Shown in pieces: positions 1 through 64,000 of a stretch of 64,000 bases of DNA; within the stretch, counting starts at the first letter, position 1, and the number at the start of each line of letters is the position of its first letter. The stretch is taken from sequence record ON287370.1; one strand, given 5' to 3'. Below the pieces are notes generated by a model. That model saw only the letters and a list, made by a program, of their open reading frames with translations. It did no database searches and had not been told where the DNA came from. Made by a program: the position numbers and the translations under genes.

Positions 1-367
1 TTTTGAAAGGTTCCAGCATTTCCAGCATTTTGCCATTCAAAGTCTTACCTGACTTTTTACCAGCCACAGAGAACAGTACATCAGCAATCGGCTGGAATAC
101 TGCATAGATCTTGGCAGAAGTCAGTTTACGGATAACCTTAAAGATCTCGGTTTCCTTAGACATGATGGATTCGCATGCTGGATGGAAGAACACTTTACCG
201 ATAGTCACGCCATTCAGGTTTTCAGATGTAGGCAGATAAGTCTGCTTGTCATCAACCTTAACCGGAACTTCAGTACCAGCAAAGTTTAACATCAGTGCTG
301 CGTCTTCACCAAACACACAGCCCCAGGATTTCAGCATTGCTTCATACAGTTTATTCAGCTTGTTCAT
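1..367 (-). CDS. 5' part of conserved jumbo-phage protein (position of phiKZ gp70), runs off window
   Basis: Read manually: ATG at 367, MNKLNKLYEAMLKSWGC...KVFFHPACESIMSKE, open to base 1; follows the picA-like gene. Confidence 0.7.
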   Translation of the reverse strand, partial: MNKLNKLYEAMLKSWGCVFGEDAALMLNFAGTEVPVKVDDKQTYLPTSENLNGVTIGKVFFHPACESIMSKETEIFKVIRKLTSAKIYAVFQPIADVLFSVAGKKSGKTLNGKMLEMLEPFK

Positions 368-392
368 TATCTATATTCCAGTTTTAAATTTG

Positions 393-1940
393 TTAGCGAG
401 AGAAGTGGTTGGTGATATTGGTATAGAAGTTAGACCCAGCCAGCTGAGCTTGTTCTTTATCACCAATAACTGGGGAATAGTTATTCAACGCATAAGTCGG
501 ATATACGCGAGAACACATACCAGTAGGAACTCCAGTATCCTGCAGGTTAAACCCAGTAGACATGTTCTGATCGGTCACCCGTTGCATGTTGATGATACAA
601 GTACCAAACAGTTCGGCATTTACATCAAAACGAATCGGAGTCAAATCAGAAGTACGCAGACCATTCAGTTTAGCGAAGATCTGGTTAGTCAGTTCATCGA
701 CAAATGCTTGTACCTTATTACCAATATCAAAGTCATCTTCAGACAGAGATGCCGGACTATAAGGAAGAATAACCACGTTGCTCAGAGCACCGTCCCCACC
801 AAAGTGGTCACAGTTAGAACCACGGAAGTTGATTGCAGACAGACCATACTTGATCATCAGGTCCATGATATTCATGGTAATTTCCTGAGACACGAATTCT
901 TCAATTTGAGAAGTACCCATGCTCTCAGTGTTCTGGGTAAAATCATTTACCGCGAACTGGGCTTTATCCATGAATGTTAGATCCAGAACATCGTTCAGGT
1001 TCTCGAATGCGCACAGCAAGTCACTGATGGAATAACCAGTAAACCCACGCATCTGTGCTTGGCCCATTACATCCATCATAGAACGGAAGAAGTCATCACG
1101 CAGAAGTTGTGGTTCTTTATTGCTTGCCTGATAAGACACGGCTGCCAGATCGTTGAACATCCCATCGAACACGCTCAGGTTTTCACCCATGCTATCAACA
1201 GTATTGCTGCTCAGTTGTTGGTTACGTTGATAACCAGTACCAGCAGACAGAATGTCTTTGGCATAAGAACTTGGGTTCAGGTTATTACGTTTAGATGCAA
1301 TAACACCAACACGATCGATACTTGTTCCGGCAACACCAATCTGTGGGATAACACCAGTCAGACCTTCGTCTTCCATACGTTCCATTACATCTTGAGCACC
1401 TGCACGCTCAATGGAGAAATCGATGACGTCATTCGGTCGCATGGAAACCATACCCTGAGCCTGAGAACCATCGTTCAAGAGATAATCAGTACGACCGCCA
1501 ATCATCCGACGAGTGGTAGTTGGAGTATCCCCACCCAGGAAGTTAGCTGTAATGGTTTCATGAGTCTTCCAGCTCATTACCGGTGTGAACACTGCATCAG
1601 TAGTCAGACCTTGGTCGGAACCGTTATTGGTGACATAACCGATAACGTGCATATATTCTACAGCTACCGGAGAATCCTGAGTGATGAAGTCCAGCATCAT
1701 CAAACCTTTGGATTCATTCCAACCACCCATGATATTAGCAAAATCAGTTGCCTGTGCATTCAGACCACCAGAATAAACCGCAACCATTTGCAGGGTTGCT
1801 GGATTTACACCACCCATCAGGTTTTCTTCAGTCAGCTGATCGATCAGAGTTGGATCGATATCCATCGCTGCATTTCGGATTACTTGTTGGTGATAGTAGT
1901 TAGTCAGACCAGCGCGTGCTTTTACCAGAGTCATGTTCAT
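393..1940 (-). CDS. picA: PicA/Imp1-like nuclear import factor (position of phiKZ gp69)
   Basis: 515 aa directly after the gp68-like gene in the chimallin block; assignment by synteny and size only. Confidence 0.6.
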   Translation of the reverse strand: MNMTLVKARAGLTNYYHQQVIRNAAMDIDPTLIDQLTEENLMGGVNPATLQMVAVYSGGLNAQATDFANIMGGWNESKGLMMLDFITQDSPVAVEYMHVIGYVTNNGSDQGLTTDAVFTPVMSWKTHETITANFLGGDTPTTTRRMIGGRTDYLLNDGSQAQGMVSMRPNDVIDFSIERAGAQDVMERMEDEGLTGVIPQIGVAGTSIDRVGVIASKRNNLNPSSYAKDILSAGTGYQRNQQLSSNTVDSMGENLSVFDGMFNDLAAVSYQASNKEPQLLRDDFFRSMMDVMGQAQMRGFTGYSISDLLCAFENLNDVLDLTFMDKAQFAVNDFTQNTESMGTSQIEEFVSQEITMNIMDLMIKYGLSAINFRGSNCDHFGGDGALSNVVILPYSPASLSEDDFDIGNKVQAFVDELTNQIFAKLNGLRTSDLTPIRFDVNAELFGTCIINMQRVTDQNMSTGFNLQDTGVPTGMCSRVYPTYALNNYSPVIGDKEQAQLAGSNFYTNITNHFSR

Positions 1941-3580
1941 TATTCAGCTTCCTTCTCTTCTACAGTGTTTGTCAGTTTAACCAATTCCAGGAGTTCGCGT
2001 TTCATTTCAGGTACAAGATCAAGTTGATACATTTGACCAGAAGCCATCGCGTTTACGAATTTCTCATTACCCAACAGCCCAGGCTCGATAGTGGAGTCCC
2101 AACCGGAGGTACTGAGTTCGTCCAGGAAATCAGATACAGATTTAACTAAGATGTTTTCAGTAGTGGATACAGATTGACCCACATAAATGTCACACATCTC
2201 AGTCAGCATTTCACGATCTTTAGTGGACAACTTAAAGTCATCATCCAAGAACGCTACTGGATAACTAGGATTACGAACAATCGAACACAGACATGCCAGA
2301 TGCTCAAATCCCATTTCAAACAGTTTCACTTGAGCCAGACAGATAGCTGCCATGAGCTGGTCATAGTTCAGGACCGGAATCAGGTTATAGTTAATGTCGT
2401 CGATGAATGCCAGTTGCAGTAACTTCATATGGATGGAATTCAAACGGAAATCCCAAACACGTGGAAGTGTATTGAACAGACGTTCTGCCAGGAACTGGTT
2501 CTTAACGCCCAGACCTAAACATTGATGACTGAAGAAGTCCTTTGGCTTTTTCAGATAGTTAACAACCGGGTTACCCCATTGATCTTGAGTATGTTCTTCG
2601 ATATACAAATCGAATGTGAAATACTCAGCCTGCGCAATTTCATCGGTGCCGTTTACTGCCTGAGTGATTCGGAAAGATTCTGGAATCGATTGATCATCAG
2701 AACCTGGTTTTGGATCTTTATAAGTTTTGAACTTAATATCAGACCCGCCACGAATCTCACCTTCTACCAAACTGTTCAGTTCTTTAGAAAGGTTCTTGCC
2801 ATTGATCTTGCTTGGCAGGAAAGTCAGACACAGTTTGTTAAACAAACCTTTATATACGATATAGTCAATATACTTAACATCACTGACCACACTGATACTA
2901 TTGCGTCTTGCTTCCTGACGGATGCAGGATGCCCGAACATATGTGTCGAGAATCTTCCAGCCATCCATAGCGGTTAGTGCTTCAATACGAGAGATCAAAC
3001 CACCCGCAATTGCATCTTTACCATCTTTACCTGCAATACCAGATACGTGATCCAGAAGCTGGTTAATGATCGGGAAGGACAGCTGGCCTGCAAATGCAAA
3101 CTTCACCAGTTCTTCATACTTCATGTTATCGATGGTTGTTTCTTCTGGATAATCACCCAGGGAAGACATTGCCATCAGATCTTTCGGAGCTTTACAACGC
3201 CCGGTCACCATTGCACCATAAGCTACTTCATTAGGTGCGATAGTGTTATAGATCTCACGAATGATCGGCTCCAGTTTATCTTGCAGATAACGATAGTCAC
3301 CATTATTCTTTCTGAGTTCAGACAGTTCTGCAGAATCGACTTCATCGAAATAACCTGGCTCCAGAATCTTCTTACCTTGTTTAAGAAGATCCCACAGTTT
3401 GTCGATTTTCTTCTGCTGACAACCTTCGAAGAACTCATTCAGATATTCAAACAGCTCTTGGTCAGCATCCCCACCATTTACTTTCTGAATACCACGGAAG
3501 ATAATCTCTTCACCTTTATAACTTACAATAATGGCGTCAATGTTTTTCTTGCCGCTCATTCGGATATCATAACGTAGCAT
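1940..3580 (-). CDS. Non-virion RNA polymerase promoter-specificity (sigma-like) subunit, phiKZ gp68-like
   Basis: 546 aa from ATG 3580 with GGAGGA RBS; lies between ChmC-like and PicA-like genes as in phiKZ gp67-68-69. Confidence 0.6.
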   Translation of the reverse strand: MLRYDIRMSGKKNIDAIIVSYKGEEIIFRGIQKVNGGDADQELFEYLNEFFEGCQQKKIDKLWDLLKQGKKILEPGYFDEVDSAELSELRKNNGDYRYLQDKLEPIIREIYNTIAPNEVAYGAMVTGRCKAPKDLMAMSSLGDYPEETTIDNMKYEELVKFAFAGQLSFPIINQLLDHVSGIAGKDGKDAIAGGLISRIEALTAMDGWKILDTYVRASCIRQEARRNSISVVSDVKYIDYIVYKGLFNKLCLTFLPSKINGKNLSKELNSLVEGEIRGGSDIKFKTYKDPKPGSDDQSIPESFRITQAVNGTDEIAQAEYFTFDLYIEEHTQDQWGNPVVNYLKKPKDFFSHQCLGLGVKNQFLAERLFNTLPRVWDFRLNSIHMKLLQLAFIDDINYNLIPVLNYDQLMAAICLAQVKLFEMGFEHLACLCSIVRNPSYPVAFLDDDFKLSTKDREMLTEMCDIYVGQSVSTTENILVKSVSDFLDELSTSGWDSTIEPGLLGNEKFVNAMASGQMYQLDLVPEMKRELLELVKLTNTVEEKEAE

Positions 3581-3625
3581 TGCACATCCTCCTAAACTAA
3601 ATTCATTTATGTTCATACACTCTAA

Positions 3626-3645
3626 TAATATCTGTTTCAACATTT
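3626..3645 (-). promoter_or_regulatory. Early (virion RNAP) promoter
   Basis: Minus strand AAATGTTGAAACAGATATTA; resembles phiKZ early TATATTAC-type motif; same pattern at 8 other gene starts. Confidence 0.65.
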
Positions 3646-3719
3646 ATAGACATTACAAAAATGAATTGACAGGATATGGATCGTAGAGTTATTAATTAAA
3701 ATAACAAAACAAACATAGA

Positions 3720-3745
3720 GAGAGTATCCCCGAAGGGATACTCTC
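3720..3745 (-). terminator. Intrinsic terminator after chmC-like gene
   Basis: GAGAGTATCCC/GGGATACTCTC 11-bp stem, UUCG loop on minus strand, U-rich tail. Confidence 0.8.
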
Positions 3746-3765
3746 GATTATGAATTAGTTAGGCA

Positions 3766-4536
3766 TCAAAAGTCGATGTCATCATCGAAATCATTAGCTG
3801 GAGCTGAGCGAGTTTGACCAGAAGACTGGTTGTTATTACCGCCATTACCACCCCAACTATTGTTATTGCCACCACCTTGGTTATTCCCACCCCAAGAGTT
3901 ACCGCCGCCTTGACGACCACCGCCGTTATTGTTCTCACCTTTCTTCTCTTTAGGTTTGTAGTTATCCCATTCATACTGATCCATGAACTTACGAGAGAAA
4001 TCGATGAAAGCTTTGCAATAAACACGGGACATCAGACCACGGTCTTCAGTTGGTTCACCACCGTTAGAAGAAACCAGGATAGTGGATTCATAAGGAGAGG
4101 TGAATGGGAACATTACTTTGTAAGTTCCTTTGGAATAACCAACCAGGATACGACCATGTTGATCACGGATAACAGTGAAAGTACCCAGAGTGGATGGATG
4201 ATCGTTCAGGCGACCGCCAGAACCAAACTGTACTTTCTTAACATGGTACTGAGCCTTGGTGAAGTTAGGATCATTGATCGCATTCTCCATCAGGTTTAAC
4301 AACGCACCACGGTCAAATACCGACAGTTCAACTTCTTTAGATTTAGCATTGCGATCATCTTTACCCCAAATACCATCATTGACTTTGAAGTAGATGTTGC
4401 CGTTCAGACCGAAGTCCCAAACCCAACGAGCTGGATACTTAGCACCTTCAACTGGTTTGTCAGAGGTAGGCATCGGATAACGGAAGTCGTTGAACATGGT
4501 CTGTGGACGACGTACGAAGTTTTGTTGCTGGCCCAT
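3766..4536 (-). CDS. chmC: ChmC-like nucleic-acid-binding protein (position of phiKZ gp67) with Gly/Asn-rich tail and SSB-like acidic tip
   Basis: 256 aa; globular N-terminus, GGNSWGGNN repeats, ends DFDDDIDF; synteny upstream of gp68-like gene. Confidence 0.6.
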   Translation of the reverse strand: MGQQQNFVRRPQTMFNDFRYPMPTSDKPVEGAKYPARWVWDFGLNGNIYFKVNDGIWGKDDRNAKSKEVELSVFDRGALLNLMENAINDPNFTKAQYHVKKVQFGSGGRLNDHPSTLGTFTVIRDQHGRILVGYSKGTYKVMFPFTSPYESTILVSSNGGEPTEDRGLMSRVYCKAFIDFSRKFMDQYEWDNYKPKEKKGENNNGGGRQGGGNSWGGNNQGGGNNNSWGGNGGNNNQSSGQTRSAPANDFDDDIDF

Positions 4537-4550
4537 AATAAGTTCCTTAT

Positions 4551-5345
4551 TTAAATCATTTTGAGTAGAATTTGTTTCTCTGGTGTATTGCCCAGAGATC
4601 GGATTGATCTTGCTACTAATGAAGGCGTTGATGCAGTACTCCAGCGTGCAGTATCCGCCAACATTTTAACTTCATTCTTCACACCTAATGACTGAGAGTA
4701 GAAGTTTGTAGATTTGTCTCCAAATATCTGTATCGTCAGTTTATTAAAAGGTATGTTTGTAAATTTATCAGAACCTGTTAACTTGGTGTAGAACAATGTG
4801 TAGTTCTTGATTGCACCAGTATGAGACTCTAATAGATTAAGCCTGGCGTAAGAATCAGTCGTTACTAAATCGACCGGATGGTGAGTGATAATCAAAGCGT
4901 CATGAGTAAACTGAGGAATCTTGGAATCCGTCTTAAGGATACTATCTCCAAACTCCTTTAAGATGTTGGTTGCAACATCCTTATCCAGCCTAGCCAATTT
5001 CTTTTGGTTATCATTCCCATCTTTCTCAACGTCTTTAAGTTTTGCTAAAGGGAATAATCTTGGTAACGATAGATAGCTAGGGTAGTAAAACTTTAATTCT
5101 AAAACCGTCTTTATCTTCATTGCGACTATTGCTTCAGCTATCCCGATGATGTCTTCCTTGACTGCTTGGGTTAATTCCTTAACCGTCGGAACGTAATCAT
5201 CGTAAGCTTGTCTAGCATTACGGATAATCGTCCTGAGATTCACCAGGAGGGCGCCATACTTATGCATGGCTGTCCCAGGTAGAACTTCTATAGCAAGCGC
5301 CGTACCGACGCTTATAGGAAGTGTACCTTTAGTTCTTTCAATCAT
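4551..5345 (-). CDS. Conserved jumbo-phage protein, possibly degenerate PIN/FEN (5'-3' exonuclease) fold
   Basis: 264 aa; LLVNLRTIIRNARQAY and LIITHHPVDL resemble FEN/RNase H motifs; overlaps the SbcD-like gene. Confidence 0.4.
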   Translation of the reverse strand: MIERTKGTLPISVGTALAIEVLPGTAMHKYGALLVNLRTIIRNARQAYDDYVPTVKELTQAVKEDIIGIAEAIVAMKIKTVLELKFYYPSYLSLPRLFPLAKLKDVEKDGNDNQKKLARLDKDVATNILKEFGDSILKTDSKIPQFTHDALIITHHPVDLVTTDSYARLNLLESHTGAIKNYTLFYTKLTGSDKFTNIPFNKLTIQIFGDKSTNFYSQSLGVKNEVKMLADTARWSTASTPSLVARSIRSLGNTPEKQILLKMI

Positions 5346-6474
5346 TCTCCATTACCTCTGATAGGAGTTCCTTCAACAAATCACGATCAATATCGTCATT
5401 CTGCTGTAAGGTAGACTCCATGAAGTTAAACAAACTATCCTGAAGGTTCAACTTGGTCAGAGATACCCCTTTGTACATTTCTGGTGTATACAAGGTATCA
5501 TCAACTTCGATGTTATCCTCTTTAACATTATCCAGATCAAAATGATACTGAGGGTATTGTTCTTTATAATCGTTAATTAAAGAACCGGTAACGGAGGCCA
5601 AACCACCAACCAAACGAATATGTGTGTTCTTAGGTGGGTTCTTAGCTAAGTAGTTATTCAGTTCCCTTTGAATCTCTTTAGCGCCCATCTCACGATTGAT
5701 AAGGATTTTGTCATAGATCAAGGCATTCTTGTTCTCCCAGAACTCTGCCTTAAAATCATCCTTACCCCACCAGAACTTATAACCACCTTTAGGATGCATT
5801 TCACCAAAGGCTGTACGGTCAAAGCTACCGCCACAATAGATATTCAGTTTATGACTTGGTTTATGAATATGACCACTGAATATGGCTTTCTTGGCTAAAG
5901 CAGACCATTTGACTGAATCATACAAAGATCCATTCTTATTAGCAATTGGAGGAAGTTGATAATCAAATCCACCATGCAACAGAATAAAGTCAACTTGTTT
6001 AAGACCTGCGCCAGCCAGAAGTTTCAGAGCATCTTCGTAAATAAGTTCAGTAGACTTATGACCGAAGTTATCAGGGACGTACATAACGTTGATATCTAGC
6101 TCTGGAATATACTCAATAGACAGTGTGTTAACGTACTTAATGTACGGAGTATCCTTAGGTTTAAGGATATCAAATATTTCAGGTTGACCCCAGTCATGGG
6201 AAGAAGTCCCTTCAAGTATACGAACATGAACTTTCTTATCATGACATATTTGAAGGTGCTTTTTAATCCAGCGCTGACAGAGCATCATGTTTGGATCATT
6301 AGCTGGTGCTAAATCATGGAAGAAGTCACCAGTTAATATATTAAAGTCAACTTCGTCAAGGTTCAGTTCCTTATAGTAGAACTGATCAAGGTTACCCAAG
6401 ATATGACGAGTTGGAGTATGTGGGTGCAGACAGTGATGGTCCGTGGTCTGTACACCGAAGAAATTTTCTTTCAT
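5338..6474 (-). CDS. SbcD/Mre11-like metallophosphoesterase nuclease
   Basis: Calcineurin-like motifs TDHH, GDFFHD, GTSSHDWG, HGGF, SGHIHK. Confidence 0.85.
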   Translation of the reverse strand: MKENFFGVQTTDHHCLHPHTPTRHILGNLDQFYYKELNLDEVDFNILTGDFFHDLAPANDPNMMLCQRWIKKHLQICHDKKVHVRILEGTSSHDWGQPEIFDILKPKDTPYIKYVNTLSIEYIPELDINVMYVPDNFGHKSTELIYEDALKLLAGAGLKQVDFILLHGGFDYQLPPIANKNGSLYDSVKWSALAKKAIFSGHIHKPSHKLNIYCGGSFDRTAFGEMHPKGGYKFWWGKDDFKAEFWENKNALIYDKILINREMGAKEIQRELNNYLAKNPPKNTHIRLVGGLASVTGSLINDYKEQYPQYHFDLDNVKEDNIEVDDTLYTPEMYKGVSLTKLNLQDSLFNFMESTLQQNDDIDRDLLKELLSEVMEND

Positions 6475-6500
6475 ATGTTTCCTCTACACCCACAAGCTTA

Positions 6501-7337
6501 TTATTCAGCTAATGGATCGAAATCGGCTGCCTGATCAGATTCGGCAGTTTGGTTAACTTTATCTTCTACCTTATTAGGGTTCTCGTCGAAAATAAAATCA
6601 CCATTAGTAACTTCGGTAACCAAAGCTTTCTCTTTTGCAGTGACAGGTTCCATTCGTGCATGTTTATACAGAATGGCTTCTACTTCTTTCATGATCTCAC
6701 AATCTGGTTCGATTGGTTCACCATTGATTTTGTAGTTGTCACGAATATAGATGACTTGTTTAACCACAGTTGGATCTACGCCATTACGTAGGTAGTATTC
6801 CAAAGGAATCATAGCGGTCAATGTATCGTAGTCTGGATTCTGACTAGTGATGACTTTAACTGCTTCAGCAAAACGATTAACCAACTCATCAGCCTCTTCC
6901 TTATTAGGAATGAATTTAGCATCAGAAGCTTGGCCGGCCACATCTTGCAGATGGTGTTTCTGCATGTAGTTCAAATCCATATCAATAAACTTACGGATCA
7001 GTACCACAGGCTGCTTATCTTCATTAAGAACAATAACGCCCTTAGTGAAAGCATTAGTCAAACGAGACCAGGCTTCATGGTTGAAGTAGTTCTTTTCACC
7101 GACATGACCGATAGCAAACTGAACCAACCAGTTATCAATGAAGTATTTCTCTTCCATAAGAACATATTCAATAAACTCGCCATCTGGAGTTTGGATTACA
7201 TTCTTACCAGCGATTTCGACAGACTTAAAAGCATCTGTCATGAATTCAATTAATTTACCATGTTTGGATTTGTCGATATTATCAAACTGAGTTTTATCTA
7301 CCACGTTAACCGCCTCTACCTTTATCAATGAGTTCAT
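6501..7337 (-). CDS. Conserved hypothetical protein of the chimallin block
   Basis: 278 aa ORF, co-oriented, tight packing. Confidence 0.75.
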   Translation of the reverse strand: MNSLIKVEAVNVVDKTQFDNIDKSKHGKLIEFMTDAFKSVEIAGKNVIQTPDGEFIEYVLMEEKYFIDNWLVQFAIGHVGEKNYFNHEAWSRLTNAFTKGVIVLNEDKQPVVLIRKFIDMDLNYMQKHHLQDVAGQASDAKFIPNKEEADELVNRFAEAVKVITSQNPDYDTLTAMIPLEYYLRNGVDPTVVKQVIYIRDNYKINGEPIEPDCEIMKEVEAILYKHARMEPVTAKEKALVTEVTNGDFIFDENPNKVEDKVNQTAESDQAADFDPLAE

Positions 7338-7713
7338 AAGTACTACCGTTAATCAGAACGGAGTTACTGAGTTCATATTCCTTGCCATCTTGGAAAACAA
7401 CACCAGAGAGTACCAAGGTAAACATTTTATCTTCTGGATTATCACGCTTAGCCCAGGCATCAACAGAACACCCTTCGAAGCACTCCAGTAAATATGCCTG
7501 AAGGTTATTTTTTATATCTTCCAGTAACTTGTCTTCATTCTTTTTATCGTCTTGGTGTTTGGCGATGACGTACTGATAAGAGTGAATGTTACGGAGTATG
7601 AGACATTGGTCAATACGGTTAGCAAACCAGTATGCAATAAGTCTATCTATCTTGATGGTGGGTTCGGTAATAAACCCTAAGGTATCCATCGTTCCCACTA
7701 CACCTTTGGACAT
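7306..7713 (-). CDS. Hypothetical protein, possibly gp25-like baseplate fold
   Basis: 135 aa, GAGG RBS; alpha/beta pattern loosely like T4 gp25. Confidence 0.55.
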   Translation of the reverse strand: MSKGVVGTMDTLGFITEPTIKIDRLIAYWFANRIDQCLILRNIHSYQYVIAKHQDDKKNEDKLLEDIKNNLQAYLLECFEGCSVDAWAKRDNPEDKMFTLVLSGVVFQDGKEYELSNSVLINGSTYELIDKGRGG

Positions 7714-7780
7714 TTTGACTTCCTCTATATAAAGCTAATCAAAATATGAAAACAAAAAAAAATAAACAAGCAGATAATAA

Positions 7781-7808
7781 CAGGATCTCCCAATTACGGG
7801 AGATCCTG
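7781..7808 (-). terminator. Intrinsic terminator
   Basis: CAGGATCTCCC/GGGAGATCCTG stem followed by U-rich run on minus strand. Confidence 0.75.
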
Positions 7809-7816
7809 GTTATGAC

Positions 7817-7984
7817 TTATTTATTGCGAGTAGCCATTGGACGGTTAGATTCGCGATTATTGATGAACTGAATCACTGCCGCTTTGATACCATAATAAGC
7901 AGCTGTGCCAAATACCAGAGCACCAACACCGGAGAAGAATGCAGAACCGATTACTACTGAGTCATGTGGGCTGTTAAAGAACAT
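7817..7984 (-). CDS. Small single-pass membrane protein
   Basis: 55 aa from ATG 7984 (AGAGAG RBS), hydrophobic VVIGSAFFSGVGALVFGTAAYYGI; own promoter and terminator. Confidence 0.6.
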   Translation of the reverse strand: MFFNSPHDSVVIGSAFFSGVGALVFGTAAYYGIKAAVIQFINNRESNRPMATRNK

Positions 7985-8039
7985 AATTAGTTTCTCTCTA
8001 TAGTTAATTAAGTTTAAACTGTTTAGGTTTATCACTTAA

Positions 8040-8066
8040 GTAATATAGGTCTGAAATGAAATACAA
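8040..8066 (-). promoter_or_regulatory. Early promoter
   Basis: Minus strand TTGTATTTCATTTCAGACCTATATTAC, contains exact TATATTAC. Confidence 0.7.
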
Positions 8067-8128
8067 GTGAATATGAATCCACTCTCCTACCAGATCCCTC
8101 TACTAAATCATCCTTACAGCGCCCATGC

Positions 8129-8596
8129 TTAAATACCACAGTGTTCCCAAGTCTCATTGCACAGAGTAATTGTTTCAGGAAGTTTACCTTCCGCCAACAT
8201 CTTCTCTAATATAGGTGCAAGGATATCGGTATCTTTACCGTAGCATAATGATACGTGTAACAGAAGGTCGTCATAAGAATGTTGGAAACCTTCATCCAGT
8301 AGCTGCTTGAAGCGGTTTTGGATAGCTGGGGACTCCAGTACCAAAGCTGCCGCATACCACTTAGAACCAGGTTCTCCTAAAGTCTTTACGCCTTTAATCT
8401 TGGCCTTGTAAACCGACTTAGATTTAGAAGGGAAGATATCAGGATTCCGTTCATCGTACATTATTGTAGCATGGAGCTTGTTGGCAGGAATAAGATCTAA
8501 AGGTTGTTCAACCTCAGCAGAGTCGATGGCCTTTTGAATCTTAATCCCGGTGTTAAGGTCAACCTGTAATTCACAGTAACCAAAGTTAGACATCAT
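8129..8596 (-). CDS. acb1: Acb1-like (T4 57B family) 2H phosphoesterase, anti-CBASS nuclease
   Basis: Two HxT/S motifs: IPANKLHATIMY and YDDLLLHVSLCY align with T4 57B VPREKIHSTICY and FDDYTPHITLSY; LVLES and size 155 aa match. Confidence 0.85.
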   Translation of the reverse strand: MMSNFGYCELQVDLNTGIKIQKAIDSAEVEQPLDLIPANKLHATIMYDERNPDIFPSKSKSVYKAKIKGVKTLGEPGSKWYAAALVLESPAIQNRFKQLLDEGFQHSYDDLLLHVSLCYGKDTDILAPILEKMLAEGKLPETITLCNETWEHCGI

Positions 8597-9049
8597 TTAC
8601 TCCGCATCAGTGTTAGAAACACCACGAGCTATTCTGTCATCTACGCGAGCTTTAAGTGCAACCAAAGCACCACGTAAACATTCGATAGCTTTATCATTAT
8701 GGATGGACTGGAACTTACCTTTGTTCTGACCTTCTAAGCGATTCAGTGCAATTGCAATGAGTGCTTCGTTAGTCAAACCATTGGCACCAGTTTGTTCATC
8801 CACAAATCCACTTTGGAAGTTGATGCGCCCAACTTTATCGCCTTTAAGGTTATAGACTTTAAAGTTATTAAGATCATCAGACTTACGTTTGACAACAACT
8901 AGACCGTCTTTATGAATATCCACATTACCCTCTTTATCGGTAGCATGTTGAATGATAAAAGTCCGTTTCTGTTCTCTTGATAATCCTGGAGGACAAGTAA
9001 TGCGTTCAGACTTCAAACACTCATCCATACGTTCAGTATCAAAAATCAT
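8597..9049 (-). CDS. tad1: Tad1-family cyclic-nucleotide/gcADPR sponge
   Basis: C-terminal [51 protein letters not shown] matches Tad1 IKFQKG..GVIDSDLLEIVRDRL..GPFSSRENACAL..RVEDRIERNV. Confidence 0.75.
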
Positions 9050-9119
9050 ATTTTCTCACAAAAAAAAATAAGAACCTGAATAAAAGCAACAGGGTGTTTC
9101 CACCCCATTGCTATTTCAG

Positions 9120-9788
9120 TTATTCAGAACTTTCTTCTTCTAACTTACGACGACGTTCTTCTACTTCTTCCACGCTCAGAATGTTATCACCAATAATAGA
9201 AGTTGGGTCAAACAGGTTTGCTGCGATATGAAGGTTAGTAGCTTGCCAGGTGCGATGGATATCAACACGTTCGGAGAATGTCAGATGAGTCAGAGCATCG
9301 CGAGAAGATGTAAACACCGTTCTGTTTAGTGTATTCTCTTCAGCATCAAACATTACCTTACCATCGATGGATTTATTATAATAGAAGTTATCGCGACCCA
9401 CTCCAGTACACAGGTCACTAAAGTCCCCACCATAACCATCGACACGACCATCTTGATACAGATCCATCAAGAGTGGGTTGGCCATGATATAATCTCTCAT
9501 GAACCCAGTTGCTTGCCTTTGATATTGCGCCTCAGACAAATAACCGATTTCAAAGCGACCAACATACTGACCATCTTTACCATTAACTCGGTTAGAGAAT
9601 TCCCACATACGAGAATCCATAAAGTTCTTATGAGCTTCCTTTACCGTATTAAGGGTTTCACCTAACCATCCACTCAGATTCTGATATCGATCATAAAACC
9701 CATTCATGAACTTATCAAAAGCACCTGCACTTGCATCCGTCATCGACCCACTACATGCACGGGTAAATGCGCTAGTTGCATTTAGCAT
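9120..9788 (-). CDS. Conserved hypothetical protein downstream of nvRNAP beta'
   Basis: 222 aa, start overlaps upstream stop. Confidence 0.75.
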   Translation of the reverse strand: MLNATSAFTRACSGSMTDASAGAFDKFMNGFYDRYQNLSGWLGETLNTVKEAHKNFMDSRMWEFSNRVNGKDGQYVGRFEIGYLSEAQYQRQATGFMRDYIMANPLLMDLYQDGRVDGYGGDFSDLCTGVGRDNFYYNKSIDGKVMFDAEENTLNRTVFTSSRDALTHLTFSERVDIHRTWQATNLHIAANLFDPTSIIGDNILSVEEVEERRRKLEEESSE

Positions 9789-11377
9789 TAATCCTCCTCA
9801 ATAGGAACATCAAGAAACAGCGAATTAATATTCAGCAGGTTTGTCTTGGTGTGTGTTGCAAAACGACTGGTTCTAAATGGTTTATTTGGATCCAACATCT
9901 GATGGTGCCCCCAGCTGGAATATGCTTCAATCTTAGACATCATGTCAGGAATGAAGATCACATACATCTGATCGCCATCAAAGTCAGCACCGAATTCTTT
10001 TACAGTAGTAATTGGAATACGGATGGATTTATCATCAAGGTCACGGTTGAACTTAACGAAGAAACCACGTGCAGACAGATATTGGATTGACGGATTTCGA
10101 CCAGCGGTTACCATTGCATAACGGTTGGTTTCAATCCAGGTATAGAATTCTTCAATAATCGGAAGTTTGGCATGAGCAGCAGTTCGGATTATTTCCTTGA
10201 TCTTCTTCGGAGTATATCCCTTACGATATAGCCAGGAAGTCAGATGCTTGTCCAGACAGGTTAAACCATACATCCATGGTAGAATGATTGTATCAGAACG
10301 ACACACTCCAGATTCACCAGTGATAATAGATCGACCAGTAAATGGTAATTTACCAGCACCTGCGTGATATCGAATCATCCCCTTCTTACCGAACAGAATG
10401 TTCTTCTGTACTTCCGCCAGAGCATCCACCAGACCTTTCAGGTTACGCCCCATCAGATCTTCGTTTTCATCTACGCGGATATCATAGTCAGGATAGGTAT
10501 CGGCGATTGTGAAATAGATCTTATCCAGATCCGTTTGCTCTTTGTTTACATAACGGTCACGTTGGTCGGATTCAACGACTGTAGTGATTTTGTTTGGGAG
10601 TGGGAGATAGTTGAATACCGCCTTTGTACGATACTTATCCCAGAACTCAGAATAATAGTTGCGATCTTGTTCGGACAGATCGAGCACTTTGCTTACATCT
10701 GCTTCAATCGCACTACGGATGATCAGGTCGATGTTTTCGATGAAACTGTTATATCCATAAGGGATGTTCAGAGTTTCACGGAATGCTTCGATCTTACATG
10801 CGATTTTGAAAGCATTGTTATTTGGATCTTTGAAACGTTTCTCATTACGGACATCAGGGTTAACCCAATAGTCCACCAGGTTGACCTTTGGAGATTTGGT
10901 ATTCAGTTTACTGAAGAACACCGCATACATAGCTGGACTAATAAAGCCAGATACTTTTGCTGGACGTTTCAACCAGACCTTAGTCTCAATACGACTGGTT
11001 AGTGGTTTAACTACTTCATGACCACAGGACTCACAAACGAAACCAGAACCCAGATAAGAGTTACTACGATATTTCTTACAACTACAAGAAGCTACAGTGT
11101 CAAAGTTATTACCTTCGAACTCTGTACGAAGTAATTCAATAATCGCCTGACGGTCTTCTTCTATATTAAAGTCGAAGTCATTCAGATAGATTGGTGGGGT
11201 GATGGATTGGTCGTGCTTTTCATTGAAGTCAATGAAGTCTGGATAAATTGGGGTATAGAACGACTGGTCATCTTGCTGCGGTACTATCCCAGTTGCTTTG
11301 ATCATTGCATCAAACAACTTACTTGGGACCATATGTTCATCTGCAAATTTGTTAAGTATATCTGCCATACTTGACAT
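9788..11377 (-). CDS. Non-virion RNA polymerase beta' N-terminal subunit (phiKZ gp55-56.1-like)
   Basis: Zn ribbon CSC..CESC, GRNPSI, catalytic GADFDGD; directly downstream of chimallin. Confidence 0.92.
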   Translation of the reverse strand: MSSMADILNKFADEHMVPSKLFDAMIKATGIVPQQDDQSFYTPIYPDFIDFNEKHDQSITPPIYLNDFDFNIEEDRQAIIELLRTEFEGNNFDTVASCSCKKYRSNSYLGSGFVCESCGHEVVKPLTSRIETKVWLKRPAKVSGFISPAMYAVFFSKLNTKSPKVNLVDYWVNPDVRNEKRFKDPNNNAFKIACKIEAFRETLNIPYGYNSFIENIDLIIRSAIEADVSKVLDLSEQDRNYYSEFWDKYRTKAVFNYLPLPNKITTVVESDQRDRYVNKEQTDLDKIYFTIADTYPDYDIRVDENEDLMGRNLKGLVDALAEVQKNILFGKKGMIRYHAGAGKLPFTGRSIITGESGVCRSDTIILPWMYGLTCLDKHLTSWLYRKGYTPKKIKEIIRTAAHAKLPIIEEFYTWIETNRYAMVTAGRNPSIQYLSARGFFVKFNRDLDDKSIRIPITTVKEFGADFDGDQMYVIFIPDMMSKIEAYSSWGHHQMLDPNKPFRTSRFATHTKTNLLNINSLFLDVPIEED

Positions 11378-11401
11378 AAAAATAAAACCCCTATAAAAAC
11401 A

Positions 11402-11436
11402 AACAGAGAGGAGGGCTTTCACCCACCCTCTCTGTT
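11402..11436 (-). terminator. Terminator after chimallin
   Basis: AACAGAGAG/CTCTCTGTT stem with GC-rich inner stem. Confidence 0.6.
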
Positions 11437-11475
11437 GATTTAGTTAATTACACTTCAGCTTTTTACTACTAGTTA

Positions 11476-13392
11476 TTAGTAGTGGGTGTATGCGCCAGAG
11501 AAGCCACCCATTGCGCCTACCTGCATACCCTGCTGCAGAACTGCAGACATAGTGTAGTTCAGGTAATCGTTGCTGTGCTGTACCTGCCATGCGGATACGT
11601 TGTTGCTTGCAGACATGGTCATTGCACCAGCAGTTGCCATTGCGCGTGCTGCGGTGTTGAAGAACGCATCTTCCCATACGAAACGACGTTTCCAACCTTC
11701 GATGATTACGTTGGTATCGAACAGTTGATTCAGCAGGTTGTAGATAGCGTACTGACGAGCTTTTGGATCGGTACCGGTTGCGCCGTTGATCAGACCCAGG
11801 TATTGGTTAACAGCTGGTTCGTTTTGACCGTAGTAGTTTTCCTGACGCAGGAACATGCCGTCAACTTCTGCCAGGTCGAACCATTTGCCATCTTTACCAC
11901 GAGCGATACCAGCAGGCATCATGATCGGAGTAGGTTTCAGGATTGCATCACCTGCAGTCCAGTCTTTACGAGGATCACGGTTCTGACCTTTGGAAGCGTT
12001 TTCAGAGATGATGCGGCTGAAAGCTTTGTTAGACAGAACGTCCATCAGGTTGATCAGAGCTTTATGGTAAGTAGAACCATTAGGCTGACCGATGATGTTC
12101 CACCAGAAGTCGGAGTTAGAAACGTCTTCGGTGAAGGATGCCAGATCCAGAACGTATACTGCGTTCGGAGCAACGTAGCTGTTCAGCCACTGGTTTACCT
12201 GTGCAGCGTTGGTGATGTTCTTATCGGTGATCATCTGGCTGGTGCCGTAAGCCCCGCCCAACATCTGAGTCAGGTAGTTGTTGAAGTTACCCAGGTTACC
12301 GGAATGACCAACTTCTTTACCACGGAATGCTTCAGAGAAGAACTGCATCTGGTTTGCACCGATAGATGCGTACAGACCCAGCAGAGCAGTCAGCATGGAG
12401 TTGTTGTTGTTCAGGGTTTCGCCAGGGATAGTGATACCAGTAGAGATTACTGGAACCAGTGGACCTACGTTAACGCCTGGACGCAGCTGACGAGCCTGCA
12501 GGAACTGAGCCTGAGACATTGCTTCCAGAGACACTTTCAGGTAAGTGGTGCAGATAGAACGAGTGTTGTTGCTGTTCATGTTCTGCGTATTGTTTTTGTT
12601 GGTAGTGTGCAGTTTAACTGCCAGGTTGTATGGAACTGGTTTGCCGTCGATGGTCGCACGGTTTACAGGTTCGATACGAGCCACAGCTGCATCATCTTTA
12701 CCGAACAGTTTACCGTCTTTGAACGGAGTTGGGAACTGAACGCCTTGTTTGGTAACTTCCAGAACAACCAGGTTGTACAGAGCAGTGTTCCACTCTTTCA
12801 GCAGGTTGGTACGAACTTCTGGAACAACGTCTTCAGCTTTCACTGCGTTCTTGATGAAGGTTTCCAGGTTAACTACAGAAGGAGCGATGATGACAACGTT
12901 CTTCATCTGCTGGCCTTCGTGGAATGCAGAAGTAGATTTGATCTTCTCCATCAGTTCCTGGTTCATGAAGGACGCTGGTACTTTAGCGATACCGCGAGGC
13001 ATGTTTTCGTTAGCCAGCATGATCACTTCGGTAGCTTCAGTAACACCAGTTTTGTAGAACAGAACTGGCATGACGTAGCGGGTGCCGTCGATCACAGTGG
13101 AGATGGTCAGACCTGGCAGCTGAGAACTGATGTCAGAAGTAATAGACTGAACCAGAGTCGGCAGAGAGATTTTCTGAGACTGAGATGCAGTGTTCTTCTG
13201 CAGGTATTTGATGGTTTCTTCCAGAGATTTCTGGATGTCTTTTACTTCAGCGATAGAGTGAGTAGAAGAGAACAGGTTCGCTTCACCCAGCAGACCGAAC
13301 AGAGCATTTGAAGATTGCATAGTGTTTTTACCAGCGTTGTTGTTAGAAGAAGAGTTAGCGTTGTTTGCGTTCATGTTGTTATCGAGAGACAT
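11476..13392 (-). CDS. chmA: Chimallin, major phage-nucleus shell protein
   Basis: 638 aa, Asn-rich disordered N-terminus, strong high-expression codon bias (long antisense shadow ORF), immediately upstream of nvRNAP beta'-N and downstream of the DNA polymerase block. Confidence 0.85.
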   Translation of the reverse strand: MSLDNNMNANNANSSSNNNAGKNTMQSSNALFGLLGEANLFSSTHSIAEVKDIQKSLEETIKYLQKNTASQSQKISLPTLVQSITSDISSQLPGLTISTVIDGTRYVMPVLFYKTGVTEATEVIMLANENMPRGIAKVPASFMNQELMEKIKSTSAFHEGQQMKNVVIIAPSVVNLETFIKNAVKAEDVVPEVRTNLLKEWNTALYNLVVLEVTKQGVQFPTPFKDGKLFGKDDAAVARIEPVNRATIDGKPVPYNLAVKLHTTNKNNTQNMNSNNTRSICTTYLKVSLEAMSQAQFLQARQLRPGVNVGPLVPVISTGITIPGETLNNNNSMLTALLGLYASIGANQMQFFSEAFRGKEVGHSGNLGNFNNYLTQMLGGAYGTSQMITDKNITNAAQVNQWLNSYVAPNAVYVLDLASFTEDVSNSDFWWNIIGQPNGSTYHKALINLMDVLSNKAFSRIISENASKGQNRDPRKDWTAGDAILKPTPIMMPAGIARGKDGKWFDLAEVDGMFLRQENYYGQNEPAVNQYLGLINGATGTDPKARQYAIYNLLNQLFDTNVIIEGWKRRFVWEDAFFNTAARAMATAGAMTMSASNNVSAWQVQHSNDYLNYTMSAVLQQGMQVGAMGGFSGAYTHY

Positions 13393-13477
13393 TTGGAATT
13401 CCTTAATAAAGTGTTTATGGTTAACGTTAACGTTTGGTGAGGGATAATAGAAACATCTGTTTCCTTATACACTCTAA

Positions 13478-13499
13478 TAATATAGACTTCAAATATTTT
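13478..13499 (-). promoter_or_regulatory. Early promoter of chmA
   Basis: Minus strand AAAATATTTGAAGTCTATATTA. Confidence 0.7.
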
Positions 13500-13656
13500 A
13501 GAGAGTGGAAAATTACAACGTTAAATCGTATGAATACATTCAAATAGACATGCGACTCACGTCTAGCTTTCAAGGAAGACCCTTGAAAGTTTATTTTTAC
13601 ATATAATAGATATCTTCATTAATTTTTTAATGATGATATTCCAGAGGCTTCTATTA

Positions 13657-14748
13657 ATGTCTTACTTTAAGCTTTCGCCCAATGGGTTGAACTACGCGGT
13701 CAGGGAGTGGGGAACACTCGGAAACCTGAGGCGCATTATGGCCAGGAATGATGACCGGTACGAAGACTGGATCAACCTTGGTAACAGGGTTCTTCCCAAC
13801 GAGAATCCATTAGTTCAATTTCTGCTAATGTTTTCCGTGAACGTAGAATGGGATCGCAACTACTTAATTAATGTAATTGATTCACACATTCAACAGTATG
13901 CGAGCGCAGTCAATTTTACATCCCTCTATAATAGAGGTAAGAACCACCTGTTCAGCTTGTATCCTGAAAAGAATCACAATACACTTTTGGTTGTTCCTTT
14001 TGATAAACCTTCTGCTTCACAAATTAATGGATACTTCAATAACGAAATAAATACACTCGTTCCGATTTATCCTATTTACACCACCGATACCAAACAGCGT
14101 TGGAACTCCATAGAGCTGATTGATACTAAAGATTATACATTAGGTACTGAAGCTTACACCATTGCTCAGATCGACGTGTATGCTCTTGTAATCGGGTATT
14201 GGAGACACCTTCAACGTGGAGTGGAATGGGGTAACAGTCCTCATGGTTATTTGGCAGGCCTTCCTTTAATGAACTTCTATTTATATCATAATGAGCTGGC
14301 TAACTACAATTACCTTAATGGTAATGCCGGTAAGATTGATATAAAGAAAGGCCCATTCAATCTGGAACCTTATTTCCAAAACCTGATTGACTATACTGAC
14401 TTCAAGAATAGATACTTGTTATCTCAACCCATGAAGTCTTTCACTAACTTTGTACAAGTCAATGCCGTAACTAATATCTCAGTTGATCAGAATAAAATGA
14501 TCTTCCCTCAAGCAGGTAAGTCATTGTTCTTTGTTCAAATGAGTTGGGTATGGACCATTGCTTCATTGGGTATGGTGAAGCCTTATCTGGAATACAGTAA
14601 CTTTGTTGGTGCCGTGGATGGTAAACTGAGAACTGATCTTGCTCTTTATTATCAGTTATCGGTAACTACTCAAGAAAACCAAATCAAAGATCCTGTTTGG
14701 AGAAAGCATTTCAACATGCTTCACGAACAAGTTAGTCGTTTGAAATAA
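13657..14748 (+). CDS. Conserved hypothetical (probable virion) protein antisense to the block
   Basis: 363 aa from ATG 13657 with GAGG; sole plus-strand gene between DNA polymerase and chimallin, as in phiKZ-like phages. Confidence 0.7.
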   Translation: MSYFKLSPNGLNYAVREWGTLGNLRRIMARNDDRYEDWINLGNRVLPNENPLVQFLLMFSVNVEWDRNYLINVIDSHIQQYASAVNFTSLYNRGKNHLFSLYPEKNHNTLLVVPFDKPSASQINGYFNNEINTLVPIYPIYTTDTKQRWNSIELIDTKDYTLGTEAYTIAQIDVYALVIGYWRHLQRGVEWGNSPHGYLAGLPLMNFYLYHNELANYNYLNGNAGKIDIKKGPFNLEPYFQNLIDYTDFKNRYLLSQPMKSFTNFVQVNAVTNISVDQNKMIFPQAGKSLFFVQMSWVWTIASLGMVKPYLEYSNFVGAVDGKLRTDLALYYQLSVTTQENQIKDPVWRKHFNMLHEQVSRLK

Positions 14749-14763
14749 ACATATATCTATCAC

Positions 14764-14795
14764 GAACCCTACCCGCTTAGTGCGAGGTAGGGTTC
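14764..14795. terminator. Bidirectional terminator between convergent genes
   Basis: GAACCCTACC/GGTAGGGTTC stem. Confidence 0.75.
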
Positions 14796-14816
14796 AATAG
14801 TTTTACATAGAATTGA

Positions 14817-16895
14817 TTAGTGTTCGTCGGATACTAAACGAGTTATGGAGTCATTCATGAAGTACAAACCAGTTGAGTTAAGAACCTCATAAACACATTT
14901 AAGGTTCTGTTTGATAACGGTACGATAATCGATACATTGCTTGATTTCCGTAGGGATATCCGCCATGTACTGAAGACGTTCCATGGGTACAACTAGGTTA
15001 CCTAAATCAGTACGACCTGTCTTCTCCATAAACTTCTCAAGCTTATCGGCCAGTTCACGATCTTCGATCTTTTCAATAAACTCTTTAACCTTGGTTTTAC
15101 TACCTAAGTCAACTGACATCTTAACACCGATATATGGAAGCTCTGGAGCTGGACCATATTTATCGCTGAATACATTTTCCCACAGTTCATGGTAGAAGTA
15201 TACTGATGCCATAGGCTTAGAATAAGCTGCGGCAGATTTAACACCTTGACGAGATAACCACTTCCAGTCACCTGCGTGAATATCATCAATGATTGTGCGT
15301 TCCAGGTCCCCAATCTCTTTCAGTGTTTCTGCTGCATTCAACTTCTGTTTCTTCTCGATAGCGACTAAAGTATCATTCATTAACTTCTGGGCGAAGTCTT
15401 TGATGTTCGATGCGATCTTAGAAGACTTAAGGTGAACCCCTTTGATTTCCATTTCTGGTTCATGGTTCATAACACCTTCAACCATAAGCTGGCTGGCATA
15501 ATAGTGTTTAGACATCAAAGTAGTAACGTAAGCACCGAAGTAGTATTCATTCTTCATACCCAACATACGCAAGTTTTTCTTGGTTACGTTTAGGTTAGCC
15601 GACAATTGTTGGTGTTGGTCAACAGAAATCATGCGGATGAAGTAAGTCAGTACTGCGTTAAGTTTAACACCCTTATCACGGTCATGAGTATAAGCTTCGA
15701 TCATTTCATCCACGGTATAAATCGAGGAGTCAGTGTCAGAAGTCAGTACACAGTCACGTACAGCAGATACAACATCAAATAAACCAGATGGTGGAATTGG
15801 TGAATGGAAGAATTGACGCATGAAATCAGCATATTCAGTTTCAACCTTCATATGAGATTCATTCAGTGCGTTAACTGCGACCTTAGGTGGTTTATTTGGA
15901 AGTTTGGAAATGCACAATGTCCACTTATCCCCGTTGTCTGGGGCTAAGTAATCATCAGCAGTTTTCCCTTCTTCTGGATCATTCATTGCGACCCAACGAT
16001 CAAAGAACTCTGAAACGACTTCACGGTTATGGTTAAACAACTGAACCAAATCCATGGTGTACAGAATAGATGAACGCTCTAAACCACTTAACTTCTCAAC
16101 AAAGTCACGGATGATTCTGGTGTGACGGGCTGATTCCCAATAACGACGAGAGCAGTACTCTACTTGACCCATTACATCATCAACAGTCGCATAATGGAGT
16201 TTATATTTCTCCATTACATCTTCCAGTGCTTTATAGTCAGTTACCTTAAGTCGAGCTACAATTGCCTGTAATGTGTTCTCTGGTGTATTATAGAAACGGT
16301 TACCGGCAATGAACTGTTCATTAATAAGGTTAGCTGTGGAGGTCAAGCAACGACAAGTGGAAGTCAATGAAGTATGACCAGTCTTGTTGTTAATTGGTGT
16401 ACCTTCGGAACTCATAGCGCCAGATTGGGCGTTGTTAAAGATCTTAAAGGCGTTTTGTAATTCGTGGTACTTACCATAGAGATCTGGATCGTTATCAGCT
16501 TTAGCTTTCTGACGCAGTCCTTTATAGTAAGAACGGTTATCAATGAACAGACGTGTCCCAATTGAGTTAACACACTCTTCTTTATCTGAGTTGGTGTATG
16601 CAACCATTGATGGACTAAAGTGATAGTTATTAGCCTGAACATGTTTAAAGACAGAAGACAGAGGAATAACTTTCAACTCACGATCTTCGTTCTTATTTTT
16701 GATAATAACTTTTGCACGACGAGAGCGGAACTTTTCCTGGTTAGATTTAAAATACTTCATCAGGTTCTGACGTACAGTATCTTCATCCTCACCGCGTACT
16801 CGACTTACAACTAAAGCGTATTGATTAACCGCATGTTTTAAAATGTTGCGATCACTGGTATATTCTTCTGAGAGGAATGGTCCAGCAGATGACAT
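14817..16895 (-). CDS. Family B DNA polymerase, polymerase-domain subunit (phiKZ gp50-like)
   Basis: Motif B-like KIFNNAQSG and motif C TSDTDSSIY. Confidence 0.88.
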   Translation of the reverse strand: MSSAGPFLSEEYTSDRNILKHAVNQYALVVSRVRGEDEDTVRQNLMKYFKSNQEKFRSRRAKVIIKNKNEDRELKVIPLSSVFKHVQANNYHFSPSMVAYTNSDKEECVNSIGTRLFIDNRSYYKGLRQKAKADNDPDLYGKYHELQNAFKIFNNAQSGAMSSEGTPINNKTGHTSLTSTCRCLTSTANLINEQFIAGNRFYNTPENTLQAIVARLKVTDYKALEDVMEKYKLHYATVDDVMGQVEYCSRRYWESARHTRIIRDFVEKLSGLERSSILYTMDLVQLFNHNREVVSEFFDRWVAMNDPEEGKTADDYLAPDNGDKWTLCISKLPNKPPKVAVNALNESHMKVETEYADFMRQFFHSPIPPSGLFDVVSAVRDCVLTSDTDSSIYTVDEMIEAYTHDRDKGVKLNAVLTYFIRMISVDQHQQLSANLNVTKKNLRMLGMKNEYYFGAYVTTLMSKHYYASQLMVEGVMNHEPEMEIKGVHLKSSKIASNIKDFAQKLMNDTLVAIEKKQKLNAAETLKEIGDLERTIIDDIHAGDWKWLSRQGVKSAAAYSKPMASVYFYHELWENVFSDKYGPAPELPYIGVKMSVDLGSKTKVKEFIEKIEDRELADKLEKFMEKTGRTDLGNLVVPMERLQYMADIPTEIKQCIDYRTVIKQNLKCVYEVLNSTGLYFMNDSITRLVSDEH

Positions 16896-16942
16896 ATTCA
16901 ATTCCCTCATTTAGAGAAAGAAAAAAAAAGTATTGGGTAAAT

Positions 16943-16980
16943 AGATTACCGAGCCTACCTTATGGTAAGCTCAGTAATCT
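16943..16980 (-). terminator. Intrinsic terminator
   Basis: AGATTAC..GAGC..TACC/GGTA..GCTC..GTAATCT long stem plus U tract. Confidence 0.7.
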
Positions 16981-16985
16981 GATAA

Positions 16986-17417
16986 TTATTTCTTATTAGT
17001 ATCTTCGATAACCAGGGTGTACGTCACATTCATGCCTTCTAAGAAATCAACTAATGGTGCACGTTGATATTCCTGGAAGTTCTGAATGATTACCGTTGCA
17101 TAACGGGACTGGATTGTTTTCAGTGAATCTTTGTCAATCCATGGGAAACCGATAACAATACGTTCAGCTTTGGTTGGGTCCAATTGCAGAATGAGATAGT
17201 TATAAATTTCCGGGTTGTTTACGTTATCTACCGAATCTTTGAAGAATGGATAGAATGCCTGGTGTTTAGCATACACATCGGGATCGATAATGCGGGCTGT
17301 ATTATAATCGACAATACCAGTAATTAAAGCGCTCTTATACTGAGCGCCAAAAATACCAGGTCGAATCATATCGAAGTTAATGATGTCGTTTTTCTGAAGA
17401 GTGTTCAAATCGCTCAT
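16986..17417 (-). CDS. Conserved phiKZ-like hypothetical protein
   Basis: 143 aa, immediately upstream of DNA polymerase. Confidence 0.75.
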   Translation of the reverse strand: MSDLNTLQKNDIINFDMIRPGIFGAQYKSALITGIVDYNTARIIDPDVYAKHQAFYPFFKDSVDNVNNPEIYNYLILQLDPTKAERIVIGFPWIDKDSLKTIQSRYATVIIQNFQEYQRAPLVDFLEGMNVTYTLVIEDTNKK

Positions 17418-18028
17418 GGGTTAGAAACCTTTATCAAGATAATAGGGAAGGTTATCAAAGTATCCCCATACTTGACTACTTTACCAGCAACTGGAACTAC
17501 TTCAACATCAGTCAGAATTTCAAGATCCATTAATGCTCGGTCAATATGACCAAGAATAAACAGTTCCGCATCCGTCCACTGCATGTTGTTATAGGAGTCG
17601 ATTAAATTGGAAAGGTTAGCACTGAACTCACCAATGGATTCTTCATCGGTGAAATCATAACCATCAAACTTAGTTGCGATTTCAAACAAACGGTTAAGTT
17701 CATCTTCTTCGCCGACACCGGCCAGGAACACTTCTTCAATCAAAGCCAGGGATTCACTGATTTCCATTCCTTTACTTTCAAGGAAGGTTTCAGTATCATC
17801 ACCAGGCATGAAATCAGACCACAAACTCACCACTCGGAAGAATTCTTCCACCAAACTGATTTCCAGTTCAGACATAGTGTTGCGTTTGTTTAATTTATAT
17901 TTTTCACTGATGCTTTCAAAGATCTTACTTACAATCTCATCAGTCAGCGGTACATCGTCAAGATGATAATGCTTAACGAGACCATTAAGCAATTCATCAT
18001 AATCGAAGTTGTTTACATGAACGTACAT
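17414..18028 (-). CDS. Acidic hypothetical protein
   Basis: 204 aa, operon packing. Confidence 0.7.
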   Translation of the reverse strand: MYVHVNNFDYDELLNGLVKHYHLDDVPLTDEIVSKIFESISEKYKLNKRNTMSELEISLVEEFFRVVSLWSDFMPGDDTETFLESKGMEISESLALIEEVFLAGVGEEDELNRLFEIATKFDGYDFTDEESIGEFSANLSNLIDSYNNMQWTDAELFILGHIDRALMDLEILTDVEVVPVAGKVVKYGDTLITFPIILIKVSNP

Positions 18029-18037
18029 TACGCTCTC

Positions 18038-18385
18038 CTAGTAACAACTGAACCTCAAGTATACCGATGCTCCGTTAGATTGTGCGGTACACTGGACAGT
18101 TGTATATTGACGGGATAAATCTTCCAGCATCAGCTTAAACTGCATATATTCAGTTACGAATCGCTGATCACGATTATTATCGCCACTGGTGAGACCTTCA
18201 GTTGTGAAAGTCGGTGAAGTTGGTAGTTGGTGTTTAACACCGTACGCAGATAATAATAAAGCTATCGACGATACCAAGTTCTCCAATGGCACGCCAGGGA
18301 AAGTCATGGTGTGCGAGAACATTGCCAAAGGCTGTTCATTCAGGTTCTGTTGCATCTGGGTTTTCCTTAATATAGAACCGACCAT
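18038..18385 (-). CDS. Hypothetical protein
   Basis: 115 aa ORF. Confidence 0.65.
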   Translation of the reverse strand: MVGSILRKTQMQQNLNEQPLAMFSHTMTFPGVPLENLVSSIALLLSAYGVKHQLPTSPTFTTEGLTSGDNNRDQRFVTEYMQFKLMLEDLSRQYTTVQCTAQSNGASVYLRFSCY

Positions 18386-18638
18386 TTAAGATGAAATAAT
18401 CTTCTACATTATCCGAATAGTCTAACTCACTTAAGAGTTCGTATATAATAGGCTTCATCTCACTTTTTAATGAGATCTCAAATGAACTAAACCATTTGGA
18501 CAATTGAACATTAAGAATTTCCTCCCGACGATGCGAGAGGAAATTCAGAATTATTCTAAAGAAGAGGTCCTGGTCTAGATTATATCGTTTTACTATTCGA
18601 AGAAGTGGATAGATGTTAACCGATAACATCCTAACCAT
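18336..18638 (-). CDS. Hypothetical protein
   Basis: 100 aa, AGGAG RBS. Confidence 0.65.
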   Translation of the reverse strand: MVRMLSVNIYPLLRIVKRYNLDQDLFFRIILNFLSHRREEILNVQLSKWFSSFEISLKSEMKPIIYELLSELDYSDNVEDYFILNGRFYIKENPDATEPE

Positions 18639-18646
18639 AGGACTCC

Positions 18647-19216
18647 TTATATAAAGTACTTCTCCAACATTTTGGGAAGTTCAGTTTTAGGGAATGTGTC
18701 TTTTATAAACCATTCAACATCAAAGTTTGAACTTAACTTTTCATTCAGTCTTTGTTCAAATTCTTCAATGAAACCGATGACCTCTTGGACTTCATGATCA
18801 ATAGGTTCTTCGATTGGAGGAGGGATCAAATCTGCTGGGATATCACCATCGAAAAGGATAAACGTGTCAGGTCTGATATAACGTAACAAGTTATAAACTT
18901 TCTTGGTATCCAGAGCATAGATCATATTCAACCAATCACGGAATGATAATAAAAGTTCATCGAACTCTTCCGTAAGTGCATCGTGGTCAAACCAAAGATT
19001 CAGGTTAACTACCGGATGATAACCGCCAACGATATTAAAGCACCCCACATTTTTAACTAACCAAATACGAAGTGCATCAACTAAAGCTGGCTTATCCTCT
19101 TCCTTTATTAAAGTAGAGGCCAGGTGCTGCTTAGACTCAAGGTAAGATTCAACTTCAATATCGAATCTCCCTACTAGAATAAACTCACCAGTTGTAGGCT
19201 GCTTCAAGTTGCTCAT
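18647..19216 (-). CDS. Hypothetical protein
   Basis: 189 aa ORF. Confidence 0.7.
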   Translation of the reverse strand: MSNLKQPTTGEFILVGRFDIEVESYLESKQHLASTLIKEEDKPALVDALRIWLVKNVGCFNIVGGYHPVVNLNLWFDHDALTEEFDELLLSFRDWLNMIYALDTKKVYNLLRYIRPDTFILFDGDIPADLIPPPIEEPIDHEVQEVIGFIEEFEQRLNEKLSSNFDVEWFIKDTFPKTELPKMLEKYFI

Positions 19217-19658
19217 AAGTTGGGTTCTCTGATACCATCAGTGTTTCTTCGACTTCTTCAGTTCCGTCTGGTAAGCTAGACATCATAGATGCCATTGTTG
19301 CTTCCAAATCCATCCCAATACCATAGAGTTTATGAAGACCGATTGGGCGAGTCACGATTTTGTATTTCAGTCGATTATCGAACCCAGCTTGAATGAACTG
19401 AGTTTTAATATCCACAACCAACTGACGAACTGTTTCTGCCAACCATGGCAAGTTCTTATCATCAGGATAAAGTGAATACTGCTCATCAATTGCATCATCG
19501 ATGTTACGGATCTTACTATTCATAACACCCAAAGCCATATCAAGTACAACATGGAAGTACTTAATGTATTCTGGCTGTTTATCTTCTACATTGCGTAGAT
19601 TGGGTTCGAGGGATATTGCGATAGCCGTTATTAGTGATGGCCTATCGATGTTAAACAT
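19185..19658 (-). CDS. Hypothetical protein
   Basis: 157 aa ORF. Confidence 0.7.
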   Translation of the reverse strand: MFNIDRPSLITAIAISLEPNLRNVEDKQPEYIKYFHVVLDMALGVMNSKIRNIDDAIDEQYSLYPDDKNLPWLAETVRQLVVDIKTQFIQAGFDNRLKYKIVTRPIGLHKLYGIGMDLEATMASMMSSLPDGTEEVEETLMVSENPTYEQLEAAYNW

Positions 19659-19661
19659 GAC

Positions 19662-19955
19662 TTATTCCCGATTATGTAAAGTGAGTTGGAATTGAAGATT
19701 ACCGAGGTCAGATAAGACCGCGACATCTGGAGTGGGGATGAACAACAATTTCTCTTCAGCATAAGCCTTTACGTTCTCAAACACAATGGCGTGTTCTAAA
19801 GAGAGATTAGCATCAAAGTGGTGATGATCTACTGGGAGTCCTTGATCTAAACAGATTCTGGATAAAATAGCATGTGCTGTCCCAACATCATTTTTAGATA
19901 TTTGAGACAATGCTCCGCGTTGATTTGCTAAATTAAATAAGATCTTCATAGGCAA
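19662..19955 (-). CDS. Hypothetical protein
   Basis: 97 aa downstream of phuZ. Confidence 0.65.
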   Translation of the reverse strand: MPMKILFNLANQRGALSQISKNDVGTAHAILSRICLDQGLPVDHHHFDANLSLEHAIVFENVKAYAEEKLLFIPTPDVAVLSDLGNLQFQLTLHNRE

Positions 19956-19991
19956 TATAAAAAGCCCTGGACATGCCAGGGCCTCCAGTTA

Positions 19992-20942
19992 TTACATCAT
20001 ACCGTCATCGTCAGAACTACCGAACAGGTCAACTTCTTTATTACGGAATTGACCGGCCAGTTCATTGTTCTTGGTTTCTTTATTTTCGATCAGGGTTTTC
20101 AGTGACTGAATGGTATCACCATGATCCAGTACTGCGTGTACAGGAACAGACATACCAGAGAACGATTCGCCGAACAGACCTGACTTACGATACAACATGT
20201 TTTCGAATGGCGCACGGATTTCGTCAATGTTGTTATACAGGCTGATAGCCGCAACCGGTTTACGATCATAGCGACCGATATCACCTTCAGCCAGGAAAGT
20301 CACCTGACTCATGATTGGATCAGCTTGTGTCACATCAGTAAAGAAGAAGAAGTTCTTGATGTCTGCATAATCGATGCGTTCGTTTTCCATGTTGAACATC
20401 ATCAATGCATTATCAATTTCACCAACTGCACGTTGGTTAACCTGACCCTGAGAAACAGTTGCGCTGTTTTCAATGTAGTTGAACAGAACTGGAGAACCAG
20501 TTTTGATCTGGTTGTACATCGAGCCCAGAGCTTCAACGGTGTTCTTCTCTTCATTGAAGGTAGACTTGTCACCAATACAGATAACTAGTACTGGGATCTT
20601 TTTCTGCAGCAGATAGCGCAGAGCATAAGGACCCATTGAAGCACCAGTACCGCCAGACAGTGAATAAGTCAGGATGTTGATTTTGTTTGGTTTGTATTTA
20701 GCAAACACTTGTTTAACAAAGTCGGCATACTTATCAGCATGAGCACGACGATCACCACCAGAACCTTCAACACCTTCCAGACGTTCTAGTGGATACATTC
20801 CGTCAACTACTGGGTTTGCTTCAGAAGTATCCAGGGCAACTACCTGATCGATGAAACGACTGTTCTTACCTTCTGAAAGATAACGGTTCAGAATGTTGAT
20901 ACCAGTGCCACCGAAATGATAGAGGTTAAAGTCTTTAGACAT
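19992..20942 (-). CDS. phuZ: PhuZ phage tubulin
   Basis: FGGTGINI N-terminal motif, EGSGG, tubulin signature SLSGGTGAS, acidic C-terminal tail, 316 aa. Confidence 0.95.
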   Translation of the reverse strand: MSKDFNLYHFGGTGINILNRYLSEGKNSRFIDQVVALDTSEANPVVDGMYPLERLEGVEGSGGDRRAHADKYADFVKQVFAKYKPNKINILTYSLSGGTGASMGPYALRYLLQKKIPVLVICIGDKSTFNEEKNTVEALGSMYNQIKTGSPVLFNYIENSATVSQGQVNQRAVGEIDNALMMFNMENERIDYADIKNFFFFTDVTQADPIMSQVTFLAEGDIGRYDRKPVAAISLYNNIDEIRAPFENMLYRKSGLFGESFSGMSVPVHAVLDHGDTIQSLKTLIENKETKNNELAGQFRNKEVDLFGSSDDDGMM

Positions 20943-21084
20943 GATTTTACTTTCCTTTAAATGAGATTGGTTTTTGTCAGATGGAGATTAAGTCTCACAG
21001 ATCGAAATCTAAGAGACTTTTCTACCTACATGATACAAACAGTAGTATTACTTAAAACAATTGCTTACAACGTGTCCTGCGAAC

Positions 21085-21489
21085 TTATTGCAGTATCTGA
21101 CACAGAATGTTCTCAGCTTCATCTTGGATGATCTGAGCAATACCATCAGTAAGTTCTTGTTCATCTTCAGCATACAGCGGGAAGTCCATGACTACCATTT
21201 GACCAACTGGTGTTGCTGGGAAATGATAACCTTGTTTCATGACCGCTTTGCCAGTAAAGGTAGATTGAATGCGAATCAGGAAGTTACCAGCACCCGCTTC
21301 TTGCACAGGAGCTGCGGCAGCTTGTACGGTAAAGTTCAGGTCACCTTCGGTAATGTTGATACTGAAGCCGACTGTGTCTTCAAACTTCCACATGTTTGGG
21401 ATCTGTTTACCTTTGATCTCTTCCATGATCTCTACCAGCTTACGGGTAGCGAATACTTTTACTGCAGAAGTGCTTTTATCGATTGACAT
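21085..21489 (-). CDS. Hypothetical protein
   Basis: 134 aa, high-expression codon usage. Confidence 0.7.
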   Translation of the reverse strand: MSIDKSTSAVKVFATRKLVEIMEEIKGKQIPNMWKFEDTVGFSINITEGDLNFTVQAAAAPVQEAGAGNFLIRIQSTFTGKAVMKQGYHFPATPVGQMVVMDFPLYAEDEQELTDGIAQIIQDEAENILCQILQ

Positions 21490-21853
21490 TATTCATTTCC
21501 TTTACTTTAGTGATTTTATCTATTAATAACGGGGCAACTGTTTTCTGGAGAATCTCGATAATAGATCGTCCGACAATTGCTTGACGTTTGCGGAAGAAGG
21601 TGAATGATTCACGTTCTCTTATCTTCAGTATGCTGATTGCGATACTTGTGTTCTTTTCTGGATATTCCAGATTGATTTCAGTACGGCAGATCAAACATAT
21701 ATCAGAAGCTATTTTGTACCTGAAACTTACAAAGATACTTTTACGATCTCCAGGGTTAAGTACCTTTATAAAGTACACATCTTTATAAGCTTTTGGTTGT
21801 CTTAGAAATGCTGCGTCCTCCAGAATCTCATTTACTGTTTTTCTTATTCCCAT
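21476..21853 (-). CDS. Hypothetical protein
   Basis: 125 aa ORF. Confidence 0.6.
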   Translation of the reverse strand: MGIRKTVNEILEDAAFLRQPKAYKDVYFIKVLNPGDRKSIFVSFRYKIASDICLICRTEINLEYPEKNTSIAISILKIRERESFTFFRKRQAIVGRSIIEILQKTVAPLLIDKITKVKEMNNVNR

Positions 21854-22268
21854 TATTTAATTCCTCATTAGCTTTTAGAACTGTTAATAATTCAGCATTA
21901 GACTGAACGATTATTTTAATCCAGTTCACTTGCTCTTGAGTGGACATGCTTTCATTAGTATCCATATTTACAGTGTGAATACTAACCCCACCGAATCTAT
22001 AGAAAATCCCTGTACTTGTATAAGCTACTTCCATCACATCCGTCACATGTTTATGCTTGGGAGTTTGGAAACCTATTGTAAAATAGGCTAATAGCCCAGG
22101 TTCATTGATCTGCATTTTACCAATGACCATGTAAAGATTTTTAATAGATGTATTTAGATAAGCACATGGGTTTAAGAATTGATCAGATATCTTATCCCTG
22201 ATGGATTGCATGATTACATTCACACCCCCACATACTTGATCCACTACTGGTTCAATATCTACACTCAT
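21828..22268 (-). CDS. Hypothetical protein
   Basis: 146 aa downstream of early promoter. Confidence 0.65.
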   Translation of the reverse strand: MSVDIEPVVDQVCGGVNVIMQSIRDKISDQFLNPCAYLNTSIKNLYMVIGKMQINEPGLLAYFTIGFQTPKHKHVTDVMEVAYTSTGIFYRFGGVSIHTVNMDTNESMSTQEQVNWIKIIVQSNAELLTVLKANEELNNGNKKNSK

Positions 22269-22298
22269 AAATTCAAATCTCCACTTTATACATGGTGA

Positions 22299-22318
22299 TA
22301 ATATTTGTTTGAAATTTT
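22299..22318 (-). promoter_or_regulatory. Early promoter
   Basis: Minus strand AAAATTTCAAACAAATATTA. Confidence 0.55.
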
Positions 22319-22354
22319 ATACCCTTCCCAAAAAAAATAACATTGAAGTGTAAC

Positions 22355-22382
22355 CTCTAGGTACCCAATTGGGTACCTAGAG
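22355..22382 (-). terminator. Terminator, perfect 28-bp palindrome
   Basis: CTCTAGGTACCCAATTGGGTACCTAGAG followed by U-rich run on minus strand. Confidence 0.7.
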
Positions 22383-22400
22383 TATTATTACTTATTTTAA

Positions 22401-24278
22401 TTAGCGAGATAAGATCTCACCGTTAAGCGCACCAACTGCAAATTCGATAACATCCATGACTGGCATTACGCCGACACCTTTAGAGATTTCAGTGAATGCA
22501 GTAGCGGCATCACTGAATGATTGGAATTTGGCAGTAAAGGCGTGCTTAGGATGTTTATGGTCTAAAGTTTGGAAACACACTACCAATTGGGATACTGATT
22601 CATCCCATACTCCGGTATACCGAACTTCAGGTTCACGATTACTATTAAGAACATTGAAAGACATATGACGTGAATGTTTGATTGGTGTTTTAATCACCTT
22701 GGTCGATTCTTTATTAATGTCTTTGATAACAGCTTCCGTTAGAAGATCGAGAATCTCTGGATCGGTAACACCCAAAGCTTTTCCCCACTTGGCGCGACGC
22801 GCTTCAACTTCATCAGATTTGACCTCGGTTTTTACCTGAGGTTGTTGTTCCTTCATCACATTAGCGAGAACTTCTGAAATATTATCGCCCTGAGAAATAG
22901 GAACAATAACACAATCATCACCAAACATTTCTTTCAGTTGGGATAACATATCACCATCAGGTCCAGAGATCTGGATTTTAGGGGTCCCTGGTTGAGAAGC
23001 TTGTTTGAGACGTTCGACCAGACCTTCAGCAAAATCGCCTTTGCCGAAATAATGTTCCATCATGGAATGAATCAGTCCAGATTGGATACTAACATCATCA
23101 CCACAAACTTTCTGTACTTGGGTAATGTCTTCCGATTTAGCGTTTTTCAGGAATTCAATGATTTCTTTCAGACTACTAGTACCGGACAGGATTTTGAAAA
23201 TTTCTTGTTGAGTAGACATGGTTTCTTCCTTAGATTGAGTTGGTTTAAGATCGCGATCTTGCATATTGTATCGGGAGGTCAGTGGCTTTGGTTCAACCTC
23301 AGGCGGGTATGGTTTACGGTGCTGTTCCATATAACGTCCGACTAAGTTATGAACAAAGTCTGAACGTTGACGTGCATCAACAGTCCAGTGCGTTTCATTC
23401 TCTTCAAACTCACCAGTAAGGAATGTATATATTTCCTTCTGGAAGATACTACGATGAATAAAGGTAATCGCTTTTGTAAAAGCTTCGTTTCCTTTGATCG
23501 AAGTATCGAGCATAATAGTTTTCAGTAACTCGATCTCCTCATCTGGATCAGTAGATGAGTGTACCGCGCAAGGCCCAGTGAGATGAGCAGTGCCTTGGAA
23601 ATAAATATACGGTGATTCTTCACGAGCATATTTAGTTTCTGCTGCCAGTATTCTGATACCATCAATAGCATTATCGATAGCTTCTTTAAAGGTAGAGAAA
23701 TCTTTACCTCTGAAGTTATTCACCCATAATGGGGTAAAGGCTTTAGTCAGGATTTCAGTCTGAAGATGAGCATATACATGGAAAATATTGTAAACTATTT
23801 TAGCTTTACGTTTGAGTGTTCCATATGTCATAGTACCGAGTTGAATATCTTTGAGACACCCGACTGCTTTCTCTATGGCTTCTTCACCTGAAGAACAACC
23901 TTCGCCAGTACGATATTTACTAGGGACGTCAAACAGTTTACCTTCTGATTCGAATAACTGAAGTCCCGCATCTGAGAATAGCTCATCGAACTGCTCCATT
24001 AAGTATTGCGGGGATATATTGACATTCTTACCGGCTTCTTTAATAATGTCAATTAAGATTGAACCATTACGGGACTTGATCGCATTATCAATCAGGGTTA
24101 TAAGATAACCGTAATCACATTTTAAAGAACCACTATTTTGTAAATACCCGGTTTCAACAAAACCAAAATTTTTGATGATGGCTTCCAGATTTACATTCTC
24201 ACCACCATGATCGGGGAATGTAAAAATAGATTTGAATTTCAGGATTGCTTCAATTAAACGTTTAGCTGTATCAGTCAT
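22401..24278 (-). CDS. Large hypothetical protein (possible fusion, internal start at 23219)
   Basis: 625 aa from ATG 24278 with GAGGA RBS. Confidence 0.7.
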   Translation of the reverse strand: MTDTAKRLIEAILKFKSIFTFPDHGGENVNLEAIIKNFGFVETGYLQNSGSLKCDYGYLITLIDNAIKSRNGSILIDIIKEAGKNVNISPQYLMEQFDELFSDAGLQLFESEGKLFDVPSKYRTGEGCSSGEEAIEKAVGCLKDIQLGTMTYGTLKRKAKIVYNIFHVYAHLQTEILTKAFTPLWVNNFRGKDFSTFKEAIDNAIDGIRILAAETKYAREESPYIYFQGTAHLTGPCAVHSSTDPDEEIELLKTIMLDTSIKGNEAFTKAITFIHRSIFQKEIYTFLTGEFEENETHWTVDARQRSDFVHNLVGRYMEQHRKPYPPEVEPKPLTSRYNMQDRDLKPTQSKEETMSTQQEIFKILSGTSSLKEIIEFLKNAKSEDITQVQKVCGDDVSIQSGLIHSMMEHYFGKGDFAEGLVERLKQASQPGTPKIQISGPDGDMLSQLKEMFGDDCVIVPISQGDNISEVLANVMKEQQPQVKTEVKSDEVEARRAKWGKALGVTDPEILDLLTEAVIKDINKESTKVIKTPIKHSRHMSFNVLNSNREPEVRYTGVWDESVSQLVVCFQTLDHKHPKHAFTAKFQSFSDAATAFTEISKGVGVMPVMDVIEFAVGALNGEILSR

Positions 24279-24603
24279 CTTCATCTTCCTCACAGTAACC
24301 GATGATACCTTTATCATCTATATCGTATCCCCTAATGCAACCAGCATCTTTAAGAATACGAAGCGAATTTAAAACACGGACCGGGAACCCTTCGATTATG
24401 TTGTAACAATAACCTATTTGGTAACCATTCCAATCAAGGAAATCATAGAAATGTCTTTCTAGTCTTTCTTTACGATCCAAGCCTTTGTTCGGTAGCTTGT
24501 GCATACAAACCACATAACCATCCACCCCAACATGGGAGTGGATGGATTCGATCAGCGGTTTTGTAAAGTGAACTAGAAATTCTAGTTCTTTAGTCATTAC
24601 CAC
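24271..24603 (-). CDS. Hypothetical protein
   Basis: 110 aa ORF. Confidence 0.65.
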   Translation of the reverse strand: MVMTKELEFLVHFTKPLIESIHSHVGVDGYVVCMHKLPNKGLDRKERLERHFYDFLDWNGYQIGYCYNIIEGFPVRVLNSLRILKDAGCIRGYDIDDKGIIGYCEEDEDD

Positions 24604-25100
24604 ATATCTCCATTACGGCATTCGTTCAGATAGAACTCAGTGCGGGAAGAAGTAACACGCGGTTTAGCTACACCAGTGTAATGGCAGTGTGAAATATGAA
24701 GTTCACCTTCAAGCTTAGGTGAAGTGAATTCATACATGGTCGTTTTGTTCATGCGAACTTGTTTAGCTTCGCGAGTATCCACAATACGAAGCTCCACATC
24801 AGTAAGGTGCGGGTTAGCAAGATCAACGCGATGCAGAGAAAGGCTACCGTCCAGAACCATATTAGTTCCGGTTACATAGATGTTGTTTTCTTTACCGATC
24901 AGCTGAAGAATCAGGCGCTGTTCGGCCAATTGTTCAGAGAGTTCATTGATGATCTCGATAGTCGGATTGAGATCATTCTCGCCTGGGTCATCGTGGTGGG
25001 TAGTGTGGATATTCAATTCACCACCAGTTTGGCGATCAACGACTTTGATCAGTTTACCGTCAAGGATTACATTCCAACGACCAATAGGGGTATTTTTCAT
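24597..25100 (-). CDS. Hypothetical protein, paralogue family A
   Basis: 167 aa, colinear similarity to 25102-25560. Confidence 0.7.
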   Translation of the reverse strand: MKNTPIGRWNVILDGKLIKVVDRQTGGELNIHTTHHDDPGENDLNPTIEIINELSEQLAEQRLILQLIGKENNIYVTGTNMVLDGSLSLHRVDLANPHLTDVELRIVDTREAKQVRMNKTTMYEFTSPKLEGELHISHCHYTGVAKPRVTSSRTEFYLNECRNGDMW

Positions 25101-25101
25101 T

Positions 25102-25560
25102 TTAGACTCCAGTCACTAATTCGTTTTTAAAGTAAGAGGTGGTTCTTTTAAAGTAACCAGTCTCAGGGTTGGTTTTGAAGAAGCAATCTTTAAATGCTAC
25201 TAAACCGAATCTGTTAGAACCCATATATCGCAATGTGGATTCTGAGATAAGTGCTTTCTGTTTGAAAGAGACCATGTGTAAATTACCATTGCGAACTTCA
25301 CAGTCATAAAGGTGAGATGATGACAACACGACCTCACCTTCCAACTTAAAGCCCTTACGTTCGGTAATTGTGTTGACGCCAAACAAACCCAGGATTAACT
25401 TACCTGAGTTAAGTGCAGTTTCTAAATCATTCCAGGCTTCTAAAGCAGGATTGATTTCTGGCTTACCTAACGGTTTGAAAATGATACGCAACGATCCATT
25501 AGTCACCTGATCGTGTACCACTAGCGTACCCTTCTCAATAGCGAATTCATATCGTTGCAT
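25102..25560 (-). CDS. Hypothetical protein, paralogue family A
   Basis: 152 aa. Confidence 0.7.
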   Translation of the reverse strand: MQRYEFAIEKGTLVVHDQVTNGSLRIIFKPLGKPEINPALEAWNDLETALNSGKLILGLFGVNTITERKGFKLEGEVVLSSSHLYDCEVRNGNLHMVSFKQKALISESTLRYMGSNRFGLVAFKDCFFKTNPETGYFKRTTSYFKNELVTGV

Positions 25561-25569
25561 ATCTCAACC

Positions 25570-25896
25570 TTATTCGTCTACTGGAGCCTTCTTTGGAGCT
25601 TTGGCTGCAATGTGGTACAGTTTAGCATAGTCGATTTTGTACTTGTGTTCAAAATCCCCCTGCGCATGTTTACGGGTCAGAGTTACACGATCTAACAACA
25701 GACCGTCAATACGAACTTCGATAATGATCCCGGTTTGAGAAGAGTTATAACCGTAGAGCTTGGATTGCAGGCAACGATTAGTATCACCATCGCGCAGCAT
25801 CAGGGAAATAGTAGAACCCAGTTTAGAGTCAAACTGAGCAAAGGTATTGGCATGTTTAACGATAGTGCGAGTAATCTTTTCTGAAGCGATTTTCAT
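25570..25896 (-). CDS. Hypothetical protein
   Basis: 108 aa. Confidence 0.7.
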   Translation of the reverse strand: MKIASEKITRTIVKHANTFAQFDSKLGSTISLMLRDGDTNRCLQSKLYGYNSSQTGIIIEVRIDGLLLDRVTLTRKHAQGDFEHKYKIDYAKLYHIAAKAPKKAPVDE

Positions 25897-25921
25897 TTCT
25901 ATATTCCTGATTGATTTAAGT

Positions 25922-25941
25922 TAGGGGAGTTTCCTCCCCTA
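25922..25941 (-). terminator. Intrinsic terminator
   Basis: TAGGGGAG/CTCCCCTA stem with GAAA loop on minus strand. Confidence 0.65.
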
Positions 25942-25947
25942 GATTTA

Positions 25948-26409
25948 TTAGTTAGCCAGCAGGGGTGCGACCAGTGAAGGGATGTCCTTCATAATACGAT
26001 CCATACGTTTCCACAGGCGAGAAAGTGATACCGATTCGACGAACAAATTGGTTACGTAATACTGTTGGAGGTAGGTGGACTTACGTTCGGACAGAAGAAC
26101 TTCAATGTTCAAAGTGACGTAGTTGCTACCCACATCACCATAACGCTGGATTGTCGACCGGATTACTAATGGGTTATCAACCTGTAGTAAATCGAAAGTT
26201 ACCGGCACGCCGGAAGTCATTTCCTGTTCAGTAATCAGTTCAGCACCTTCTTCCAAATCACCATAACCCAATGCAGAAGACTGAGTGATCATGTCGCGCA
26301 ACATGCGACGGATGGCATTAGTGCGGGTGCTCAAGTTCGCAGTTTCCAGATCGGAACGATCAGTTTCATTGGCGAACAGGATAGCGAGTTTATTCTGCAG
26401 AGTGATCAT
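25948..26409 (-). CDS. Hypothetical protein
   Basis: 153 aa. Confidence 0.7.
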   Translation of the reverse strand: MITLQNKLAILFANETDRSDLETANLSTRTNAIRRMLRDMITQSSALGYGDLEEGAELITEQEMTSGVPVTFDLLQVDNPLVIRSTIQRYGDVGSNYVTLNIEVLLSERKSTYLQQYYVTNLFVESVSLSRLWKRMDRIMKDIPSLVAPLLAN

Positions 26410-27106
26410 CGTTGTATTCCTTCAAAGTTTTAGTGAGTGGTGCAGACCAGATATCGTAGTGACCGCTAAAGGCGCAGCCAAAGGCCATGTATGTTTTCAG
26501 ACGATTTTTAATGAAGTGTCTGTATACTTCTTTGCTTTTGGCACCATTTAGTCCGACACTATCAAATTTAGCGTCAGTTGCAATTGGCTTGCCGTTATGT
26601 TCAAACAGGGCGATAGAACAACCAGTATCATTAATATGGATATCAATCATTCCGTCCATCATTTCTCTGATGGAGGTTGGATCATCGTTATCCATATATT
26701 CAAGGGCTCGTTTCAAATCACCCGTTTCTTCCATCCAGTAACATGCCATGCCTAAAGCATATTCACGCATCAAGCGTTTAGCACAGTCAACTACTTCGGC
26801 ATGTTCTACCTTACCGGATTCAATTTCTTTCTCACCGATAGTGAATAAGTAAGGACCACGATAAGGGATGTGAACACATGCCCTTACATCAGCTGCCATT
26901 TCAACCGACAGCATTCGGTGCAGGGGATTGTTGGAGATGTAGAAATCGATGTTAATTTCACCGGCTTTATCGAAACTGATGGTGTGGCGTTTAACATCGC
27001 TCTGGTCATCGCTTCGTCCGAGTTCAATCATTTCATTGGCAACATCACGAACCATGTTGATGAAGGTATCTTCCATCTTCATCAAAGCTTTAACTGTTAG
27101 TTTCAT
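26390..27106 (-). CDS. Hypothetical protein
   Basis: 238 aa. Confidence 0.7.
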   Translation of the reverse strand: MKLTVKALMKMEDTFINMVRDVANEMIELGRSDDQSDVKRHTISFDKAGEINIDFYISNNPLHRMLSVEMAADVRACVHIPYRGPYLFTIGEKEIESGKVEHAEVVDCAKRLMREYALGMACYWMEETGDLKRALEYMDNDDPTSIREMMDGMIDIHINDTGCSIALFEHNGKPIATDAKFDSVGLNGAKSKEVYRHFIKNRLKTYMAFGCAFSGHYDIWSAPLTKTLKEYNDDHSAE

Positions 27107-27423
27107 TTCATTTCCTTAATGCGAATTTTCATGATCCCATCCACAACTTCTTTAACCAGTTTAGGATCAAGATTATGTTTAGCTAAGTCTTCGCCAGTGA
27201 TTGTGAAAGGACCAACCTTCTTATCATTAACTTGGGCAAAGAACTCAATACGATCGTCGTTATAGGGAGGGAGAAGAACGTTGTTACTGATAACCAATAC
27301 GTAATTGGAATCTAAGGGCCCGCGCTTATAAAAGCAACGAGCCAATTCTTCTCTTACTACCATACCCAAAACAATCTCGACGAATTTAGTAACCCTTGGG
27401 AGATGTTTCTTAGGTATAGCCAT
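27103..27423 (-). CDS. Hypothetical protein
   Basis: 106 aa, 4-nt overlap. Confidence 0.7.
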   Translation of the reverse strand: MAIPKKHLPRVTKFVEIVLGMVVREELARCFYKRGPLDSNYVLVISNNVLLPPYNDDRIEFFAQVNDKKVGPFTITGEDLAKHNLDPKLVKEVVDGIMKIRIKEMK

Positions 27424-28055
27424 TACATAACGACCGGAATAAGAAAACCTTCACGCTGAGCAAGTAAGGTCACAAGTACTCGGCCCAGTTCAGCAGTTAC
27501 TGTGTTGATGTTCATTCCCTGCCAACCTTGCTCAGTTGTCATGTTCAGGAAATTGGAACGTTCTACTCTGTAGAGTACCACATCGTTTTCTTCAACTTGG
27601 AACCATGCAGTATTCAATCTCACCTTAGCTTTGAAGCGAAGACCGGAAAGGAACATTGAACCGATTAGGTCATCGGTAGATGCAGCACAGATCCAGTGTT
27701 TCACATTCAGGTCATTTTTGATATGACGATTAACCAGCCATTTGGCAAAGTTATTAATCAGATATTTCTGAGTTTGTTCACGCCACTTAGAAAGTTCAAC
27801 CTTCAGCGCATCTCGGCTGAACATCCGGCAATCTTTAATGACGATTGTTCCGATAGTGGTCCCGGTGTGGTTAAGTGCTAAACGGACACCGTAGTCACCA
27901 ACTTCAGATAACTTGACATCAATTAGGATATCAATATTACCGTCCAGCAAATTGATCTGGTAATCGCCAGACCAAGCAATCTGAGTTCCATCAATAATTA
28001 AACGAGAGATAGTCAACTCTGCCAGCTTACGCAGGCACTCTTTATTAACAATCAT
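27423..28055 (-). CDS. Hypothetical protein, paralogue family B
   Basis: 210 aa. Confidence 0.7.
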   Translation of the reverse strand: MIVNKECLRKLAELTISRLIIDGTQIAWSGDYQINLLDGNIDILIDVKLSEVGDYGVRLALNHTGTTIGTIVIKDCRMFSRDALKVELSKWREQTQKYLINNFAKWLVNRHIKNDLNVKHWICAASTDDLIGSMFLSGLRFKAKVRLNTAWFQVEENDVVLYRVERSNFLNMTTEQGWQGMNINTVTAELGRVLVTLLAQREGFLIPVVM

Positions 28056-28069
28056 TTTATTTCCTTAAA

Positions 28070-28681
28070 TTAAAATTGGGTAGTAGGTTCGAATTCATAT
28101 TCTACAGCAAAGTCTTCTCGTTCAGAATAGTGACGGAGAACTTTACCAATACGGCCTTTCAGTTGTTCAATCGGGGTGAACAGATCAGTGCCGATACCTT
28201 GATCAAGATTCACTGCTTCTTCTAAAGCATAAAGAACTTCTTTACCTTTAGTCAGCATCATTACCTGATGGTCGTCATCAGTGTGGAATTTGATATTAAT
28301 TCCATAAGGATGTTCAACTTCATTAGAAGTAGTAACACCACGAAGCATGTTATCAACTGCTTCAATGGCACCGGACTCTTTGGAGATATAGGTGAGAAGT
28401 ACAGCAAAGATATTTTCAGCTAAGGTATCAGCCAGGGATTTATCAAGAATGATTTTAGTATCAAACCTAACAGTACCAGACCCCACCATCTGGTTAGCTA
28501 CATAAATCTCATACTTAGTCAGTTTAGTATGAGAGTTAGCAGTAGTGCGGATATTGACTCCGATATTGGAATCTTTCAGGTTAAAGAAATTGCTGTTAGC
28601 TTTACCAGCCAGTTGTTTGGCCAGATGTTCAATTACCTGGTCTTTGGCCTGTTGTGCGAAAGTTTTATTGATTAAAGTCAT
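28070..28681 (-). CDS. Hypothetical protein, paralogue family B
   Basis: 203 aa from ATG 28681 with AGGAG RBS. Confidence 0.7.
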   Translation of the reverse strand: MTLINKTFAQQAKDQVIEHLAKQLAGKANSNFFNLKDSNIGVNIRTTANSHTKLTKYEIYVANQMVGSGTVRFDTKIILDKSLADTLAENIFAVLLTYISKESGAIEAVDNMLRGVTTSNEVEHPYGINIKFHTDDDHQVMMLTKGKEVLYALEEAVNLDQGIGTDLFTPIEQLKGRIGKVLRHYSEREDFAVEYEFEPTTQF

Positions 28682-28722
28682 TTTGAACTCCTTTAAAATT
28701 AATGTTATTACATTCACTTGAA

Positions 28723-28740
28723 TAATATCTATTCAAAAAC
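28723..28740 (-). promoter_or_regulatory. Early promoter
   Basis: Minus strand GTTTTTGAATAGATATTA. Confidence 0.55.
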
Positions 28741-28754
28741 ATATGCAACATAAA

Positions 28755-28784
28755 AACCACTGTCCCCAAATGGAGGCAGTGGTT
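28755..28784 (-). terminator. Intrinsic terminator
   Basis: AACCACTG/CAGTGGTT stem. Confidence 0.65.
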
Positions 28785-28789
28785 AGTTG

Positions 28790-29125
28790 TTATTTGGTAA
28801 CTGGATAAGCAAGAACTTTGTCGCACTGACGATCGAAGGACTCACGACTGAGTTTTTCTTCGATGTGTTGAGCGAATTCGATACGATCACGGGACTGACG
28901 GCAATCTACCAAAATCTTGTAAAGGCGGTGACCGTTAAGATAAATGATAGTGACTTCATCTGGGGAGGTAGGGCGAGTTTTAAAGCGCATCTTACCCAGG
29001 ATAGTATCCACTTCCAGTTCAGGTTCAACTGGTTGGTTGGATTTATAAACTTCCAACATCCCATCACGAATAGCAGCTTTCAGAATACCTTTAGATACAG
29101 AACGGTTTCCAGCTTTAGTTTCCAC
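28790..29125 (-). CDS. Hypothetical protein
   Basis: 111 aa, GTG start. Confidence 0.65.
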   Translation of the reverse strand: METKAGNRSVSKGILKAAIRDGMLEVYKSNQPVEPELEVDTILGKMRFKTRPTSPDEVTIIYLNGHRLYKILVDCRQSRDRIEFAQHIEEKLSRESFDRQCDKVLAYPVTK

Positions 29126-29158
29126 TTACGTTTCCTTATACAGTTTAGTCAGATGGTG

Positions 29159-29515
29159 TTATTTAGGTTGTGTTTCAAACACTTCATGGATAACGTGGTT
29201 AAACATTATTGCAATATTCTTCACGTTATTATCACGGTTATCTTTGAAACGATCGAGTACGCCTTGTGGGATAGTGTCACGAGGATAACCAAACTTAAAG
29301 CGTAGTTTAACTTCCTTACCATAGAAAGGAATGGTGATAATTTCTAAAGGCCCTTCACGAGTAAAGGTCACTTCAGTTGGCGCGTGGTTATCAGGACCAC
29401 CGCCATTATGTTTCTGAACGGTTTGAAACTCTGGCTTGTTTTGGATAACCAGGTTGTCGAGAGCATGTGCAGTGAGTTCACACAACTCGTCACGGAAAGA
29501 TTCTAAAGTTCTCAC
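29159..29515 (-). CDS. Hypothetical protein
   Basis: 118 aa, GTG start. Confidence 0.65.
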   Translation of the reverse strand: MRTLESFRDELCELTAHALDNLVIQNKPEFQTVQKHNGGGPDNHAPTEVTFTREGPLEIITIPFYGKEVKLRFKFGYPRDTIPQGVLDRFKDNRDNNVKNIAIMFNHVIHEVFETQPK

Positions 29516-29904
29516 TATTTACTCCAGCTAATTACATAACAGACTTCTGAGTTAGGTTCGATGTTATCCTGAACAGCCCGCATTGCTTTCATGATGCGAT
29601 CATGCTTATCGGTTTCAATAAACAGATCTTCAAGATCCATTTTGCTGAATTTAGCAATGATCTCATCTACCAATGCCGGTGTGAGTACATAATAATCACA
29701 GTCGTCCCAATCAGCTTTAAAGATCCCACGAAGAACATCGTTATAATCAGTGGTGCGGGGTTCTGAAAATACCCCTCGAATGTCTTTGGATTCAAGATCA
29801 CAATAACCGATGCTTTTCTTTTCACCTACTAGTTCTTTAGGAACCAGGTCGATCTCTAAATAATGAGCCATGTTAGATATTCCTTTTAGATTTAGTGAGT
29901 TCAA
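29515..29904 (-). CDS. Hypothetical protein
   Basis: 129 aa (true start may be the internal Met of MAHYLE). Confidence 0.65.
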   Translation of the reverse strand: MNSLNLKGISNMAHYLEIDLVPKELVGEKKSIGYCDLESKDIRGVFSEPRTTDYNDVLRGIFKADWDDCDYYVLTPALVDEIIAKFSKMDLEDLFIETDKHDRIMKAMRAVQDNIEPNSEVCYVISWSK

Positions 29905-30262
29905 TTTCCACTTTCATGGTTGCGCCTTTATACTTGACGATAGCCTCTAACTTATTAAACCCAACATTGTGGGTTGTCCAGGTTAACTCCTTAGCTAAAG
30001 GTAAATACCAATTGAGTTGTTCTTCAATAAACTCAAGGCACTCGTCATATGTCCTAAGTTGCTTGATGGAACATACTGCATAAAGATGAACACCGATTGA
30101 GTTCAGTAACGCTTTAGGTGGAAGTTCCGTTTCCTTAAGAAGTTCTTTTGCTCGTAGAGCTTCTTCTTTACGTTCCTTCCTTTTGGTCAAAAGACCTTTG
30201 GTTACACACCCGCAACCAAAGCCGATTAAGAGTGATATCAATAAAGAAATAGTGATACTCAT
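29873..30262 (-). CDS. Membrane-anchored protein, paralogue family C
   Basis: N-terminal TM helix then small alpha/beta domain. Confidence 0.7.
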   Translation of the reverse strand: MSITISLLISLLIGFGCGCVTKGLLTKRKERKEEALRAKELLKETELPPKALLNSIGVHLYAVCSIKQLRTYDECLEFIEEQLNWYLPLAKELTWTTHNVGFNKLEAIVKYKGATMKVEIELTKSKRNI

Positions 30263-30264
30263 TT

Positions 30265-30636
30265 TTAATTACCTTCCGCTACCTTAACCAAGTTAAGTAA
30301 TTCTAAAGACTCATCGCAATGATCATGACCTGCAGAGATATGATCTACGACGTCGCGAGCTAACTTAGTGGGGACCACCATAAACCCTTCAGCAGGTTTA
30401 GCTGTTAATACCACACCGTTTTGTTCAGACCAATTACGAACGATCTCTAACTGCCGGTGACGTTCGCCAACAATAACTTCTTCTAAGAATTTATCATTGA
30501 AGGTTTCAGCTTTACTTGCTGTTGCTTTATTGATAATTTCCTGACCTTCATCTGCCGCTGGGTTAGCTGGGTGAAAGTCATAAGCTGCATCAACTAAACG
30601 TTGAAGTAATTCAAGTGAGATAGTTACGGTTTTCAT
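30265..30636 (-). CDS. Hypothetical protein
   Basis: 123 aa; N-terminus TVTISLELLQRL similar to next gene. Confidence 0.7.
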   Translation of the reverse strand: MKTVTISLELLQRLVDAAYDFHPANPAADEGQEIINKATASKAETFNDKFLEEVIVGERHRQLEIVRNWSEQNGVVLTAKPAEGFMVVPTKLARDVVDHISAGHDHCDESLELLNLVKVAEGN

Positions 30637-31043
30637 TCTGATTTTCCTAAATGGTAGGCAAAGTAAGATGCCATAAGTTTATAGTTGGAAAGGCGGACCA
30701 TTCCGGCCTTATAGTTGATTTCGAATTCACCATACTTAACTTTAGCGAAATCATCATTACCGTTGATATCATTCATACGGTAAAAACTAACACTGACTGA
30801 TTGGCCGGTTTCTTTATTTTCGAACACTCGGTTACACCCATTGCCCAAGCGATCCTTGATGCGGTACATCTCATGAACAAGATGACAGGCTTCTAGGATC
30901 TGCTCAAATGGAACTTCAGTTTCAGAGTTATCGATAACACGCAATAGGTCATAGCCATCACCAGCAATTGGATAACCATGTTCACTTGCAAGATCGGTAA
31001 GTGTGGTTAGTAACTCGCGGGATACTGAAACTTTATCGGTCAT
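30633..31043 (-). CDS. Hypothetical protein
   Basis: 136 aa; N-terminus KVSVSRELLTTL. Confidence 0.7.
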   Translation of the reverse strand: MTDKVSVSRELLTTLTDLASEHGYPIAGDGYDLLRVIDNSETEVPFEQILEACHLVHEMYRIKDRLGNGCNRVFENKETGQSVSVSFYRMNDINGNDDFAKVKYGEFEINYKAGMVRLSNYKLMASYFAYHLGKSE

Positions 31044-31723
31044 TTTGTTTCCTTAGGGTTTAAAGGTTGAACTGGGGTTAAGTACATGTGTTGAACATCA
31101 ACATCATGAATGAATCCCTTTGGAGGTTTGGCGTGATGCACAACGGAATAAAGATCAAATGGGTTACCTTCCACTCTACCCTCGATAACATCTTTCAAGA
31201 TCTTGTTAACTTCGTCAACACTTTCTTGAGAAGGAGGCATCCAACTTTTAACTTCAGTTACTGATAGGTTGCCGTTGAATCGTTTCTCTATTAGATTTTG
31301 TAAATCAGGTACTGACAAACGAACATCAACCTCACGAGCCAGATCTGTCCCTTCTTTGAGGAATTTGAATGTTGCGTTTTCGGTAATCAACTCATCACCT
31401 GGTTGAGTAGGGATTCCAGTACCAACTAAACGAGCCATTGATTTGGCAACGCCCTCTACCCCTCCGTGAAGTTCAAGGAATTCCTTAGTGTTGTTTTCAC
31501 GAACGATATCCAGTAAACTTACTGTGCAACGTTCCTTACCTTTATACGGGTAAGGGCGTGTATATTCATAACCTTTGATCTGAAGGAACTTCTTAAGTTG
31601 CCGGAAGTTACGTTTAGCCAGTTTAGTCTTTGAGATAGCTTGTGCCCATTTGAGCATATCGTTAGCCATATCGTAACGAACCAGCGATTGGGACATTAAA
31701 CTTAAATAAGATAAAGTATTCAT
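31040..31723 (-). CDS. Hypothetical protein
   Basis: 227 aa. Confidence 0.7.
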   Translation of the reverse strand: MNTLSYLSLMSQSLVRYDMANDMLKWAQAISKTKLAKRNFRQLKKFLQIKGYEYTRPYPYKGKERCTVSLLDIVRENNTKEFLELHGGVEGVAKSMARLVGTGIPTQPGDELITENATFKFLKEGTDLAREVDVRLSVPDLQNLIEKRFNGNLSVTEVKSWMPPSQESVDEVNKILKDVIEGRVEGNPFDLYSVVHHAKPPKGFIHDVDVQHMYLTPVQPLNPKETK

Positions 31724-31725
31724 AA

Positions 31726-32103
31726 TTATAAATAGTCCATCAGAATGTTTAATTGTCCATTATCGTCAGACAGCAAATCGATATAACGTGTGGTTGATCT
31801 TTCAATATGGTTTTCGAGTTTGAAATCTTCCCCGTCATATGTGATGGTGGTAGCCAGCATCGGAACTATTGAGTTAATGTTCTCATAAATTCTGATAAAT
31901 CGACCTGTGATATTATCACCGCAAAGAGCATAGCGAGTATCTGAGATGATCATCTCTTTGCCATTAATATCTAATTCAGAAGAGAACGAATAACGAACAG
32001 AGTGCAACATTTCTTTAAAACGCTGGTCGTATCCTTTCTCTTTGATTTCTGAGATGGCTGCTTTAATTGCACTCTTAATACTTTCGATAGTTTCTGGTTT
32101 CAT
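31726..32103 (-). CDS. Hypothetical protein
   Basis: 125 aa, AGGAG RBS. Confidence 0.7.
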   Translation of the reverse strand: MKPETIESIKSAIKAAISEIKEKGYDQRFKEMLHSVRYSFSSELDINGKEMIISDTRYALCGDNITGRFIRIYENINSIVPMLATTITYDGEDFKLENHIERSTTRYIDLLSDDNGQLNILMDYL

Positions 32104-32169
32104 TTCTAAACTCCTTAATTAAACATAGGTTTATCACCCCAGTTACCCTTTACGGATAACCAGAGTAGT

Positions 32170-32583
32170 TTATTGATTGGTAATTAACTGGATAGCTTCT
32201 TGTAGGTGTTCTTTCTTCAATACTTCTTCGAAGAAGATTTTCTCTTGTTTAACTTTATGCTTGGCATCACAACTATGGATGTTCAGTCTGCACTTACCGC
32301 CTATAATGTCTCTGCCGATATAGATACGACCCATGTATCGGGAATGACGAGTTTGTTTGATAGGGTAAACGTCAAAGTAGTAGGAAGCAATTAGCCAACC
32401 ACCACTCCACTTAAAGCTACCGATATCAAATTCCATTCTACCGTACTTAGGCTCACTTGTACTTGACAGTTCTACTAGCTTATTATAAAAAGCTTCAAAC
32501 TGTTCGTTATACTTATCGTACTCTTTAGACAACCATTCATCTTGACAAATAGGTTTGAATAAAGACTTTAACCAGTTGATCAT
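32170..32583 (-). CDS. Hypothetical protein
   Basis: 137 aa. Confidence 0.7.
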   Translation of the reverse strand: MINWLKSLFKPICQDEWLSKEYDKYNEQFEAFYNKLVELSSTSEPKYGRMEFDIGSFKWSGGWLIASYYFDVYPIKQTRHSRYMGRIYIGRDIIGGKCRLNIHSCDAKHKVKQEKIFFEEVLKKEHLQEAIQLITNQ

Positions 32584-32608
32584 TGTTTCTTTTCCTATAA
32601 GTTAATTT

Positions 32609-32761
32609 GATTTTCTCAAAAGGGTTTTCTCTTCGCTCTAATACTTACTCTATATATACTTAATATATAATAAGTATAATTACCTTAAAAGGTAAGAGAA
32701 GAAGAAATTGGAAAAAACCCCTATAATCCCCATTAAAAAATCAAAAGTAGAAGAGAAAATC
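32609..32761. repeat. AT-rich nested inverted-repeat intergenic element
   Basis: TTTTCTCTTC(32625)/GAAGAGAAAA(32750), ATACTTA/TAAGTAT, TTACCTT/AAGGTAA, TATATA core. Confidence 0.55.
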
Positions 32762-32875
32762 ATGTACCCAACTCCGACCCGTAATGGGGGAATTAGGAAG
32801 AAGTGAGTAACATGACTACATACAATAGAAATCTATTACTTTTTCAAATAAGAGATTCCCATTGCATGTGTCGTT

Positions 32876-33265
32876 TTAGATATTTTTAGCAGCAGATCTG
32901 TAAGGCATTTCTACGATAGTAGCCAGTAAAGTATAGGTTGCCCTAATACCATCGCTCTCAATAACGATGCTGACTTGCTTACGTTCAAAGTCCTTCTCTA
33001 GATCTACTCTAACTCCAGGTATTAAATTGCTTACTTTCTCAACTATCCTTAAAAGATCAGCAAAGTGAATGGCTCGGTTATTTTTAAGCTTTCTTGTGAT
33101 CTCTACATCGACCGCATGGAAAGCAGATTGGACGTTCTTAGAAGCAGCCTTGATATCTTCAGCTTCACGCAGAAGAATAGACCCCAACCAAATCGCACCA
33201 ATCAACAGCAGAAAAACCAACACCAGTATTATACCACCTAAGATTTTGATATCATAATCAGCCAT
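32876..33265 (-). CDS. Membrane-anchored protein, paralogue family C
   Basis: N-terminal TM, 129 aa. Confidence 0.7.
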   Translation of the reverse strand: MADYDIKILGGIILVLVFLLLIGAIWLGSILLREAEDIKAASKNVQSAFHAVDVEITRKLKNNRAIHFADLLRIVEKVSNLIPGVRVDLEKDFERKQVSIVIESDGIRATYTLLATIVEMPYRSAAKNI

Positions 33266-33341
33266 ATCAAGTACTCCATTAACAAAAATAAATAAGTGGC
33301 ATCAAAACGGGGCGATGGTTTTACCCACCACCCCGAAGAGA

Positions 33342-34040
33342 TTACTTCAGGTTATATTCAATGTGATCCAGAATAGCCTGTTGTACATAAGCATTAACAG
33401 GTTCTTGCTGGATGTTCGCATTGAACTGACGCAAATTCCCAAAATGAATTGGGAACAGATTAGCCAGGAAACTTTCTTCCTGGTTTTTGGCTGGGGTCAG
33501 ACTTGGAGAACTAGCACTAACCGAAACGATCAATTTATTAAAGATTGAACGTTTGATATCCAGGTGGATACTAATCAGTTCACTCAGCGGAGCAGGAAGT
33601 TTAATATCAACTTCTTTGCTGCGTCCCATCAAACGATCCATAAAGCCGATGTTCAGGATGTATGGACGAATATCGATTTGCTTAACAGCATTGATAGCAG
33701 CATTATCGAAACGGGATTTTGCTTCACGCAGGTTGGAATGATACCATACTTCCAGTGCATTCAAAGTACGACGGTTAAACAGATTGGTCGTGCTGCCCAG
33801 CTTGATTTCAAAGAACGGACTACCACCGGAACCGGTAGATACCGACAGGTGCCAATGACCTTTATCATCTTTGGTCAACAGCATGATAACACCCAGGTTA
33901 TCCCAGATGGTGATCAGGTTACGTTCGGTGACTTCCAGGATGGTTTTGTAACGAGCGTTGATGACGTCAGCATTCAGGGCGATGAATGACAACAGTACAC
34001 GAACGACAACAGCACGGAGATTCAGAACAGAAAGGATCAT
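33342..34040 (-). CDS. Hypothetical protein
   Basis: 232 aa. Confidence 0.7.
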   Translation of the reverse strand: MILSVLNLRAVVVRVLLSFIALNADVINARYKTILEVTERNLITIWDNLGVIMLLTKDDKGHWHLSVSTGSGGSPFFEIKLGSTTNLFNRRTLNALEVWYHSNLREAKSRFDNAAINAVKQIDIRPYILNIGFMDRLMGRSKEVDIKLPAPLSELISIHLDIKRSIFNKLIVSVSASSPSLTPAKNQEESFLANLFPIHFGNLRQFNANIQQEPVNAYVQQAILDHIEYNLK

Positions 34041-34132
34041 TTTAAAGATTTCCTAAGTTAGGGGATTAACGGACAGTATTGTCCAACTACCAGATCACCG
34101 AAGTGATCATAATGAATTCAGAGAATCCTTAC

Positions 34133-34501
34133 TCATTTAATAAAGTAAGGTTTTCCGTCATGGGGTGGTTTAAGGTAACCATCAACAGTAACGAAGTATT
34201 TACCGATACTGAGACGACATTGGAATGTTTCTGCAACTACTTCTACTTTGAAGTCGACAGTCGGGCAATATTCCTTAACTGCCTTGCAGAATTTATCCAG
34301 GTACGCTTCAGTTATTTCGCCATCATCATGAATCAGTCGATTCAACATCATGACTAACATGATACGGGCATCACTCAACTGAGTGTACTTATGAGCAGAG
34401 CTAACTCTTTTCTTTAAAGTAACTGATCGATAGACGGAGATACTCAAAAGAATAAATACTGCGATAATGGCAGCATATGGTAACATCTCAATAAAACTCA
34501 T
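34133..34501 (-). CDS. Membrane-anchored protein, paralogue family C
   Basis: N-terminal TM, 122 aa. Confidence 0.7.
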   Translation of the reverse strand: MSFIEMLPYAAIIAVFILLSISVYRSVTLKKRVSSAHKYTQLSDARIMLVMMLNRLIHDDGEITEAYLDKFCKAVKEYCPTVDFKVEVVAETFQCRLSIGKYFVTVDGYLKPPHDGKPYFIK

Positions 34502-34510
34502 TCTAAACTC

Positions 34511-35143
34511 CTAGTTGAGTACAGGGATGATCTGTTCTACTGTTTTAGAGTAGTCAGACTTAAGATGGGTACGAATCATAACGTAGTCATAGGAGATTTT
34601 AAAATCCACATAGATAACGTTTTGATTTCTATCAGTGAGAGTTTGTAAAATAACCCTCAAATCATCCCGATTTAAACTAGATCCTTTATCGATCTGTGTG
34701 TTGCTGACAGCAAGCACTAAATCTTCTTGTGCAGCACCCAGCAAGATGTGGGTTTCATTACGCCACAAACTTTTACGAGAACGAGTCAGTTCAGTTCTCA
34801 AATCACTACGATAAGCAGGGATGTAATAATAACATGCTTTAACATCCCCGAATGACATAATGATTTCTAAGAATCCTGAACGATCAGCTATTTCGAAATT
34901 AACACCAATGGAACAATCAAGTAAGTTAACATCAGCAATAGCTTTTTCAGCAATCGCCAGATATGTTTTATACTTACCAGTATCACGTTGCAATTTAGCT
35001 AATTGTACAAAGTTATAATCTAATCTCTCTTTAACTTTATTCAGTTTATTAATTGCTTTTTTCTTATCTTGACTTTCCCCATAAAGATACAAACAACCAA
35101 GAAGAAAGAAGATGAAGAGAACTACACTGTAAAAGATATTCAT
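34511..35143 (-). CDS. Membrane-anchored protein, probable family C with extra domain
   Basis: N-terminal TM, 210 aa. Confidence 0.7.
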   Translation of the reverse strand: MNIFYSVVLFIFFLLGCLYLYGESQDKKKAINKLNKVKERLDYNFVQLAKLQRDTGKYKTYLAIAEKAIADVNLLDCSIGVNFEIADRSGFLEIIMSFGDVKACYYYIPAYRSDLRTELTRSRKSLWRNETHILLGAAQEDLVLAVSNTQIDKGSSLNRDDLRVILQTLTDRNQNVIYVDFKISYDYVMIRTHLKSDYSKTVEQIIPVLN

Positions 35144-35250
35144 AACTAACCCTGTAGGATGATTACTACGTAATCGTTAATTTATATAATTTATCCTTCC
35201 GGATAGACCCCTACCCCTACAAATATATAAGAGAGATAGTAGAAAATAAA

Positions 35251-35667
35251 TTAAAGAACACGTAAGAAATTAGAAATCCATTCTTCTAGTTCACTTGGAA
35301 CTACTACTTTCAGAATGGCTGCATAAGAGCCCTCATAAGCTTCGATATGAGCATGACCATCAGAGTCAACCCATACTTCTAAAAGCTTATAGTCAGGACT
35401 ACGAGAATCGATAAAGGTGGCTTTGACACAAATATGTCGGTCCATCCCTTTAGGACTCCACTTACAATCTACAAACCCTGGCTTATCACCATGGTCGACA
35501 CGCATGTTCACTTGGAACAGATCGTGAGTAATTTCTTTCAAAGCCAAAGCAACAGCATCGCCCTGAGGAATCCCTGTTGAAACACACTTACCGATAGTTC
35601 TTTTACGGCGACATACATTCTCGCAGATATCTTTCAGGCGAGACTTAGAGATCATTGTTAATTGCAT
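35251..35667 (-). CDS. Hypothetical protein
   Basis: 138 aa from internal ATG (avoids large overlap). Confidence 0.6.
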   Translation of the reverse strand: MQLTMISKSRLKDICENVCRRKRTIGKCVSTGIPQGDAVALALKEITHDLFQVNMRVDHGDKPGFVDCKWSPKGMDRHICVKATFIDSRSPDYKLLEVWVDSDGHAHIEAYEGSYAAILKVVVPSELEEWISNFLRVL

Positions 35668-36010
35668 TTTCAATACCTGCCACTTGTAGCATACGAATAA
35701 CAATACCTTTTGTATTACCGCGAATAACACGAGAATAGAAAGGCATAACGAATTCAATTTCACTTTGAATACCTGTCGGGAAGAAACGAAATATTTCTTC
35801 TGGAGGATATTCGCCAGCTAGATCTTCTTTGTAAAGCACTGCGGTGGCGTAGTTGTTATCATCTTTACCTGAGTGATAACAAATCAGGGTATATTCACCA
35901 AACCTAACCTGAGCCAATTGGTCGCCATATTTACAACCATTCAGTTCACGGGAGTTATAAGAGATAAGAACCCCTTCAACCACTTTAGCTATTTTCTCAA
36001 CATTAGTCAT
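35645..36010 (-). CDS. Hypothetical protein
   Basis: 121 aa from MTNVEK with AGGA RBS. Confidence 0.65.
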   Translation of the reverse strand: MTNVEKIAKVVEGVLISYNSRELNGCKYGDQLAQVRFGEYTLICYHSGKDDNNYATAVLYKEDLAGEYPPEEIFRFFPTGIQSEIEFVMPFYSRVIRGNTKGIVIRMLQVAGIENAINNDL

Positions 36011-36021
36011 GATCTTAGTCC

Positions 36022-36417
36022 TTAGTAAGTTGGGAACCAGCCTGGAGCGATCATATCCAAGCACTGCTCAATGGTATCATAATCGGGTACCCCAGAAAAC
36101 TTAGCCAGTGTTCCTTTACCAAACAGATAAGGAATGATGATTACATCAGTACCGATCAACCAAGGATAACGAATCTCGATTCCACCCAGTAGCTTACCAG
36201 TAAAGCCAAACAAACCTTTCTTATAAACATCTAAGCGTACTGGACCCTCACGATTAACTAAAATAACTCGATGTTTATGAAGGTCAATACAGTAGTTATC
36301 AAGGGACCCCAAAGGACTTTTAGATAAACCAACATCTACCAGATGTTTAGTGAGATCCATTAAGTTATTGTAACACTTGTTGCGGATCTTCATGATTTGG
36401 TTTTCGGTACGGAACAT
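36022..36417 (-). CDS. Hypothetical protein
   Basis: 131 aa, GAGG RBS. Confidence 0.7.
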   Translation of the reverse strand: MFRTENQIMKIRNKCYNNLMDLTKHLVDVGLSKSPLGSLDNYCIDLHKHRVILVNREGPVRLDVYKKGLFGFTGKLLGGIEIRYPWLIGTDVIIIPYLFGKGTLAKFSGVPDYDTIEQCLDMIAPGWFPTY

Positions 36418-36435
36418 ATCTTAATACCTCACATA

Positions 36436-36467
36436 AACACTTCTAGAGCCGAAGCCCTAGAAGTGTT
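36436..36467 (-). terminator. Intrinsic terminator
   Basis: AACACTTCTAG/CTAGAAGTGTT stem, UUCG loop on minus strand. Confidence 0.75.
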
Positions 36468-36481
36468 GGATTATGGTGTAA

Positions 36482-36949
36482 TTATTTTTGAAGCAGGTTG
36501 TGAACTTCTTTGGAAATGAGTTTCAAACCGTCCAGGTGCTCAAGAACTTTCTTAACCAGGACTTCCAACTCTTCCTGAGTTGGAGATGTAGCCAGTTTAG
36601 ACAGAGACAGCTCGTTGCTGAACACAGTCTTAGTAGCTTCCAGGATAATGTCAATATCGAGGTCGAGTACTTCTTCATACTTCAACACTTCGTTATAGAC
36701 ATTCAGATAGTCCAGGTGAATCATCTCACGACGACTGATAGACTGTTCGTTCATTTTCACTTTCTTAGGTGACTTCACTGGTTTACGAGCCATAGGATAT
36801 TCCTTCTGTTTGGTTAAGTCGCAATCACTATGATCGCGATTCATGTTGTTGTTTAATTTTTTCTCATGGCGATTCCAAAGGAACCTAACCACAAGAGCGA
36901 TAGTTGGACCGATTAAAAATATAACCAGGATGGTAGTGTATATATTCAT
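36482..36949 (-). CDS. Membrane-anchored hypothetical protein (possible internal start at 36793)
   Basis: 155 aa, N-terminal TM. Confidence 0.65.
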   Translation of the reverse strand: MNIYTTILVIFLIGPTIALVVRFLWNRHEKKLNNNMNRDHSDCDLTKQKEYPMARKPVKSPKKVKMNEQSISRREMIHLDYLNVYNEVLKYEEVLDLDIDIILEATKTVFSNELSLSKLATSPTQEELEVLVKKVLEHLDGLKLISKEVHNLLQK

Positions 36950-36965
36950 ACCTTACCTTTTTTCG

Positions 36966-37580
36966 TTAGATGAAGATGTCCCTGATATTAACACTCTTAC
37001 CATTGACATCATTCAGTACGGTGAGGGAACCATTAATCATCATCCCAGAATACTTGGTGTAATTAATGTCCTTTTTCTCTTTGACCAGGATTTCAAAAAC
37101 ACAGTCAAAGGTCATGGTGGTTTTATGACGGCGAGTAATGTCATACCCAATTGCAACGTCATATTCATTATTGGTGATCATGGTGTGGCTTGCAAAATAG
37201 CTTTGCAGATGCTGATGGGCTTTCAAGTTTATCTGACATTCAATAAACTTACCCACCACATCATTACGATTTAAATAATCCCCAGTTGCCATCAAACCAA
37301 AATCATGCGGTCTGATTAATTTGGCAAGAGATTCACAGATTCCTTGTTTAGCCCTGGTGAACATGGTACGACCAAGGCGCAAGGTACAGAAAGTGATATA
37401 ACGATCAGTACCATTGATAATGAATTCAAATGCATAAACTTCAGACTCCCAGATATGACCTTCATGAAGTGCATCTGGTTTTACTTGCTCAACAGTTACC
37501 TGATTAACGTGAAAACGCTCAGATAAAGAACTGCTGATGATTTTACGCATGCGGTTAATTTCGATTTCTGGAATGTGCAT
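36966..37580 (-). CDS. Hypothetical protein, first gene of the leftward early arm
   Basis: 204 aa, GAGGA RBS. Confidence 0.7.
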   Translation of the reverse strand: MHIPEIEINRMRKIISSSLSERFHVNQVTVEQVKPDALHEGHIWESEVYAFEFIINGTDRYITFCTLRLGRTMFTRAKQGICESLAKLIRPHDFGLMATGDYLNRNDVVGKFIECQINLKAHQHLQSYFASHTMITNNEYDVAIGYDITRRHKTTMTFDCVFEILVKEKKDINYTKYSGMMINGSLTVLNDVNGKSVNIRDIFI

Positions 37581-37634
37581 AATAAGTTCCTCTATACTCT
37601 AATGAAAATTAATATCAATGTATATTCCCTTTGA

Positions 37635-37650
37635 TAATATCTATTTAATT
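37635..37650 (-). promoter_or_regulatory. Early promoter
   Basis: Minus strand AATTAAATAGATATTA. Confidence 0.5.
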
Positions 37651-37679
37651 AATAATGGAACTTATTTATATTATGTAAC

Positions 37680-38380
37680 AAAAAGTGAACTTCTTCCACT
37701 TCACTTCTTGTCGTTCAAGTTGCATTGCTCATACACATTTAACTGTGAATATTTACACAGGCCAGAGATATTATGTCACGATTAATATTTCTGATTCTTT
37801 AAGCGGTCTTGACCGGAATAAGTACTCTTAAAGAATCACGTACTGCCATCGTGCTTTCACTACGATTACCCCCGCCTGGGTTTTTGTAGCCATTGTTCAT
37901 GCCCTTAGCCAAAGGTGGGAAGTCTGCCCTTCCCCCTTTCTTTATAGCCTATTCAATTAGAAAGAGTAGATATAAAGAAGGGATCGTGCTCCGCGGCTTT
38001 GATATCTTCACAATAGGTAAGAAGGTGAGTGCATACTCCTTTTCCTGGTATGCATTTGCTTTCCCTAAGAGTATTAGAAATAGTATTCCTAGGGAAGGCA
38101 AGGAAGTCTTCAGTGAGGTTGGTAAGGGTCGAAAGACCCTACTTCCATATGTTTGTTTTCTGAAATATGGATATGGAAGTTATAGCTGCCTAAACTTCAA
38201 GCGTATGTGTTTAAGCTTATATTGAGCAGCCAGAGGAATGAATCTCTGGCACTTTTAATGTGATCTAACAAGTACACATTAAAAGCGTAACCGCCAGCTG
38301 GTTGCTGCTTACCTCAATGGTTAATGTGTTCCATTGAGGATTCCCTTGCCCCATATCCTAGTGTTTGATATGGGGCCTTT
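37680..38380. repeat. Non-coding array of about 12 hairpins at the strand switch
   Basis: GATTCTTTAAG/CTTAAAGAATC, CTTTTAATGTG/CACATTAAAAG, CCTCAATGG/CCATTGAGG, CCCCATATC/GATATGGGG, CTTCCATAT/ATATGGAAG, AGGGTC-GAAA-GACCCT. Confidence 0.65.
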
Positions 38381-38399
38381 TTCTCCCTAAGGAATTGTC

Positions 38400-38645
38400 A
38401 TGCAAGAAACTAAGTTGCTTACTTTCTCAGAAGTTCTTGAAGGACTTAAAGAAGGGAAAAGATACCAGCGTAAAGGTTGGAACGGTAAAGGTCTATGTGT
38501 AACTATTCATAATGTTCCTGGGATTCAACCATTCTTCTTAATAATCGATGCGGCAAAACTTATATCCAATACCTGGGTTCCTTCAATCTCTGATCTGTTG
38601 GCAGAAGACTGGTTGGAATGGGGTGGTTTGTTTGCTGAGCTTTAA
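38400..38645 (+). CDS. tad2: Tad2-like (DUF2829) anti-Thoeris/anti-CBASS sponge
   Basis: TFSEVLEGLKEGKRYQRKGWNGKG ... WVPSISDLLAEDW, typical DUF2829 termini, 81 aa. Confidence 0.8.
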   Translation: MQETKLLTFSEVLEGLKEGKRYQRKGWNGKGLCVTIHNVPGIQPFFLIIDAAKLISNTWVPSISDLLAEDWLEWGGLFAEL

Positions 38646-38844
38646 AACATGGTGGTCTGCTAAGAACAAGTCTAAGCTATGGACCAATGCGGTATTGAGA
38701 AAGGTCAAGTTCCTGATGAATCATTTAGATGAAAAGGAAATCATCAAGATCTGGAACAATCATGGGGAAGAAGGAATTAACAAAACCATGATGAAATACA
38801 GACCAAGACCAAATACCATAGTCCCACCAAAAGTATTTAATTAA
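38623..38844 (+). CDS. Hypothetical protein
   Basis: In-frame GTG near tad2 end; start uncertain. Confidence 0.45.
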   Translation: MVCLLSFKTWWSAKNKSKLWTNAVLRKVKFLMNHLDEKEIIKIWNNHGEEGINKTMMKYRPRPNTIVPPKVFN

Positions 38845-39104
38845 CAGAGTTTACTATATTCTGTTAAGAACAAGGGCCGGCTGATAACAAAAGGAATGAT
38901 TACGCCATGGTCATTCACCTGGATCAGTCGGTTCGCCAATTCCCTTCCTAGGGCCGCGTTGCAGCGAATAGGAACTTCACTAGCGATTACATGTTCCAGC
39001 CTAACTAGTGTAGTATAATGGCAGGACCACAATTTGGATATTACGAATAGACTCTCAGCTCAAGTTAGATGAAACAAATGTTCAACTAACAAGGGTTAAA
39101 TGGA

Positions 39105-39308
39105 ATGAGATTATATATCGTAGAAAGAACTGATAGCGTAGGCTATGATGAATACGACTCATGTGTCGTAGCGGCACTTAGCGAAAGCGATGCCAAATAT
39201 GAGGCCACAGAACTGTGGTCTAAATACGATCCAGTGACGGTGAAGTTTATAGGCATTGCTGATTCTAAGGAACCAGGTGTCATACATTCTTCATTCAACG
39301 CAGGATAA
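39105..39308 (+). CDS. Small phage hypothetical protein
   Basis: 67 aa, GYDEYDSCVVAA...SSFNAG pattern common in phages. Confidence 0.7.
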   Translation: MRLYIVERTDSVGYDEYDSCVVAALSESDAKYEATELWSKYDPVTVKFIGIADSKEPGVIHSSFNAG

Positions 39309-39318
39309 ACAGGATTAA

Positions 39319-39444
39319 CCCCACTGCCCTTCCAAACGTAATAGACGCGAACCGGGTGTCACATTGATCAAGGTATCAGGTGAGCCGAAACGGATTGTTG
39401 AATTACAAGTAAGAATCAGTGCTGACTTAGATGTCAAAGTGGGG
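39319..39444 (+). ncRNA. Candidate multi-stem ncRNA
   Basis: CCCCACT/AGTGGGG closing helix with 4-5 internal hairpins; no ORF. Confidence 0.4.
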
Positions 39445-39506
39445 TGTCTTCCTTAAACTCTTGCTTAAAGCTTTATTACGATAAGTCTTTGAGCGAGCGT
39501 TTCGGG

Positions 39507-39653
39507 TTGGGTGCGCCAAAGGAGCCATCGTAGGCCAAGTCTGGGGGATAATGGGTGAGACCCATGTGATGCCAGAGCAGGGTTACCGCGAGGTAATCAA
39601 ACCGAGTTACAGTTGGACATTGTCTGACCTGGGAGCTAGTGACTCCCACCCAA
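39507..39653 (+). ncRNA. Candidate ncRNA with T-arm-like hairpin abutting tRNA-Asn
   Basis: TTGGG/CCCAA closure, GGGAG-CTAGTGA-CTCCC 5-bp stem with 7-nt loop, GNRA hairpins (GAGA, GCGA). Confidence 0.5.
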
Positions 39654-39729
39654 GCTCATGTAGTTCAGTCGGTGGAACGGCGGACTGTTAATCCGTATGT
39701 CACAGGTTCGAGCCCTGTCATGAGCGCCA
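39654..39729 (+). tRNA. tRNA-Asn(GTT)
   Basis: GCTCATG/CATGAGC acceptor, GCGGA-CTGTTAA-TCCGT anticodon arm, TTCGAGC T loop, encoded CCA. Confidence 0.95.
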
Positions 39730-39734
39730 ATCAA

Positions 39735-39831
39735 TGCCCTATAGTGATGAGGGAATGGTGGATTATCAAATCTCCAGATTCTATTATCCATAAACCATTG
39801 TTGTGAAACGAATCATCACACAAGGGCACCA
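39735..39831 (+). ncRNA. CCA-terminated non-cloverleaf RNA between tRNAs
   Basis: GCCCT/AGGGC + A + CCA, GTGATGA/TCATCAC, AATGGT/ACCATT; no canonical D or T arm. Confidence 0.5.
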
Positions 39832-39836
39832 TATGA

Positions 39837-39925
39837 AGAGAGTTGGATGAGTTGGTTTAAGTCGCCTCCCTGCTAAGGAGGTTGTCCTTCGGGGCACAAG
39901 GGTTCGAATCCCTTACTCTCTGCCA
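39837..39925 (+). tRNA. tRNA-Ser(GCT)
   Basis: AGAGAGT/ACTCTCT acceptor, CCTCC-CTGCTAA-GGAGG, long variable arm, G73, CCA. Confidence 0.93.
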
Positions 39926-39929
39926 TTTC

Positions 39930-40006
39930 CCGCTCTTAGCTCAGCAGGATAGAGCAATTGCCTTCTAAGCAATCGGTCACTGGTTCGAATCCAGTAGAGT
40001 GGACCA
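39930..40006 (+). tRNA. tRNA-Arg(TCT)
   Basis: CCGCTCT/AGAGTGG acceptor, ATTGC-CTTCTAA-GCAAT, TTCGAAT, CCA. Confidence 0.95.
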
Positions 40007-40023
40007 CTTATTAAGGAGTTACT

Positions 40024-40152
40024 ATGTATTTTAGTGGTGGCTCCTGGACAGGGGCTTTTGTAATCTTTGGATTACTTTGCGCTGTAGTTGGTTGGGGCGT
40101 TATTGAAACACTACGTTGGCTTTTCTCTTTCGTCCATATTACATTTGGTTAG
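40024..40152 (+). CDS. Small membrane protein (42 aa), not in ORF track
   Basis: AAGGAG RBS; MYFSGGSWTGAFVIFGLLCAVVGWGVIETLRWLFSFVHITFG*. Confidence 0.65.
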   Translation: MYFSGGSWTGAFVIFGLLCAVVGWGVIETLRWLFSFVHITFG

Positions 40153-40162
40153 GAATATTTAA

Positions 40163-40429
40163 ATGAAAGTTGTAATTTATGGCAAACCGAATTGCCCATG
40201 GTGTGATCGCGCCAAGAACCTGGTTAAAGATGTTGAAGGTATTGAACATGAATACATCGACATTACTCAAGTTGGGATCGATGGCCCTAAGCTTAGTGAA
40301 ATCTGCGGTGAAGAAGTTCGCACAGTTCCACAGATCCTGGTTGACGGTAAATACAATCCACATGGCTTCCAAGGTCTGATACCAGTTGTTGCTAAACACA
40401 AAGCAAGTCTTCCTCAAAAAGAAGCTTGA
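40163..40429 (+). CDS. Glutaredoxin
   Basis: YGKPNCPWC redox motif, TVPQI, 88 aa. Confidence 0.9.
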   Translation: MKVVIYGKPNCPWCDRAKNLVKDVEGIEHEYIDITQVGIDGPKLSEICGEEVRTVPQILVDGKYNPHGFQGLIPVVAKHKASLPQKEA

Positions 40430-40435
40430 TAGTGC

Positions 40436-40512
40436 GGCCCTGTAGCTCAGTTGGTTAGAGCAAGTGACTCATAATCGCCTGGTCACAGGTTCAAGTCCTG
40501 TCAGGGCCACCA
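40436..40512 (+). tRNA. tRNA-Ile2(CAT) (lysidine type)
   Basis: GGCCCTG/CAGGGCC A73 CCA; GACTCATAATCGC and overall sequence close to enterobacterial tRNA-Ile2, not fMet. Confidence 0.88.
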
Positions 40513-40520
40513 TGTAGTAA

Positions 40521-40898
40521 CCCAGTTAAGTTGGGAAGTGTAAGTCTGGTCCAATGAGCCGATTGATTCGGGGTTGGAAGGGGTTTGCCAGTCAACGGTA
40601 TTGGGATGTAAGACCTCTGTAAGTTCGGCCCTACTGGGCAGACAAGTACAGAGGCAATACCTGGCTAGTATGCCAGGTTTAAATCCAAGAGTGAACGGCG
40701 GCGAGAGTCCGCTATTGTAAATAGCTCTTGGTGGGTGTTGTCCTGGTTAAGCCTCGGCGACATAGCAGCGCGTTTGATAGAATGCCCAGTAGCATAAGCT
40801 GAATGCACTTCCGATACGTGACTATTGGATTATCGATGATGGTAGAACCCGAACTCCATCCTGGGCGGTCATAAAAAACAATATCTATCTTAACTGGG
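40521..40898 (+). ncRNA. Candidate 378-nt pseudoknotted ncRNA
   Basis: CCCAGTTAAG/CTTAACTGGG perfect closing helix, GGAAGTGTA/TGCACTTCC, loop-derived CTACTGGGCA/TGCCCAGTAG 10-bp pseudoknot, several hairpins. Confidence 0.65.
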
Positions 40899-40982
40899 AA
40901 CGCTGTACCCATATGTGTCTTGGTATCGAACAAACCCTAGCTATATATGCATAAATGTGATGAGCTTGAGAGTTGATGATAC

Positions 40983-41112
40983 GGAGACACACCCATCGGT
41001 CCTTCTGAACGAAAGCATAACTTAAGGTTGAACATTGATGTTCAAATAACCTGGGAGAGTAATGAGATTACTCATGCGATATCAGAGGACCACCCTAATC
41101 CCTTTGGTGAGG
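40983..41112 (+). ncRNA. Multi-stem RNA domain 5' of the hammerhead
   Basis: GGTCC-TCTGA/TCAGA-GGACC, TTGAACA/TGTTCAA, GAGTAAT/ATTACTC, ACCCT/AGGGT. Confidence 0.55.
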
Positions 41113-41114
41113 GT

Positions 41115-41210
41115 TGTCGTACTATCTGACGAGTCTGACGACATAAAACAAGTAGACGAAACGGGTATCCAATAAGGTGTCTCCAGCACCATTGGAACCG
41201 TCATAGAACA
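41115..41210 (+). ncRNA. Type I hammerhead ribozyme, predicted cleavage GUC after 41202
   Basis: CUGACGA 41126-32; stem II GUCU/AGAC; GAAA 41158-61; stem III ACGG/CCGU extended by UCCAAU/AUUGGA and GGUG/CACC; stem I CUAU/AUAG; loop II pseudoknot UGUCGU/ACGACA. Confidence 0.9.
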
Positions 41211-41452
41211 GCTGTGCCCTAACCGTGAGCAGCCACCCGATGTTCAAGGGTGAGACAACAGCGCTTTAACTGGAAGGTAACTATATGGCATTATAGCGTA
41301 CCAAGCCAGACGCAAACGGTCCGTCTCCATGCCAGGGGAAAGTTGTTGACATCAACCGTAGACAGCCGTCTGAGTGATTGTAATATGAAGGGATTTGCAA
41401 CCCTGAGATTATTGATTGCTCTTTCGAGTGTCCATGTAACTAAGCATTTACT

Positions 41453-41482
41453 CCCTACCCCTTCCGAAAGGTTGGGGTAGGG
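41453..41482 (+). terminator. Terminator closing the ncRNA locus
   Basis: CCCTACCCC/GGGGTAGGG stem followed by U-rich tract. Confidence 0.8.
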
Positions 41483-41612
41483 GTTTATGTTTGTCTTTTA
41501 GTTTTAAATCATATGACGTCTTCTCTCTATTAACAAACCTAGGATGGTTGGATAGTGAGATCATTGCCTTTCTATAAAGGTCTATTTCGAAATAGTATTT
41601 AGGAGGGTTCAA

Positions 41613-42458
41613 GTGAATCCAGTTGATTTTAGTGTTGAGTATGTGATCAATGGTCCTACCGACATCTCTGAATATTTATTGAAGCTAGCCTTCCATAATC
41701 CAAATAACGGTTATGGAAGTATCTGGGCTCCAGTGAATGACGAGTTTACTGTAGAACAAGGTATTCGTGAAAAGGTCATCATGAAAATGGTTGGTCCTTT
41801 ACTTAATGTGGCTGGCGGTACTACGGAGATCATCGATCTTAGCGCAGCACATATTGAAAACCTTTCCGGTGGTATCATCGCAGTTAACGTTCCTGACTTC
41901 ATGACAGGTGGTCGTCGTATTCTTTCTGTCTTGGAAGTTTACCCAGGTAACATCAACCGAGCTATCAACAATGGTTATAACTTTAATAACTATGCAGCTT
42001 GTGGTTCTGGTATGATGAACAATAGTCTTAACCGCTTAATTAACGGTTTGGACGATGGTCAGGTTCAACGTTCCTTTACTAGCTTCACCATGACAGGTAA
42101 TAACTCCTTTATTATCCGTGACGCTGGTTCTGCGATGTTTAATATGATCGCTAAAGTTATTCTGTCTTATGACGAACACTTCAGCGTTATACCTGCAAGA
42201 ATGTATGACAAGTTTGCCGAGCTAGTAGAACTTGGTGTTAAAGCTTATATCTATAAGACATGTCGTCGTGGTATGCAAGAAGCCGTTTCACGTTTCGGTG
42301 TAACTGTTGAAGATGTTCAGGATGATATCCAAGGTTATGCTGATGCTCACCGTGAGTTCAAAGATCTGTATAATAATGAGATTAAGAAATATCTTGCTTA
42401 TGCTGATCCGAAAGGTAAGTCTGATGCAATTAAGATGACAGTCCCAAGGAAACGTTAA
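41613..42458 (+). CDS. Conserved phiKZ-like virion structural protein
   Basis: 281 aa, GTG start with AGGAGG; position upstream of terminase. Confidence 0.6.
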   Translation: MNPVDFSVEYVINGPTDISEYLLKLAFHNPNNGYGSIWAPVNDEFTVEQGIREKVIMKMVGPLLNVAGGTTEIIDLSAAHIENLSGGIIAVNVPDFMTGGRRILSVLEVYPGNINRAINNGYNFNNYAACGSGMMNNSLNRLINGLDDGQVQRSFTSFTMTGNNSFIIRDAGSAMFNMIAKVILSYDEHFSVIPARMYDKFAELVELGVKAYIYKTCRRGMQEAVSRFGVTVEDVQDDIQGYADAHREFKDLYNNEIKKYLAYADPKGKSDAIKMTVPRKR

Positions 42459-43924
42459 TGAATCTCTCCAATGCAGCCTATTCAATTAGGCAAAGTTATA
42501 TTCCACAGTCTGAAGAAGACCGTATGGAAGAATCATTATCAGATAACGAGCTGAGAGCCTTACTAACAGGTTTAGAACAACGGGATCAACCATTCACCCT
42601 GTTTGGTCCTGAAGTCGCTCTAAATCAGTTTGGTGGGTTTGAGTCCTATCTGAATAATGCAGAGTACATGGCTGGCTTTGAAGCCTTACAGCCTAACTTT
42701 AACTATGATCGTGATGATGCAGTTAAAGATATCTTTGATGCGTTAGTTGATGACCTGGTAATTAATGAACGCTGGACAAGAAACCTGAAAAGATATGTTT
42801 ATGGGTTTGCTACCAAAGACAATGATCATACAGAGTTCTTCGGTTCTCCTTACTTAGGTACTCACCGCATCTTGTTTAAAACTTCTGACCGTGTGACTTT
42901 CTTCCGTGACATTATTGATGTTGATGAAGTAAGACTCCGTGATGAATTGATTAAAACCAAATGGATCAACAAAGACTTTAAAGTTTCTTCTGAAGCTTTT
43001 AACTTGTCGATCGTTTATCTGATGCACCGTGTTCAAATTTCAAGTCTCCCTAGAAACTTGAAAGAAGATGCACTGATCAATTTAGTAATGTTGTTCCACT
43101 ACCGCATTATGACTTCGATCATGAACCACTACTTCGGTTATCTGGTGAAACCGAGTGTTGCTGTAACAGCCTATAACAAGCTCTCCTTGAAGTTTGATAT
43201 TAAGCGCTATGGTTCATGGACTGATCTCTTCCGTGCTCGTGGTGAGTTCATTATCGACCCTCGTACAGGTATTCACTTCGATGCCTTTGCTAAGATGGAT
43301 AATGATAAGAAAATAGTATATATGGTCAATGACATGGAATCCCGTCTTAAGGGTGTCATCAATGACTACACTAAGGTTCTGTATGAAATTAAAGACTCAG
43401 TTGATTTAGTAGAGACAGACTCAGGTCTTGCTGTACTGGATGGAGAGCTGAACATTAAAGATGTTCAGAAACAGGTTAACCGTTATAAGAACTATATCGG
43501 TACCGTACTGGTGGATAAGAACAGTTTCTTTAAACAGGAACTCGCAACTTATGCAGCTAAAGCAATCCCTCGTACTGATGAAGATAAGTTGGAAATGATC
43601 ATCCGTGATTTCCCAGCTCAGTATTCTCATCCGAAGGGAGAACAATATCGTGAGTTTGTTGATGATGTCACCACTCACTTGTTTGAGTATTTAGCGACCA
43701 ACTCTATTCGGCATAATGACCTGAAGAATGTGTTCTTCAAGATCCGTGGTGCTTATACTTCAAGTAAGTCCACAAATGCTCTGTTATTCAAATTGAGAAA
43801 AAATGGTGATGAGTTAGTTAAAGCGATGACGGGTATCAAAACTGATATCAAGATCACTTCTCTCAGAACCTCTTTAATGTTGTATATTGTTTTAAGAACC
43901 TTAACTATGGAGTCATACCGGTAA
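42458..43924 (+). CDS. Conserved phiKZ-like virion (head) protein with probable propeptide
   Basis: 488 aa; acidic N-terminus with GLE and GFE sites fitting S/A/G-X-E prohead protease specificity. Confidence 0.55.
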   Translation: MNLSNAAYSIRQSYIPQSEEDRMEESLSDNELRALLTGLEQRDQPFTLFGPEVALNQFGGFESYLNNAEYMAGFEALQPNFNYDRDDAVKDIFDALVDDLVINERWTRNLKRYVYGFATKDNDHTEFFGSPYLGTHRILFKTSDRVTFFRDIIDVDEVRLRDELIKTKWINKDFKVSSEAFNLSIVYLMHRVQISSLPRNLKEDALINLVMLFHYRIMTSIMNHYFGYLVKPSVAVTAYNKLSLKFDIKRYGSWTDLFRARGEFIIDPRTGIHFDAFAKMDNDKKIVYMVNDMESRLKGVINDYTKVLYEIKDSVDLVETDSGLAVLDGELNIKDVQKQVNRYKNYIGTVLVDKNSFFKQELATYAAKAIPRTDEDKLEMIIRDFPAQYSHPKGEQYREFVDDVTTHLFEYLATNSIRHNDLKNVFFKIRGAYTSSKSTNALLFKLRKNGDELVKAMTGIKTDIKITSLRTSLMLYIVLRTLTMESYR

Positions 43925-44550
43925 TGTCTTTTGATATAGCTTTAGAGGGCCTCGATCTCTCTGGTAAATCTACACTTGCTAAACAACTTGCGTACGCATT
44001 TAAAGCACGCCATGTTGGTGAACCGTTCACAGAAACGTTACACTCTAAACAAGTGAAAGATATGATCACTCAAAGCCAAGCACCTAAGGTTTATGAGATC
44101 ATGGCTTTGATCGCTCAACGTGTCGAAGCTAACCAGAAAGTCAAGCACCCTTACCTTTCGAGAGGTCGGGATATTATCTCTGATCGTTGTGTTGTCAGTT
44201 CGATGGTATACCAATCTTCGAAAGAAGCTGATCAAGCAACCGTTCTGAAAATGAACGAAGATATCCTCAACAGTTATGGTTATTCTGCTATCCCAGATAT
44301 CCTGGTCTTTATTGATCTTGATTATGAGACTTACATGGAACGTTGTAATAACGGTACTCGTGTTCTCGATAATAAAGAAATCTGGCTGCAGAATCCAACT
44401 AACTTCGAAGCTCAGCGTCAAAAATATTTAGACGCCATTGAGTTGTTGAGTAGTGGTGATCGTCGAACTGTTATCGTGACGATTAAACCAGCAACTCCTG
44501 TTGAAGAAGTCATTGGGTTAATCAAAGAAGCGCAAGCTAAATTTGCATAA
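43924..44550 (+). CDS. tmk: Thymidylate (dTMP) kinase
   Basis: IALEGLDLSGKST P-loop, ISDR..SSMVYQ, PD.LVFID. Confidence 0.92.
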   Translation: MSFDIALEGLDLSGKSTLAKQLAYAFKARHVGEPFTETLHSKQVKDMITQSQAPKVYEIMALIAQRVEANQKVKHPYLSRGRDIISDRCVVSSMVYQSSKEADQATVLKMNEDILNSYGYSAIPDILVFIDLDYETYMERCNNGTRVLDNKEIWLQNPTNFEAQRQKYLDAIELLSSGDRRTVIVTIKPATPVEEVIGLIKEAQAKFA

Positions 44551-44681
44551 CCTTATAAAGATTCCTACTCACTCCTTAACTGGGGTGGGTAGGGGTCTTT
44601 GTTGTTTATCGTAATACTTTGTATTAGAGTGCCTGCAAGGGCCTATGCGGGCTTTCAAAAATTAGAGGGGTAGTTTATCAA

Positions 44682-47012
44682 ATGAATCAATTAGACATCG
44701 CTAAGAAGCTCTTAGCGCATCAGGGACTAAAGCCTGGGTCTTTACCAGAATACCTGATGGACGATAAGAATGAGCGTAACAAATTAGAAGATCATGATGA
44801 ACGAATCATGGCTCACTATAATGAGGATTCTCTCTGGACACTTAAAACGGTAAGGTTCTTGAAAGACTTCTCTCGTTATGGTGCAGGGGTACATACAGAA
44901 ACAACTAACAAGAGTTTCTTGCGTACTGCTGAACTATTCAGGCAGATGGGAATTAAGAACTATTACTTCCTGCTGCAGATTAACAACCCACTTATTAAAG
45001 ATCTCGATCCTTGGTCGGAAGACTTGACCGATGAACAACGTATGATGATCTTGAATGAATGTAACGAAAACATCTGGTACATTCTCCGTGAGGTTATTAA
45101 AATCGGTGGGCGTAGATTCCGTGGTAACCGTGCGGTAATCTCGTTTATTTGGTCTTGCGTTAACCATATCCCTACAACCATCCTAATGCCTCGCCAGTCT
45201 GGTAAAACGGTTGGGATGCAGGTACTTGCATTCATTATGCAATATCTGTTAGGTCGTGGTTTCCGTACTGGGTTGATTACACTTGCTGCAGCTAACCGAA
45301 TGCAGTTCGTTGAAGCACTTAAGAAGATACGAGCGGGTCTACCTGAATACTTAACCAACATGACTTATAAGGATAAGGATGCTGGTAATGCCTTAACCTA
45401 TCAAGCCTTTGGTGAGGATAAGAAGAACACCTTTGAGGTCCGTGTACCTTCAGGTGGTGCAGATGGTGCAGAGAACGTATCTCGTGGTTCAACCTTTGAA
45501 GTTCTGTTGTATGACGAACCTGCATGGACGAAATACATCGAGAACATTATCAACGGTTCGGGTCCTGCGACCCTGACTGCACAGAAGGAAGCACGTGAGA
45601 AAGGGATTCCTTATTTCACAGCCAAAGCTACAACACCTAACTCCGTTCTTAAAGAGGAAGGTCGTTACATGCATGATGACTTTATGTCGTCTACTGAATG
45701 GCGTGAAAGCTTCTTCGATAGTTTCTCTGAGACCCATCTCGTTAAACGTATCATGAAAGCATCCCCAGTTAAAACAACTTATCCTAAAGTGGGTATGATG
45801 TTTACACACCTTCAACTTGGCTTTGGTCATTCTTGGGTTAAAGAGACCATGGACAAATTGGGTCTATCTTGGTCTAAGGCTAAGATCGACTTGTTGATGA
45901 TGTGGACTGAAGAAGGGATGAATAAACTCTTCGATGACTTTACTCGTGAGAAACTTGCGGAAAGTAAAGTAGAACACTGTCGAAATGAAGAGATTGGTGA
46001 TACCGGCCTGTTTGTTGACTGGTTCATTCCAGAAGAGATTGTAGAAGCTTACAAACATGACGAGTCTGAATATCTACTCTATGGGATGGATACTTCAGAT
46101 GCCAACGACCGAGATGCTTGTACTCTCGTTATCAGACGTATGAAGTCCGGTGAGGTTGTCGGTACAGGACGTTATGCTCTAGCTTTCCTTGATGATGTAA
46201 CTGATGTTGTTAAAGAGTTACTGATTAGAATCCCTAACAGTATGTTGGTAATTGAGCGTAACCGTGCAGCAATGATGATCGAACGTTTATTGATTACATT
46301 ACCTGCATATGGTATCGATCCATTTACTCGTATCTTTAATGATATCTTCCAAGATCCAGTTAAGTATAAGAATGAATATCGCGATGTCATGGAGATGAAC
46401 TTCAAACATCGTACTAAGGAATTCTATCTTCGTTTCAAAGGTAAGTTTGGTTTCCATACTGGTCCAGAAACTCGTAGACAAATGTATGGCTTTATTCACG
46501 AAGCTATTTCATTAACGGGTGCTGTTATCAGATACAAACTTTTGATCGATGAACTGATTGGATTAGAAGTTGATAAGGATGGTCGTATTGACCACAAATC
46601 CTCAGGTCATGATGACTTGGTAATTGCATGGTTGTTAACTTATTGGTTTATCAAACTGGGTTATAACAAAACCCTTTATGGTATTCCACAAGGCGCAACA
46701 ATGATCGAGATCACCTCACTCAGAGATCAAGGTCAAGCTCCTCAGTATAACAAAGCACAGTTGGATCTCTTTACTAAGATTCGTGAACGTATTAACTTGT
46801 TGACTAAAGAACTGTTAAGTTCTGACAATAATACCTTAGCGGTTCGTATCGAGATGGAAATTCGCAAACTGTCTGAGTTGATACCTAAGGAACTCCGTAA
46901 AACAATTACTATCGATGAGATCATTGAGAATGCTAAACAAGAACGTAGTAAACGTTTAATAGAACAACGTTCTAAGGCAAGTCGCTTCGGTACTCGTAGT
47001 CGTTATTACTAA
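44682..47012 (+). CDS. terL: Terminase large subunit
   Basis: Walker A PRQSGKT, Walker B LLYDEP, nuclease YGMDTS and HDDLVIA. Confidence 0.92.
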   Translation: MNQLDIAKKLLAHQGLKPGSLPEYLMDDKNERNKLEDHDERIMAHYNEDSLWTLKTVRFLKDFSRYGAGVHTETTNKSFLRTAELFRQMGIKNYYFLLQINNPLIKDLDPWSEDLTDEQRMMILNECNENIWYILREVIKIGGRRFRGNRAVISFIWSCVNHIPTTILMPRQSGKTVGMQVLAFIMQYLLGRGFRTGLITLAAANRMQFVEALKKIRAGLPEYLTNMTYKDKDAGNALTYQAFGEDKKNTFEVRVPSGGADGAENVSRGSTFEVLLYDEPAWTKYIENIINGSGPATLTAQKEAREKGIPYFTAKATTPNSVLKEEGRYMHDDFMSSTEWRESFFDSFSETHLVKRIMKASPVKTTYPKVGMMFTHLQLGFGHSWVKETMDKLGLSWSKAKIDLLMMWTEEGMNKLFDDFTREKLAESKVEHCRNEEIGDTGLFVDWFIPEEIVEAYKHDESEYLLYGMDTSDANDRDACTLVIRRMKSGEVVGTGRYALAFLDDVTDVVKELLIRIPNSMLVIERNRAAMMIERLLITLPAYGIDPFTRIFNDIFQDPVKYKNEYRDVMEMNFKHRTKEFYLRFKGKFGFHTGPETRRQMYGFIHEAISLTGAVIRYKLLIDELIGLEVDKDGRIDHKSSGHDDLVIAWLLTYWFIKLGYNKTLYGIPQGATMIEITSLRDQGQAPQYNKAQLDLFTKIRERINLLTKELLSSDNNTLAVRIEMEIRKLSELIPKELRKTITIDEIIENAKQERSKRLIEQRSKASRFGTRSRYY

Positions 47013-47021
47013 ACAGCATAA

Positions 47022-47053
47022 TAGCTATTCCACCCAACAGGGTGGAATAGCTA
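47022..47053. terminator. Bidirectional terminator
   Basis: TAGCTATTCCACCC/GGGTGGAATAGCTA 14-bp stem between convergent genes. Confidence 0.85.
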
Positions 47054-47060
47054 GTTTATG

Positions 47061-48803
47061 TTATTTGCTTAAAGCAGTAACTTTCTTACACATGGTTGCT
47101 GAAACACCCAATTGGAGTTCTGCACCGGTAGCGTCACGACGCACCCAACGAATGTAAAGAGTTTCACCGTCATTAACAGGTAGACTTGCTAATGGAGGAT
47201 TCTTCCAACTTGCAATTGGGATAGCAGTAACTGCAGTACCATCTACTTTAACCAAATCGAAGTGAGTTGGTGTAGGTGCTTTAACTTCTTGACGTGGGTC
47301 ATAAATTGGCTCGAATGCCCAATAACCTTTATCCAAGAAGTCAGCATCAGTAGTGATGTCTGCGAACTTAGCAATATTGTTTCCGCCAGTCTGTGGAACG
47401 AATTCCATGGTCAGGTTGTGGAATGCTGGACGGTTATAGGAATGTCGGACATCCCATTTACGACCAGTTGCCAAAGCTGCGTTGAACAGTGTGATCGTTG
47501 TATACTGAATGAATGCCCATGGTTCATAGGTAGGAGAAACATCGCGCATATTCAGGTTAAAGATCATTGGTTGTTCTTCACCGTACTTCTGACCTTCAAA
47601 GACTGGAGAACCTTCATTGAGTGTTACCTTGTCAGTAACATCACGACAGTACTTACGATCCAAGTCAGTCAAGTAGTGACGGAGTTTATAACCAACAGCT
47701 GGATCCCAATATGGGTAGGTATAGATACGAGGACTATAAGCACCTTGGCTTGGAGTCGCTACAATCTCATAACTAACCGACATGTGATTAGGAGAACCAG
47801 GTTGTGCAATCAGAGCTTGTTCAGATTCTTTAAATGCGTAGGTAAGAACCAGTGCATCAGAAACCTGACCTGGGGTAGTTGGTTTATACTGGTCAGTACC
47901 AATAAGAGTAAACCCGTTATCACCGTTAAACGAGTTGACCGGCATCTCTTCAGAATCACCATTACTATAAAGTACACGGGCTCTGAATTCAACAGCAGTC
48001 AATGGCAAGTTAACAGGGACGAACATGGTGTTCGGTTTGGTACTGTTAGTGAACCATGGAGAAATCAGCTCGATGGATTTAACGTAACGTTTATCCAACT
48101 GGTGATCTCTCAGATAAGCACAGTGTTGAACCACTACTGGATAAGTAGGTGGAATTGGACGCCCGGCGTTATCGTAATAAACCAGAGTACAACGAGTACC
48201 ATTTGGCAGAGCGGCTTCGTTCAATTGAACAGAGAAACTATCGGCACCAACAATAACCTTGTTCTCTAAGTTGTCATAAACAACAGGAGATACTGGGATC
48301 TTGTTACTGATGAAATCCTGACCAGAATAAGTCGAGGAAATAATCTTGCCTTTCTCACCAATGATACTACCCAGGTATAACAGACCATAAGCAGCATTAG
48401 GAGCAACGCAGTTACTATCCACACGAGCCACAGGAGGACGTACAGAGTAATCGATTGCTAATGCCAACTCACCTTGCAGGAAACCATACTCATGACTTGG
48501 GAAGAGATCGTAATCCGATTCATCTTTCTCAGGTAACAAGAAGTAGTTTACAAAGGTAGTCTTCCAGGTTGCATAACGATCGACATGCGAAACTTCCAAG
48601 ATACGGTGGTTAGCTGTATCGTGGACTAATTCCCCTTCAAGAGGAATTACATATTTCATCATGTCTTTAACAGGGTGGATATCAGGGTTATAAATCTGAT
48701 CCAAATACCAAACCCGTTTTAAGTCACCTTCGTTCCTGATCTGAGGATCATTACCTGGAGCGATGGGACCTTGGCCGGGTGGTAGCGGCTTGTTATCAAA
48801 CAT
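47061..48803 (-). CDS. Virion structural protein (position of phiKZ gp26)
   Basis: 580 aa beta-rich; synteny terminase-gp26-27-28-sheath-tube. Confidence 0.7.
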   Translation of the reverse strand: MFDNKPLPPGQGPIAPGNDPQIRNEGDLKRVWYLDQIYNPDIHPVKDMMKYVIPLEGELVHDTANHRILEVSHVDRYATWKTTFVNYFLLPEKDESDYDLFPSHEYGFLQGELALAIDYSVRPPVARVDSNCVAPNAAYGLLYLGSIIGEKGKIISSTYSGQDFISNKIPVSPVVYDNLENKVIVGADSFSVQLNEAALPNGTRCTLVYYDNAGRPIPPTYPVVVQHCAYLRDHQLDKRYVKSIELISPWFTNSTKPNTMFVPVNLPLTAVEFRARVLYSNGDSEEMPVNSFNGDNGFTLIGTDQYKPTTPGQVSDALVLTYAFKESEQALIAQPGSPNHMSVSYEIVATPSQGAYSPRIYTYPYWDPAVGYKLRHYLTDLDRKYCRDVTDKVTLNEGSPVFEGQKYGEEQPMIFNLNMRDVSPTYEPWAFIQYTTITLFNAALATGRKWDVRHSYNRPAFHNLTMEFVPQTGGNNIAKFADITTDADFLDKGYWAFEPIYDPRQEVKAPTPTHFDLVKVDGTAVTAIPIASWKNPPLASLPVNDGETLYIRWVRRDATGAELQLGVSATMCKKVTALSK

Positions 48804-51618
48804 GTTTCACCTCAAAGTGACCTTCAATTTTTATCTTCCCTTCCAGGAACAAATTATTGACGACACTTATAAAAGTCATTTGATCAGGAGTTACAGTAAG
48901 TTTCTTCAAGTTACTGTACGGATGGACTGTGAAGTAACGAAGATCATAACCCAGCGTGATAGGATCATATTTAAGCATCCATTCATAAGGCTTGATCAAT
49001 TCATAAACAGTCTGGTCTGGATAAGGGACTTCTAACCCAGATGGTTTAGGTGCATCTAAGAACCCCAATACCAGTTCATTTACAATCCTACTAAGGAAAG
49101 GACTGAACAAGGTATATTTATCTTCTTCAAGATAAGGGAGAATCGGAGACCATGGCGCTTTATAAGTAGCGTACTCGGTAAGATAATCAGAAACCCGTTT
49201 ATCTACTTCCAGAGCAGCATCATAACCCCAGTACGTGTTATACCAATCAACATACTTGTTAGCAGAATAAATATGTTTAACCTCATAAGGCCAGCCATTT
49301 AATTTATTCAAGTTGTGACCGTGATGAATATCTTCAGCCCAGTCAACAGTTGGGGTTAAATAAAGTCTACCACCAATAATAGTTTTGGTTGGACGATCAA
49401 TACGAAGATTGTAACGACCATTATAACCAATAACACCATCAGCAACAAAGCCAAGTTCACTAGTATGAACTAGTCCGTTCTTAGAAAGACCTGTACCACG
49501 ATACTGGATAAATTGAGGACCATCTACTAACCACATCTTACTGATAATGTGAACCATTGGGAAATCCACAATGTAATCCACGTTCTCAATCAGAGGGTGA
49601 CGGTTCATCCAGATATCTAACTGACCAGGTTCAATAGTCACTAAAGGACCACCAATTGGCCACTGGTGTGTAATACCGAAACTTAAGCTGTTATCAATGT
49701 GTGATAGTTCAAACTCATTATACAAGTGAGCTGTATCGAATACCACCATACCAACATAGTTTACAGTATCGAAGTTCCAGACGATATATCCGTTCTCAAT
49801 ACGGTATTGATCAGTGTCAGTAATATCAACCCAAGGCCCTGCAACTTTACCACCTTCAGGAAGAGAAGGATCTGGATCAGTCGGAGTTTCACCGTACTTA
49901 AGGATCTTCAGTTCAGCGCCATCAGGTGGATATGGGTTAGTCCCATCTTTACTGATCTTGATTTCATTAGGAACTGGATCCTTAGGTTCCCAATCTGGGT
50001 CAATAGCCCATGGTGCTTTATAAACCCTGAAACCATACCCACAACGAATCTTGATATCATCATGACTGACTTCCCAGTCCAACCAAGTAGTTGCTTTACC
50101 CAGAACCCATTCTACATAAGCAGTATCTTTATTAGGAGCATACCACTCTTGATTCTTGACATATTGCTTTCTTAAGAGCAACCCATCAATATCGTATTCA
50201 TACGCAGTTGAAGACTGTACGAATGTAGGAGGGACTTCATAACCTAAACCAGAGGTATAAGGTGGTGTTGGGTAAATGTCATTAAACCCAGGTTGACCAG
50301 GAGTAATGGCAGGCATATATAAAGGAGAGTTAGACATGGCAACAGAACAACCATGATAACCCAAACCTTCACGTACCAGTTCAGAAGTTAACTTAGGCGC
50401 AATCGAGTTCAATACGTGGTTGGTTGGAGAACCTTCCAGTGTAGCAGCTTGCCATTCCTTAACGTTGGAATTAGAACCCGTCATTGCGTCCAGAATCTTA
50501 ACAGGATCTTCAAGTAAATAAAGATCGTTAATGCGACTGGAAGTAGGACCGAGTTTAAACTGCCAACGAGTAGCATGATAAGCAACCATGATCTCGATGT
50601 CATTCATCGTTGTTTTCTTAGATGTATCCTCAGCAATCAAACGGTTAGCTAAGAACTCAATATAACTTGCCGCCATACCGTAGTCTTGGTGAGTCAACTG
50701 TCTTACAGCATCTTCACTATTACGGTTATAGTAGTAAGCATTGTTATTACGTTTGTTCTTCACATAGAAGCGACAATCGTCATAATAACGATACATCCGA
50801 GGAACATCTTTGAACCCTGGGAACAAGATAACTTTACGTTTCTCATCCAGAGTAGAATAGTAGTCGGGCATCCCCTTATACTTGTAACTCAGAATCATTT
50901 CAATTGAAGGGTCATAACACGCTTCAATTAAATCACCTGGTTTTAAAGTCACAGAGTCAATAGGCTTCAATGTACCATTGTGGTAGAAAGAAACCATCCC
51001 CATATTAAACTTCTTCCAGGTGTCATAATTCAGACGTACTGTTTCCATATCCTCATGTTGGATGTAAATCCCACCAGAGTAACCAAAGGAAAACTTAGGA
51101 AGGTTTTCATTACTGATAAGAGAAGTATTGATGTCTGTTGTATAACAGTGCATGTACAAGTTCTTATCTAAAGGTAATGGGAAGTTATCGTTTCGAGGAA
51201 GGCAAACTAAAGTTGTACCATCAAAGCAAGGCATGATGAATACTTGAGTTCGTGGGAACATACTCCCATCGGCTTTATAAAAATCTAAAGCCACTCCACG
51301 TTTAGTAGAGTAATCAGATGCTCTTACCCAGGCATCCATTGGATACCAACTTTGCTGACGGTTACCCAAGTTCCAGAATCCAGTATCTAAACCACCTAAG
51401 GTAAAGACGTGATAGAATTCTAGAGTGGTGGGTAAGTAACGGCGTTTACCGGTGTAAGCAAAGTCATTAACAAAACCTTGGAGGCCGGACACTCTAGCCA
51501 GTTTAATCTGGTATTGAGAGTCCAGCTCTGGATTACCCCACATGTTCTTAATGGAGTAGTCGACCAATGGATTATCTTCTTGGGAATAGCAGAGTTGATA
51601 TGCAGGCATTGATATCAC
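48796..51618 (-). CDS. Virion structural protein (position of phiKZ gp27)
   Basis: 940 aa; synteny. Confidence 0.7.
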   Translation of the reverse strand: MISMPAYQLCYSQEDNPLVDYSIKNMWGNPELDSQYQIKLARVSGLQGFVNDFAYTGKRRYLPTTLEFYHVFTLGGLDTGFWNLGNRQQSWYPMDAWVRASDYSTKRGVALDFYKADGSMFPRTQVFIMPCFDGTTLVCLPRNDNFPLPLDKNLYMHCYTTDINTSLISNENLPKFSFGYSGGIYIQHEDMETVRLNYDTWKKFNMGMVSFYHNGTLKPIDSVTLKPGDLIEACYDPSIEMILSYKYKGMPDYYSTLDEKRKVILFPGFKDVPRMYRYYDDCRFYVKNKRNNNAYYYNRNSEDAVRQLTHQDYGMAASYIEFLANRLIAEDTSKKTTMNDIEIMVAYHATRWQFKLGPTSSRINDLYLLEDPVKILDAMTGSNSNVKEWQAATLEGSPTNHVLNSIAPKLTSELVREGLGYHGCSVAMSNSPLYMPAITPGQPGFNDIYPTPPYTSGLGYEVPPTFVQSSTAYEYDIDGLLLRKQYVKNQEWYAPNKDTAYVEWVLGKATTWLDWEVSHDDIKIRCGYGFRVYKAPWAIDPDWEPKDPVPNEIKISKDGTNPYPPDGAELKILKYGETPTDPDPSLPEGGKVAGPWVDITDTDQYRIENGYIVWNFDTVNYVGMVVFDTAHLYNEFELSHIDNSLSFGITHQWPIGGPLVTIEPGQLDIWMNRHPLIENVDYIVDFPMVHIISKMWLVDGPQFIQYRGTGLSKNGLVHTSELGFVADGVIGYNGRYNLRIDRPTKTIIGGRLYLTPTVDWAEDIHHGHNLNKLNGWPYEVKHIYSANKYVDWYNTYWGYDAALEVDKRVSDYLTEYATYKAPWSPILPYLEEDKYTLFSPFLSRIVNELVLGFLDAPKPSGLEVPYPDQTVYELIKPYEWMLKYDPITLGYDLRYFTVHPYSNLKKLTVTPDQMTFISVVNNLFLEGKIKIEGHFEVKHV

Positions 51619-51636
51619 CCCAAGATAATAAAAAGA

Positions 51637-52512
51637 TTAACGACCTGTGAAGTAGTATTCAGTTGTAGCAATGAAGCTAGAAACTGTCTTATCTTCTTTA
51701 ACGTTCAGTTCCTGACCAACCGCTGTGTTCTGATAGATTTTCTGAGTAGCCGCACCCCAGCAGATAGCTGTGAACAGAGTTGGCATTTCCAGAGCCGCAC
51801 CCATCAACATACGGAAGCCAGAAGTAGAGAAGAATACACTGGAACCAGCAGCAACTAAACCACCGATATCCAAACGACTCAGAGAGAACAGAGATGGTTC
51901 TTCTTTGATCGCTTTCAGCAGGTCTTCAACTTTAGCCAGATAACCCAGGTCTTTAATGATTTCTTGAACCTGAGCTTGCGGAATACGCAAAGCACGAGAT
52001 ACTGCGTTCTGTGCAATAAATGAATAATCCACATTAGGACTTTCAGATAAACAGACGAAGTAATAGCCCAGAATGACACGCAGTGTTATCTTCTGAACAA
52101 TATCAAGTGTTGTTGTACGACCGATGGCATTACCAACAGCATTAGCGAATGCTTTGATAGTGAATGGACGAACTGATTTAATTAAAGTAAGGTTACCTTT
52201 TTGGGCATCCTGTTGAAGGATACTTGCCAGCAACATTACGTTATATTCAGGAACGTTAATATTACGTCCTGCTTTATTAAAGTAAGTGCGTTGGTCAAAA
52301 ACGGTAACTGGTTCTCTCATGTAGTTAATGAGAGAGATAGGGAAGATAAATGGAGGCAGGCCAAAATCGTTTTTGTGATCAACTGCGAACACACCACGAT
52401 TATCAACTAACTCTAAACGATCAGTACTTTGTAAAGCATTAATCGTTTCAGTTACTTTATCTTTAACTTTGAATCTACTACCCACGGTAGTATCGTAACC
52501 ATTTAATATCAT
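51637..52512 (-). CDS. Virion structural protein (position of phiKZ gp28)
   Basis: 291 aa; divergent from tail sheath gene. Confidence 0.65.
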   Translation of the reverse strand: MILNGYDTTVGSRFKVKDKVTETINALQSTDRLELVDNRGVFAVDHKNDFGLPPFIFPISLINYMREPVTVFDQRTYFNKAGRNINVPEYNVMLLASILQQDAQKGNLTLIKSVRPFTIKAFANAVGNAIGRTTTLDIVQKITLRVILGYYFVCLSESPNVDYSFIAQNAVSRALRIPQAQVQEIIKDLGYLAKVEDLLKAIKEEPSLFSLSRLDIGGLVAAGSSVFFSTSGFRMLMGAALEMPTLFTAICWGAATQKIYQNTAVGQELNVKEDKTVSSFIATTEYYFTGR

Positions 52513-52619
52513 AACTCTAGTCCTGAAATAATGTTATGCGTGTTAACGTTAACTGTCATGCCCGATTTTAGGGTCATACGATTGATTTTTTTGATCAAAA
52601 AAATTAATGAGGTTTTACT

Positions 52620-54815
52620 ATGGATACTTTTAACAAAGTGATTCCAGGTAAAGTGGTAAATAATGGTATCGTTAGTCGGGAACAATTCCCAGCCGGCGTA
52701 CCAGTTATCTCTTCCCCTGCTCACTTTCCGGACTTCGCTTCGGTAACCCCTAAGGGGCCAACCAAAGGCGGTACGGTAGCTGTTGGGACTTTCACTGAAA
52801 AGTTCGGCGACACTACTGATGCGTTCGGTATGTACTACAACCCAGTTACCTATGCTATCCAGCAATTAGGTCGCGCGGGTCAGGCGTCTTTCCGTTTTAA
52901 ACGTCTGGTGAACAACAACGTCAAAGCACGTACTATCTTCGGTGTAGCTATCTTTAAAGGCGATATCCCGAATTATGTTCGTGATGTAAATGACGATTAC
53001 GAACAAGATGCAACTGGTAACCCAGTAGTCAATAAAGAAGCACCAACTGTCAAAGGTGTTTGGGTCTGTCCAGCTGTTGCTGCTACCAAAGGTGAAATCG
53101 GTTCTGTTAAGAACTTGGAAGTAACTGCTGGTGATAGCACCCCAGATATCCCAGTTGGTACTAAAGGTACCTTCTACCCACTGAGTGAAGTTATCTCTGG
53201 GATTGGTGATGTCTATAACGCTAACTATGTAACCATCGGTCACAATACAAATACTGACTGGAATGAAGTTGCTCGTTTCGTTATGACTAACGGTTCTTAC
53301 CCATTCATCCTGAATATGGGTATCCTGTTGGATAATGGTCTGCGTGTACCTGCTAATACCATCAATGGTGTTCCAGATACCACCTTTACCATGTTCGACA
53401 CTGTTTCCGATCTGAACGTTCGCTACAGTCTGAAAACTGCAGTCGACCAGTACACCGGTAACAACGTTAACCGTCCAGTTGAACTTCGTGACGCTCCATT
53501 TGATACTGTATACTCTTATACACAAAACATCAGTTTGGTAGCTAAAGAACTGTACGAAGCTGAATATGGCGATGGCACTATTCTGCCTCCAACTGTACAA
53601 TCTAAACGTCTGCCTAAGTTCGCTATCATGAACATGCTAGATCTGGTGAACCACTTTGGTAAGCCATATCATCACGTTGTGTTCGGTGGTAACCTGGACG
53701 TTGAAGGTTCTCTGACTGGTACTCGTATCAGCCCTAACCATTACCTGCAAGCTAGCGGCGGTGTAAACCCTTATGCTGATGCTGAAGGTAAATTCCCTGC
53801 TAAACCTAGTACTTGGGTAGATGCAGTAGATGGTGTTTGGGTTGAAGACGTAACTGATCCTGATGCAGTGATCTCTACCAAACAGTGCTGGGAAATGAAC
53901 CAGGTACTGCTGGAAGCTTATCTGCTTGAGTATCAAAACTCCCTGGACGTTAAAGACGTTATTCGTAACCGTGCTTCGTTCATGTGGGACGTTGGTTATA
54001 ACCAGCGTATCAAAGACATCCTGATCCAGTTCATGTCTAAGCGTAAAGATATCATCGTTGTTCCTTGTGCAACTGAATGGCTGCGTAAGAAAACTCAGGA
54101 TGAGATCTACTCTACCGCTACTATGTTGAACACCCGCATCGTCATGATTCCAGAATCAGAAGTGTATAAGGCTTCGGCTTGCCGTTCGTCTATCAACCTG
54201 TGGGATGCTCGTTATATCAACGAACCTACTTGGGAACGCTTCTCTCTGAACATCGACCTGATGTATGCATTCGCAGTAGCAGGTGGTGGTGCAGACGGTA
54301 AGATGTTTGCTTCTCAAATGCCTGATCACGACGCTAACCGTATTCTGCGTATCGCTCACGATCCACAGGTGCAGTTCGAAGCTGATGATCCTGCTGCTAA
54401 CAACCTGATCAACGGTTCTATTACTGTTACTCCAATCACCGAGTCTCAGTTCTGCCGTCCAGCACTTCCAACTGTTTATGACAACATCAACAGTGTGCTG
54501 AAAGATCTGACCAACGTTTGGAAATGTGTCTGCGTTGAGAAGATTCTGCAAGATCAGTGGATTCAGGTTTCTGGCGATCCACAGCTGGGTCGTGAAGGTT
54601 ATCTGGCTCGCGTTAAAGACGGTGCAGAAGCACGCATCCGTGATCTGTTTGGTTCTGTAATTTCCAACTGGGAAGTTGAGACTTCATTCCGTGAAGATTC
54701 TCCTACTTCTAAATCTGTTATGTACGCAGTAACTCGCCTGTGGCTGGGTAAAGGCGTTTACATGATGGATTCTACGCTGGAAGCTTACAACGAAGACAGC
54801 CTCGCAGCAGAATAA
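52620..54815 (+). CDS. Tail sheath protein (phiKZ gp29-like)
   Basis: 731 aa, N-terminal TPKGP, sheath-like C-terminal domain, high-expression codons, followed by tube gene. Confidence 0.85.
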   Translation: MDTFNKVIPGKVVNNGIVSREQFPAGVPVISSPAHFPDFASVTPKGPTKGGTVAVGTFTEKFGDTTDAFGMYYNPVTYAIQQLGRAGQASFRFKRLVNNNVKARTIFGVAIFKGDIPNYVRDVNDDYEQDATGNPVVNKEAPTVKGVWVCPAVAATKGEIGSVKNLEVTAGDSTPDIPVGTKGTFYPLSEVISGIGDVYNANYVTIGHNTNTDWNEVARFVMTNGSYPFILNMGILLDNGLRVPANTINGVPDTTFTMFDTVSDLNVRYSLKTAVDQYTGNNVNRPVELRDAPFDTVYSYTQNISLVAKELYEAEYGDGTILPPTVQSKRLPKFAIMNMLDLVNHFGKPYHHVVFGGNLDVEGSLTGTRISPNHYLQASGGVNPYADAEGKFPAKPSTWVDAVDGVWVEDVTDPDAVISTKQCWEMNQVLLEAYLLEYQNSLDVKDVIRNRASFMWDVGYNQRIKDILIQFMSKRKDIIVVPCATEWLRKKTQDEIYSTATMLNTRIVMIPESEVYKASACRSSINLWDARYINEPTWERFSLNIDLMYAFAVAGGGADGKMFASQMPDHDANRILRIAHDPQVQFEADDPAANNLINGSITVTPITESQFCRPALPTVYDNINSVLKDLTNVWKCVCVEKILQDQWIQVSGDPQLGREGYLARVKDGAEARIRDLFGSVISNWEVETSFREDSPTSKSVMYAVTRLWLGKGVYMMDSTLEAYNEDSLAAE

Positions 54816-54826
54816 GGAATTAAAAG

Positions 54827-55729
54827 ATGGCAACTAACTACCCATATCGCGACAATATGACGCTGATGCCGGGGAACTCTGACTTCGTCCGTGCATTTGA
54901 TATCCGGAACACTCCGGTAATCAACGCTGCATTCGGCGGTCAGTATGGCTTTGCTCCTAACAACTTCCGTTTTGTTCAGGAACAACCATACGTATCCCAG
55001 CGTCCTTACTGCGTCAACCTGTCAACTCCAGCTGCGTTCTCTGCACTGCCTGGTGGTCAAGAGCTTCATGGTCTGCTTCGTGCATACATGGAAACTCGTA
55101 GCCGTAACTGGTCTGGTCTGAGCGTTCGTACTGCAGTTGATTACCATGACATCACTTGGGCTGGTGGTTCTACTCTGAGCTTCCCAGTTGGGTCTACTCG
55201 TACCTTCGGTGCGATCAGCCACATGGCTCTGGATCCAGAAGGTGAATCCTTCTCCAAACTGATGGATACCTGGATCAGCTACCTGCTGCAAGACCCGGTG
55301 ATTCGTCATCCTAAGATCATCACTCTGAACTATCAGGGCGAAATGCTTCTGGATGAAATCTCCATGAGTTCCATCTACTTTGAACCAAGTCGTAACTGGC
55401 GCGATGTGCGTCACGCTTGCCTGGTTCTGGCTCAGATGCCTAAAGAAGGTGCGAACTATGAATTCAGCTTTGACGTTGACAACTCCTCTGGTGCTGTTCG
55501 CGAAATCAACACTGAGTTCACTGGTCTGATGGAGTTCGATACTCTGGCGGCTAAAGAGATTGCACGTGCTGTAATGCAACGTATGCCTCTTTACAACCCA
55601 GGTGGTCGTGCTGCACCTGCTGGCTTCAAACAGCCAACTGCTACACTGCAGGGCATTCAGAACAACGGTCTGATCGACATCATGAATAAAGATGCTCGTA
55701 CCGTAACCCAGCCTAAGTACATGGGCTAA
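54827..55729 (+). CDS. Tail tube protein (phiKZ gp30-like)
   Basis: 300 aa directly after sheath, AAGGA RBS. Confidence 0.8.
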   Translation: MATNYPYRDNMTLMPGNSDFVRAFDIRNTPVINAAFGGQYGFAPNNFRFVQEQPYVSQRPYCVNLSTPAAFSALPGGQELHGLLRAYMETRSRNWSGLSVRTAVDYHDITWAGGSTLSFPVGSTRTFGAISHMALDPEGESFSKLMDTWISYLLQDPVIRHPKIITLNYQGEMLLDEISMSSIYFEPSRNWRDVRHACLVLAQMPKEGANYEFSFDVDNSSGAVREINTEFTGLMEFDTLAAKEIARAVMQRMPLYNPGGRAAPAGFKQPTATLQGIQNNGLIDIMNKDARTVTQPKYMG

Positions 55730-55752
55730 AAAAAAATAACATAAGTTATTAT

Positions 55753-55783
55753 CCCCTACCCACTCCGAAAGGAGGGGTAGGGG
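55753..55783. terminator. Bidirectional terminator
   Basis: CCCCTACCC..GAAA..GGGTAGGGG between convergent genes. Confidence 0.8.
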
Positions 55784-55794
55784 TTTTATGTTGT

Positions 55795-56205
55795 TTAAAT
55801 CATTTTACAGAAAGAATGTAACTTCAGTTGAGCTTCAACTAATTCAGAGGCACAAGAAGGATCAAACTGCATCAACTCAATCGGATTAATCGCAGAACTA
55901 AAAGTAAATAGTCTCCTTGCAAGTATGGATGTCTTCCTAGAGTTCAAGAAGAATCTTTCCACCTGATCTGCTGTTTCCTTTCCTCTTCCGATTGGAATGA
56001 CGATATGTTCGACATTCTTAAAACGAGTGTAAAGAACCAACCTCACACTACGGTCTCCAGTTACATTAAGAATTCTGTCTCGATATCTTATTGTCATCAC
56101 CTTACCTTCGATGGTAGAACTCATCTTGGACTTCTGGCTACCCATGATCCAATTACCAATCAGACAGGCAAAGAAGAACAACGTTGCAAAGAGTATGATG
56201 GTCAT
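55795..56205 (-). CDS. Membrane-anchored hypothetical protein
   Basis: N-terminal TM, 136 aa. Confidence 0.65.
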   Translation of the reverse strand: MTIILFATLFFFACLIGNWIMGSQKSKMSSTIEGKVMTIRYRDRILNVTGDRSVRLVLYTRFKNVEHIVIPIGRGKETADQVERFFLNSRKTSILARRLFTFSSAINPIELMQFDPSCASELVEAQLKLHSFCKMI

Positions 56206-56660
56206 CTATTTCTTAAAGCCTTTAATAACAAGTGTCGTTTGAAATCCCGATAAGCTGAAATATCCTCATGTGTGAAATTACATCCTTTCAAGATGCTTTC
56301 ATTCCTAATACACTTGATGACCTTGAGTAACTGGTCGTCAATTCCTGAGAGGTTATTGATATAATCCAAGAACGCTTGACGTGTAAAGCCAAGCGGTAAA
56401 TAGAATACCAGCCCTCTTTGTCCTTTCAACTTAAATACCGGGGTTTGTGCTTTGCAGTTGTAATGGATGTCAATTACATATTCCTTTCCATCCGTACAAA
56501 TTACTACGACATGGAAACTGTTCTTAACAAGTTGGTGCCAACTGAACTTTTGATCGGCAGAGCGATCGTGCAAGAAAGCCCATAAGACGCCAAGGATACA
56601 AATCAACATCACTATTACAACCACAGCGGTCAGCATGTATTCAGCTGAGTTACTGTGCAC
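56202..56660 (-). CDS. Membrane-anchored hypothetical protein
   Basis: N-terminal TM, 152 aa, GTG start. Confidence 0.65.
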   Translation of the reverse strand: MHSNSAEYMLTAVVVIVMLICILGVLWAFLHDRSADQKFSWHQLVKNSFHVVVICTDGKEYVIDIHYNCKAQTPVFKLKGQRGLVFYLPLGFTRQAFLDYINNLSGIDDQLLKVIKCIRNESILKGCNFTHEDISAYRDFKRHLLLKALRNR

Positions 56661-56662
56661 AT

Positions 56663-57367
56663 TTAGCCTCCTATGGCATCATACGTTGTCTCTATCAAAG
56701 ACAGTGTGTATTTATCGTCATAGAGTTTCTTAGAGAAGTCATCCCACTCGTCCTTAAAGAGCGACAATCCAATATCAGGATAACTTTTCCAGTGATAACC
56801 CTCGACCCCAAACTTCTCTAACAGATGTTTATAAACTTCTTCAATCAGAAGTTCCTTATCCATCTTCCCAATTCTGAATTGAACTGCTCGCCGTATATAC
56901 TTATTAAAATCCGGGGCTCCAGAATCAGCAACACTTACGACACTACTAATAAGGTTGGTTGGTTTGTTCGGATTTGAACTGCGATGCTCCAGTACCGCAG
57001 TGGCGATAGTCAATAGTTCTTCATCATTAAACTCTCCTGGCCAGTAACGACCAACGAGTTCATATACAAGCCCATATCCTATCAAATGATGATGCTTACG
57101 TTCATACCGACAACCGATATCGTGAAGTAAACAACCAACGTTTACTAACTGAGCTGAACGTTCATCTAACCCCAGTTCTTCAGATATCCAAATCCCCAGA
57201 TTACAGACATCCCAGACATGACCAAGGTTATGAGCAATATCATTTAGAGAAATTGACCAGACACAGTAACGCAGAAGTTCTTTCTGCATTTTGTAACCGA
57301 ACAACTGTGCCCAGTCTTTATCGGCTTGGACTTTGGCTTCCTCTTCGGTCAAAGCGATGTTATTCAT
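56663..57367 (-). CDS. HD-domain phosphohydrolase
   Basis: H..GHV, LLHDIG, HH, EHR, VAD motif series. Confidence 0.85.
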   Translation of the reverse strand: MNNIALTEEEAKVQADKDWAQLFGYKMQKELLRYCVWSISLNDIAHNLGHVWDVCNLGIWISEELGLDERSAQLVNVGCLLHDIGCRYERKHHHLIGYGLVYELVGRYWPGEFNDEELLTIATAVLEHRSSNPNKPTNLISSVVSVADSGAPDFNKYIRRAVQFRIGKMDKELLIEEVYKHLLEKFGVEGYHWKSYPDIGLSLFKDEWDDFSKKLYDDKYTLSLIETTYDAIGG

Positions 57368-57412
57368 ATTGATCTCTCTATATTTAATTAAAACTATTCG
57401 TATTCATGCTAA

Positions 57413-57434
57413 TAATATCTGTTTGAATAATTTT
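57413..57434 (-). promoter_or_regulatory. Early promoter
   Basis: Minus strand AAAATTATTCAAACAGATATTA. Confidence 0.65.
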
Positions 57435-57512
57435 AAATGCAGGCAAAAAGAAAAGGTCTTTTATGGATTAGGCTAGAGAGCCGAAGCCCTCTAACCTTAT
57501 CACATAATTATT

Positions 57513-58193
57513 TTATTTACCCATCATCTGGCGATTTGTCATACCGACGATGACATCTTCACGTTCGATGGTCAGGTGGGTGCCTTTACAAGAAGCAGTA
57601 GGTGCATCTTTCCAAGCATCGTACAGATCACCTGCTTTCATCATGATGGACCAACCTTTAGTATCCGCCATACCTTCACCATCAGGAGTTTCGATGGTGA
57701 ATGCAATTGGAGTATCTTTATCCAGGATTTTCAGTTTATTCATCGCAGAGATGAAATCACTGTCACCATTAGCAGTAGAGAACAGTGGAGTATTGTTCTC
57801 ATCAAACTCAGTAACTTGTTTGATATTCTTGCGATACTTCATGATGCTCAAAGTAGAAACATCACGGATAGGCTGGTTATCTTCATCCAGGATGGTGTGC
57901 GCAATCCCGGCTGCATTTGCTTCAGGAGCACAGGTAAAGGCAATCACCTGTGGCTGACGAGTTGGAGATTTGATAGAGATACCGAAGGTGTAAACCCCGT
58001 CCATTACTTTGACAGATTTCACCATCAGCTTTTGGGCATAGTCCACACGGTGAAGAACTTCACCACGCATCTCAGCAGCCACCGCTTCATTTTTACTGAG
58101 GTCTTGATCGAACCCATCTTTGGAATCACAAGCCATCAGACCGAAAGCCAGGAACATTACTGCAACAGTTTTAAATACGTTTTTCATTTTCAT
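57513..58193 (-). CDS. Lipoprotein, exported two-Cys family D
   Basis: Lipobox GLMA-C; internal AFTC and ASC. Confidence 0.75.
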   Translation of the reverse strand: MKMKNVFKTVAVMFLAFGLMACDSKDGFDQDLSKNEAVAAEMRGEVLHRVDYAQKLMVKSVKVMDGVYTFGISIKSPTRQPQVIAFTCAPEANAAGIAHTILDEDNQPIRDVSTLSIMKYRKNIKQVTEFDENNTPLFSTANGDSDFISAMNKLKILDKDTPIAFTIETPDGEGMADTKGWSIMMKAGDLYDAWKDAPTASCKGTHLTIEREDVIVGMTNRQMMGK

Positions 58194-58215
58194 TTCTCTC
58201 TAAAGTTTAGTTGGG

Positions 58216-58725
58216 TTATTTCTTAATACATTCCGAGCGCGCTGTGTGTTCAGCGGCTAAGATCATATCAGGACCTTCGATATATTTGATCTTGGATTTT
58301 GTAGTTGGTGGTTTTTCACCCAGGTAATACTGGATGGCTGAATCAGGATTATTCAGCAGCGGGGAGAACTGCAAAACAGTCAACATAAAAACATCACCCG
58401 CTGGGAATTCTTCATTAACACGAGGAACAGTTTTCCATTCAACATCGGCAATATATTTGCCGGCATAAGGATTGACGTTGTACCAAAGCTTAGCTTCTGG
58501 AACTACTTTACCTTCCGTGTCAACGATCTGTATTTTGTAACCATCACGGCGACCTTCACGGATACAGACAAACTCGGCAGTTAAACCTTTGTCACTTTGA
58601 GACATAGTGAAGACTGGTGGAGCTACATAAGGTTCAGCAGGTGCGGAACCGGTCTGCGTTAGTTTGAAAATAATGACAGCTACGAAAACCAGTAATGCGA
58701 CAGCAACTTTATTTACTTTGGTCAT
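58216..58725 (-). CDS. Membrane-anchored periplasmic protein, family D
   Basis: N-terminal TM; EFVC and SEC. Confidence 0.7.
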   Translation of the reverse strand: MTKVNKVAVALLVFVAVIIFKLTQTGSAPAEPYVAPPVFTMSQSDKGLTAEFVCIREGRRDGYKIQIVDTEGKVVPEAKLWYNVNPYAGKYIADVEWKTVPRVNEEFPAGDVFMLTVLQFSPLLNNPDSAIQYYLGEKPPTTKSKIKYIEGPDMILAAEHTARSECIKK

Positions 58726-58740
58726 GTCAATACCTATAGA

Positions 58741-59382
58741 TTAAAATGAATCACCGTAACGGACTAATGGTTGAACTGTGGTGAATCCACCTTCCAGATT
58801 ACAACCTTCAGAGTTAGGAATCGCATCCACTGCTTTCAGCATGTCTTTGGCGAGGCTGAATTTAATTGGATTTGATTGTGCAATGGTAGAGCGGGAACCA
58901 TCGGCCATGGTCTGGTAGAACTCAAATACCATATAACCGTTGATTCCTGAGTTGGCGATCTTGCTCAACTTTTCACGGAAGTTACTGCCGATGATTTCAG
59001 AGTTATAAATGAAACCACGCCCGCCTTCAACATAGTGAGTATCAGTACCTTCATACAAAGTGATACCCCAAGCATCAGCACCTTTAGCTTTACCACCCAG
59101 TGTATCTTTCATGAAGTAATAGACGCTCATGGTCTGTTGGTTGGCATCGCACTGCAGAATGAAACGCTCTTTGTTTTTACCAACCTGGGTATAAACATTC
59201 AGATCGGTCACGCCATCCATAACCTTCTCAGCCTTAACTGAGACTACCGCGTTTTTAGGTAGTGCTGGCAATACGATATCTTCTTTGATATCATAAGAAG
59301 CACCACGTGCGCTGCAGGAATACAGACCACCGGCAATCAGGACAATAATAAACATCATAAACAAAGATTGAGACTTTTTCAT
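58741..59382 (-). CDS. Exported protein, family D
   Basis: Signal/lipoprotein-like N-terminus from MKKSQ; ILQC and EGC. Confidence 0.7.
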   Translation of the reverse strand: MKKSQSLFMMFIIVLIAGGLYSCSARGASYDIKEDIVLPALPKNAVVSVKAEKVMDGVTDLNVYTQVGKNKERFILQCDANQQTMSVYYFMKDTLGGKAKGADAWGITLYEGTDTHYVEGGRGFIYNSEIIGSNFREKLSKIANSGINGYMVFEFYQTMADGSRSTIAQSNPIKFSLAKDMLKAVDAIPNSEGCNLEGGFTTVQPLVRYGDSF

Positions 59383-59478
59383 TTTGGTATCCATAATTAA
59401 ATTTAGGGTCTCTGGAAAACCCAAAGACCGCAAGGTTTAAAATCAATTAGATTATATATTTCTCAAATCCCATTCAAC

Positions 59479-60003
59479 TTAAAAGATAGGATCTTTATCA
59501 GCTGGATTGAATGGGCAGCTAGAACCGATTTTATTCATCAGTGTTGTAATATCGTTACCAGTTAAGAAGAACTCTTCACCTTCCTGCTCTAATGCAGGTG
59601 GAACTGGAGCTACATCCTCAATGGCTTTATCCCAAATAGCTTTAGTGCCAACAGGGAAACGAATCACGGCAATAGCACCTTTGTTGAACATCAGTTCTTT
59701 AAATACCTGAGCTTGAGTGGTGGTTCCCAGCCCAACAGAGATTTTGCCTTCAGCAACACTTCCATTAATGTCGCCAAATTTACGGATGACAAAGAAGTCG
59801 TAAACTTTACCTTCGAACATGTACTGTAATGCCAACTTCTTAGTGCTGGTGTCACAGGACAGTTTCAGTACTCCACCCTGATCACCAGAGTTGATAATCG
59901 AGGTAAGTTTGTTACCATTGGTGGAATCGATCTCCCAACCAGCAGCAAACACAGAGGAAGCAAACAGGGATACAGCAACCAGAATAATGTTGATCAGTTT
60001 CAT
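59479..60003 (-). CDS. Periplasmic protein, family D
   Basis: Sec signal ending VFA; KLSC and SSC. Confidence 0.75.
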   Translation of the reverse strand: MKLINIILVAVSLFASSVFAAGWEIDSTNGNKLTSIINSGDQGGVLKLSCDTSTKKLALQYMFEGKVYDFFVIRKFGDINGSVAEGKISVGLGTTTQAQVFKELMFNKGAIAVIRFPVGTKAIWDKAIEDVAPVPPALEQEGEEFFLTGNDITTLMNKIGSSCPFNPADKDPIF

Positions 60004-60046
60004 ATCTAAACTCCTAATTAAATTGTTGTAGGTCTATACACTTAGA

Positions 60047-60072
60047 TAATATAGACCTGATTTCAAATACAA
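60047..60072 (-). promoter_or_regulatory. Early promoter
   Basis: Minus strand TTGTATTTGAAATCAGGTCTATATTA, near copy of the 8040 promoter. Confidence 0.7.
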
Positions 60073-60077
60073 CTAAA

Positions 60078-60680
60078 TCACAACCGACCTTTATAAGTAT
60101 CCATAGAAGTCTTCGCGTCAGTTATCGCACTGGTTAAGAACTTAGTGAGTTTAATTAACAACTCTAAGAAGTCCTTTTCTTTTTCGACATAGAGTCTGGC
60201 TTTATCATCGCAAGAACCTATTTCAAAGAAGAAACCATGACTAGTGGAATAACTTATAGCGACAGTGCTCGTATAGATCGCTGTAGGGCCTTCTCCTGGG
60301 TTTAAAAACTCTTTGATGATGAATGCCTTGTCTTTATCATGAAACGGCCTATATTCGTTCATGAAGCGTTGTATGATGTCTCTAAGATATTCCAGTTTTC
60401 TGGTATAGTCTTTTAAAGCATCACTAGCACCAATAAAGTCAGGGGCATGTATCCGTATGATCTCAGATCCAATGGAGAACGTGAGTTCAAAAGTAGCTTG
60501 TATAACCTCTACCGGATAATAGTCATCAGCCCAAGTTCTTTTGTTAGGATCTTTATCCTCAGATTCAGGTTTAAGTTCCCAAGTTGTCATGTTACTAAGT
60601 TCATGACGATAACTAACTGTATTCAACTTAGGAGAACGTTGAAGCCAGTCTCGCTTATAACTACGTTTCAGCCATGCCAT
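60078..60680 (-). CDS. Hypothetical protein
   Basis: 200 aa. Confidence 0.7.
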   Translation of the reverse strand: MAWLKRSYKRDWLQRSPKLNTVSYRHELSNMTTWELKPESEDKDPNKRTWADDYYPVEVIQATFELTFSIGSEIIRIHAPDFIGASDALKDYTRKLEYLRDIIQRFMNEYRPFHDKDKAFIIKEFLNPGEGPTAIYTSTVAISYSTSHGFFFEIGSCDDKARLYVEKEKDFLELLIKLTKFLTSAITDAKTSMDTYKGRL

Positions 60681-61225
60681 TAAATATCTCCGGCATCATC
60701 TCCGTTCAATAACTTATCTGCATCTTCAGCTATTTCGTGAGCTTGTTTTGGAATTCTATTTCCTTTAGAATCAGTTTTATAGGTCTCGTACACACTGTTA
60801 CCTATTTTGATCATCTTCTTCATTTCAACTTCTTTTTCTGGACATTCGCTAAATGCCCAATCACTGAAGATATCAATATCGGTGAATTTAAGCCTAACAG
60901 TGAAACCACTTCTGGACCGTATATCAATCCAACCGTTATTAAAGTCAATGTTACCAAACTGAATGACCTTATAACTCAGAACACTGAGCTTACGGGAATA
61001 AATCGCCCTGGCTAGTCTTCTGAATTCCTTATCGATAGATTCATATACTTGAAGCTTTAAGCGCCTTGCAGGATGAGAATTAGCAATCCGATTACGAAGG
61101 TAGTTCCAAGTTGTATGAAGATCAGAAATACGTTGCTGCTTTAATTTATCGTTCATTACCACCACCGTGTGTAGAAATTGACATCTTGGCATTCTTCCAG
61201 AGTGGTGGGTTTGGTAGCTTTCCAC
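60680..61225 (-). CDS. Hypothetical protein, paralogue family E
   Basis: Up to 181 aa; start uncertain. Confidence 0.65.
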   Translation of the reverse strand: MESYQTHHSGRMPRCQFLHTVVVMNDKLKQQRISDLHTTWNYLRNRIANSHPARRLKLQVYESIDKEFRRLARAIYSRKLSVLSYKVIQFGNIDFNNGWIDIRSRSGFTVRLKFTDIDIFSDWAFSECPEKEVEMKKMIKIGNSVYETYKTDSKGNRIPKQAHEIAEDADKLLNGDDAGDI

Positions 61226-61566
61226 TTAGTGGCCCAAACATGAAACTTACTCCAGGAATCCTGAGTGATTGTAATGCTTAAAGCACCACGTGTAATCGTC
61301 ACGGTCATATTCCGTGGATTATCGATTTCAGACCAAGTGATCTCGAAGTAAGGATACGGCCGGTACTCTTGTTGATCAAAAGCACTGAAACGATTAGATA
61401 AGGTATAACCCTTCTCGATAGAGTTGGCGATACGTGTCAATACCTTATCAATATCACGCCAAACTAATTCAGGCTTGCGTTTGGATTTAATCGAGTTAAA
61501 AGTGTTGACACGAAACTTAGAGAACTCGATGTACAGGTCGAATGGGCTGTCGCCAATTGTCACCAT
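61156..61566 (-). CDS. Hypothetical protein, paralogue family E
   Basis: 136 aa. Confidence 0.65.
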   Translation of the reverse strand: MVTIGDSPFDLYIEFSKFRVNTFNSIKSKRKPELVWRDIDKVLTRIANSIEKGYTLSNRFSAFDQQEYRPYPYFEITWSEIDNPRNMTVTITRGALSITITQDSWSKFHVWATKWKATKPTTLEECQDVNFYTRWW

Positions 61567-61918
61567 AATAATTTCTCCATTCAGCTAAAGTTGAAGGTTT
61601 GTAACTGGTCTTATACCAATTATTAATGAGGTGTTTGTTTTTAGAAGTGATTAACAATTCATCACCTCCGCTCTTACCGCTTAATATGAATGCGATACCT
61701 TCCGCATTGTTAGTGATAACTTTCACTTTAAGGTATTCGAATGACACGGGAATGCAGTTAGGGTTTCTATTTAAGAACATCCCCATCTTCCTCAGTTCAC
61801 CCTTTACCTTTTTAAAGTGTACAGCTTTAGGATATTTATCCCTGACTGAATCAGCAATGTTTATTGCCATTAAAGACAGTCTGGAATTAAACTCCATCGG
61901 TGCCATAATCTCAGACAT
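61517..61918 (-). CDS. Hypothetical protein, paralogue family E
   Basis: 133 aa. Confidence 0.65.
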   Translation of the reverse strand: MSEIMAPMEFNSRLSLMAINIADSVRDKYPKAVHFKKVKGELRKMGMFLNRNPNCIPVSFEYLKVKVITNNAEGIAFILSGKSGGDELLITSKNKHLINNWYKTSYKPSTLAEWRNYYGDNWRQPIRPVHRVL

Positions 61919-61982
61919 AAAAATTAAACCTCTATTGATGAACCTCTCCTGGGCTAAAACCCAGGAGAGGAACTAGGGCTTA

Positions 61983-62423
61983 TTAATCTTTAAACAGATT
62001 AGTGGCCAGCTCAACATTGCGATCGCGGAAGGAGGAATACCAATCAACCATTTCCTGAGAATGTGGATGATCGATGAAGGTCTGGGTTGTACCATACAGA
62101 GTTTCTTCACCAACTACTTCACGCAGTCGAACATCAGAGTTGAAGGTCAAGCCTTCGAACATTTCCAGACGACCATCCCAAGCTTCTTGCTTGGTTTCTG
62201 GGAATTGATCTTGAGCGATCTGGAAAGTCGCCGCTTCAACAGCCAGACCAGTTTGGTTGATGAAATCAACGTGAGTCTTCAGACTCTCATTAGTTACGCC
62301 TTCTGGCATCGCTGGAGCACCGAACTTGATATGGTGAGTTTCTTTATGAATCTCTGCACCTTTTACCAGTTCTGCTACCTGAGCGTCAATTACTTTACCG
62401 AAAGGTTTGTTAGTCTTAGCCAT
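61983..62423 (-). CDS. Hypothetical protein, highly expressed
   Basis: 146 aa, strong codon bias, terminator at 61944-61971. Confidence 0.75.
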   Translation of the reverse strand: MAKTNKPFGKVIDAQVAELVKGAEIHKETHHIKFGAPAMPEGVTNESLKTHVDFINQTGLAVEAATFQIAQDQFPETKQEAWDGRLEMFEGLTFNSDVRLREVVGEETLYGTTQTFIDHPHSQEMVDWYSSFRDRNVELATNLFKD

Positions 62424-62460
62424 GATACTTATTTCCTATTTACTTTGGTGAGTGGTTTGT

Positions 62461-62919
62461 TTATTCAGTTACTAACAGAGTGGAGCCTTCAGTTCCAGGC
62501 AAGCCACGAGTTTTATCAATGTTCACGTTTCCAGGAAATACAGTGAACACTAAAGAGTGAGTCAAATGGTCGGCCATATTCCCGTTACCATTGGCATCAA
62601 ACTTAACGATAGAAATATCTGATCCAGGAGAAAGTTTGAAGATCTGTTTAACTAAGTGAAGTGTGCGTTCAGAAATCTCTTCCTTAAACTTTGGACCTTG
62701 GGAAACCTGGATTAGGATTGTCTTGCAATCAGCCAGCTCAATGATCTTAGAGAACTTGGTAGTCTTCAAGCTAGTCGGTGTTGTTTTTGGTTGGATGTTA
62801 CGAATGCTCTCGATAAATGCCAACTGTTCTTCTTCACTGACTGTCATACCAGTTTCTGGATCAACGAGTAAGAAACCAAAACGTTTAAGAGAACGTTCAC
62901 TCAGTTCAACTTGATTCAT
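62461..62919 (-). CDS. Hypothetical protein
   Basis: 152 aa, AGGAG RBS. Confidence 0.7.
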   Translation of the reverse strand: MNQVELSERSLKRFGFLLVDPETGMTVSEEEQLAFIESIRNIQPKTTPTSLKTTKFSKIIELADCKTILIQVSQGPKFKEEISERTLHLVKQIFKLSPGSDISIVKFDANGNGNMADHLTHSLVFTVFPGNVNIDKTRGLPGTEGSTLLVTE

Positions 62920-62987
62920 TCTAAACTCCTAAAAAGTATAAGAGAGAAGTACGTGTTCGTCTTCCCAGCATTTCTGCTTCACGGTAA

Positions 62988-63009
62988 TAATATATACCTG
63001 AAGCATTTT
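62988..63009 (-). promoter_or_regulatory. Early promoter
   Basis: Minus strand AAAATGCTTCAGGTATATATTA. Confidence 0.6.
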
Positions 63010-63024
63010 GGCTTCACTAAAATT

Positions 63025-63273
63025 TTATTTCTTTTTAGTGTCCTTTTTATATTCATCAAAACAACCCAACAGTTGTGCTGTTCTCAGATTGATTTCCAAA
63101 TACTGACAACCGGTCTTAGTGTCAGTGATGATGGAATCCATACGACCAGTCATGACGCTAACGACAAAGCGATCTGGATCAACATACTCAGAATTACTTT
63201 TAGCACGTTCAGTAGTTGCCGCACCTACACCAAAGCTAACAACAGCCAATAAAGCAATCAGTACCTTTTTCAT
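63025..63273 (-). CDS. Small secreted protein, DUF6440-like
   Basis: Signal peptide; IITDTKTGCQYL motif. Confidence 0.6.
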   Translation of the reverse strand: MKKVLIALLAVVSFGVGAATTERAKSNSEYVDPDRFVVSVMTGRMDSIITDTKTGCQYLEINLRTAQLLGCFDEYKKDTKKK

Positions 63274-63848
63274 TTCTCTTCCTTGGTTTCAGAAGGTTTG
63301 AATTCCATTTGGTCTTTCAACTGAGATTCAGTCAGACCATGATGCCACTGTGCACGATATCCGGTAGGGAGATCACGACTACGAGCCAGGACGATAGATT
63401 CATCCAGATAGATAATCAGCGCCAGATCAGATAAGAATGACAAACGAGAGATCGCTTGTTTATCTTGACCTTCGCGAGGAACGATCTTTAAATTACTTTC
63501 AAAGATCTTACTCGGATCCTTTTCTTCACGAATGGCATGACTATAATCAAACACCGCTTCACTATCAACGGTTTCATGATAATGCTTGATGAACTTTTCA
63601 GCACGAAGGCGCGCAGCGGCCTTAGCTTCATCAGTCAGTACCGAATGGTTATAGTTAGCCATCATGATGAAGATAGTCTTAGGTTTAGCGATCTTACACA
63701 GATCTTCGATATAGACGACCTTTTCAGATTCTAACAATTCTTTCATCTTGAGTTTATCCTCTTTACTTAACCCATGATTAGTCTTAGCAATGTTCTTAAC
63801 GAGATTCGTAAGTGCTACTGACATTAAAGTTCCTAAAAGAGCTTTCAC
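63270..63848 (-). CDS. Hypothetical protein
   Basis: 192 aa, GTG start. Confidence 0.65.
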   Translation of the reverse strand: MKALLGTLMSVALTNLVKNIAKTNHGLSKEDKLKMKELLESEKVVYIEDLCKIAKPKTIFIMMANYNHSVLTDEAKAAARLRAEKFIKHYHETVDSEAVFDYSHAIREEKDPSKIFESNLKIVPREGQDKQAISRLSFLSDLALIIYLDESIVLARSRDLPTGYRAQWHHGLTESQLKDQMEFKPSETKEEK

Positions 63849-64000
63849 TCTCAGTTGAAGTTTTGGACGGTGGTTGTTGATTTAACCATTGCTTTCTAAC
63901 ATTAAACCGATGAAGTTTAGCAGCTTTCTTCTTTGCTTCGTCTTCTTTGGTTTGCTGTGCAATAACGGCAGCACGTGAAGCGTTACTAGCAGCTATAGCT
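63796..64000 (-). CDS. 3' end of a gene entering from beyond the window
   Basis: Open frame AIAASNASRAAVIAQQTKEDEAKKK...YESR*. Confidence 0.5.
   Translation of the reverse strand, partial: AIAASNASRAAVIAQQTKEDEAKKKAAKLHRFNVRKQWLNQQPPSKTSTESESSFRNFNVSSTYESR

Follow-up and report, generated by a model that had tools for sequence, protein, structure and literature searches.

Two adjacent genes of Serratia phage vB_SmaM-Sureiya, a chimallin-encoding jumbo phage of S. marcescens LVF3, encode members of the Tad1 and Acb1 families, and together they probably constitute a co-transcribed anti-signalling cassette of this nucleus-forming phage, consisting of a sponge and a nuclease and inherited vertically. 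The window analysed here comprises positions 1-64000 of record ON287370.1 (64,000 nucleotides of a 256 kb genome), which it matches with 100% identity, and the paper reporting the isolation of this phage gave no functional annotation. The locus adds members to two known families and shows them in a conserved arrangement of which we found no published description, our literature search having returned no paper on a Tad1-Acb1 cassette or fusion.

According to the ORF map of the window, all genes of the locus are located on the minus strand (Table 1). The nuclear shell protein gene chmA was also matched by tblastn to annotated nuclear shell proteins. The initial annotation had placed the pair two genes downstream of chmA, and this position was confirmed, the intervening genes being an RNA polymerase beta' piece and a homologue of phiKZ gp59. 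By tblastn, the gp59-like gene is present in 164 phage records, PHIKZ059 included. On the other side of the pair, the gene for a 55-aa membrane protein has counterparts in OBP, N1M2, AH04, Survivor (annotated as 'membrane protein'), pEt-SU and metagenomic contigs, and is followed in Sureiya by a 135-aa homologue of 'virion structural' proteins, a 278-aa protein and an SbcD-like nuclease.

Table 1. Features of the Tad1-Acb1 locus of Sureiya, with positions in the window
Feature	Position	Strand	Description
Early-promoter-like motif ATATTATTAGAGTGTAT	13467-13483	-	Upstream of chmA; nearest such motif upstream of the pair on the same strand
chmA (chimallin, nuclear shell protein)	11476-13392	-	phrog_4795 'nuclear shell protein', E 8.6e-125
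Phage multisubunit RNA polymerase beta' piece	9788-11377	-	phrog_2987, E 5e-146; Pfam RNA_pol_Rpb1_2, 28.4 bits
phiKZ gp59 homologue (phrog_3254)	9120-9788	-	Conserved left border of the variable slot
Intrinsic-terminator-like hairpin	9085-9112	-	12-bp stem, GAAA loop, then TTTATT; directly after the gp59-like stop
T-run motif TTATTTTTTTTTG	9059-9071	-	9 nt before the Tad1-like ATG; candidate second terminator element or promoter element
Tad1-like ORF (SUREIYA_00100)	8597-9049	-	150 aa; ORF call and GenBank
N-terminal module, residues 1-41	8927-9049	-	Two predicted helices; lineage-variable, poorly conserved
Tad1-family core, residues 42-150 plus stop	8597-8926	-	Four strands and two-helix hairpin; N118, R135, R139, R142
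Acb1-like ORF (SUREIYA_00090)	8129-8596	-	155 aa; GenBank start at 8593 (second ATG) gives 154 aa
Gene for 55-aa single-pass membrane protein	7817-7984	-	Conserved right border of the slot
Next terminator-like hairpin	7781-7808	-	12 bp, 7 GC pairs; closes the Tad1-Acb1-small-gene unit

Sequence, profile and structure comparisons agree in assigning the upstream gene to the Tad1 family. Single-sequence phmmer against PDB sequences retrieved CbTad1 and CmTad1 (E ~6e-6, residues 59-148), and a profile built from 17 clade sequences reached CmTad1 (E 4e-21), CbTad1 (E 6e-16) and phiKZ gp184 (E 2.6e-13). BLASTP against the founding Tad1 of SBSphiJ7 gave 42% identity over 76 aa (E 4e-14), and a whole-library profile search with the family recovered 5452 cluster representatives at E <= 0.001. 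The AF2 model (pLDDT 87.8, based on 66 diverse relatives) comprises four strands and two long helices. Its best 20 Foldseek matches in the PDB were exclusively Tad1 (E 1e-7 to 3e-5, target-normalised TM 0.68-0.75), the first non-Tad1 match appearing at E 0.09. The structural check proposed in the initial annotation thus yielded a match, and its Tad1 assignment was upheld. Pfam and NCBIfam scans of the single protein returned nothing, a search with the Pfam Acb2/Tad1 hairpin model was likewise negative up to E 0.1, and it was through PDB phmmer and profiles that the homology was detected.

With the known Tad1 proteins (SBSphiJ7; CbTad1, 7UAV/7UAW/8SMD; CmTad1, 8KBB-D) the Sureiya protein shares the fold, a significant sequence similarity over the C-terminal ~80 residues and the Asn/Arg/Arg residues of the ligand pocket. 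It differs from them in carrying an extra 41-aa N-terminal module and in its setting, beside Acb1 in a virulent jumbo phage. The module (pLDDT 69-84) matches the 48-aa family phrog_17259 over residues 3-30. It is fused in Shewanella phage SXP01, exchanged for another segment in N1M2 and OBP, missing from Tad1-like forms of 107-113 aa, and present as a small, stand-alone, unannotated ORF in Kosakonia phage Kc263. A Tad1 domain is also known from another nucleus-forming phage: phiKZ gp184 (PDB 8Y6V), published as a Tad1, is a minor capsid protein of 230 aa that is packaged in the capsid and reported to be injected. In gp184 the Tad1 domain is C-terminal, following a large capsid-bound part, and the gene lies at another locus, whereas the Sureiya protein is short, encoded in the chmA block and paired with Acb1. 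By analogy, residues 1-41 of the Sureiya protein might be a capsid-targeting or propeptide segment, and the protein might be packaged and injected as gp184 is. We regard this as quite improbable, since the similarity to gp184 is confined to the Tad1 core, the module measures only ~41 aa, close relatives have exchanged or lack it and in Kc263 it is a separate ORF, and 'virion structural' annotations in OBP and N1M2 are attached to neighbouring genes and not to those of the pair.

The ligand site was examined by transferring the residue roles described by Li et al. (bioRxiv 10.1101/2023.11.15.567273) through HMMER alignments. In CbTad1, N92, R109 and R113 form the pocket for gcADPR and 2'3'-cGAMP, and their mutation abolishes binding (Li et al.). 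The aligned residues of the Sureiya protein, N118, R135 and R139, are invariant in 66/66 diverse family members. Other positions have changed. CbTad1 F82 corresponds to Q108, a position that is Gln in 14/14 clade members and Phe in 40 of the 52 other members. The residues contacting cyclic trinucleotides (R90/T97 in CbTad1, R88/T95 in CmTad1) align to I116 and E123; none of the 14 clade members has the Arg and one has the Thr, compared with 30/52 and 29/52 respectively in the rest of the family, so that this feature is not universal in Tad1. At the CmTad1 interface, Q98/E99/M102/W103/K106 align to R126/G127/V130/A131/A134, and because these hexamer-interface residues are not kept, the oligomeric state and ligand may differ from those of known Tad1 proteins. 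As the Asn/Arg/Arg residues are retained and the trinucleotide residues are replaced, we predict a sponge with an intact dimer pocket and without the canonical trinucleotide site. The initial annotation had ascribed to this protein family the sequestration of both gcADPR and cyclic oligonucleotides; for Sureiya, three polar residues for gcADPR and dinucleotides are kept, but both trinucleotide residues and the aromatic residue equivalent to F82 are missing, and the full Tad1-family range should not be assumed for its lineage.

These substitutions also raise the possibility, which we hold tentatively and rate below even chances, that the sponge has drifted to a ligand other than canonical gcADPR and that the two proteins cover complementary, non-overlapping signals. 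Candidates would be signals resistant to cleavage by Acb1 (3'2'-cGAMP, c-di-GMP), or further Thoeris signals derived from ADPR (His-ADPR, N7-cADPR). Besides the Gln found throughout the clade and the replaced Arg and Thr, this reading is favoured by the fact that Acb1 spares 3'2'-cGAMP and cGG, signals of a kind that Tad1 and Tad2 bind (Li et al.), and sponge families are reported to shift specificity readily. Moreover, the Tad1-like proteins of Sureiya and the near-identical phage Yubaba differ by three amino-acid changes and a one-codon indel, all within the strand/loop region at residues 65-80, while their Acb1 proteins show zero changes. Against it stands the invariance of the three polar pocket residues common to gcADPR-binding Tad1 proteins.

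The downstream gene belongs to the Acb1 family. Its product matches Pfam PF23474 (Acb1) with 51.1 bits, above the cut-off of 27 (E 1.5e-13), and no other Pfam family. The motifs H42-x-T44 and H114-x-S116 are invariant in 35 Acb1-like sequences and coincide, when aligned, with the catalytic motifs of Acb1 from Erwinia phage FBB1; in the AF2 model (pLDDT 94.2) they lie in central strands (E42-47, E114-119). Foldseek ranks 1-5 were all occupied by Acb1-type structures (9Q2Y/9Q2G and 7T26/7T27; E 1.3e-8 to 7e-6, TM 0.67-0.78), headed by the Acb1-type phosphodiesterase of Burkholderia phage BCSR5 (TM 0.77/0.74, E 1.3e-8), with FBB1 Acb1 at TM 0.67/0.75 and E 8e-7, and the best matches in BFVD are mostly named Acb1. 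This structural check, likewise proposed in the initial annotation, bore out its Acb1 assignment. Outside the motifs, Y7, E148 and W150 are invariant in the 35 sequences and W80 is nearly so; together these four residues are plausible counterparts of the stacking, adenine-reading and lid residues of FBB1 Acb1 (Y12, W74, F107, W147, E141), on an alignment to 7T26 that ends before the C-terminus. The protein shares the 2H fold, the two His-x-Thr/Ser motifs and a length of ~150 aa with the known Acb1 proteins (T4 gp57B; FBB1, 7T26/7T27; BCSR5, 9Q2G/9Q2Y), but is only 16-18% identical to the solved structures and has Ser in place of Thr in the second motif (HxS, not HxT). Acb1 is described as a 2H-fold enzyme with an HxT/HxT tetrad that cleaves 3'3'-cGAMP, cUA, cAAA and cAAG, and not 3'2'-cGAMP, c-di-UMP or cA4 (Hobbs et al., PMC9117128).

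Existing labels point in another direction: PHROG 755, to which the family belongs, is called 'RNA ligase', and several GenBank records use this name or 'RNA 2',3'-cyclic phosphodiesterase'. Since HxT/S motifs are common to all 2H enzymes, the protein could be a general, LigT-like RNA-end or 2',3'-cyclic phosphodiesterase of RNA repair or metabolism. This is very improbable given that the Acb1 model is its sole Pfam match, that LigT, plant CPDase and Usb1 score far below the Acb1-type structures (E >= 6.6e-4 and TM 0.4-0.58, against TM 0.62-0.78), and that the gene is constantly linked to a Tad1 gene.

The two genes are tightly joined. On the minus strand the junction reads gcGGAG-TAA-ATG-ATG-tct, and the direct succession of Tad1-like stop and Acb1-like start described in the initial annotation, TAAATGATG, is exact. 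As homologues begin with MSN..., the second ATG (8593) is probably the true Acb1-like start; it is preceded at 6 nt by a GGAG within the final codons of the Tad1-like ORF. Across 8 phages (Sureiya and seven other phages or contigs), the gap between stop and start measures 1-10 nt, sometimes with its own GGAG/Shine-Dalgarno sequence in the gap, and a one-base overlap takes its place in Aeromonas phage ZPAH34. These short gaps and the overlap make co-transcription well supported. Translational coupling, as originally claimed, is plausible, but less well supported than co-transcription, some relatives having a separate Shine-Dalgarno sequence.

The 70-nt spacer before the Tad1-like gene holds two conserved elements, a hairpin and a T-run. 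A terminator had been reported ahead of the pair at about 9087-9110, and the hairpin found there, at 9112-9085 in the direction of transcription, has a fold of -30.1 kcal/mol (z = -6.55). It recurs after the gp59-like stop in 10 phages of differing sequence, with compensatory changes at 9/12 pairs; 87% of the alignment cells are paired, compared with 35-52% when the partners are slid, and the observed covariation was reached in 0/500 shuffles. The T-run motif TTATTTTTTTTTG occurs at 5 sites, every one on the minus strand, where 0.44 were expected. It is the best-conserved element of its intergenic region across relatives, being kept in 8-10 phages, and an exact copy is located at 7753-7765, after the next hairpin. 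No terminator was detected by the hairpin scan between the Acb1-like gene and that of the 55-aa membrane protein. The only Rfam result was a sub-threshold sRNA match, on the other terminator.

De novo motif discovery in the intergenic regions identified ATATTATYNNNNKGWAT, with 10 sites where 1.4 were expected, a number reached in 0/100 shuffles. Its sites precede chmA and other operons, and the motif is consistent with the AT-rich class of early promoters known from jumbo phages. The scan found zero minus-strand ATATTATYNNNNKGWAT sites from chmA to the pair, in agreement with the earlier observation that an early-promoter motif is missing there. A conserved terminator precedes the pair, no promoter was identified directly before it by motif and sigma-70 scans, and sigma-70 sites were not enriched (13 against 14.8 expected). 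The phiKZ early-promoter motif, TATATTAC, was considered and rejected as the Sureiya motif, the window containing a single copy where 2.7 were expected. The pair may be expressed by attenuated read-through from the chmA promoter, or from a middle or late promoter close to the T-run that has escaped recognition; according to a review of jumbo phages, middle and late promoters are not predictable bioinformatically.

To place the pair in a wider context, 50,697 phage records were surveyed by tblastn. A Tad1-like gene immediately followed by an Acb1 gene was found in about 18 isolates as well as in metagenomic contigs. The carriers include Sureiya, Yubaba, Klebsiella phage N1M2, Shewanella phage SXP01, Pseudomonas phage OBP and about a dozen Aeromonas jumbo phages, among them ZPAH34 (hhalign 99.6%). 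Serratia phage PCH45 did not come up in these searches. The order in metagenomic contigs is chimallin, RNA polymerase, gp59-like, Tad1-like and Acb1. In Erwinia phage AH04 and Kosakonia phage Kc263 the same slot encodes a single fused protein of 241-245 aa, which begins with a domain of ~90 residues derived from Tad1 (hhalign 98.7%, E 2.4e-16). This domain has lost a loop and the C-terminal lid, and both arginines of the pocket are replaced (R135 to G, R139 to K); the fusion point coincides with the original Met-Ser of Acb1. Pantoea phage Survivor and Edwardsiella phage pEt-SU have Acb1 alone in the slot, phiKZ, RisingSun, Aphrodite1 and Miami have unrelated ORFans there, and in phage EL it is empty. 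Although phiKZ gp60 and gp61 have the same sizes as the pair, they were rejected as its homologues (hhalign 0.2% for gp60 with the Tad1 profile and 0.4% for gp61 with the Acb1 profile). Neither a Pfam match nor a likeness to Acb1 was found for RisingSun gp32, Aphrodite1 gp069 or Miami 286. This neighbourhood survey across chimalliviruses, proposed as a check in the initial annotation, showed genes that are tightly linked in a slot whose contents vary by lineage.

A tree built from a concatenation of the gp59-like and SbcD-like flanking proteins unites all phages with Acb1 in the slot in one clade (100/99). The pair-bearing Aeromonas phage PS1 stands at its base, and the phages with the fusion (81/87) and those with Acb1 alone (100/99) form groups inside it. 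On this topology the pair is most simply ancestral to the Acb1-slot clade, and the fusion and the loss of Tad1 would be derived. The composition gave no sign of recent transfer, with a GC of 0.40-0.42 in the pair and 0.38-0.43 in the flanks. The pair had been described as inserted in the conserved chimallin block; it does occupy a variable slot in an otherwise conserved block, but as the apparent ancestral state of a clade it is neither recent there nor specific to Sureiya. Between Sureiya and N1M2, dN/dS is 0.12 for Acb1 and 0.44 for the Tad1-like gene, compared with 0.02-0.11 for eight flanking genes. The value of the Tad1-like gene is inflated by the swapped N-terminal module and a variable strand region, and its helical hairpin is nearly identical in the two phages.

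Since sister phages kept Acb1 and lost or degraded Tad1, the two are not obligate partners, and the occurrence of Acb1 alone or with a pocket-less Tad1 remnant suggests that the sponge is dispensable in some hosts. The fused proteins of AH04 and Kc263, in which a Tad1-derived domain without pocket arginines and lid is joined to Acb1, could also mean that the Tad1-like protein is no longer a sponge and instead partners Acb1, for oligomerisation or substrate presentation. For Sureiya this is highly improbable: its protein keeps every family-invariant residue, its helices are strongly constrained, and the fused state is derived on the tree.

For the ligands, activity, expression timing and protective effect of the pair we infer the following mechanism from sequence and models. 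The upstream gene would encode a cytoplasmic Tad1-family sponge with a dimer pocket for gcADPR and cyclic dinucleotides. The downstream gene would encode a metal-independent 2H phosphodiesterase with an intact HxT/HxS tetrad; members of the Acb1 family convert 3'-5' cyclic di- and trinucleotides that contain adenosine into linear products. The joint effect would be to weaken Thoeris and CBASS, and possibly effectors that depend on cA3, such as NucC, which amounts to a putative sequester-and-destroy activity against Thoeris and CBASS as suggested in the initial annotation. Such systems kill from within the cytoplasm, beyond the protection of the phage nucleus. The cassette has been passed on vertically in the OBP / Petsuvirus / Aeromonas chimallivirus clade, at a slot that is hypervariable across the family.

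A more far-reaching reading, which we offer as speculation and consider rather unlikely as a whole, combines three proposals: that the sponge shed its trinucleotide site after pairing and specialised on Acb1-resistant signals, in a division of labour; that the sponge fold was recycled as a pocket-less domain of Acb1 in AH04 and Kc263; and that the slot from gp59 to gp62 is a family-wide anti-defence hotspot. If the hotspot reading were true, phiKZ gp60/gp61, RisingSun gp31-33, Aphrodite1 gp069 and Miami 285-286 would be undiscovered counter-defence proteins. Two linked anti-signalling functions have been described before, in the Tad2-Acb4 and Sequestin fusions (bioRxiv 10.1101/2025.07.12.664507) and in anti-defence islands (AntiDefenseFinder, PMC11724313). 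The published fusions join sponge to sponge, whereas Sureiya has a sponge beside a nuclease and its relatives have a pocket-less sponge remnant fused to a nuclease.

The phage nucleus shields DNA from nucleases and cannot stop abortive infection that acts via small diffusible signals. A Serratia cA3/NucC pathway has been reported to stop another nucleus-forming phage, and cA3 is a substrate of Acb1 (Hobbs et al., PMC9117128). AntiDefenseFinder-based surveys have listed genes against Thoeris and CBASS in jumbo phages, both those encoding chimallin and others, and a 2026 review names the Tad1 of phiKZ as the sole anti-defence protein described from jumbo phages to date. The locus presented here points to a second, enzymatic route, through Acb1, across an entire chimallivirus clade whose hosts include Serratia, Klebsiella, Pseudomonas, Shewanella and Aeromonas. 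The pair, the fusion and Acb1 alone are natural variants with which to ask whether sponge and nuclease are redundant or complementary, and the variable slot is a concrete place in which to seek counter-defence genes.

The N-terminal module of the Tad1-like protein (residues 1-41) was also recognized in Kosakonia phage Kc263, where it is encoded by a small ORF without annotation (L006:5956-6144). The OBP_060 protein of Pseudomonas phage OBP (L004:5968-6393) is probably 141 aa long, compared to the 108 aa annotated. Among close relatives, the Tad1-like genes of Sureiya (8597-9049) and the nearly identical phage Yubaba (L020:6598-7053) are distinguished by three substitutions, V65A, G74A and S80N, and by the insertion of one codon after K69; Acb1 and chmA, the chimallin gene, are identical in the two phages at the protein level. 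The GC content of chmA (11476-13392) is 0.48-0.50, compared to about 0.40 in the adjoining genes.

The conserved motif ATATTATYNNNNKGWAT is found upstream of operons; it occurs 10 times, with 1.4 expected, and probably represents the early (virion RNA polymerase) promoter class of Sureiya. Exact copies of a second element, TTATTTTTTTTTG, are located 13-15 nt 3' of terminator-like hairpins and are kept in relatives. In the predicted fold, the T-run of this element is able to pair with GAGAAAAUA, immediately 5' of the Tad1-like AUG. Two long stretches, 37581-38399 (819 nt) and 40513-41612 (about 1100 nt), contain no annotated genes and are situated at a strand switch and beside the tRNA cluster (39654-40512).

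Coordinates of slot contents in other chimalliviruses (L-numbers denote loci in the respective phage genomes) and of sequence motifs in Sureiya
Feature	Content	Coordinates	Strand
phiKZ slot	gp60/gp61	L007:5574-6360	
RisingSun slot	gp31-33	L011:5701-6606	
Aphrodite1 slot	gp069-070	L010:5686-6364	
Miami slot	285-288, including a transposase	L009:5685-7860	
EL slot	empty	L008:5643-5741	
ATATTATYNNNNKGWAT motif		3615-3631, 13467-13483, 22288-22304, 28712-28728, 37624-37640, 57402-57418, 60036-60052	minus
TTATTTTTTTTTG, exact		9059-9071, 7753-7765	minus
TTATTTTTTTTTG, weaker		22328, 33283, 55727	

Several Acb1 homologues carry the annotation "structural protein", namely pETSU_006 (L015:4001-4462) and those of phages CBB, XbC2 and pEa_SNUABM_47. 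In Aeromonas phage ZPAH34 an additional 158-aa ORFan is present 3' of Acb1 (L022:3550-4026), and in Aeromonas phage PS1 a 347-aa HNH endonuclease gene (L005:5020-6063) lies immediately 5' of the Tad1-like gene.

Proteins named Acb1 in RisingSun (A0A223LHU1, 144 aa) and Miami (A0A873WM59, 129 aa) were structural matches in BFVD to the model of the Sureiya Acb1. Although both phages possess these proteins, the cargo of their slot, the position between the phiKZ gp59 homologue and the gp62-like gene that holds the Tad1-Acb1 pair in Sureiya, is not Acb1-like, and their Acb1-named genes must therefore be located elsewhere in the genome. Since the small ORFans occupying the slot differ from one chimallivirus lineage to the next, the slot is proposed here as a candidate hotspot of genes with accessory or counter-defence roles.

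Follow-up and report, generated by a model that had tools for sequence, protein, structure and literature searches.

In phage T4 the tRNA gene cluster is co-transcribed with small stable RNAs of about 120-140 nt, known as species 1 and 2, whose processing depends on host RNases alone. GOLLD and ROOL are large ornate RNAs of phages and prophages that form Rfam families and for which cage structures have been obtained by cryo-EM (bioRxiv 10.1101/2024.12.08.627333). Many bacteriophages also carry type I hammerhead ribozymes with a pseudoknot between stem I and stem II (Perreault et al. 2011, PMC3088659), pseudoknots of such kind being required for fast cleavage in other hammerheads (PMC3088659), and inter-cistronic phage hammerheads immediately precede a ribosome-binding site and frequently occur more than once in a genome (PMC3088659). 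The locus described here was found in a window of 64,000 nucleotides from sequence record ON287370.1. The window belongs to the 256-kb genome of Serratia phage vB_SmaM-Sureiya, a jumbo phage that encodes chimallin and whose only four tRNA genes adjoin a large conserved non-coding RNA and a hammerhead.

All features of the locus lie on the plus strand. The four tRNAs, tRNA-Asn (GUU, 39654-39729; 70.6 bits with the Rfam tRNA model), tRNA-Ser (GCU, 39837-39925), tRNA-Arg (UCU, 39930-40006) and a tRNA with a CAU anticodon and an encoded CCA (called Met, 40436-40512), were placed by both ARAGORN and Rfam at the positions given in the original prediction. The two small genes that it had interleaved with them are also real: an 88-aa glutaredoxin (40163-40429), recognised by Pfam (PF00462, E 4e-12), and a 42-aa hydrophobic (membrane) peptide (40024-40152), which has a 69% identical 41-aa ORF at the equivalent position in phage pEt-SU. 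The glutaredoxin gene is syntenic across all relatives, in which the order is glutaredoxin/tRNA, large RNA, hammerhead, an optional domain D, terminator and a DUF7484 virion gene, starting at 41613 in the window. The tRNAs and the other RNAs thus stand on one strand without intervening terminator-like sites, in a T4-type arrangement. Transcription of the whole tRNA/ncRNA locus as one unit may be inferred, the support for it consisting of this conserved gene order and of the absence of any internal terminator-like site within the locus. Further upstream on the same strand lies a Tad2-like anti-Thoeris ORF. The attribution to a nucleus-forming phage was borne out by a PhuZ-like tubulin and by the nuclear-shell protein encoded at 11476-13392 of the window, which was identified through PHROGs (phrog_4795, E 9e-125), searches with Pfam and the PDB sequence having given no match among four candidate ORFs.

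The region 39310-39653 consists of two conserved modules. Module A1 (39313-39456), a structured RNA of about 140 nt with the closing helix CCCAC/GUGGG, is conserved in N1M2, Kc263, Survivor and OBP, and 14 of the 41 pairs predicted for it by RNAalifold from five sequences show compensatory change. Module A2 (39457-39650), of about 190 nt and directly 5' of tRNA-Asn, is present in N1M2 and, at 88% identity, in contig UViG266k (L019:1061-1251), which is more distant in other respects; one of its hairpins is compensatorily replaced. Rfam returned no match for either module. The 107-nt hairpin-forming spacer B between tRNA-Asn and tRNA-Ser (39730-39836) has no homologue outside Sureiya's lineage, and a folding z-score of -2.3 is its sole structural support. 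A second hammerhead considered there (GUGAUGA...GAAAC) was rejected, since the two motifs pair together as a plain hairpin and the region is not conserved. Of the structured non-coding domains that had been predicted along the unit, those at 39310-39653, 40513-41202 and 41203-41450 stand, the latter two with strong covariation.

The comparative set comprised 12 distinct sequences, five of them mutually close, and in all 12 phages the 5' RNA of about 690 nt and the hammerhead were found together, the 3' domain of about 250 nt being present in nine. Conserved structure, a modular architecture and synteny characterise the locus throughout. The 5' domain of the large RNA (40520-40770), recovered by nhmmer in all family members (12/12 phages) and with covarying helices, contains the invariant GUAAGACC and a 10-bp helix (40612-40622/40647-40655). 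It is followed by a middle module, reaching to about 40915, and a variable region (together 40771-40990, from alignment and nhmmer), the middle module being missing from two metagenomic relatives and different in OBP. The 3' module (40991-41098), a three-way junction also found in 12/12 phages by nhmmer, holds the near-invariant GCGAUAUC and is closed by a 13-bp helix (40996-41008/41082-41094) in which 7 of 13 pairs covary. Over the whole 5' RNA, 143 pairs are predicted and are 86.6% paired, compared with 36-46% in slid controls; both sides have changed in 83 of the 143, whereas shuffles gave 46±4, and RNAalifold counts 36 compensatory pairs out of 62, although all such support is inflated by covariation having been counted on the same alignments that gave the structures.

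The approximately 970 nt around the hammerhead are non-coding and richly structured. A protein-coding large RNA was rejected, as it has neither a conserved ORF nor a 3-base (codon) periodicity. Between Sureiya and Yubaba this 973-nt region is 99.9% identical, versus 95% for region A. Besides the tRNAs, Rfam gave only scattered matches over the locus, far below each family's gathering score, and no family recurred at E<=10 in the large-RNA region of seven divergent relatives. Covariance models for GOLLD, ROOL, RNase P RNA, group I and II introns, tmRNA, OLE and HEARO likewise gave no match. A possible likeness of GUAAGACC and AGAACCCGAAC to the P4 strands of RNase P RNA was dismissed on three grounds: no RNase P model matches, AGAACCCGAAC is absent in three family members and the two strands are not complementary.

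The large RNA ends in a type I hammerhead ribozyme (41099-41214), identified by an invariant core, covariation and an independent covariance model. Its core CUGACGA (41126-41132) is flanked by stem I (41122-25/41203-06) and stem II (41133-36/41154-57), and is completed by GAAA (41158-61), a long stem III (41161-41201) and C17 (41202), with the predicted scissile bond between 41202 and 41203. The full catalytic set is present (C3 U4 G5 A6 N7 G8 A9, G12 A13 A14, A15.1-U16.1 and H17, with U41201 and C41202) and is invariant at the same syntenic site in 12 phages, N7 alone varying (C, A or U), even though the neighbouring protein is only 72-91% identical among them. Loop II forms a 6-bp pseudoknot with the 5' flank (41115-41120 with 41138-41143), which RNAalifold recovers unprompted. 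In the 12 phages 94.4% of the helix cells are paired, a level reached by none of 500 shuffles and compared with 27-53% in slid controls, and 14 of the 24 pairs show changes on both sides (all 4 of stem I, 1 in stem II, 5 in stem III and 4 in the pseudoknot).

A covariance model built only from 14 unrelated small-phage hammerheads matched 41110-41214 (28.3 bits, E 5.7e-6) as its sole match in the window and also detected the element in all 11 relatives; the whole 256-kb genome holds one copy. Rfam reported no hammerhead, either at the gathering threshold or at E<=10, a negative that is discounted because textbook hammerheads in control phages were equally missed. Judged by its sequence, the core at 41126-41161 is a genuine ribozyme of known type, as had been proposed. 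Hammerhead cleavage leaves a 2',3'-cyclic phosphate and a 5'-OH. The ends predicted for Sureiya, a cyclic phosphate at 41202 and a 5'-OH at 41203, agree with this established chemistry, and the shortness of stem I (3-4 bp) would favour product release.

Downstream of the cleavage site, domain D (41203-41450) is structured, about 250 nt long and optional, with 69 pairs predicted in the nine phages that have it, 30 of them compensatory against 17±2.4 in shuffles. An intrinsic-terminator-like hairpin (41452-41483) with a U-rich tail (to 41492) follows, folding as predicted and kept in relatives with four covarying pairs, which upholds the strong terminator originally placed there. SXP01, pEt-SU and Survivor have no domain D; in these phages the terminator comes about 20-27 nt past the cleavage site, and the start codon of DUF7484 is reached only about 110 nt beyond the hammerhead. 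The product sizes originally given, 690 nt (40513-41202) and 283 nt (domain D plus terminator), are arithmetically correct. The 283-nt RNA, which would begin with a 5'-OH after cleavage, is an optional module and not a core product, because three relatives lack it altogether. The 5' RNA and the hammerhead being universal and D optional, the 5' product would be the constant one.

Taken together, these results suggest that the locus probably yields stable ncRNAs, with a self-cut RNA of about 690 nt as main product and the hammerhead as its built-in 3'-end maker. The locus would encode several structured RNAs together with the four tRNAs and two small proteins, head to tail before one terminator, and the main product would be a modular, highly folded RNA (about 40520-41202) whose last 100 nt form a predicted catalytically competent type I hammerhead. 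In vivo, a cut after C41202 would fix the 3' end of the large RNA with a 2',3'-cyclic phosphate and would detach the downstream part, namely the RNA of about 250 nt with the terminator in nine phages and the terminator hairpin only in three. The 5' end of the Sureiya RNA would come from processing of the adjacent tRNA, so that the hammerhead would act as built-in punctuation and 3'-end maker for which no host RNase is needed. A tRNA-defined 5' end applies only to those phages that have an adjacent tRNA. The most likely role of the hammerhead is to set the ends of stable ncRNAs co-expressed with tRNAs, the 5' product presumably being the functional molecule.

A bolder reading, which is possible but must be called tentative, takes the RNA of 0.7-1 kb as an undescribed class of large, modular, self-processing and trans-acting ncRNA specific to this clade of nucleus-forming jumbo phages. 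Such an RNA could work as a scaffold or RNA-only assembly, or could sponge up a host factor, and host RNases would not be needed for its cyclic-phosphate 3' end, which its own hammerhead would produce. In chimallin-encoding phages transcription is physically apart from host RNases and ribosomes, and the RNA might mature or stay in the phage nucleus, from which host RNases are excluded. As a working guess, the large RNA is considered a trans-acting scaffold or assembly of the GOLLD/ROOL kind and not a cis regulator. The element is dispensable in some lineages, since a sister clade (Aeromonas-type contigs, with about 70% neighbouring-protein identity) keeps only short collinear remnants without the hammerhead core. 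Searches of IMG/VR and metagenomes for DUF7484-anchored loci added only distant relatives without the RNA, and two more IMG/VR pattern scans gave only chance matches. The ncRNAs of phiKZ reported by Grad-seq are UTR fragments and unrelated, and literature searches yielded nothing specific on either hammerheads or large ncRNAs from jumbo phages or Chimalliviridae.

The hammerhead could instead be an mRNA-processing site that cuts read-through into the late virion genes (DUF7484), the upstream RNA being a spacer or 3' UTR and the downstream mRNA starting with a 5'-OH and a protective hairpin. Such a role has been proposed for most phage hammerheads, and the unrelated small-phage hammerheads with the same core do sit 20-40 nt before a ribosome-binding site and start codon, several of these contigs holding two or three copies as described in PMC3088659; the distance of only about 110 nt to the DUF7484 start codon in SXP01, pEt-SU and Survivor points the same way. 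However, a conserved GC-rich hairpin and U tract stand between hammerhead and gene in 12/12 phages, a covarying 250-nt RNA domain is interposed in nine, and a spacer does not explain about 600 nt of covariation-supported structure upstream. This explanation is unlikely.

Still less probable is the function originally suggested, whereby the released RNAs would be decoys for RNA-sensing or RNA-cleaving defences, with ends fit for RtcB ligation or RNase E evasion and maturation in the nucleus. The shell protein and the tubulin are compatible with the nuclear part, the Tad2-like ORF upstream of the locus is an anti-defence neighbour, and 5'-OH ends are poor substrates for 5'-monophosphate-stimulated RNase E. 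Yet the only RNA predicted to carry that end, domain D, is missing from 3/12 phages, and the RNAs showed neither repeats nor anything recognisable as a mimic of a known defence target. For ligation, E. coli RtcB and RtcA as tblastn queries drew only noise (E>2) from the 256-kb genome, no RNA ligase is annotated in the genome, and the 690-nt RNA would not be a substrate for circularisation by RtcB because tRNA 3' processing would leave it a 5'-phosphate. The earlier description of a tRNA/ncRNA locus with a real hammerhead was thus confirmed, whereas the functions derived from it found no support in the sequence.

Hardly credible, finally, is a decaying relic or chance match within drifting non-coding DNA or unannotated small proteins, an idea to which the missing Rfam match at E<=10 and the loss of the core in the sister clade might lend colour, but which the covariation and the independent model match have in practice already refuted, all the more as textbook hammerheads in control contigs likewise escape Rfam, the helices covary around an invariant core despite neighbouring proteins of 72-91% identity, conserved ORFs and codon periodicity are absent, and the 973-nt region outdoes region A in identity between Sureiya and Yubaba.

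Phage hammerheads are common and their role is largely obscure; here a large covarying RNA has one at a fixed and conserved position, its 3' end, and with a tractable laboratory host the purpose of a ribozyme-made RNA end becomes a testable question. Few very large structured phage RNAs are known beside tRNA genes (GOLLD, ROOL), and the locus supplies a further candidate, the first found in chimallin-encoding phages as far as searched; should the RNA be kept or matured inside the phage nucleus, this would be relevant to RNA sorting by such phages.

Compared with the known phage type I hammerheads, that of Sureiya has the identical catalytic core, the same junction of three helices, an open stem I and a 5-6 bp pseudoknot from loop II to the strand beside stem I, but differs in an unusually long stem III (about 40 nt in three helical segments), a 17-nt loop II and a score below Rfam thresholds. 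Its setting differs as well, for it closes a conserved structured RNA of about 600 nt on the 3' side instead of immediately preceding an ORF. The inter-cistronic punctuation pattern is not that of Sureiya, where a single copy is followed by an RNA domain or terminator and not by a ribosome-binding site. Viroids and retrozymes, which are circular RNAs, likewise acquire a 2',3'-cyclic phosphate and a 5'-OH by hammerhead cleavage, and cellular ligases can join such ends, whereas Sureiya has one hammerhead per unit, on one strand and without tandem repeat, and unit-length circles are not expected because no ribozyme makes the opposite end of the large RNA. With the T4 cluster the locus shares interleaved tRNAs and non-tRNA RNAs, the neighbours of the tRNAs being ones that tRNA processing would release, except that the non-tRNA RNAs here add up to over 1.3 kb and that one boundary would be made by a ribozyme. 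GOLLD and ROOL resemble the large RNA in size class (0.6-1 kb), in their many covarying helices and in being phage-encoded and often tRNA-adjacent, a likeness of context and size, with no homology of sequence or structure by Rfam at E<=10 in Sureiya or seven relatives; in contrast to them, the Sureiya RNA contains a predicted self-cleaving ribozyme and occurs only within a single clade of jumbo phages that encode chimallin. A known ribozyme class is thus found in a new, undescribed large-RNA context.

The hammerhead motif is complete at the locus and lies on the plus strand, with stem I at 41122-25/41203-06, the core CUGACGA at 41126-32, stem II at 41133-36/41154-57, the GAAA at 41158-61, a long stem III at 41161-41201 and C17 at 41202. 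It was not found by Rfam in the window, neither at the gathering threshold nor at E<=10; since control small-phage hammerheads were likewise overlooked by the Rfam gathering search, this silence carries no weight. As a membership test, an independent covariance model trained only on 14 unrelated small-phage hammerheads matched the window at 41110-41214 (28.3 bits, E 5.7e-6, 222 kb searched) and 11 of 11 relatives, with no further match in the window and none in distant relatives. With a family-specific model, a single hammerhead was recovered in the whole Sureiya genome. Three IMG/VR small-phage contigs (L009, L015 and L022) carry two or three hammerheads each, every one just 5' of a ribosome-binding site and none at the Rfam gathering score, so that phage hammerheads are under-counted by Rfam annotation.

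BLAST with the non-coding region recovered Yubaba, Klebsiella phage N1M2, Kosakonia Kc263, Shewanella SXP01, Edwardsiella pEt-SU, Pantoea Survivor, Pseudomonas OBP and Erwinia AH04, and four further metagenomic jumbo contigs with the hammerhead came from a pattern scan of IMG/VR. In all relatives found, the core occupies the same syntenic site and varies only at the free position N7. When pairing was scored on a 12-sequence alignment (alignment A2), 94.4% of cells were paired and 14 of 24 pairs displayed both-side changes, values reached in none of 500 shuffles, and sliding the 3' partners as a control lowered pairing to 27-53%. A 6-bp pseudoknot between 41115-41120, 5' of stem I, and 41138-41143 in loop II, with four covarying pairs, was proposed unprompted by RNAalifold; about 40% of hammerheads have a pseudoknot of this kind, which is needed for fast cleavage (PMC3088659). 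At the level of sequence, the comparative evidence is decisive for the hammerhead.

The 973 nt from tRNA-Met to the terminator are 70-90% conserved in phages whose DUF7484 virion protein, encoded downstream of the terminator (start 41613), is 72-91% identical; between Sureiya and Yubaba, identity is 99.9% in this region and 95% in region A (39310-39653). The 973-nt region displayed no conserved ORF and no 3-base periodicity of substitutions, and no Rfam family matched any part of the large RNA (~690 nt, ~40520-41202) or of the 3' domain that follows it, whether in Sureiya or in the seven divergent relatives scanned. Covariation was counted in each case on the same alignment that yielded the structure: for the 5' RNA with the hammerhead in 12 phages, RNAalifold on alignment A4 gave 62 pairs, 36 with double change, and RIBOSUM-scored RNAalifold gave 143 pairs (86.6% paired), 83 with double change against 46±4 in shuffles, with 36-46% pairing in slid controls; for the 3' domain D (41203-41450) in nine phages, 30 of 69 pairs had double change against 17±2.4 in shuffles.

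The architecture of the region is modular. A 5' domain (~40520-40770), a 3' three-way-junction module (40991-41098) and the hammerhead are present in 12/12 phages; the middle module (to ~40915), separated from the 3' module by a variable stretch, is missing from two contigs and takes another form in OBP, and domain D is present in 9/12. Three phages, SXP01, pEt-SU and Survivor, have the terminator within ~20-27 nt past the cleavage site; in these the ribozyme would strip the terminator hairpin only. The near-invariant GCGAUAUC (41077-41084; 12/12 phages) holds a self-complementary GAUAUC at the 3'-module junction which, as a speculation, could serve RNA-RNA dimerisation.

Upstream, region A comprises two modules. 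Module A1 is kept in N1M2, Kc263, Survivor and OBP; its predicted fold has 41 pairs, of which 14 are compensatory across five sequences. Module A2 (39457-39650) is 88% identical to its counterpart in the metagenomic contig UViG266k (L019:1061-1251), which is otherwise a more distant one, one hairpin being compensatorily replaced. In UViG266k this module is not beside a tRNA, and the large RNA and flanking genes are far more diverged than it, suggesting that A2 is either very strongly constrained or was transferred horizontally as an RNA module. Spacer B (39730-39836) is confined to the Sureiya lineage. ARAGORN and Rfam were concordant on the plus-strand tRNA-Asn (39654-39729), tRNA-Ser (39837-39925), tRNA-Arg (39930-40006) and a tRNA with a CAU anticodon (40436-40512; called Met), the only four annotated tRNAs of the Sureiya genome. 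The CAU tRNA has a paired 1-72 end and is thus not an initiator; either an elongator tRNA-Met or a lysidine-requiring tRNA-Ile2 is possible. At the tRNA-Asn position, N1M2 (L002:1550-2125) carries a 27-nt 5' piece of the Sureiya-type tRNA, then an inserted HNH endonuclease ORF and a complete tRNA-Asn of other sequence, which looks like a homing-endonuclease cassette carrying its own replacement tRNA.

Two small plus-strand ORFs lie between the tRNAs, one of 42 aa (40024-40152; 69% identical to its pEt-SU counterpart) and a glutaredoxin (40163-40429). Genome-wide, the only long stretches free of ORFs of at least 70 aa lie within this locus and at 37581-37892. The predicted terminator hairpin (41452-41483, plus strand), which has a U-rich tail, folded as a terminator should; a simple scanner overlooked it, since its stem contains two U·U mismatches. 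On the plus strand of 38500-41450 the simple scan gave no further terminator-like site of note. Upstream of the locus on the same strand, an 81-aa ORF (38400-38645) has a Pfam match to Tad2-like (Thoeris anti-defence 2; E 8e-17). Relatives carry it in synteny, and in pEt-SU it is labelled DUF2829. The GenBank helicase label ('helicase superfamily 1/2, ATP-binding protein') of the 67-aa ORF at 39105-39308 (plus strand) looks wrong, since Pfam gave no match and PHROGs only a family of unknown function.

Distribution was surveyed at DUF7484-anchored loci in metagenomes and cultured phages. In the next clade (Aeromonas-type, ~70% protein identity), there are tRNAs and a gap of ~950 nt in which the hammerhead core was not found and only the short collinear remnants AGACGAAACG, GCCCUAACAGUGAG and GUAAGACC persist. 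In one such metagenomic contig (L046:3440-3640, 5' of the DUF7484 gene), collinear remnants of the hammerhead 3' half (GUCU-UUC-AGAC-GAAAC), the D-domain hairpin motif and GUAAGACC were observed, and CUGANGA was not found in the non-coding gap, which points to a sister clade that has lost the ribozyme or had it replaced. In more distant Chimalliviridae (40-46% identity), the site has neither tRNAs nor the RNA.

The original prediction of four tRNAs, two small ORFs, a hammerhead, structured RNAs and a terminator was confirmed. Synteny and strand arrangement suggest a single transcription unit, which would run through the Tad2-like ORF, the 67-aa ORF, A1/A2, tRNAs, peptide, glutaredoxin, tRNA, large RNA, hammerhead, D and terminator. 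Hammerhead cleavage leaves 2',3'-cyclic phosphate and 5'-OH ends. In Sureiya and N1M2, and less directly in OBP, tRNA processing would free the large RNA at its 5' end, its 3' end would be set by the hammerhead cut as a 2',3'-cyclic phosphate, and D, or the terminator, would be released with a 5'-OH, the short stem I favouring release of this 3' product. Since the 5' RNA and the ribozyme form a constant unit across phages, the 5' RNA is taken as the putative functional product and the ribozyme as its 3'-end maker.

The 2.2-kb locus is 100% identical to Serratia phage vB_SmaM-Sureiya (ON287370.1), a 256,354-bp Petsuvirus phage, and window coordinates are genome coordinates. The assumption of a chimallin nucleus is reasonable, given genes for a nuclear-shell protein (11476-13392, minus strand; phrog_4795, E 8.6e-125, PHROGs; annotated as hypothetical), a nearby PhuZ-like tubulin (19992-20942, minus strand) and phiKZ-type RNA polymerase subunits; its relative OBP is listed among chimallin-encoding phages (bioRxiv 10.1101/2023.02.24.529968). 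Maturation of the RNAs within this nucleus is possible. RtcB-type ligation found no support, the Sureiya genome having neither an RtcB/RtcA homologue nor an annotated RNA ligase, and RtcB circularisation of the 690-nt RNA is not expected since it would bear a 5'-phosphate; nothing indicates the decoy role proposed for the released RNAs. Elsewhere in the genome, outside the window (121088-123182, L068:21088-23182), the annotation splits the ribonucleotide reductase beta subunit in two around a winged-helix ORF, a layout suggestive of an intron or intein that carries a homing-endonuclease-like insert.

The hammerhead class is known and the present one is a new member of it. Its setting is new, within a large, previously undescribed structured RNA family beside tRNA genes in a clade of nucleus-forming phages, and is worth experimental follow-up. 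Although not homologous to GOLLD and ROOL, the large RNA resembles them in its size and ornate build, in its phage origin and in its position near tRNA genes.

Follow-up and report, generated by a model that had tools for sequence, protein, structure and literature searches.

A large structured RNA of OBP-like jumbo phages with an integral hammerhead ribozyme predicted to form its 3′ end

Introduction

A gap without genes that follows a tRNA gene in Serratia phage vB_SmaM-Sureiya (ON287370, 256 kb, genus Petsuvirus; hereafter Sureiya) raises the question of what kind of RNA it encodes, how far this RNA extends and how its ends are formed. To our knowledge, large intricate RNAs whose function is unknown have seldom been encountered, and RNase P, group II introns, OLE, GOLLD and ROOL are all biochemically unusual. 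The stretch of DNA analysed, referred to below as the window, comprises 64,000 nt (64 kb) of the Sureiya record and is numbered as the record itself. A sequence-only reading of positions 40521-40898 had described this segment as an ORF-free, self-contained RNA of 378 nt, closed by a terminal helix, crossed by long-range pairings including a 10-bp kissing pseudoknot, and of a size and complexity known from catalytic or scaffold RNAs. In the following, the segment was examined together with its surroundings and its homologues.

The non-coding gap and its homologues

The tRNA(CAU) ends at 40512, so that the segment starts 8 nt 3′ of it, as had been read from the sequence; its label 'Ile2' is reasonable because its closest E. 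coli matches, at 88% identity, carry the annotation tRNA-Ile. The same tRNA(CAU) is found directly 5′ of the RNA in Klebsiella phage N1M2 and in contig L033, too. The segment forms the 5′ part of a non-coding gap of 1,100 nt (40513-41612), flanked by tRNA(CAU) and a CDS starting at 41613. No gene is annotated at 40521-40898, and the longest ORF in the whole gap is 76 aa, in agreement with the segment having been called ORF-free. The region was considered non-coding because no ORF is common to the homologues of the gap and because the length of 11 of the 12 indels separating Sureiya from N1M2 is not divisible by 3. Upstream of the gap, tRNAs and a glutaredoxin gene are located, and downstream, in all annotated relatives, a DUF7484 gene, a phrog_2921 gene and thymidylate kinase; the order of glutaredoxin/tRNA, gap and DUF7484 gene is kept in seven annotated phages. 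The N1M2, pEt-SU and OBP homologues of the DUF7484 and phrog_2921 proteins are named 'putative virion structural protein' in GenBank, and a terminase gene is situated 3 kb from the region.

Using blastn, the whole gap was found to be conserved in phage Yubaba (99.9% identity) and in N1M2 (90%), and parts of it in Kosakonia phage Kc263, Edwardsiella phage pEt-SU, Pantoea phage Survivor, Shewanella phage SXP01 and Pseudomonas phage OBP. With pattern scans and nhmmer, Erwinia phage AH04 was found as well, along with four jumbo contigs of IMG/VR and one contig from a metagenome. The metagenome scan yielded one extra homologue and a genome scan for further homologues none, while a second pattern, derived from domain A, returned known loci only, plus one chance match in a coding region (L044). 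Together with Sureiya, these phages and five metagenomic contigs are the members of the family; they provide 13 distinct homologous sequences in two clades, all from OBP-like jumbo phages. Conservation spans approximately 40521 to the intrinsic terminator at 41453-41499 and continues for about 600 nt beyond 40898.

Covariation was assessed on alignments of the 13 sequences. In four structure blocks, 89-95% of the cells were paired; none of 500 shuffles matched the paired percentage or the count of double-change cells, and 0-2 of 500 matched the number of pairs with double changes, counts which are to be read with the structures having been partly predicted from the same alignments and with many of the double changes being single evolutionary events, because the sequences fall in two clades only. 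When the pairing partners were slid as a control, pairing in the blocks and in the hammerhead fell to 25-55%. The RNA was assigned to the + strand, because G-U pairs (190 cells) outnumber A-C pairs (26 cells); read on the + strand, 92% of the cells pair, compared to 82% on the − strand. The search of jumbo phages with blastn and nhmmer and the subsequent covariation analysis, which the sequence-only reading had proposed as a check, thus returned both homologues and covarying helices. The features that were delimited are listed in Table 1.

Table 1 Features of the tRNA-proximal gap of Sureiya and of the RNA predicted within it
Feature	Position	Strand	Remarks
tRNA, CAU anticodon, Ile2-like	40436..40512	+	ARAGORN and Rfam tRNA, 67 bits
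Domain A	40521..40910	+	row of covarying arms (378-nt segment + 12 nt); RNAalifold blocks A3, A4
Arm 1	40530..40596	+	Px 40530-34/40592-96 encloses 40543-47/40581-85, 40550-54/40574-78 and 40559-62/40568-71
Hairpin CCUCUGUA/UACAGAGG	40614..40654	+	with inner GCCC/GGGC stem; 6/8 pairs with double changes
Hairpin ACCUGGC/GCCAGGU	40659..40678	+	covarying pairs, alignment columns 167-171/188-192
Arm CCAAGAG/CUCUUGG	40685..40731	+	encloses hairpins 40698-701/40709-12 and 40713-15/40721-23
Long arm	40733..40910	+	Pa, hairpin Pb, Pc, Pd, Pe, then four-way junction
Pa	40733-36/40907-10	+	100% paired, double changes
Pb hairpin	40737-42/40756-61	+	part of long arm
Pc	40765-70/40901-06	+	97% paired, double changes
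Pd	40775-81/40884-90	+	clade-specific compensations, sequence by sequence
Pe	40783-89/40861-67	+	clade-specific compensations, sequence by sequence
Four-way junction closed by Pe	40783..40867	+	hairpins 40792-95/40803-06 (loop AAGCUNA), 40811-16/40823-28 and 40838-42/40856-60
Variable linker	40911..41001	+	clade-specific inserts; length-variable, poor alignment
Domain B, three-way junction	41002..41088	+	closed by helix B1 41002-08/41082-88
Type I hammerhead ribozyme (predicted)	41115..41206	+	predicted cleavage between C41202 and A41203
Hammerhead pseudoknot	41115-19/41139-43	+	98.5% paired, 3/5 pairs with double changes
Hammerhead stem I	41122-25/41203-06	+	4/4 pairs with double changes
Hammerhead core CUGACGA; GAA	41126-32; 41158-60	+	
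Hammerhead stem II, 3 bp	41133-35/41155-57	+	invariant
Hammerhead stem III base, 4 bp	41161-64/41198-201	+	invariant; long extension covaries
Domain D	41203..41452	+	second structured module, predicted 3′ cleavage product; 57 predicted pairs, 28 with double changes
Intrinsic terminator	41453..41499	+	stem 41453-61/41474-82, then U-rich tail

Structure of domains A and B

In the RNAalifold blocks A3 and A4, which cover domain A, 90-93% of the cells were paired, with double changes in 17 and 14 pairs, respectively. None of 500 shuffles reached the paired percentage or the number of double-change cells of either block, and the pair count was matched by 2 of 500 for A3 and by 0 of 500 for A4. Helix Px at the base of arm 1 occurs in four compensated versions (GUUGG/UCAAC, GUCGG/UCGAC, GUCAG/UUGAC, GUCGA/UUGAC), and the inner hairpin of this arm was recovered in 13/13 sequences. 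A local 5′ hairpin (40521-25/40531-35) and a hairpin at 40588-92/40600-04 had been considered for these strands and were replaced by Px, which shows better covariation. Within the hairpin at 40614-40654, the inner GCCC/GGGC stem was recovered in each homologue. The arm at 40685-40731 changes its pair types between homologues (AU:8 GC:5, GC:9 AU:3, AU:7 GC:3), and its inner hairpin shows 94% pairing and 3 double changes.

The long arm ends in a four-way junction closed by Pe, for which the compensations UGUCCAG/CUGGGCG, UGUCCUG/CAGGGCG, GGUCCCU/AGGGACC and GUUCCC/GGGAAC were found. The loop CCC at 40848-50 could form a pseudoknot with GGG at 40863-65, an idea that was abandoned since the same GGG is engaged in Pe. 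The junction gave no tRNA match at E ≤ 10 when submitted as 116 nt, and none with ARAGORN; its likeness to a cloverleaf is limited to the lengths of stems and linkers. Of the 11 homologues possessing the arm, 10 have the loop AAGCUNA, with its self-complementary AGCU, unchanged on a covarying stem; a homodimeric kissing contact through AGCU was discarded, OBP being without that loop. In the metagenomic members L025 and L018, the long arm is deleted as one unit.

Domain B is separated from domain A by the variable linker. Its closing helix B1 is 97% paired with double changes in 5/7 pairs, and its joining strands ACGAAAG and GYGAUA are invariant.

Pairings proposed for the 378-nt segment

The segment is highly structured, as had been claimed: its minimum free energy is −139.6 kcal/mol (z = −4.87 against dinucleotide shuffles). 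All of the complementarities that had been quoted are present in Sureiya, and the local hairpins among them (40614-21/40647-54, 40659-65/40672-78, 40685-91/40725-31, 40838-42/40856-60) keep their pairing through double changes in the homologues. A free-standing RNA of 40521-40898, held together by the 10-bp terminal helix and by two pseudoknots including the 10-bp kissing pair, would moreover account for two perfect 10-bp inverted repeats within 378 nt, which are improbable by chance (dinucleotide shuffles contain 0.06 on average, and 1.4% of them reach two). Across the homologues, the long-range pairings fared differently. The terminal helix 40521-30/40889-98 is a perfect 10-bp helix in Sureiya, but it is unconserved: it is 66% paired over the alignment, degraded to 5-7 bp even in N1M2 (90% identical) and reduced to 0-5 bp elsewhere, while a core CCCAR/YUGGG, 3-5 bp long, is found again in the clade-1 members N1M2, SXP01, L033 and Kc263 and is insignificant in each of them singly. 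The helix 40534-42/40804-12 consists of 9 bp including one G-U and pairs at 9/9 positions in Sureiya and at 8/9 in four other clade-1 sequences; its 3′ strand, however, overlaps two covarying hairpins, and at most it represents a short tertiary or alternative contact. UCCAAU/AUUGGA (40550-55/40824-29) forms 6 bp in Sureiya but is only 53% paired across the homologues, in each of which the two strands belong, with varied sequences, to the covarying local hairpins 40550-54/40574-78 and 40811-16/40823-28.

The kissing pair 40631-40/40783-92 is likewise perfect over 10 bp in Sureiya, where its duplex is stronger than that of shuffles (−19.0 vs −11.1 ± 2.9 kcal/mol). It beats the shuffles in Sureiya alone, is not significant in N1M2, scores 3-5/10 everywhere except in these two phages, and is missing from nine of ten further homologues examined; its 3′ strand pairs with 40861-67 instead, as the covarying helix Pe, and its 5′ strand makes the local inner stem. 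Every contested strand has another covarying partner (Px, Pe, or the hairpins at 40550-78 and 40811-28). The segment is not self-contained either, since conservation and structure run on for 600 nt and Pa and Pc cross 40898. A free-standing 378-nt RNA was accordingly regarded as very improbable.

Hammerhead ribozyme

Downstream of the segment, a predicted type I hammerhead ribozyme follows domain B. CUGA(C/U/A)GA, GAA, the A-U pair closing stem III and the GUC site are identical in 13/13 homologues and correspond to the conserved core positions C3 U4 G5 A6 N7 G8 A9, G12 A13 A14, A15.1-U16.1 and H17. All three helices are present; II and III are closed stems, and stem I has an open end, for which reason the ribozyme was classed as type I. 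Over the whole motif, 84.9% of the cells are paired and 15 pairs carry double changes; the latter number was matched by 1 of 500 shuffles, and the paired percentage, the double-change cells and the covariation score by none, while the slid controls collapsed. A covariance model built from the 13 sequences (R1) gave a single match in the window, at 109 bits.

In Rfam the motif stays below gathering, RF00008 scoring 14 bits against a threshold of 48.5 on the core only and with the wrong topology, and RF00163 giving no match, which is probably due to the length of stem III and to the pseudoknot. A pseudoknot between stem I and stem II enhances activity and occurs in about 40% of natural hammerheads, and in type I hammerheads most of the catalytic part stays on the 5′ product, as does the cyclic phosphate (PMC3088659). 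From its sequence and covariation, the hammerhead appears to cleave the RNA at the RNA's own 3′ end. The catalytic character considered for the segment is indicated for this hammerhead motif only, which lies outside the segment.

By CM search, the same hammerhead subtype was also detected in Klebsiella phage Miami and numerous viral contigs that are unrelated, and therefore the ribozyme is regarded as a generic phage module joined to a specific large RNA. A CM search of Aeromonas phage D6 gave no hammerhead. Two further candidates were rejected: a second hammerhead around CUGAACGAAAG, a stretch without stem II, and circularisation via the hammerhead, for which the pairing of GUAGUA in the 8-nt spacer with UACUAU of stem I in Sureiya is unconserved and no source of a 5′-OH is evident.

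Domain D and the terminator

In nine phages, domain D (approximately 250 nt) precedes the terminator, and contig L033 ends shortly after the start of this domain. pEt-SU, Survivor and SXP01 are without domain D, the terminator being located 63-66 nt past the hammerhead cleavage site. A 12-bp covarying terminator stem with a U-tract is present in all homologues; a simple scanner misses the terminator at 41453-41499 because of two U-U mismatches.

The corresponding gaps of Aeromonas jumbo phages, EL and Miami were located via the DUF7484 protein; in them, neither nhmmer nor blastn detected a sequence similar to domains A and B or to the hammerhead. In these syntenic gaps, domain D motifs alone were found. 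Aeromonas phages AhC3_1 and D6 share the 3′ sub-motif of domain D, and the Aeromonas jumbo phages retain the domain D motif CAAAC(A/G)GUCCGC-hairpin-GAAGUUGU together with a similar terminator and the same downstream gene. From the three phages without domain D and the Aeromonas phages with domain D motifs only, it follows that the RNAs flanking the hammerhead are separable units, and the predicted ribozyme is located exactly where the two meet. Between the terminator and the DUF7484 gene, a TTTTGTAA-type motif is conserved in most relatives. The promoter-like motif TTWTGTAA occurs 15 times against 8.7 ± 3.1 expected, a weak enrichment that is not significant.

Known families and literature

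With Rfam 15, only tRNAs were matched at the gathering threshold in the 64-kb window and in six relatives. At E ≤ 10 (64 kb, 3 kb, 1 kb, 131 nt and 116 nt of Sureiya, and six relatives), tRNAs, echoes of hammerhead and L10 leader, and noise were returned. The Rfam scan that had been suggested for the segment thus gave no clean family match, apart from the 14-bit hammerhead echo. RNase P, tmRNA and group I introns, which had been discounted from the letters alone, were not matched by Rfam models or ARAGORN, and neither were group II introns, GOLLD and ROOL. L10_leader (RF00557) reached 26.3 bits at 41338-41498 (E = 0.05), below its gathering threshold of 44 bits, the score being carried by an 11-nt motif and the terminator.

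Literature searches found no description of the RNA. A full-text term search of the N1M2 genome paper gave no mention of a ribozyme or of non-coding or intergenic RNA, and a term search of a hammerhead survey (PMC3088659) no description of this RNA. As judged from these comparisons, the RNA appears to represent a new family within the known kind of large ornate phage RNAs, the new feature being an integral hammerhead that would form the 3′ end. The suggestion of a possible new class holds as far as Rfam is concerned, and the analogy drawn to GOLLD and ROOL is fair with respect to size, phage origin and tRNA vicinity.

Proposed maturation and alternative explanations

The comparative data establish a conserved + strand RNA with a covarying architecture, a full hammerhead core with its pseudoknot, a terminator and separable modules, and they are best explained, with a probability of roughly 0.7, by a stable multi-domain RNA of about 690 nt that is released from a tRNA-containing transcript with a tRNA-processed 5′ end and a self-cleaved 3′ end. 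The + strand transcript would comprise the glutaredoxin gene, tRNA-Ile2 and the RNA; co-transcription is suggested because no terminator lies between them, and a terminator-like hairpin with TTTTGTAA at 40039-63 lends it weak support. In Sureiya, N1M2 and L033, which have the tRNA directly upstream, the 5′ end would be left by 3′ processing of the tRNA. The 3′ end would be self-made, the hammerhead as the last domain presumably cutting after C41202 in vivo. The mature RNA would then extend roughly from 40513/40521 to 41202 and end in a 2′,3′-cyclic phosphate, and the cut would free domain D (41203-41452) with the terminator, or the terminator alone in the three phages without this domain. Loss of the terminator hairpin and the U-tail would give a precise, non-adenylatable end, as expected of a stable trans-acting RNA. 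We infer a trans-acting role as scaffold or decoy during infection. In size, invariance of the junction strands and tRNA vicinity the RNA ranks with GOLLD and ROOL, and a scaffold or RNA machine is likely; a role as anti-defence decoy is also conceivable.

Alternatively, the locus might be a cis-acting leader or attenuator, in which domain D and the terminator control read-through into the virion-protein and terminase genes and the hammerhead destabilises or uncouples the upstream RNA. The position of domain D and terminator directly 5′ of the DUF7484 gene, also in the Aeromonas phages without domains A, B and hammerhead, fits such a leader, as does the sub-threshold likeness to L10_leader, a ribosomal-protein leader with terminator. 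However, three phages without domain D have retained domains A and B along with hammerhead and terminator, no antiterminator competing with the terminator stem turned up, and 700 nt of covarying arms far exceed what known attenuators need; the TTTTGTAA-type motif past the terminator, albeit weakly enriched, suggests that the DUF7484 gene has its own promoter. We therefore consider a leader unlikely. Slightly less probable again is that domains A and B constitute a large ribozyme or an RNA-only multimer, a cage or scaffold like ROOL and GOLLD, whose end the hammerhead merely tailors. Here, size, number of covarying arms, invariant joining strands such as UGUAAGACC, UAAAUCCA, GAACCCGAA and ACGAAAG, and phage/tRNA context correspond to GOLLD and ROOL, and the AAGCUNA loop with its self-complementary AGCU is kept in most homologues possessing the arm; yet homology to known large ribozymes, GOLLD or ROOL was not found, the AGCU loop is replaced in OBP, and the entire Pc-Pe arm is dispensed with in L025 and L018.

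A degenerate or novel intron, a mobile RNA element or a DNA-level signal such as an origin or packaging site is the least probable explanation of all, even though jumbo phages contain many introns and the terminase gene is nearby. Group I and II introns were not matched even at E ≤ 10 on 1 kb, and flanking exons are missing because the region sits between a tRNA and a terminator. For a mobile element, no endonuclease or reverse-transcriptase ORF is present, and E. coli genomes and plasmids gave no blastn match to the RNA region. Selection at the level of RNA and not of DNA is argued from the asymmetry of G-U and A-C pairs and from the strand-specific hammerhead.

Significance

The stable, self-trimmed RNA favoured here is carried by cultivable lytic phages, with Serratia, Klebsiella aerogenes, Pseudomonas fluorescens and Erwinia as hosts amenable to laboratory work. 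It has a clear modular anatomy in which the predicted self-cleavage site marks the 3′ end, and the natural deletions of domain D (three phages) and of the Pc-Pe arm (two contigs) represent ready-made genetic dissections. If the proposed maturation is true, phage hammerheads of unknown function gain a concrete role in forming the 3′ end of a large non-coding RNA. The finding also corrects CDS annotations in N1M2 and Kc263 that are spurious. A more far-reaching version can be offered only tentatively, as a possibility clearly short of even odds: an ornate RNA class of about 0.7 kb specific to OBP-like nucleus-type jumbo phages, in which domains A and B would work as a machine, either a new large ribozyme or an assembly, RNA-only or RNP, comparable to ROOL and GOLLD. 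Maturing itself by an integral hammerhead, it would be the first large phage RNA with an end-processing ribozyme of its own.

Comparison with known systems

The tRNA cluster of phage T4 also yields two stable non-tRNA RNAs, species 1 and 2 (bands C and D), which are co-transcribed and co-processed with the phage tRNAs; they measure approximately 120-140 nt and are not known to contain a ribozyme or to resemble the jumbo-phage RNA. With GOLLD (RF01998) and ROOL (RF03087), the RNA shares a length in the range of 600-800 nt, many covarying arms and the genetic context, these RNAs being phage- or prophage-encoded and mostly located beside tRNA genes. It differs from them in lacking any match in sequence or structure, in its occurrence in jumbo phages of Gammaproteobacteria, and in having its own predicted self-cleaving ribozyme, followed by a second module.

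The ribozyme itself resembles type I hammerheads (Perreault et al. 2011, PMC3088659; Rfam clan CL00010) in its full core, three helices, GUC site and open stem I, and specifically those with a pseudoknot, in which a 5′ extension of stem I pairs with loop II, here over 5 bp. In contrast to known type I hammerheads, stem III has a covarying extension of 32-38 nt with a conserved CUCCA loop, and the ribozyme is not free-standing but the terminal domain of a structured RNA of about 600 nt.

Theta ribozymes, which are HDV-like, adjoin phage tRNAs and trim neighbouring small RNAs (PMC10879173), so that in both systems a small ribozyme in a phage tRNA region sets, or is predicted to set, the end of a neighbouring non-coding RNA. 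The ribozyme class is a different one, however. Theta cuts at its own 5′ end and frees the 3′ end of a tRNA, whereas the predicted hammerhead would cut at its own 3′ end and, unlike theta, stay joined to the large RNA after cleavage.

Domain D and the hammerhead in other phages

Judged from sequence comparison, domain D, the second structured module and predicted 3' cleavage product of the large RNA locus, is a wider, independent family, because domain-D-like RNA was located in Aeromonas phages AhC3_1 and D6, two phages with neither the large RNA nor the hammerhead. In each of them this RNA is encoded upstream of DUF7484 and comprises a hairpin with a UAACUGUG loop, a CAAACAGUCCGC-hairpin-GAAGUUGU arrangement and a terminator. 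The hammerhead of Klebsiella phage Miami, found with model R1 (built from 13 homologous sequences), is placed within a 348-nt gap, with the DUF7484 gene 2 kb away on the opposite strand; it has the pseudoknot between 5'-extension and loop II, as in the large-RNA hammerhead.

Features located in the window and in related phage loci
Feature	Location	Strand	Remarks
Tad2-like ORF, 81 aa	window 38400-38645	+	anti-Thoeris domain PF11195, E = 7.6e-17
Annotated hypothetical ORF, 42 aa	window 40024-40152		contains hairpin 40039-40056, then TTTTGTAA at 40056-63
tRNA, anticodon CAU	window 40436-40512		tRNA-Met in GenBank and ARAGORN
Four-way junction	window 40783-40867		cloverleaf-like stem/linker proportions
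N1M2_252, hypothetical CDS	L002 (N1M2) 3056-3568	minus	overlaps conserved RNA
QYN80068, hypothetical CDS	L003 (Kc263) 3513-3704		overlaps conserved RNA
Domain-D-like RNA	L040 (AhC3_1) 2680-2960
Domain-D-like RNA	L041 (D6) 2004-2380
Type I hammerhead, unannotated	L043 (Miami, NC_070950) 774-862	minus strand of locus	36.7 bits, model R1

Pairing within the large RNA and overlapping annotations

The four-way junction begins with a 7-bp stem, which a 2-nt linker joins to a 4-bp stem whose loop has 7 nt; a 6-bp hairpin follows, then a linker of 9 nt and a 5-bp hairpin, with no final linker. It was recognised by neither the tRNA model nor ARAGORN. The GUAGUA spacer 3' of the tRNA (40514-40519) is complementary to UACUAU on the 5' side of stem I of the hammerhead (41120-41125), as are the counterparts in phage SXP01 (CUGUUG/UAACAG); across the large-RNA family, neither position nor pairing is kept. 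The two CDSs annotated over the conserved RNA in N1M2 and Kc263 are without conservation in relatives and are probably mis-annotations.

Upstream region

The tRNA(CAU) is probably an Ile2 (lysidine) tRNA, since its nearest E. coli relatives (88%) are annotated as tRNA-Ile. Within the tRNA cluster, ORF-poor stretches precede tRNA-Asn (39309-39653) and separate it from tRNA-Ser (39730-39836). Upstream of the tRNA/glutaredoxin cluster, where the window has the Tad2-like ORF, phage pEt-SU likewise has an annotated DUF2829 gene. The hairpin in the 42-aa ORF is terminator-like, and in relatives the TTTTGTAA motif following it also stands ahead of the DUF7484 gene. This may not be a genuine ORF, and transcription of a glutaredoxin-tRNA-RNA unit may start at the site (40039-40063).

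Comparison with the L10 leader

Against Rfam, 41338-41498 matched the ribosomal protein L10 leader at 26.3 bits, below the gathering score of 44. The GUAGACAG motif, together with the terminator, accounts for the match, and this resemblance to a known leader is probably due to chance.

Follow-up and report, generated by a model that had tools for sequence, protein, structure and literature searches.

A putative 3'-terminal type I hammerhead ribozyme in a large conserved structured RNA beside jumbo-phage tRNA genes

Pseudoknot-stabilised hammerhead ribozymes of all three types have been found, many of them in phages, and they cleave fast at physiological Mg2+ in a pseudoknot-dependent manner (PMC3088659). 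Phage hammerheads were described in 2011, together with pseudoknot contacts for all three topologies (Perreault et al., PMC3088659). A second group of small self-cleaving RNAs, the theta (minimal HDV-like) ribozymes, lies directly downstream of phage tRNAs and processes tRNA 3' trailers (PMC10879173). Phages also encode large structured RNAs such as ROOL and GOLLD (PMC5737381; bioRxiv 10.1101/2024.12.08.627333). Here we describe a phage locus and compare it with these systems.

The window that we analysed, 64,000 nucleotides long, matches positions 1-64000 of Serratia phage vB_SmaM-Sureiya (ON287370.1) at 100% identity (blastn). Sureiya is a jumbo phage with a 256-kb genome, classified in GenBank as Petsuvirus. 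Pseudomonas phage OBP is among the chimallin-encoding phages (PMC10299810), and since Sureiya shares the Petsuvirus classification with OBP, we infer that Sureiya-type phages belong to the chimallin-encoding, nucleus-forming group. The four tRNA genes (Asn, Ser, Arg, Met) and the flanking protein genes occupy the plus strand, which is also the strand of the hammerhead. The tRNA-Met gene is the final one of the tRNA/glutaredoxin cluster, and a 42-codon ORF and the glutaredoxin gene (40024-40429) both lie between tRNA-Arg and tRNA-Met. Structured RNA starts directly 3' of tRNA-Met. The interval 40513-41612 contains neither an annotated feature in GenBank nor an ORF of at least 80 aa, in keeping with the original prediction, made from the sequence of the window, of a hammerhead in non-coding DNA behind the tRNA cluster. 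Virion structural genes start at 41613 and have the same orientation as the hammerhead in all lineages. In the relatives, the homologous interval is flanked by the tRNA/glutaredoxin cluster and the same virion structural gene pair, and the order tRNA, glutaredoxin/thioredoxin, large RNA is maintained throughout the clade. Around the ribozyme, the Sureiya locus is laid out as follows.

40436-40512, plus strand: tRNA-Met(CAT), called by ARAGORN and by the Rfam tRNA model (67.3 bits) and annotated in GenBank
40513-41095, plus strand: 5' structured non-coding RNA domain of ~580 nt, ORF-free, unannotated and conserved in at least 11 phage lineages
41203-41451, plus strand: 3' structured RNA module of ~250 nt, from the projected minimum free energy (MFE) structure on alignment A6
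41452-41492, plus strand: intrinsic-terminator-like hairpin (UCCCUACCCC...GGGGUAGGGG) with a U-rich tail, containing a covarying 10-bp helix (41452-61/41474-83)

The original prediction had placed a complete type I hammerhead at 41115-41210 on the plus strand, and when we re-read the sequence every position was correct. Read 5' to 3', the 5' strand of stem I is followed by the core, the hairpin of stem II, GAAA, the hairpin of stem III, GUC and the 3' strand of stem I. Stem I is open, stems II and III are closed by loops, and the 5' and 3' ends exit through stem I, as in type I topology. The A15.1-U16.1 pair corresponds to A41161-U41201 and H17 to C41202, both invariant in all homologues. The proposed tertiary contact, in which a perfect 6-bp pseudoknot (41115-20/41138-43) links the sides of stems I and II, can form as described, and the nested hairpin reported in stem III is present and consists of two helices. 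The elements of the ribozyme are listed below.

41100-41113, plus strand: hairpin P0 (CCCUU/GAGGG), directly 5' of the ribozyme, in the MFE and centroid predictions
41115-41120, plus strand: 5' strand of the pseudoknot (UGUCGU), pairing with loop II (helix 24-29/48-53 of alignment A1)
41122-41125, plus strand: 5' strand of stem I (CUAU), compensatory changes at 4/4 pairs
41126-41132, plus strand: core C3-U4-G5-A6-C7-G8-A9 (CUGACGA), invariant in 12/12 sequences except N7
41133-41157, plus strand: stem II, GUCU (41133-36) with AGAC (41154-57), closed by G10.1-C11.1, 95.8% paired
41138-41153, plus strand: within loop II, the 3' strand of the pseudoknot (ACGACA, 41138-43) followed by a conserved A-rich tract (41144-53), from sequence and alignment
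41158-41161, plus strand: core G12-A13-A14 and A15.1, invariant in 12/12 sequences
41161-41201, plus strand: extended stem III, predicted by MFE, with IIIa invariant and IIIb and IIIc covarying
41161-41164 and 41198-41201, plus strand: helix IIIa (ACGG/CCGU), invariant and 100% paired
41168-41173 and 41191-41196, plus strand: helix IIIb (UCCAAU/AUUGGA), 6/6 pairs compensatory on the model-fitted alignment
41176-41179 and 41187-41190, plus strand: helix IIIc (GGUG/CACC), 4/4 pairs compensatory on the model-fitted alignment
41180-41186, plus strand: apical loop of stem III (UCUCCAG), conserved, consensus YUCCAR
41200-41202, plus strand: GUC triplet, with the invariant C17 at 41202
41202/41203, plus strand: predicted cleavage site between C17 (41202) and A1.1 (41203), from the hammerhead consensus
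41203-41206, plus strand: 3' strand of stem I (AUAG), pairing with CUAU (41122-25)

Folding of the single sequence recovered P0 and stem III in the MFE structure and missed stems I and II; where the fold is pseudoknotted and the helices are very short, this is expected. The MFE structure does show that alternative pairings compete with the hammerhead fold in Sureiya. For the 117-nt hammerhead segment the z-score is only -1.1. A stem I of 2-4 bp is short among natural hammerheads.

We assessed how often such a motif arises by chance. The bare core pattern without pairing matched 13 times against 7.7 +/- 7.5 expected, which is not rarer than chance. For this reason we used a full descriptor that requires the core, a 4-bp stem II, a 4-bp stem III including A15.1-U16.1, a non-G at position 17 and a 3-bp stem I. 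On both strands of the window it matched once, at the 41115-41210 site, and it matched in 2 of 300 dinucleotide-preserving shuffled windows (1 of 300 when a pseudoknot of at least 5 bp was also required). A relaxed descriptor matched elsewhere in the Sureiya genome, within a CDS and with weak AU stems, and we took this match as chance. The check that the original prediction had proposed, a search with type I hammerhead covariance models, would have come out negative: Hammerhead_1, Hammerhead_3, Hammerhead_II, HH9 and HH10 of Rfam gave no match at gathering thresholds in the window and 11 relatives, and no hammerhead match was obtained at E<=10 on the 1.1-kb Sureiya interval. The best Rfam score, with the 136 nt searched alone, was 14 bits for Hammerhead_3 (threshold 48.5), in a mis-registered partial alignment. 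This failure is probably due to the ~30-nt extension of stem III together with a stem I that is short and open; the core is complete.

We searched for homologues and found the hammerhead at the syntenic locus in 12 further distinct sequences and in the near-identical phage Yubaba. By blastn, the DNA of the 1.1-kb interval from tRNA-Met to the following gene is conserved in Yubaba, Klebsiella phage N1M2, Shewanella phage SXP01, Kosakonia phage Kc263, Edwardsiella phage pEt-SU, Pantoea phage Survivor and Pseudomonas phage OBP, and all seven carry the hammerhead. Scanning for the pattern brought in five more carriers of the hammerhead, four IMG/VR jumbo-phage contigs and a metagenome contig, and a covariance model of the family added Erwinia phage AH04 (93 bits). 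Within the Sureiya genome the same model found a single copy, the one in the window; the other 192 kb gave no match. A second, upstream hammerhead (CUGACGA ... GAACGAAAGC, ~40950-41015) was considered and rejected; its core is not conserved between lineages and its stem II cannot form.

Conservation was measured on a plain MAFFT alignment of 12 distinct sequences that was not fitted to any structure (A1). The positions C3, U4, G5, A6, G8, A9, G10.1/C11.1, G12, A13, A14, A15.1/U16.1 and C17 are invariant. The sole varying core position is N7, which is C, U or A, and N7 is also the only core position that the hammerhead consensus leaves free. The four core helices form standard pairs in 94.9% of cases, compared with 18-58% when their 3' partners were slid, and 9 of the 18 pairs show compensatory changes. 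The pseudoknot is 97.2% paired, with compensatory changes at 4/6 pairs (UGUCGU/ACGACA, GUUCG/CGAAC, CGUCGA/UCGACG, CAUCGC/GCGAUG and others). Stem I, which is 2-4 bp long across the family, is compensatory at all four pairs (CUAU/AUAG, CAG/CUG, CAU/AUG, CACC/GGUG), and stem II, with its invariant G10.1-C11.1, is compensatory at one. On the model-fitted alignment A3, which leans towards the structure by construction, 22 of the 31 pairs of the full structure are compensatory, including 10/10 in the stem III extension and 3/3 in P0, a hairpin found at the same place in all homologues with differing sequences. Core invariance together with covarying helices at syntenic loci indicates that the Sureiya element is a real, selected hammerhead fold, and the earlier assignment to type I holds for every defining feature that could be tested.

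The family appears essentially confined to phage contigs: of 116 pattern matches in bacterial and archaeal contigs (one genome per species), one (L126) scores with the family model, in a search that covered the retrieved loci. Neither the ribozyme nor motifs of the large RNA were found in Aeromonas phages with 65-72% protein identity in the virion gene or in phage EL (46%), and because these relatives do without them, the ribozyme and the RNA are not essential to the wider phage group. In the Aeromonas jumbo-phage relatives an unannotated gap of 0.8-1.1 kb occupies this position, with a tRNA-Leu(UAA) in it that is likewise unannotated (L029:2242-2327, L030:2044-2128) and no hammerhead or homology to the Sureiya RNA. 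Two 'hypothetical protein' ORFs have been annotated across the conserved RNA and hammerhead, N1M2_252 (L001:1492-2004, minus strand) and QYN80068.1 of Kc263 (L003:2513-2704, plus strand). Such ORFs over the homologous interval are not conserved even among close relatives and have no counterpart in Sureiya, and the two calls are probably annotation artefacts.

Wherever the ribozyme of this family occurs, the conserved 5' RNA is attached to it; what lies 3' of the ribozyme varies. The 5' RNA retains 70-90% blastn identity in distant phages and is conserved block by block across lineages. The MFE structure was computed from Sureiya only, with helices not selected for covariation, and then projected onto an alignment of 11 sequences (A5). 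Here 69.8% of cases are paired compared with ~41% for slid partners, with 175 compensatory cells compared with 67-99 and a covariation score of 0.243 compared with ~0.10. A scan for covarying column runs identified long-range helices at 40765-70/40901-06, 40733-37/40906-10 and 41002-08/41082-88, and the RNAalifold prediction is a multi-junction fold with compensatory changes at 24 of its 59 pairs. Invariant motifs within 40513-41095 are GUAAGACC, UAAAUCC, GCAUAAGCUGAAUGC, UAGAACCCGAACU and AAUAUCUAUC. A loop hexamer at 40592-40597, GUYRAC (GUCAAC, GUUGAC or GUCGAC by lineage), is self-complementary or nearly so in several phages, and we speculate that the large RNA might dimerise or form a kissing contact through it.

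The 3' module is present in Sureiya, N1M2, Kc263, OBP, AH04 and four UViGs and absent from SXP01, pEt-SU and Survivor. On an alignment of nine sequences (A6) its projected structure is 72.5% paired, compared with 42-52% when slid, and has 69 compensatory cells compared with 12-28. A hairpin just past the cleavage site (41211-15/41229-33) covaries, as does a pairing of its loop with a distal segment (41222-26/41316-20), with a switch from C-G to U-A. Invariant blocks of the module are GCCYUAACYGUGA, CAAACRGUCYG, GAAGUUGU and GUAGACAGCC. The distance from the cleavage site to the terminator is 19-23 nt in SXP01, pEt-SU and Survivor, compared with 241-324 nt in the other lineages. The terminator-like hairpin closes the tRNA/ncRNA unit and is conserved in all lineages. 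Its sequence (CCCUACCCC...GGGGUAGGGG, 41452-41500) is conserved too, and is followed by UUUAUG in most lineages and by UUUUUG in OBP. A simple terminator scanner missed the hairpin at 41452-41492, presumably owing to its inner mismatches.

We compared the flanking RNAs with known families. Rfam searches at E<=10 in Sureiya and nine relatives returned no family for either RNA. Motifs resembling CR-I to CR-V of RNase P can be picked out by eye, in order, in the 5' RNA, but no covariance model matched, and in the consensus from RNAalifold the CR-V-like UAGAACCCGAACU forms a hairpin loop. A group I intron-like reading, prompted by what we take to be a resemblance to the core of the phage T4 td intron, failed as well: Intron_gpI gave no match at E<=10 and the helices do not fit. 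Like ROOL and GOLLD (PMC5737381; bioRxiv 10.1101/2024.12.08.627333), the RNA is several hundred nucleotides long, ORF-free, phage-encoded and adjacent to tRNAs, with covarying long-range helices. Unlike them, it comes from Gram-negative jumbo phages and has a built-in hammerhead, and neither the ROOL and GOLLD models nor those of other large Rfam ncRNAs matched it at E<=10. We regard 40513-41095 as a candidate new large structured phage RNA.

The ribozyme itself resembles the pseudoknot hammerheads of bacteria and phages (PMC3088659; Rfam clan CL00010, Hammerhead_1 RF00163) in its 11 or more core nucleotides, three-stem junction and GUC triplet, in a pseudoknot of 4-6 bp between the stem I and stem II sides, and in its occurrence in phage genomes with a presumed role in cutting long phage transcripts. 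It differs from them in several respects. Stem I is open and has only 2-4 bp; the pseudoknot joins loop II to a single-stranded 5' flank, with 1-3 nt between that flank and stem I; two further helices with a conserved apical loop extend stem III by ~30 nt; the element scores below every Rfam hammerhead threshold; and it lies inside a large structured ncRNA rather than between protein genes. The likeness to theta ribozymes (PMC10879173) is a functional analogy only, that of a small self-cleaver in a phage tRNA/ncRNA region that is presumed to make RNA ends without host nucleases. Theta ribozymes are of the HDV-like class and cut at their own 5' end, whereas the Sureiya hammerhead lies ~600 nt from the nearest tRNA and is predicted to cut near its own 3' end and to remain on the upstream RNA.

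We propose, with a probability of roughly 0.8, that the motif is an active type I hammerhead, that it makes up the 3' part of a ~690-nt structured ncRNA (40513-41202), and that it acts in processing the 3' end of this RNA. Taken by itself, the statement that the Sureiya element is a functional self-cleaving hammerhead is very likely correct, and the processing role alone is fairly probable. The ~690-nt RNA would be made from the plus strand, co-transcribed with the phage tRNA/glutaredoxin cluster. As it is transcribed, the 5' flank UGUCGU would pair with loop II, and the resulting pseudoknot would keep stems I and II parallel, allowing the core to cut between C41202 and A41203. The upstream RNA would retain the ribozyme and end in a 2',3'-cyclic phosphate. 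The downstream piece would leave with a 5'-OH, as a ~250-nt structured RNA plus terminator in Sureiya and as the terminator hairpin alone in SXP01, pEt-SU and Survivor. Because stem I has only 2-4 bp, the 3' product would be expected to dissociate at once and re-ligation to be disfavoured, making the reaction practically irreversible. Cleavage in one direction would in turn make the ribozyme a protein-independent device for 3'-end maturation and for separating the two RNAs. Analogous cases are the phage tRNA ends made by theta ribozymes (PMC10879173) and the cutting of transcripts suggested for prophage hammerheads (PMC3088659). We infer that the hammerhead strand is transcribed and that cleavage actually takes place. 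The benefit might be a defined, exonuclease-resistant RNA end, or processing within the phage nucleus, from which host RNases are possibly excluded. Independence from host RNases in that compartment is a plausible advantage because the phages belong to the chimallin-encoding group, and any advantage of ribozyme-made over terminator-made ends is speculative.

A fold conserved to this degree could also be kept for its shape, as a structural or docking module or a conformational switch that hardly cleaves in vivo or does so only in certain states. The hammerhead is physically part of a larger conserved RNA, the MFE prefers competing pairings, and the stem III loop (YUCCAR) and the A-rich loop II are conserved beyond catalytic need, which suggests extra contacts. 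A purely structural element, however, would need neither a non-G at position 17 nor an open and very short stem I, and C17, G5, G8 and G12, all the chemistry nucleotides, are invariant in lineages that are ~55-67% identical overall, while the free N7 varies. The stem III loop is also without a found partner: a scan of the flanking RNA gave no consistent complementary site in the homologues other than Sureiya and N1M2, for which it had taken the wrong segment as the loop. We consider a structural role without meaningful or constant cleavage unlikely.

Cleavage might instead serve gene expression, by cutting read-through transcripts and so uncoupling the virion genes from 41613 onwards or giving their mRNA a 5'-OH. 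For phage hammerheads, a role in dividing polycistronic transcripts into pieces of gene length has been suggested (PMC3088659), and here the virion structural genes follow downstream in the same orientation in every lineage. We find this explanation hard to maintain, and rate it as quite improbable: in every lineage the conserved intrinsic-terminator hairpin separates the ribozyme from the genes, so that most transcripts should end before the virion genes; the ribozyme lies 410 nt upstream of the virion-gene start codon in Sureiya; and its conservation follows that of the 5' RNA, not that of the genes, which the Aeromonas phages and EL keep without any ribozyme. A chance match in AT-balanced non-coding DNA would fit the frequency of the bare core consensus and the lack of an Rfam call, a lack that would also fit a small mobile or circular hammerhead RNA (a retrozyme or viroid-like unit). 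Yet the full descriptor is rare in shuffles, and the genome has a single hammerhead, with no second one flanking a unit-length element and no repetition of the element. Synteny, invariance and covariation across 13 sequences also speak against both; barring alignment artefacts, covariation and synteny already refute the chance and mobile origins on the sequence evidence, and to these we assign next to no probability.

We see even odds that the hammerhead is the maturation device of an undescribed class of large structured phage RNAs (the ~690-nt RNA and, mostly, a second one of ~250 nt) of the rank of ROOL and GOLLD, with ribozyme-made ends perhaps an adaptation to RNA processing in the phage nucleus, out of reach of host RNases. 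On that reading the class would have a function of its own, catalytic, scaffolding or host-directed, and would be encoded next to the tRNAs in jumbo phages of the OBP/pEt-SU/N1M2 type (chimallin-encoding). Full-text literature searches returned nothing relevant on hammerheads in jumbo, phiKZ, Chimalliviridae or nucleus-forming phages, in agreement with the remark in the original prediction that such a role had not been described, and no ncRNA report surfaced in the genome papers of Sureiya-type phages; the searches turned up no transcriptome data for them either. The hammerhead class itself is known; the context, at the 3' end of a large conserved RNA beside jumbo-phage tRNAs, appears to be undescribed.

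The locus exposes a blind spot of annotation, in that a clear natural hammerhead is missed by current Rfam models, and its short open stem I, 5'-flank/loop II pseudoknot and extended stem III could be used to improve searches for phage ribozymes. The hammerhead also flags a deeply conserved, multi-helix and unannotated ncRNA locus of ~1 kb in phages that are under active study for their nucleus-like compartment. As the predicted ends at 41202/41203 can be mapped, the built-in ribozyme offers a precise handle on questions that the locus raises, namely how large phage ncRNAs mature, whether ribozymes replace host RNases and what the large RNA does.

The architecture recurs outside the Sureiya clade. 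Klebsiella phage Miami has a hammerhead (L034:774-874, minus strand) within a 350-nt unannotated gap, with 92-100% conservation among Miamivirus-like phages of Klebsiella, Raoultella and Stenotrophomonas. Like the Sureiya element it is of type I, its stem I is short, its loop II has an A-rich tail, and its 5' flank and loop II form a pseudoknot (CGUCG/CGACG) centred on UCG/CGA. It differs in its locus and strand context, its short stem III and the lack of an attached large RNA of the Sureiya type. Two IMG/VR contigs of 62 and 104 kb (L041, at ~289, and L048, at ~10439 in reverse-complement coordinates) also encode hammerheads, in which stem III is long and the pseudoknot is UGUCG/CGACA. These too have the type I architecture with a UCG/CGA-centred pseudoknot, A-rich loop II tail and short stem I, at another genomic locus and in another strand context and with no Sureiya-type large RNA attached; because both phage contigs are unrelated to the Sureiya clade, the architecture recurs in phages. 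A metagenome contig of 2.3 kb, JAEEGL014545267.1 (L014), has three type I hammerhead matches on the minus strand (208-432 and 1111-1211), two of them adjacent and the third ~700 nt away, which are unrelated to the Sureiya family.
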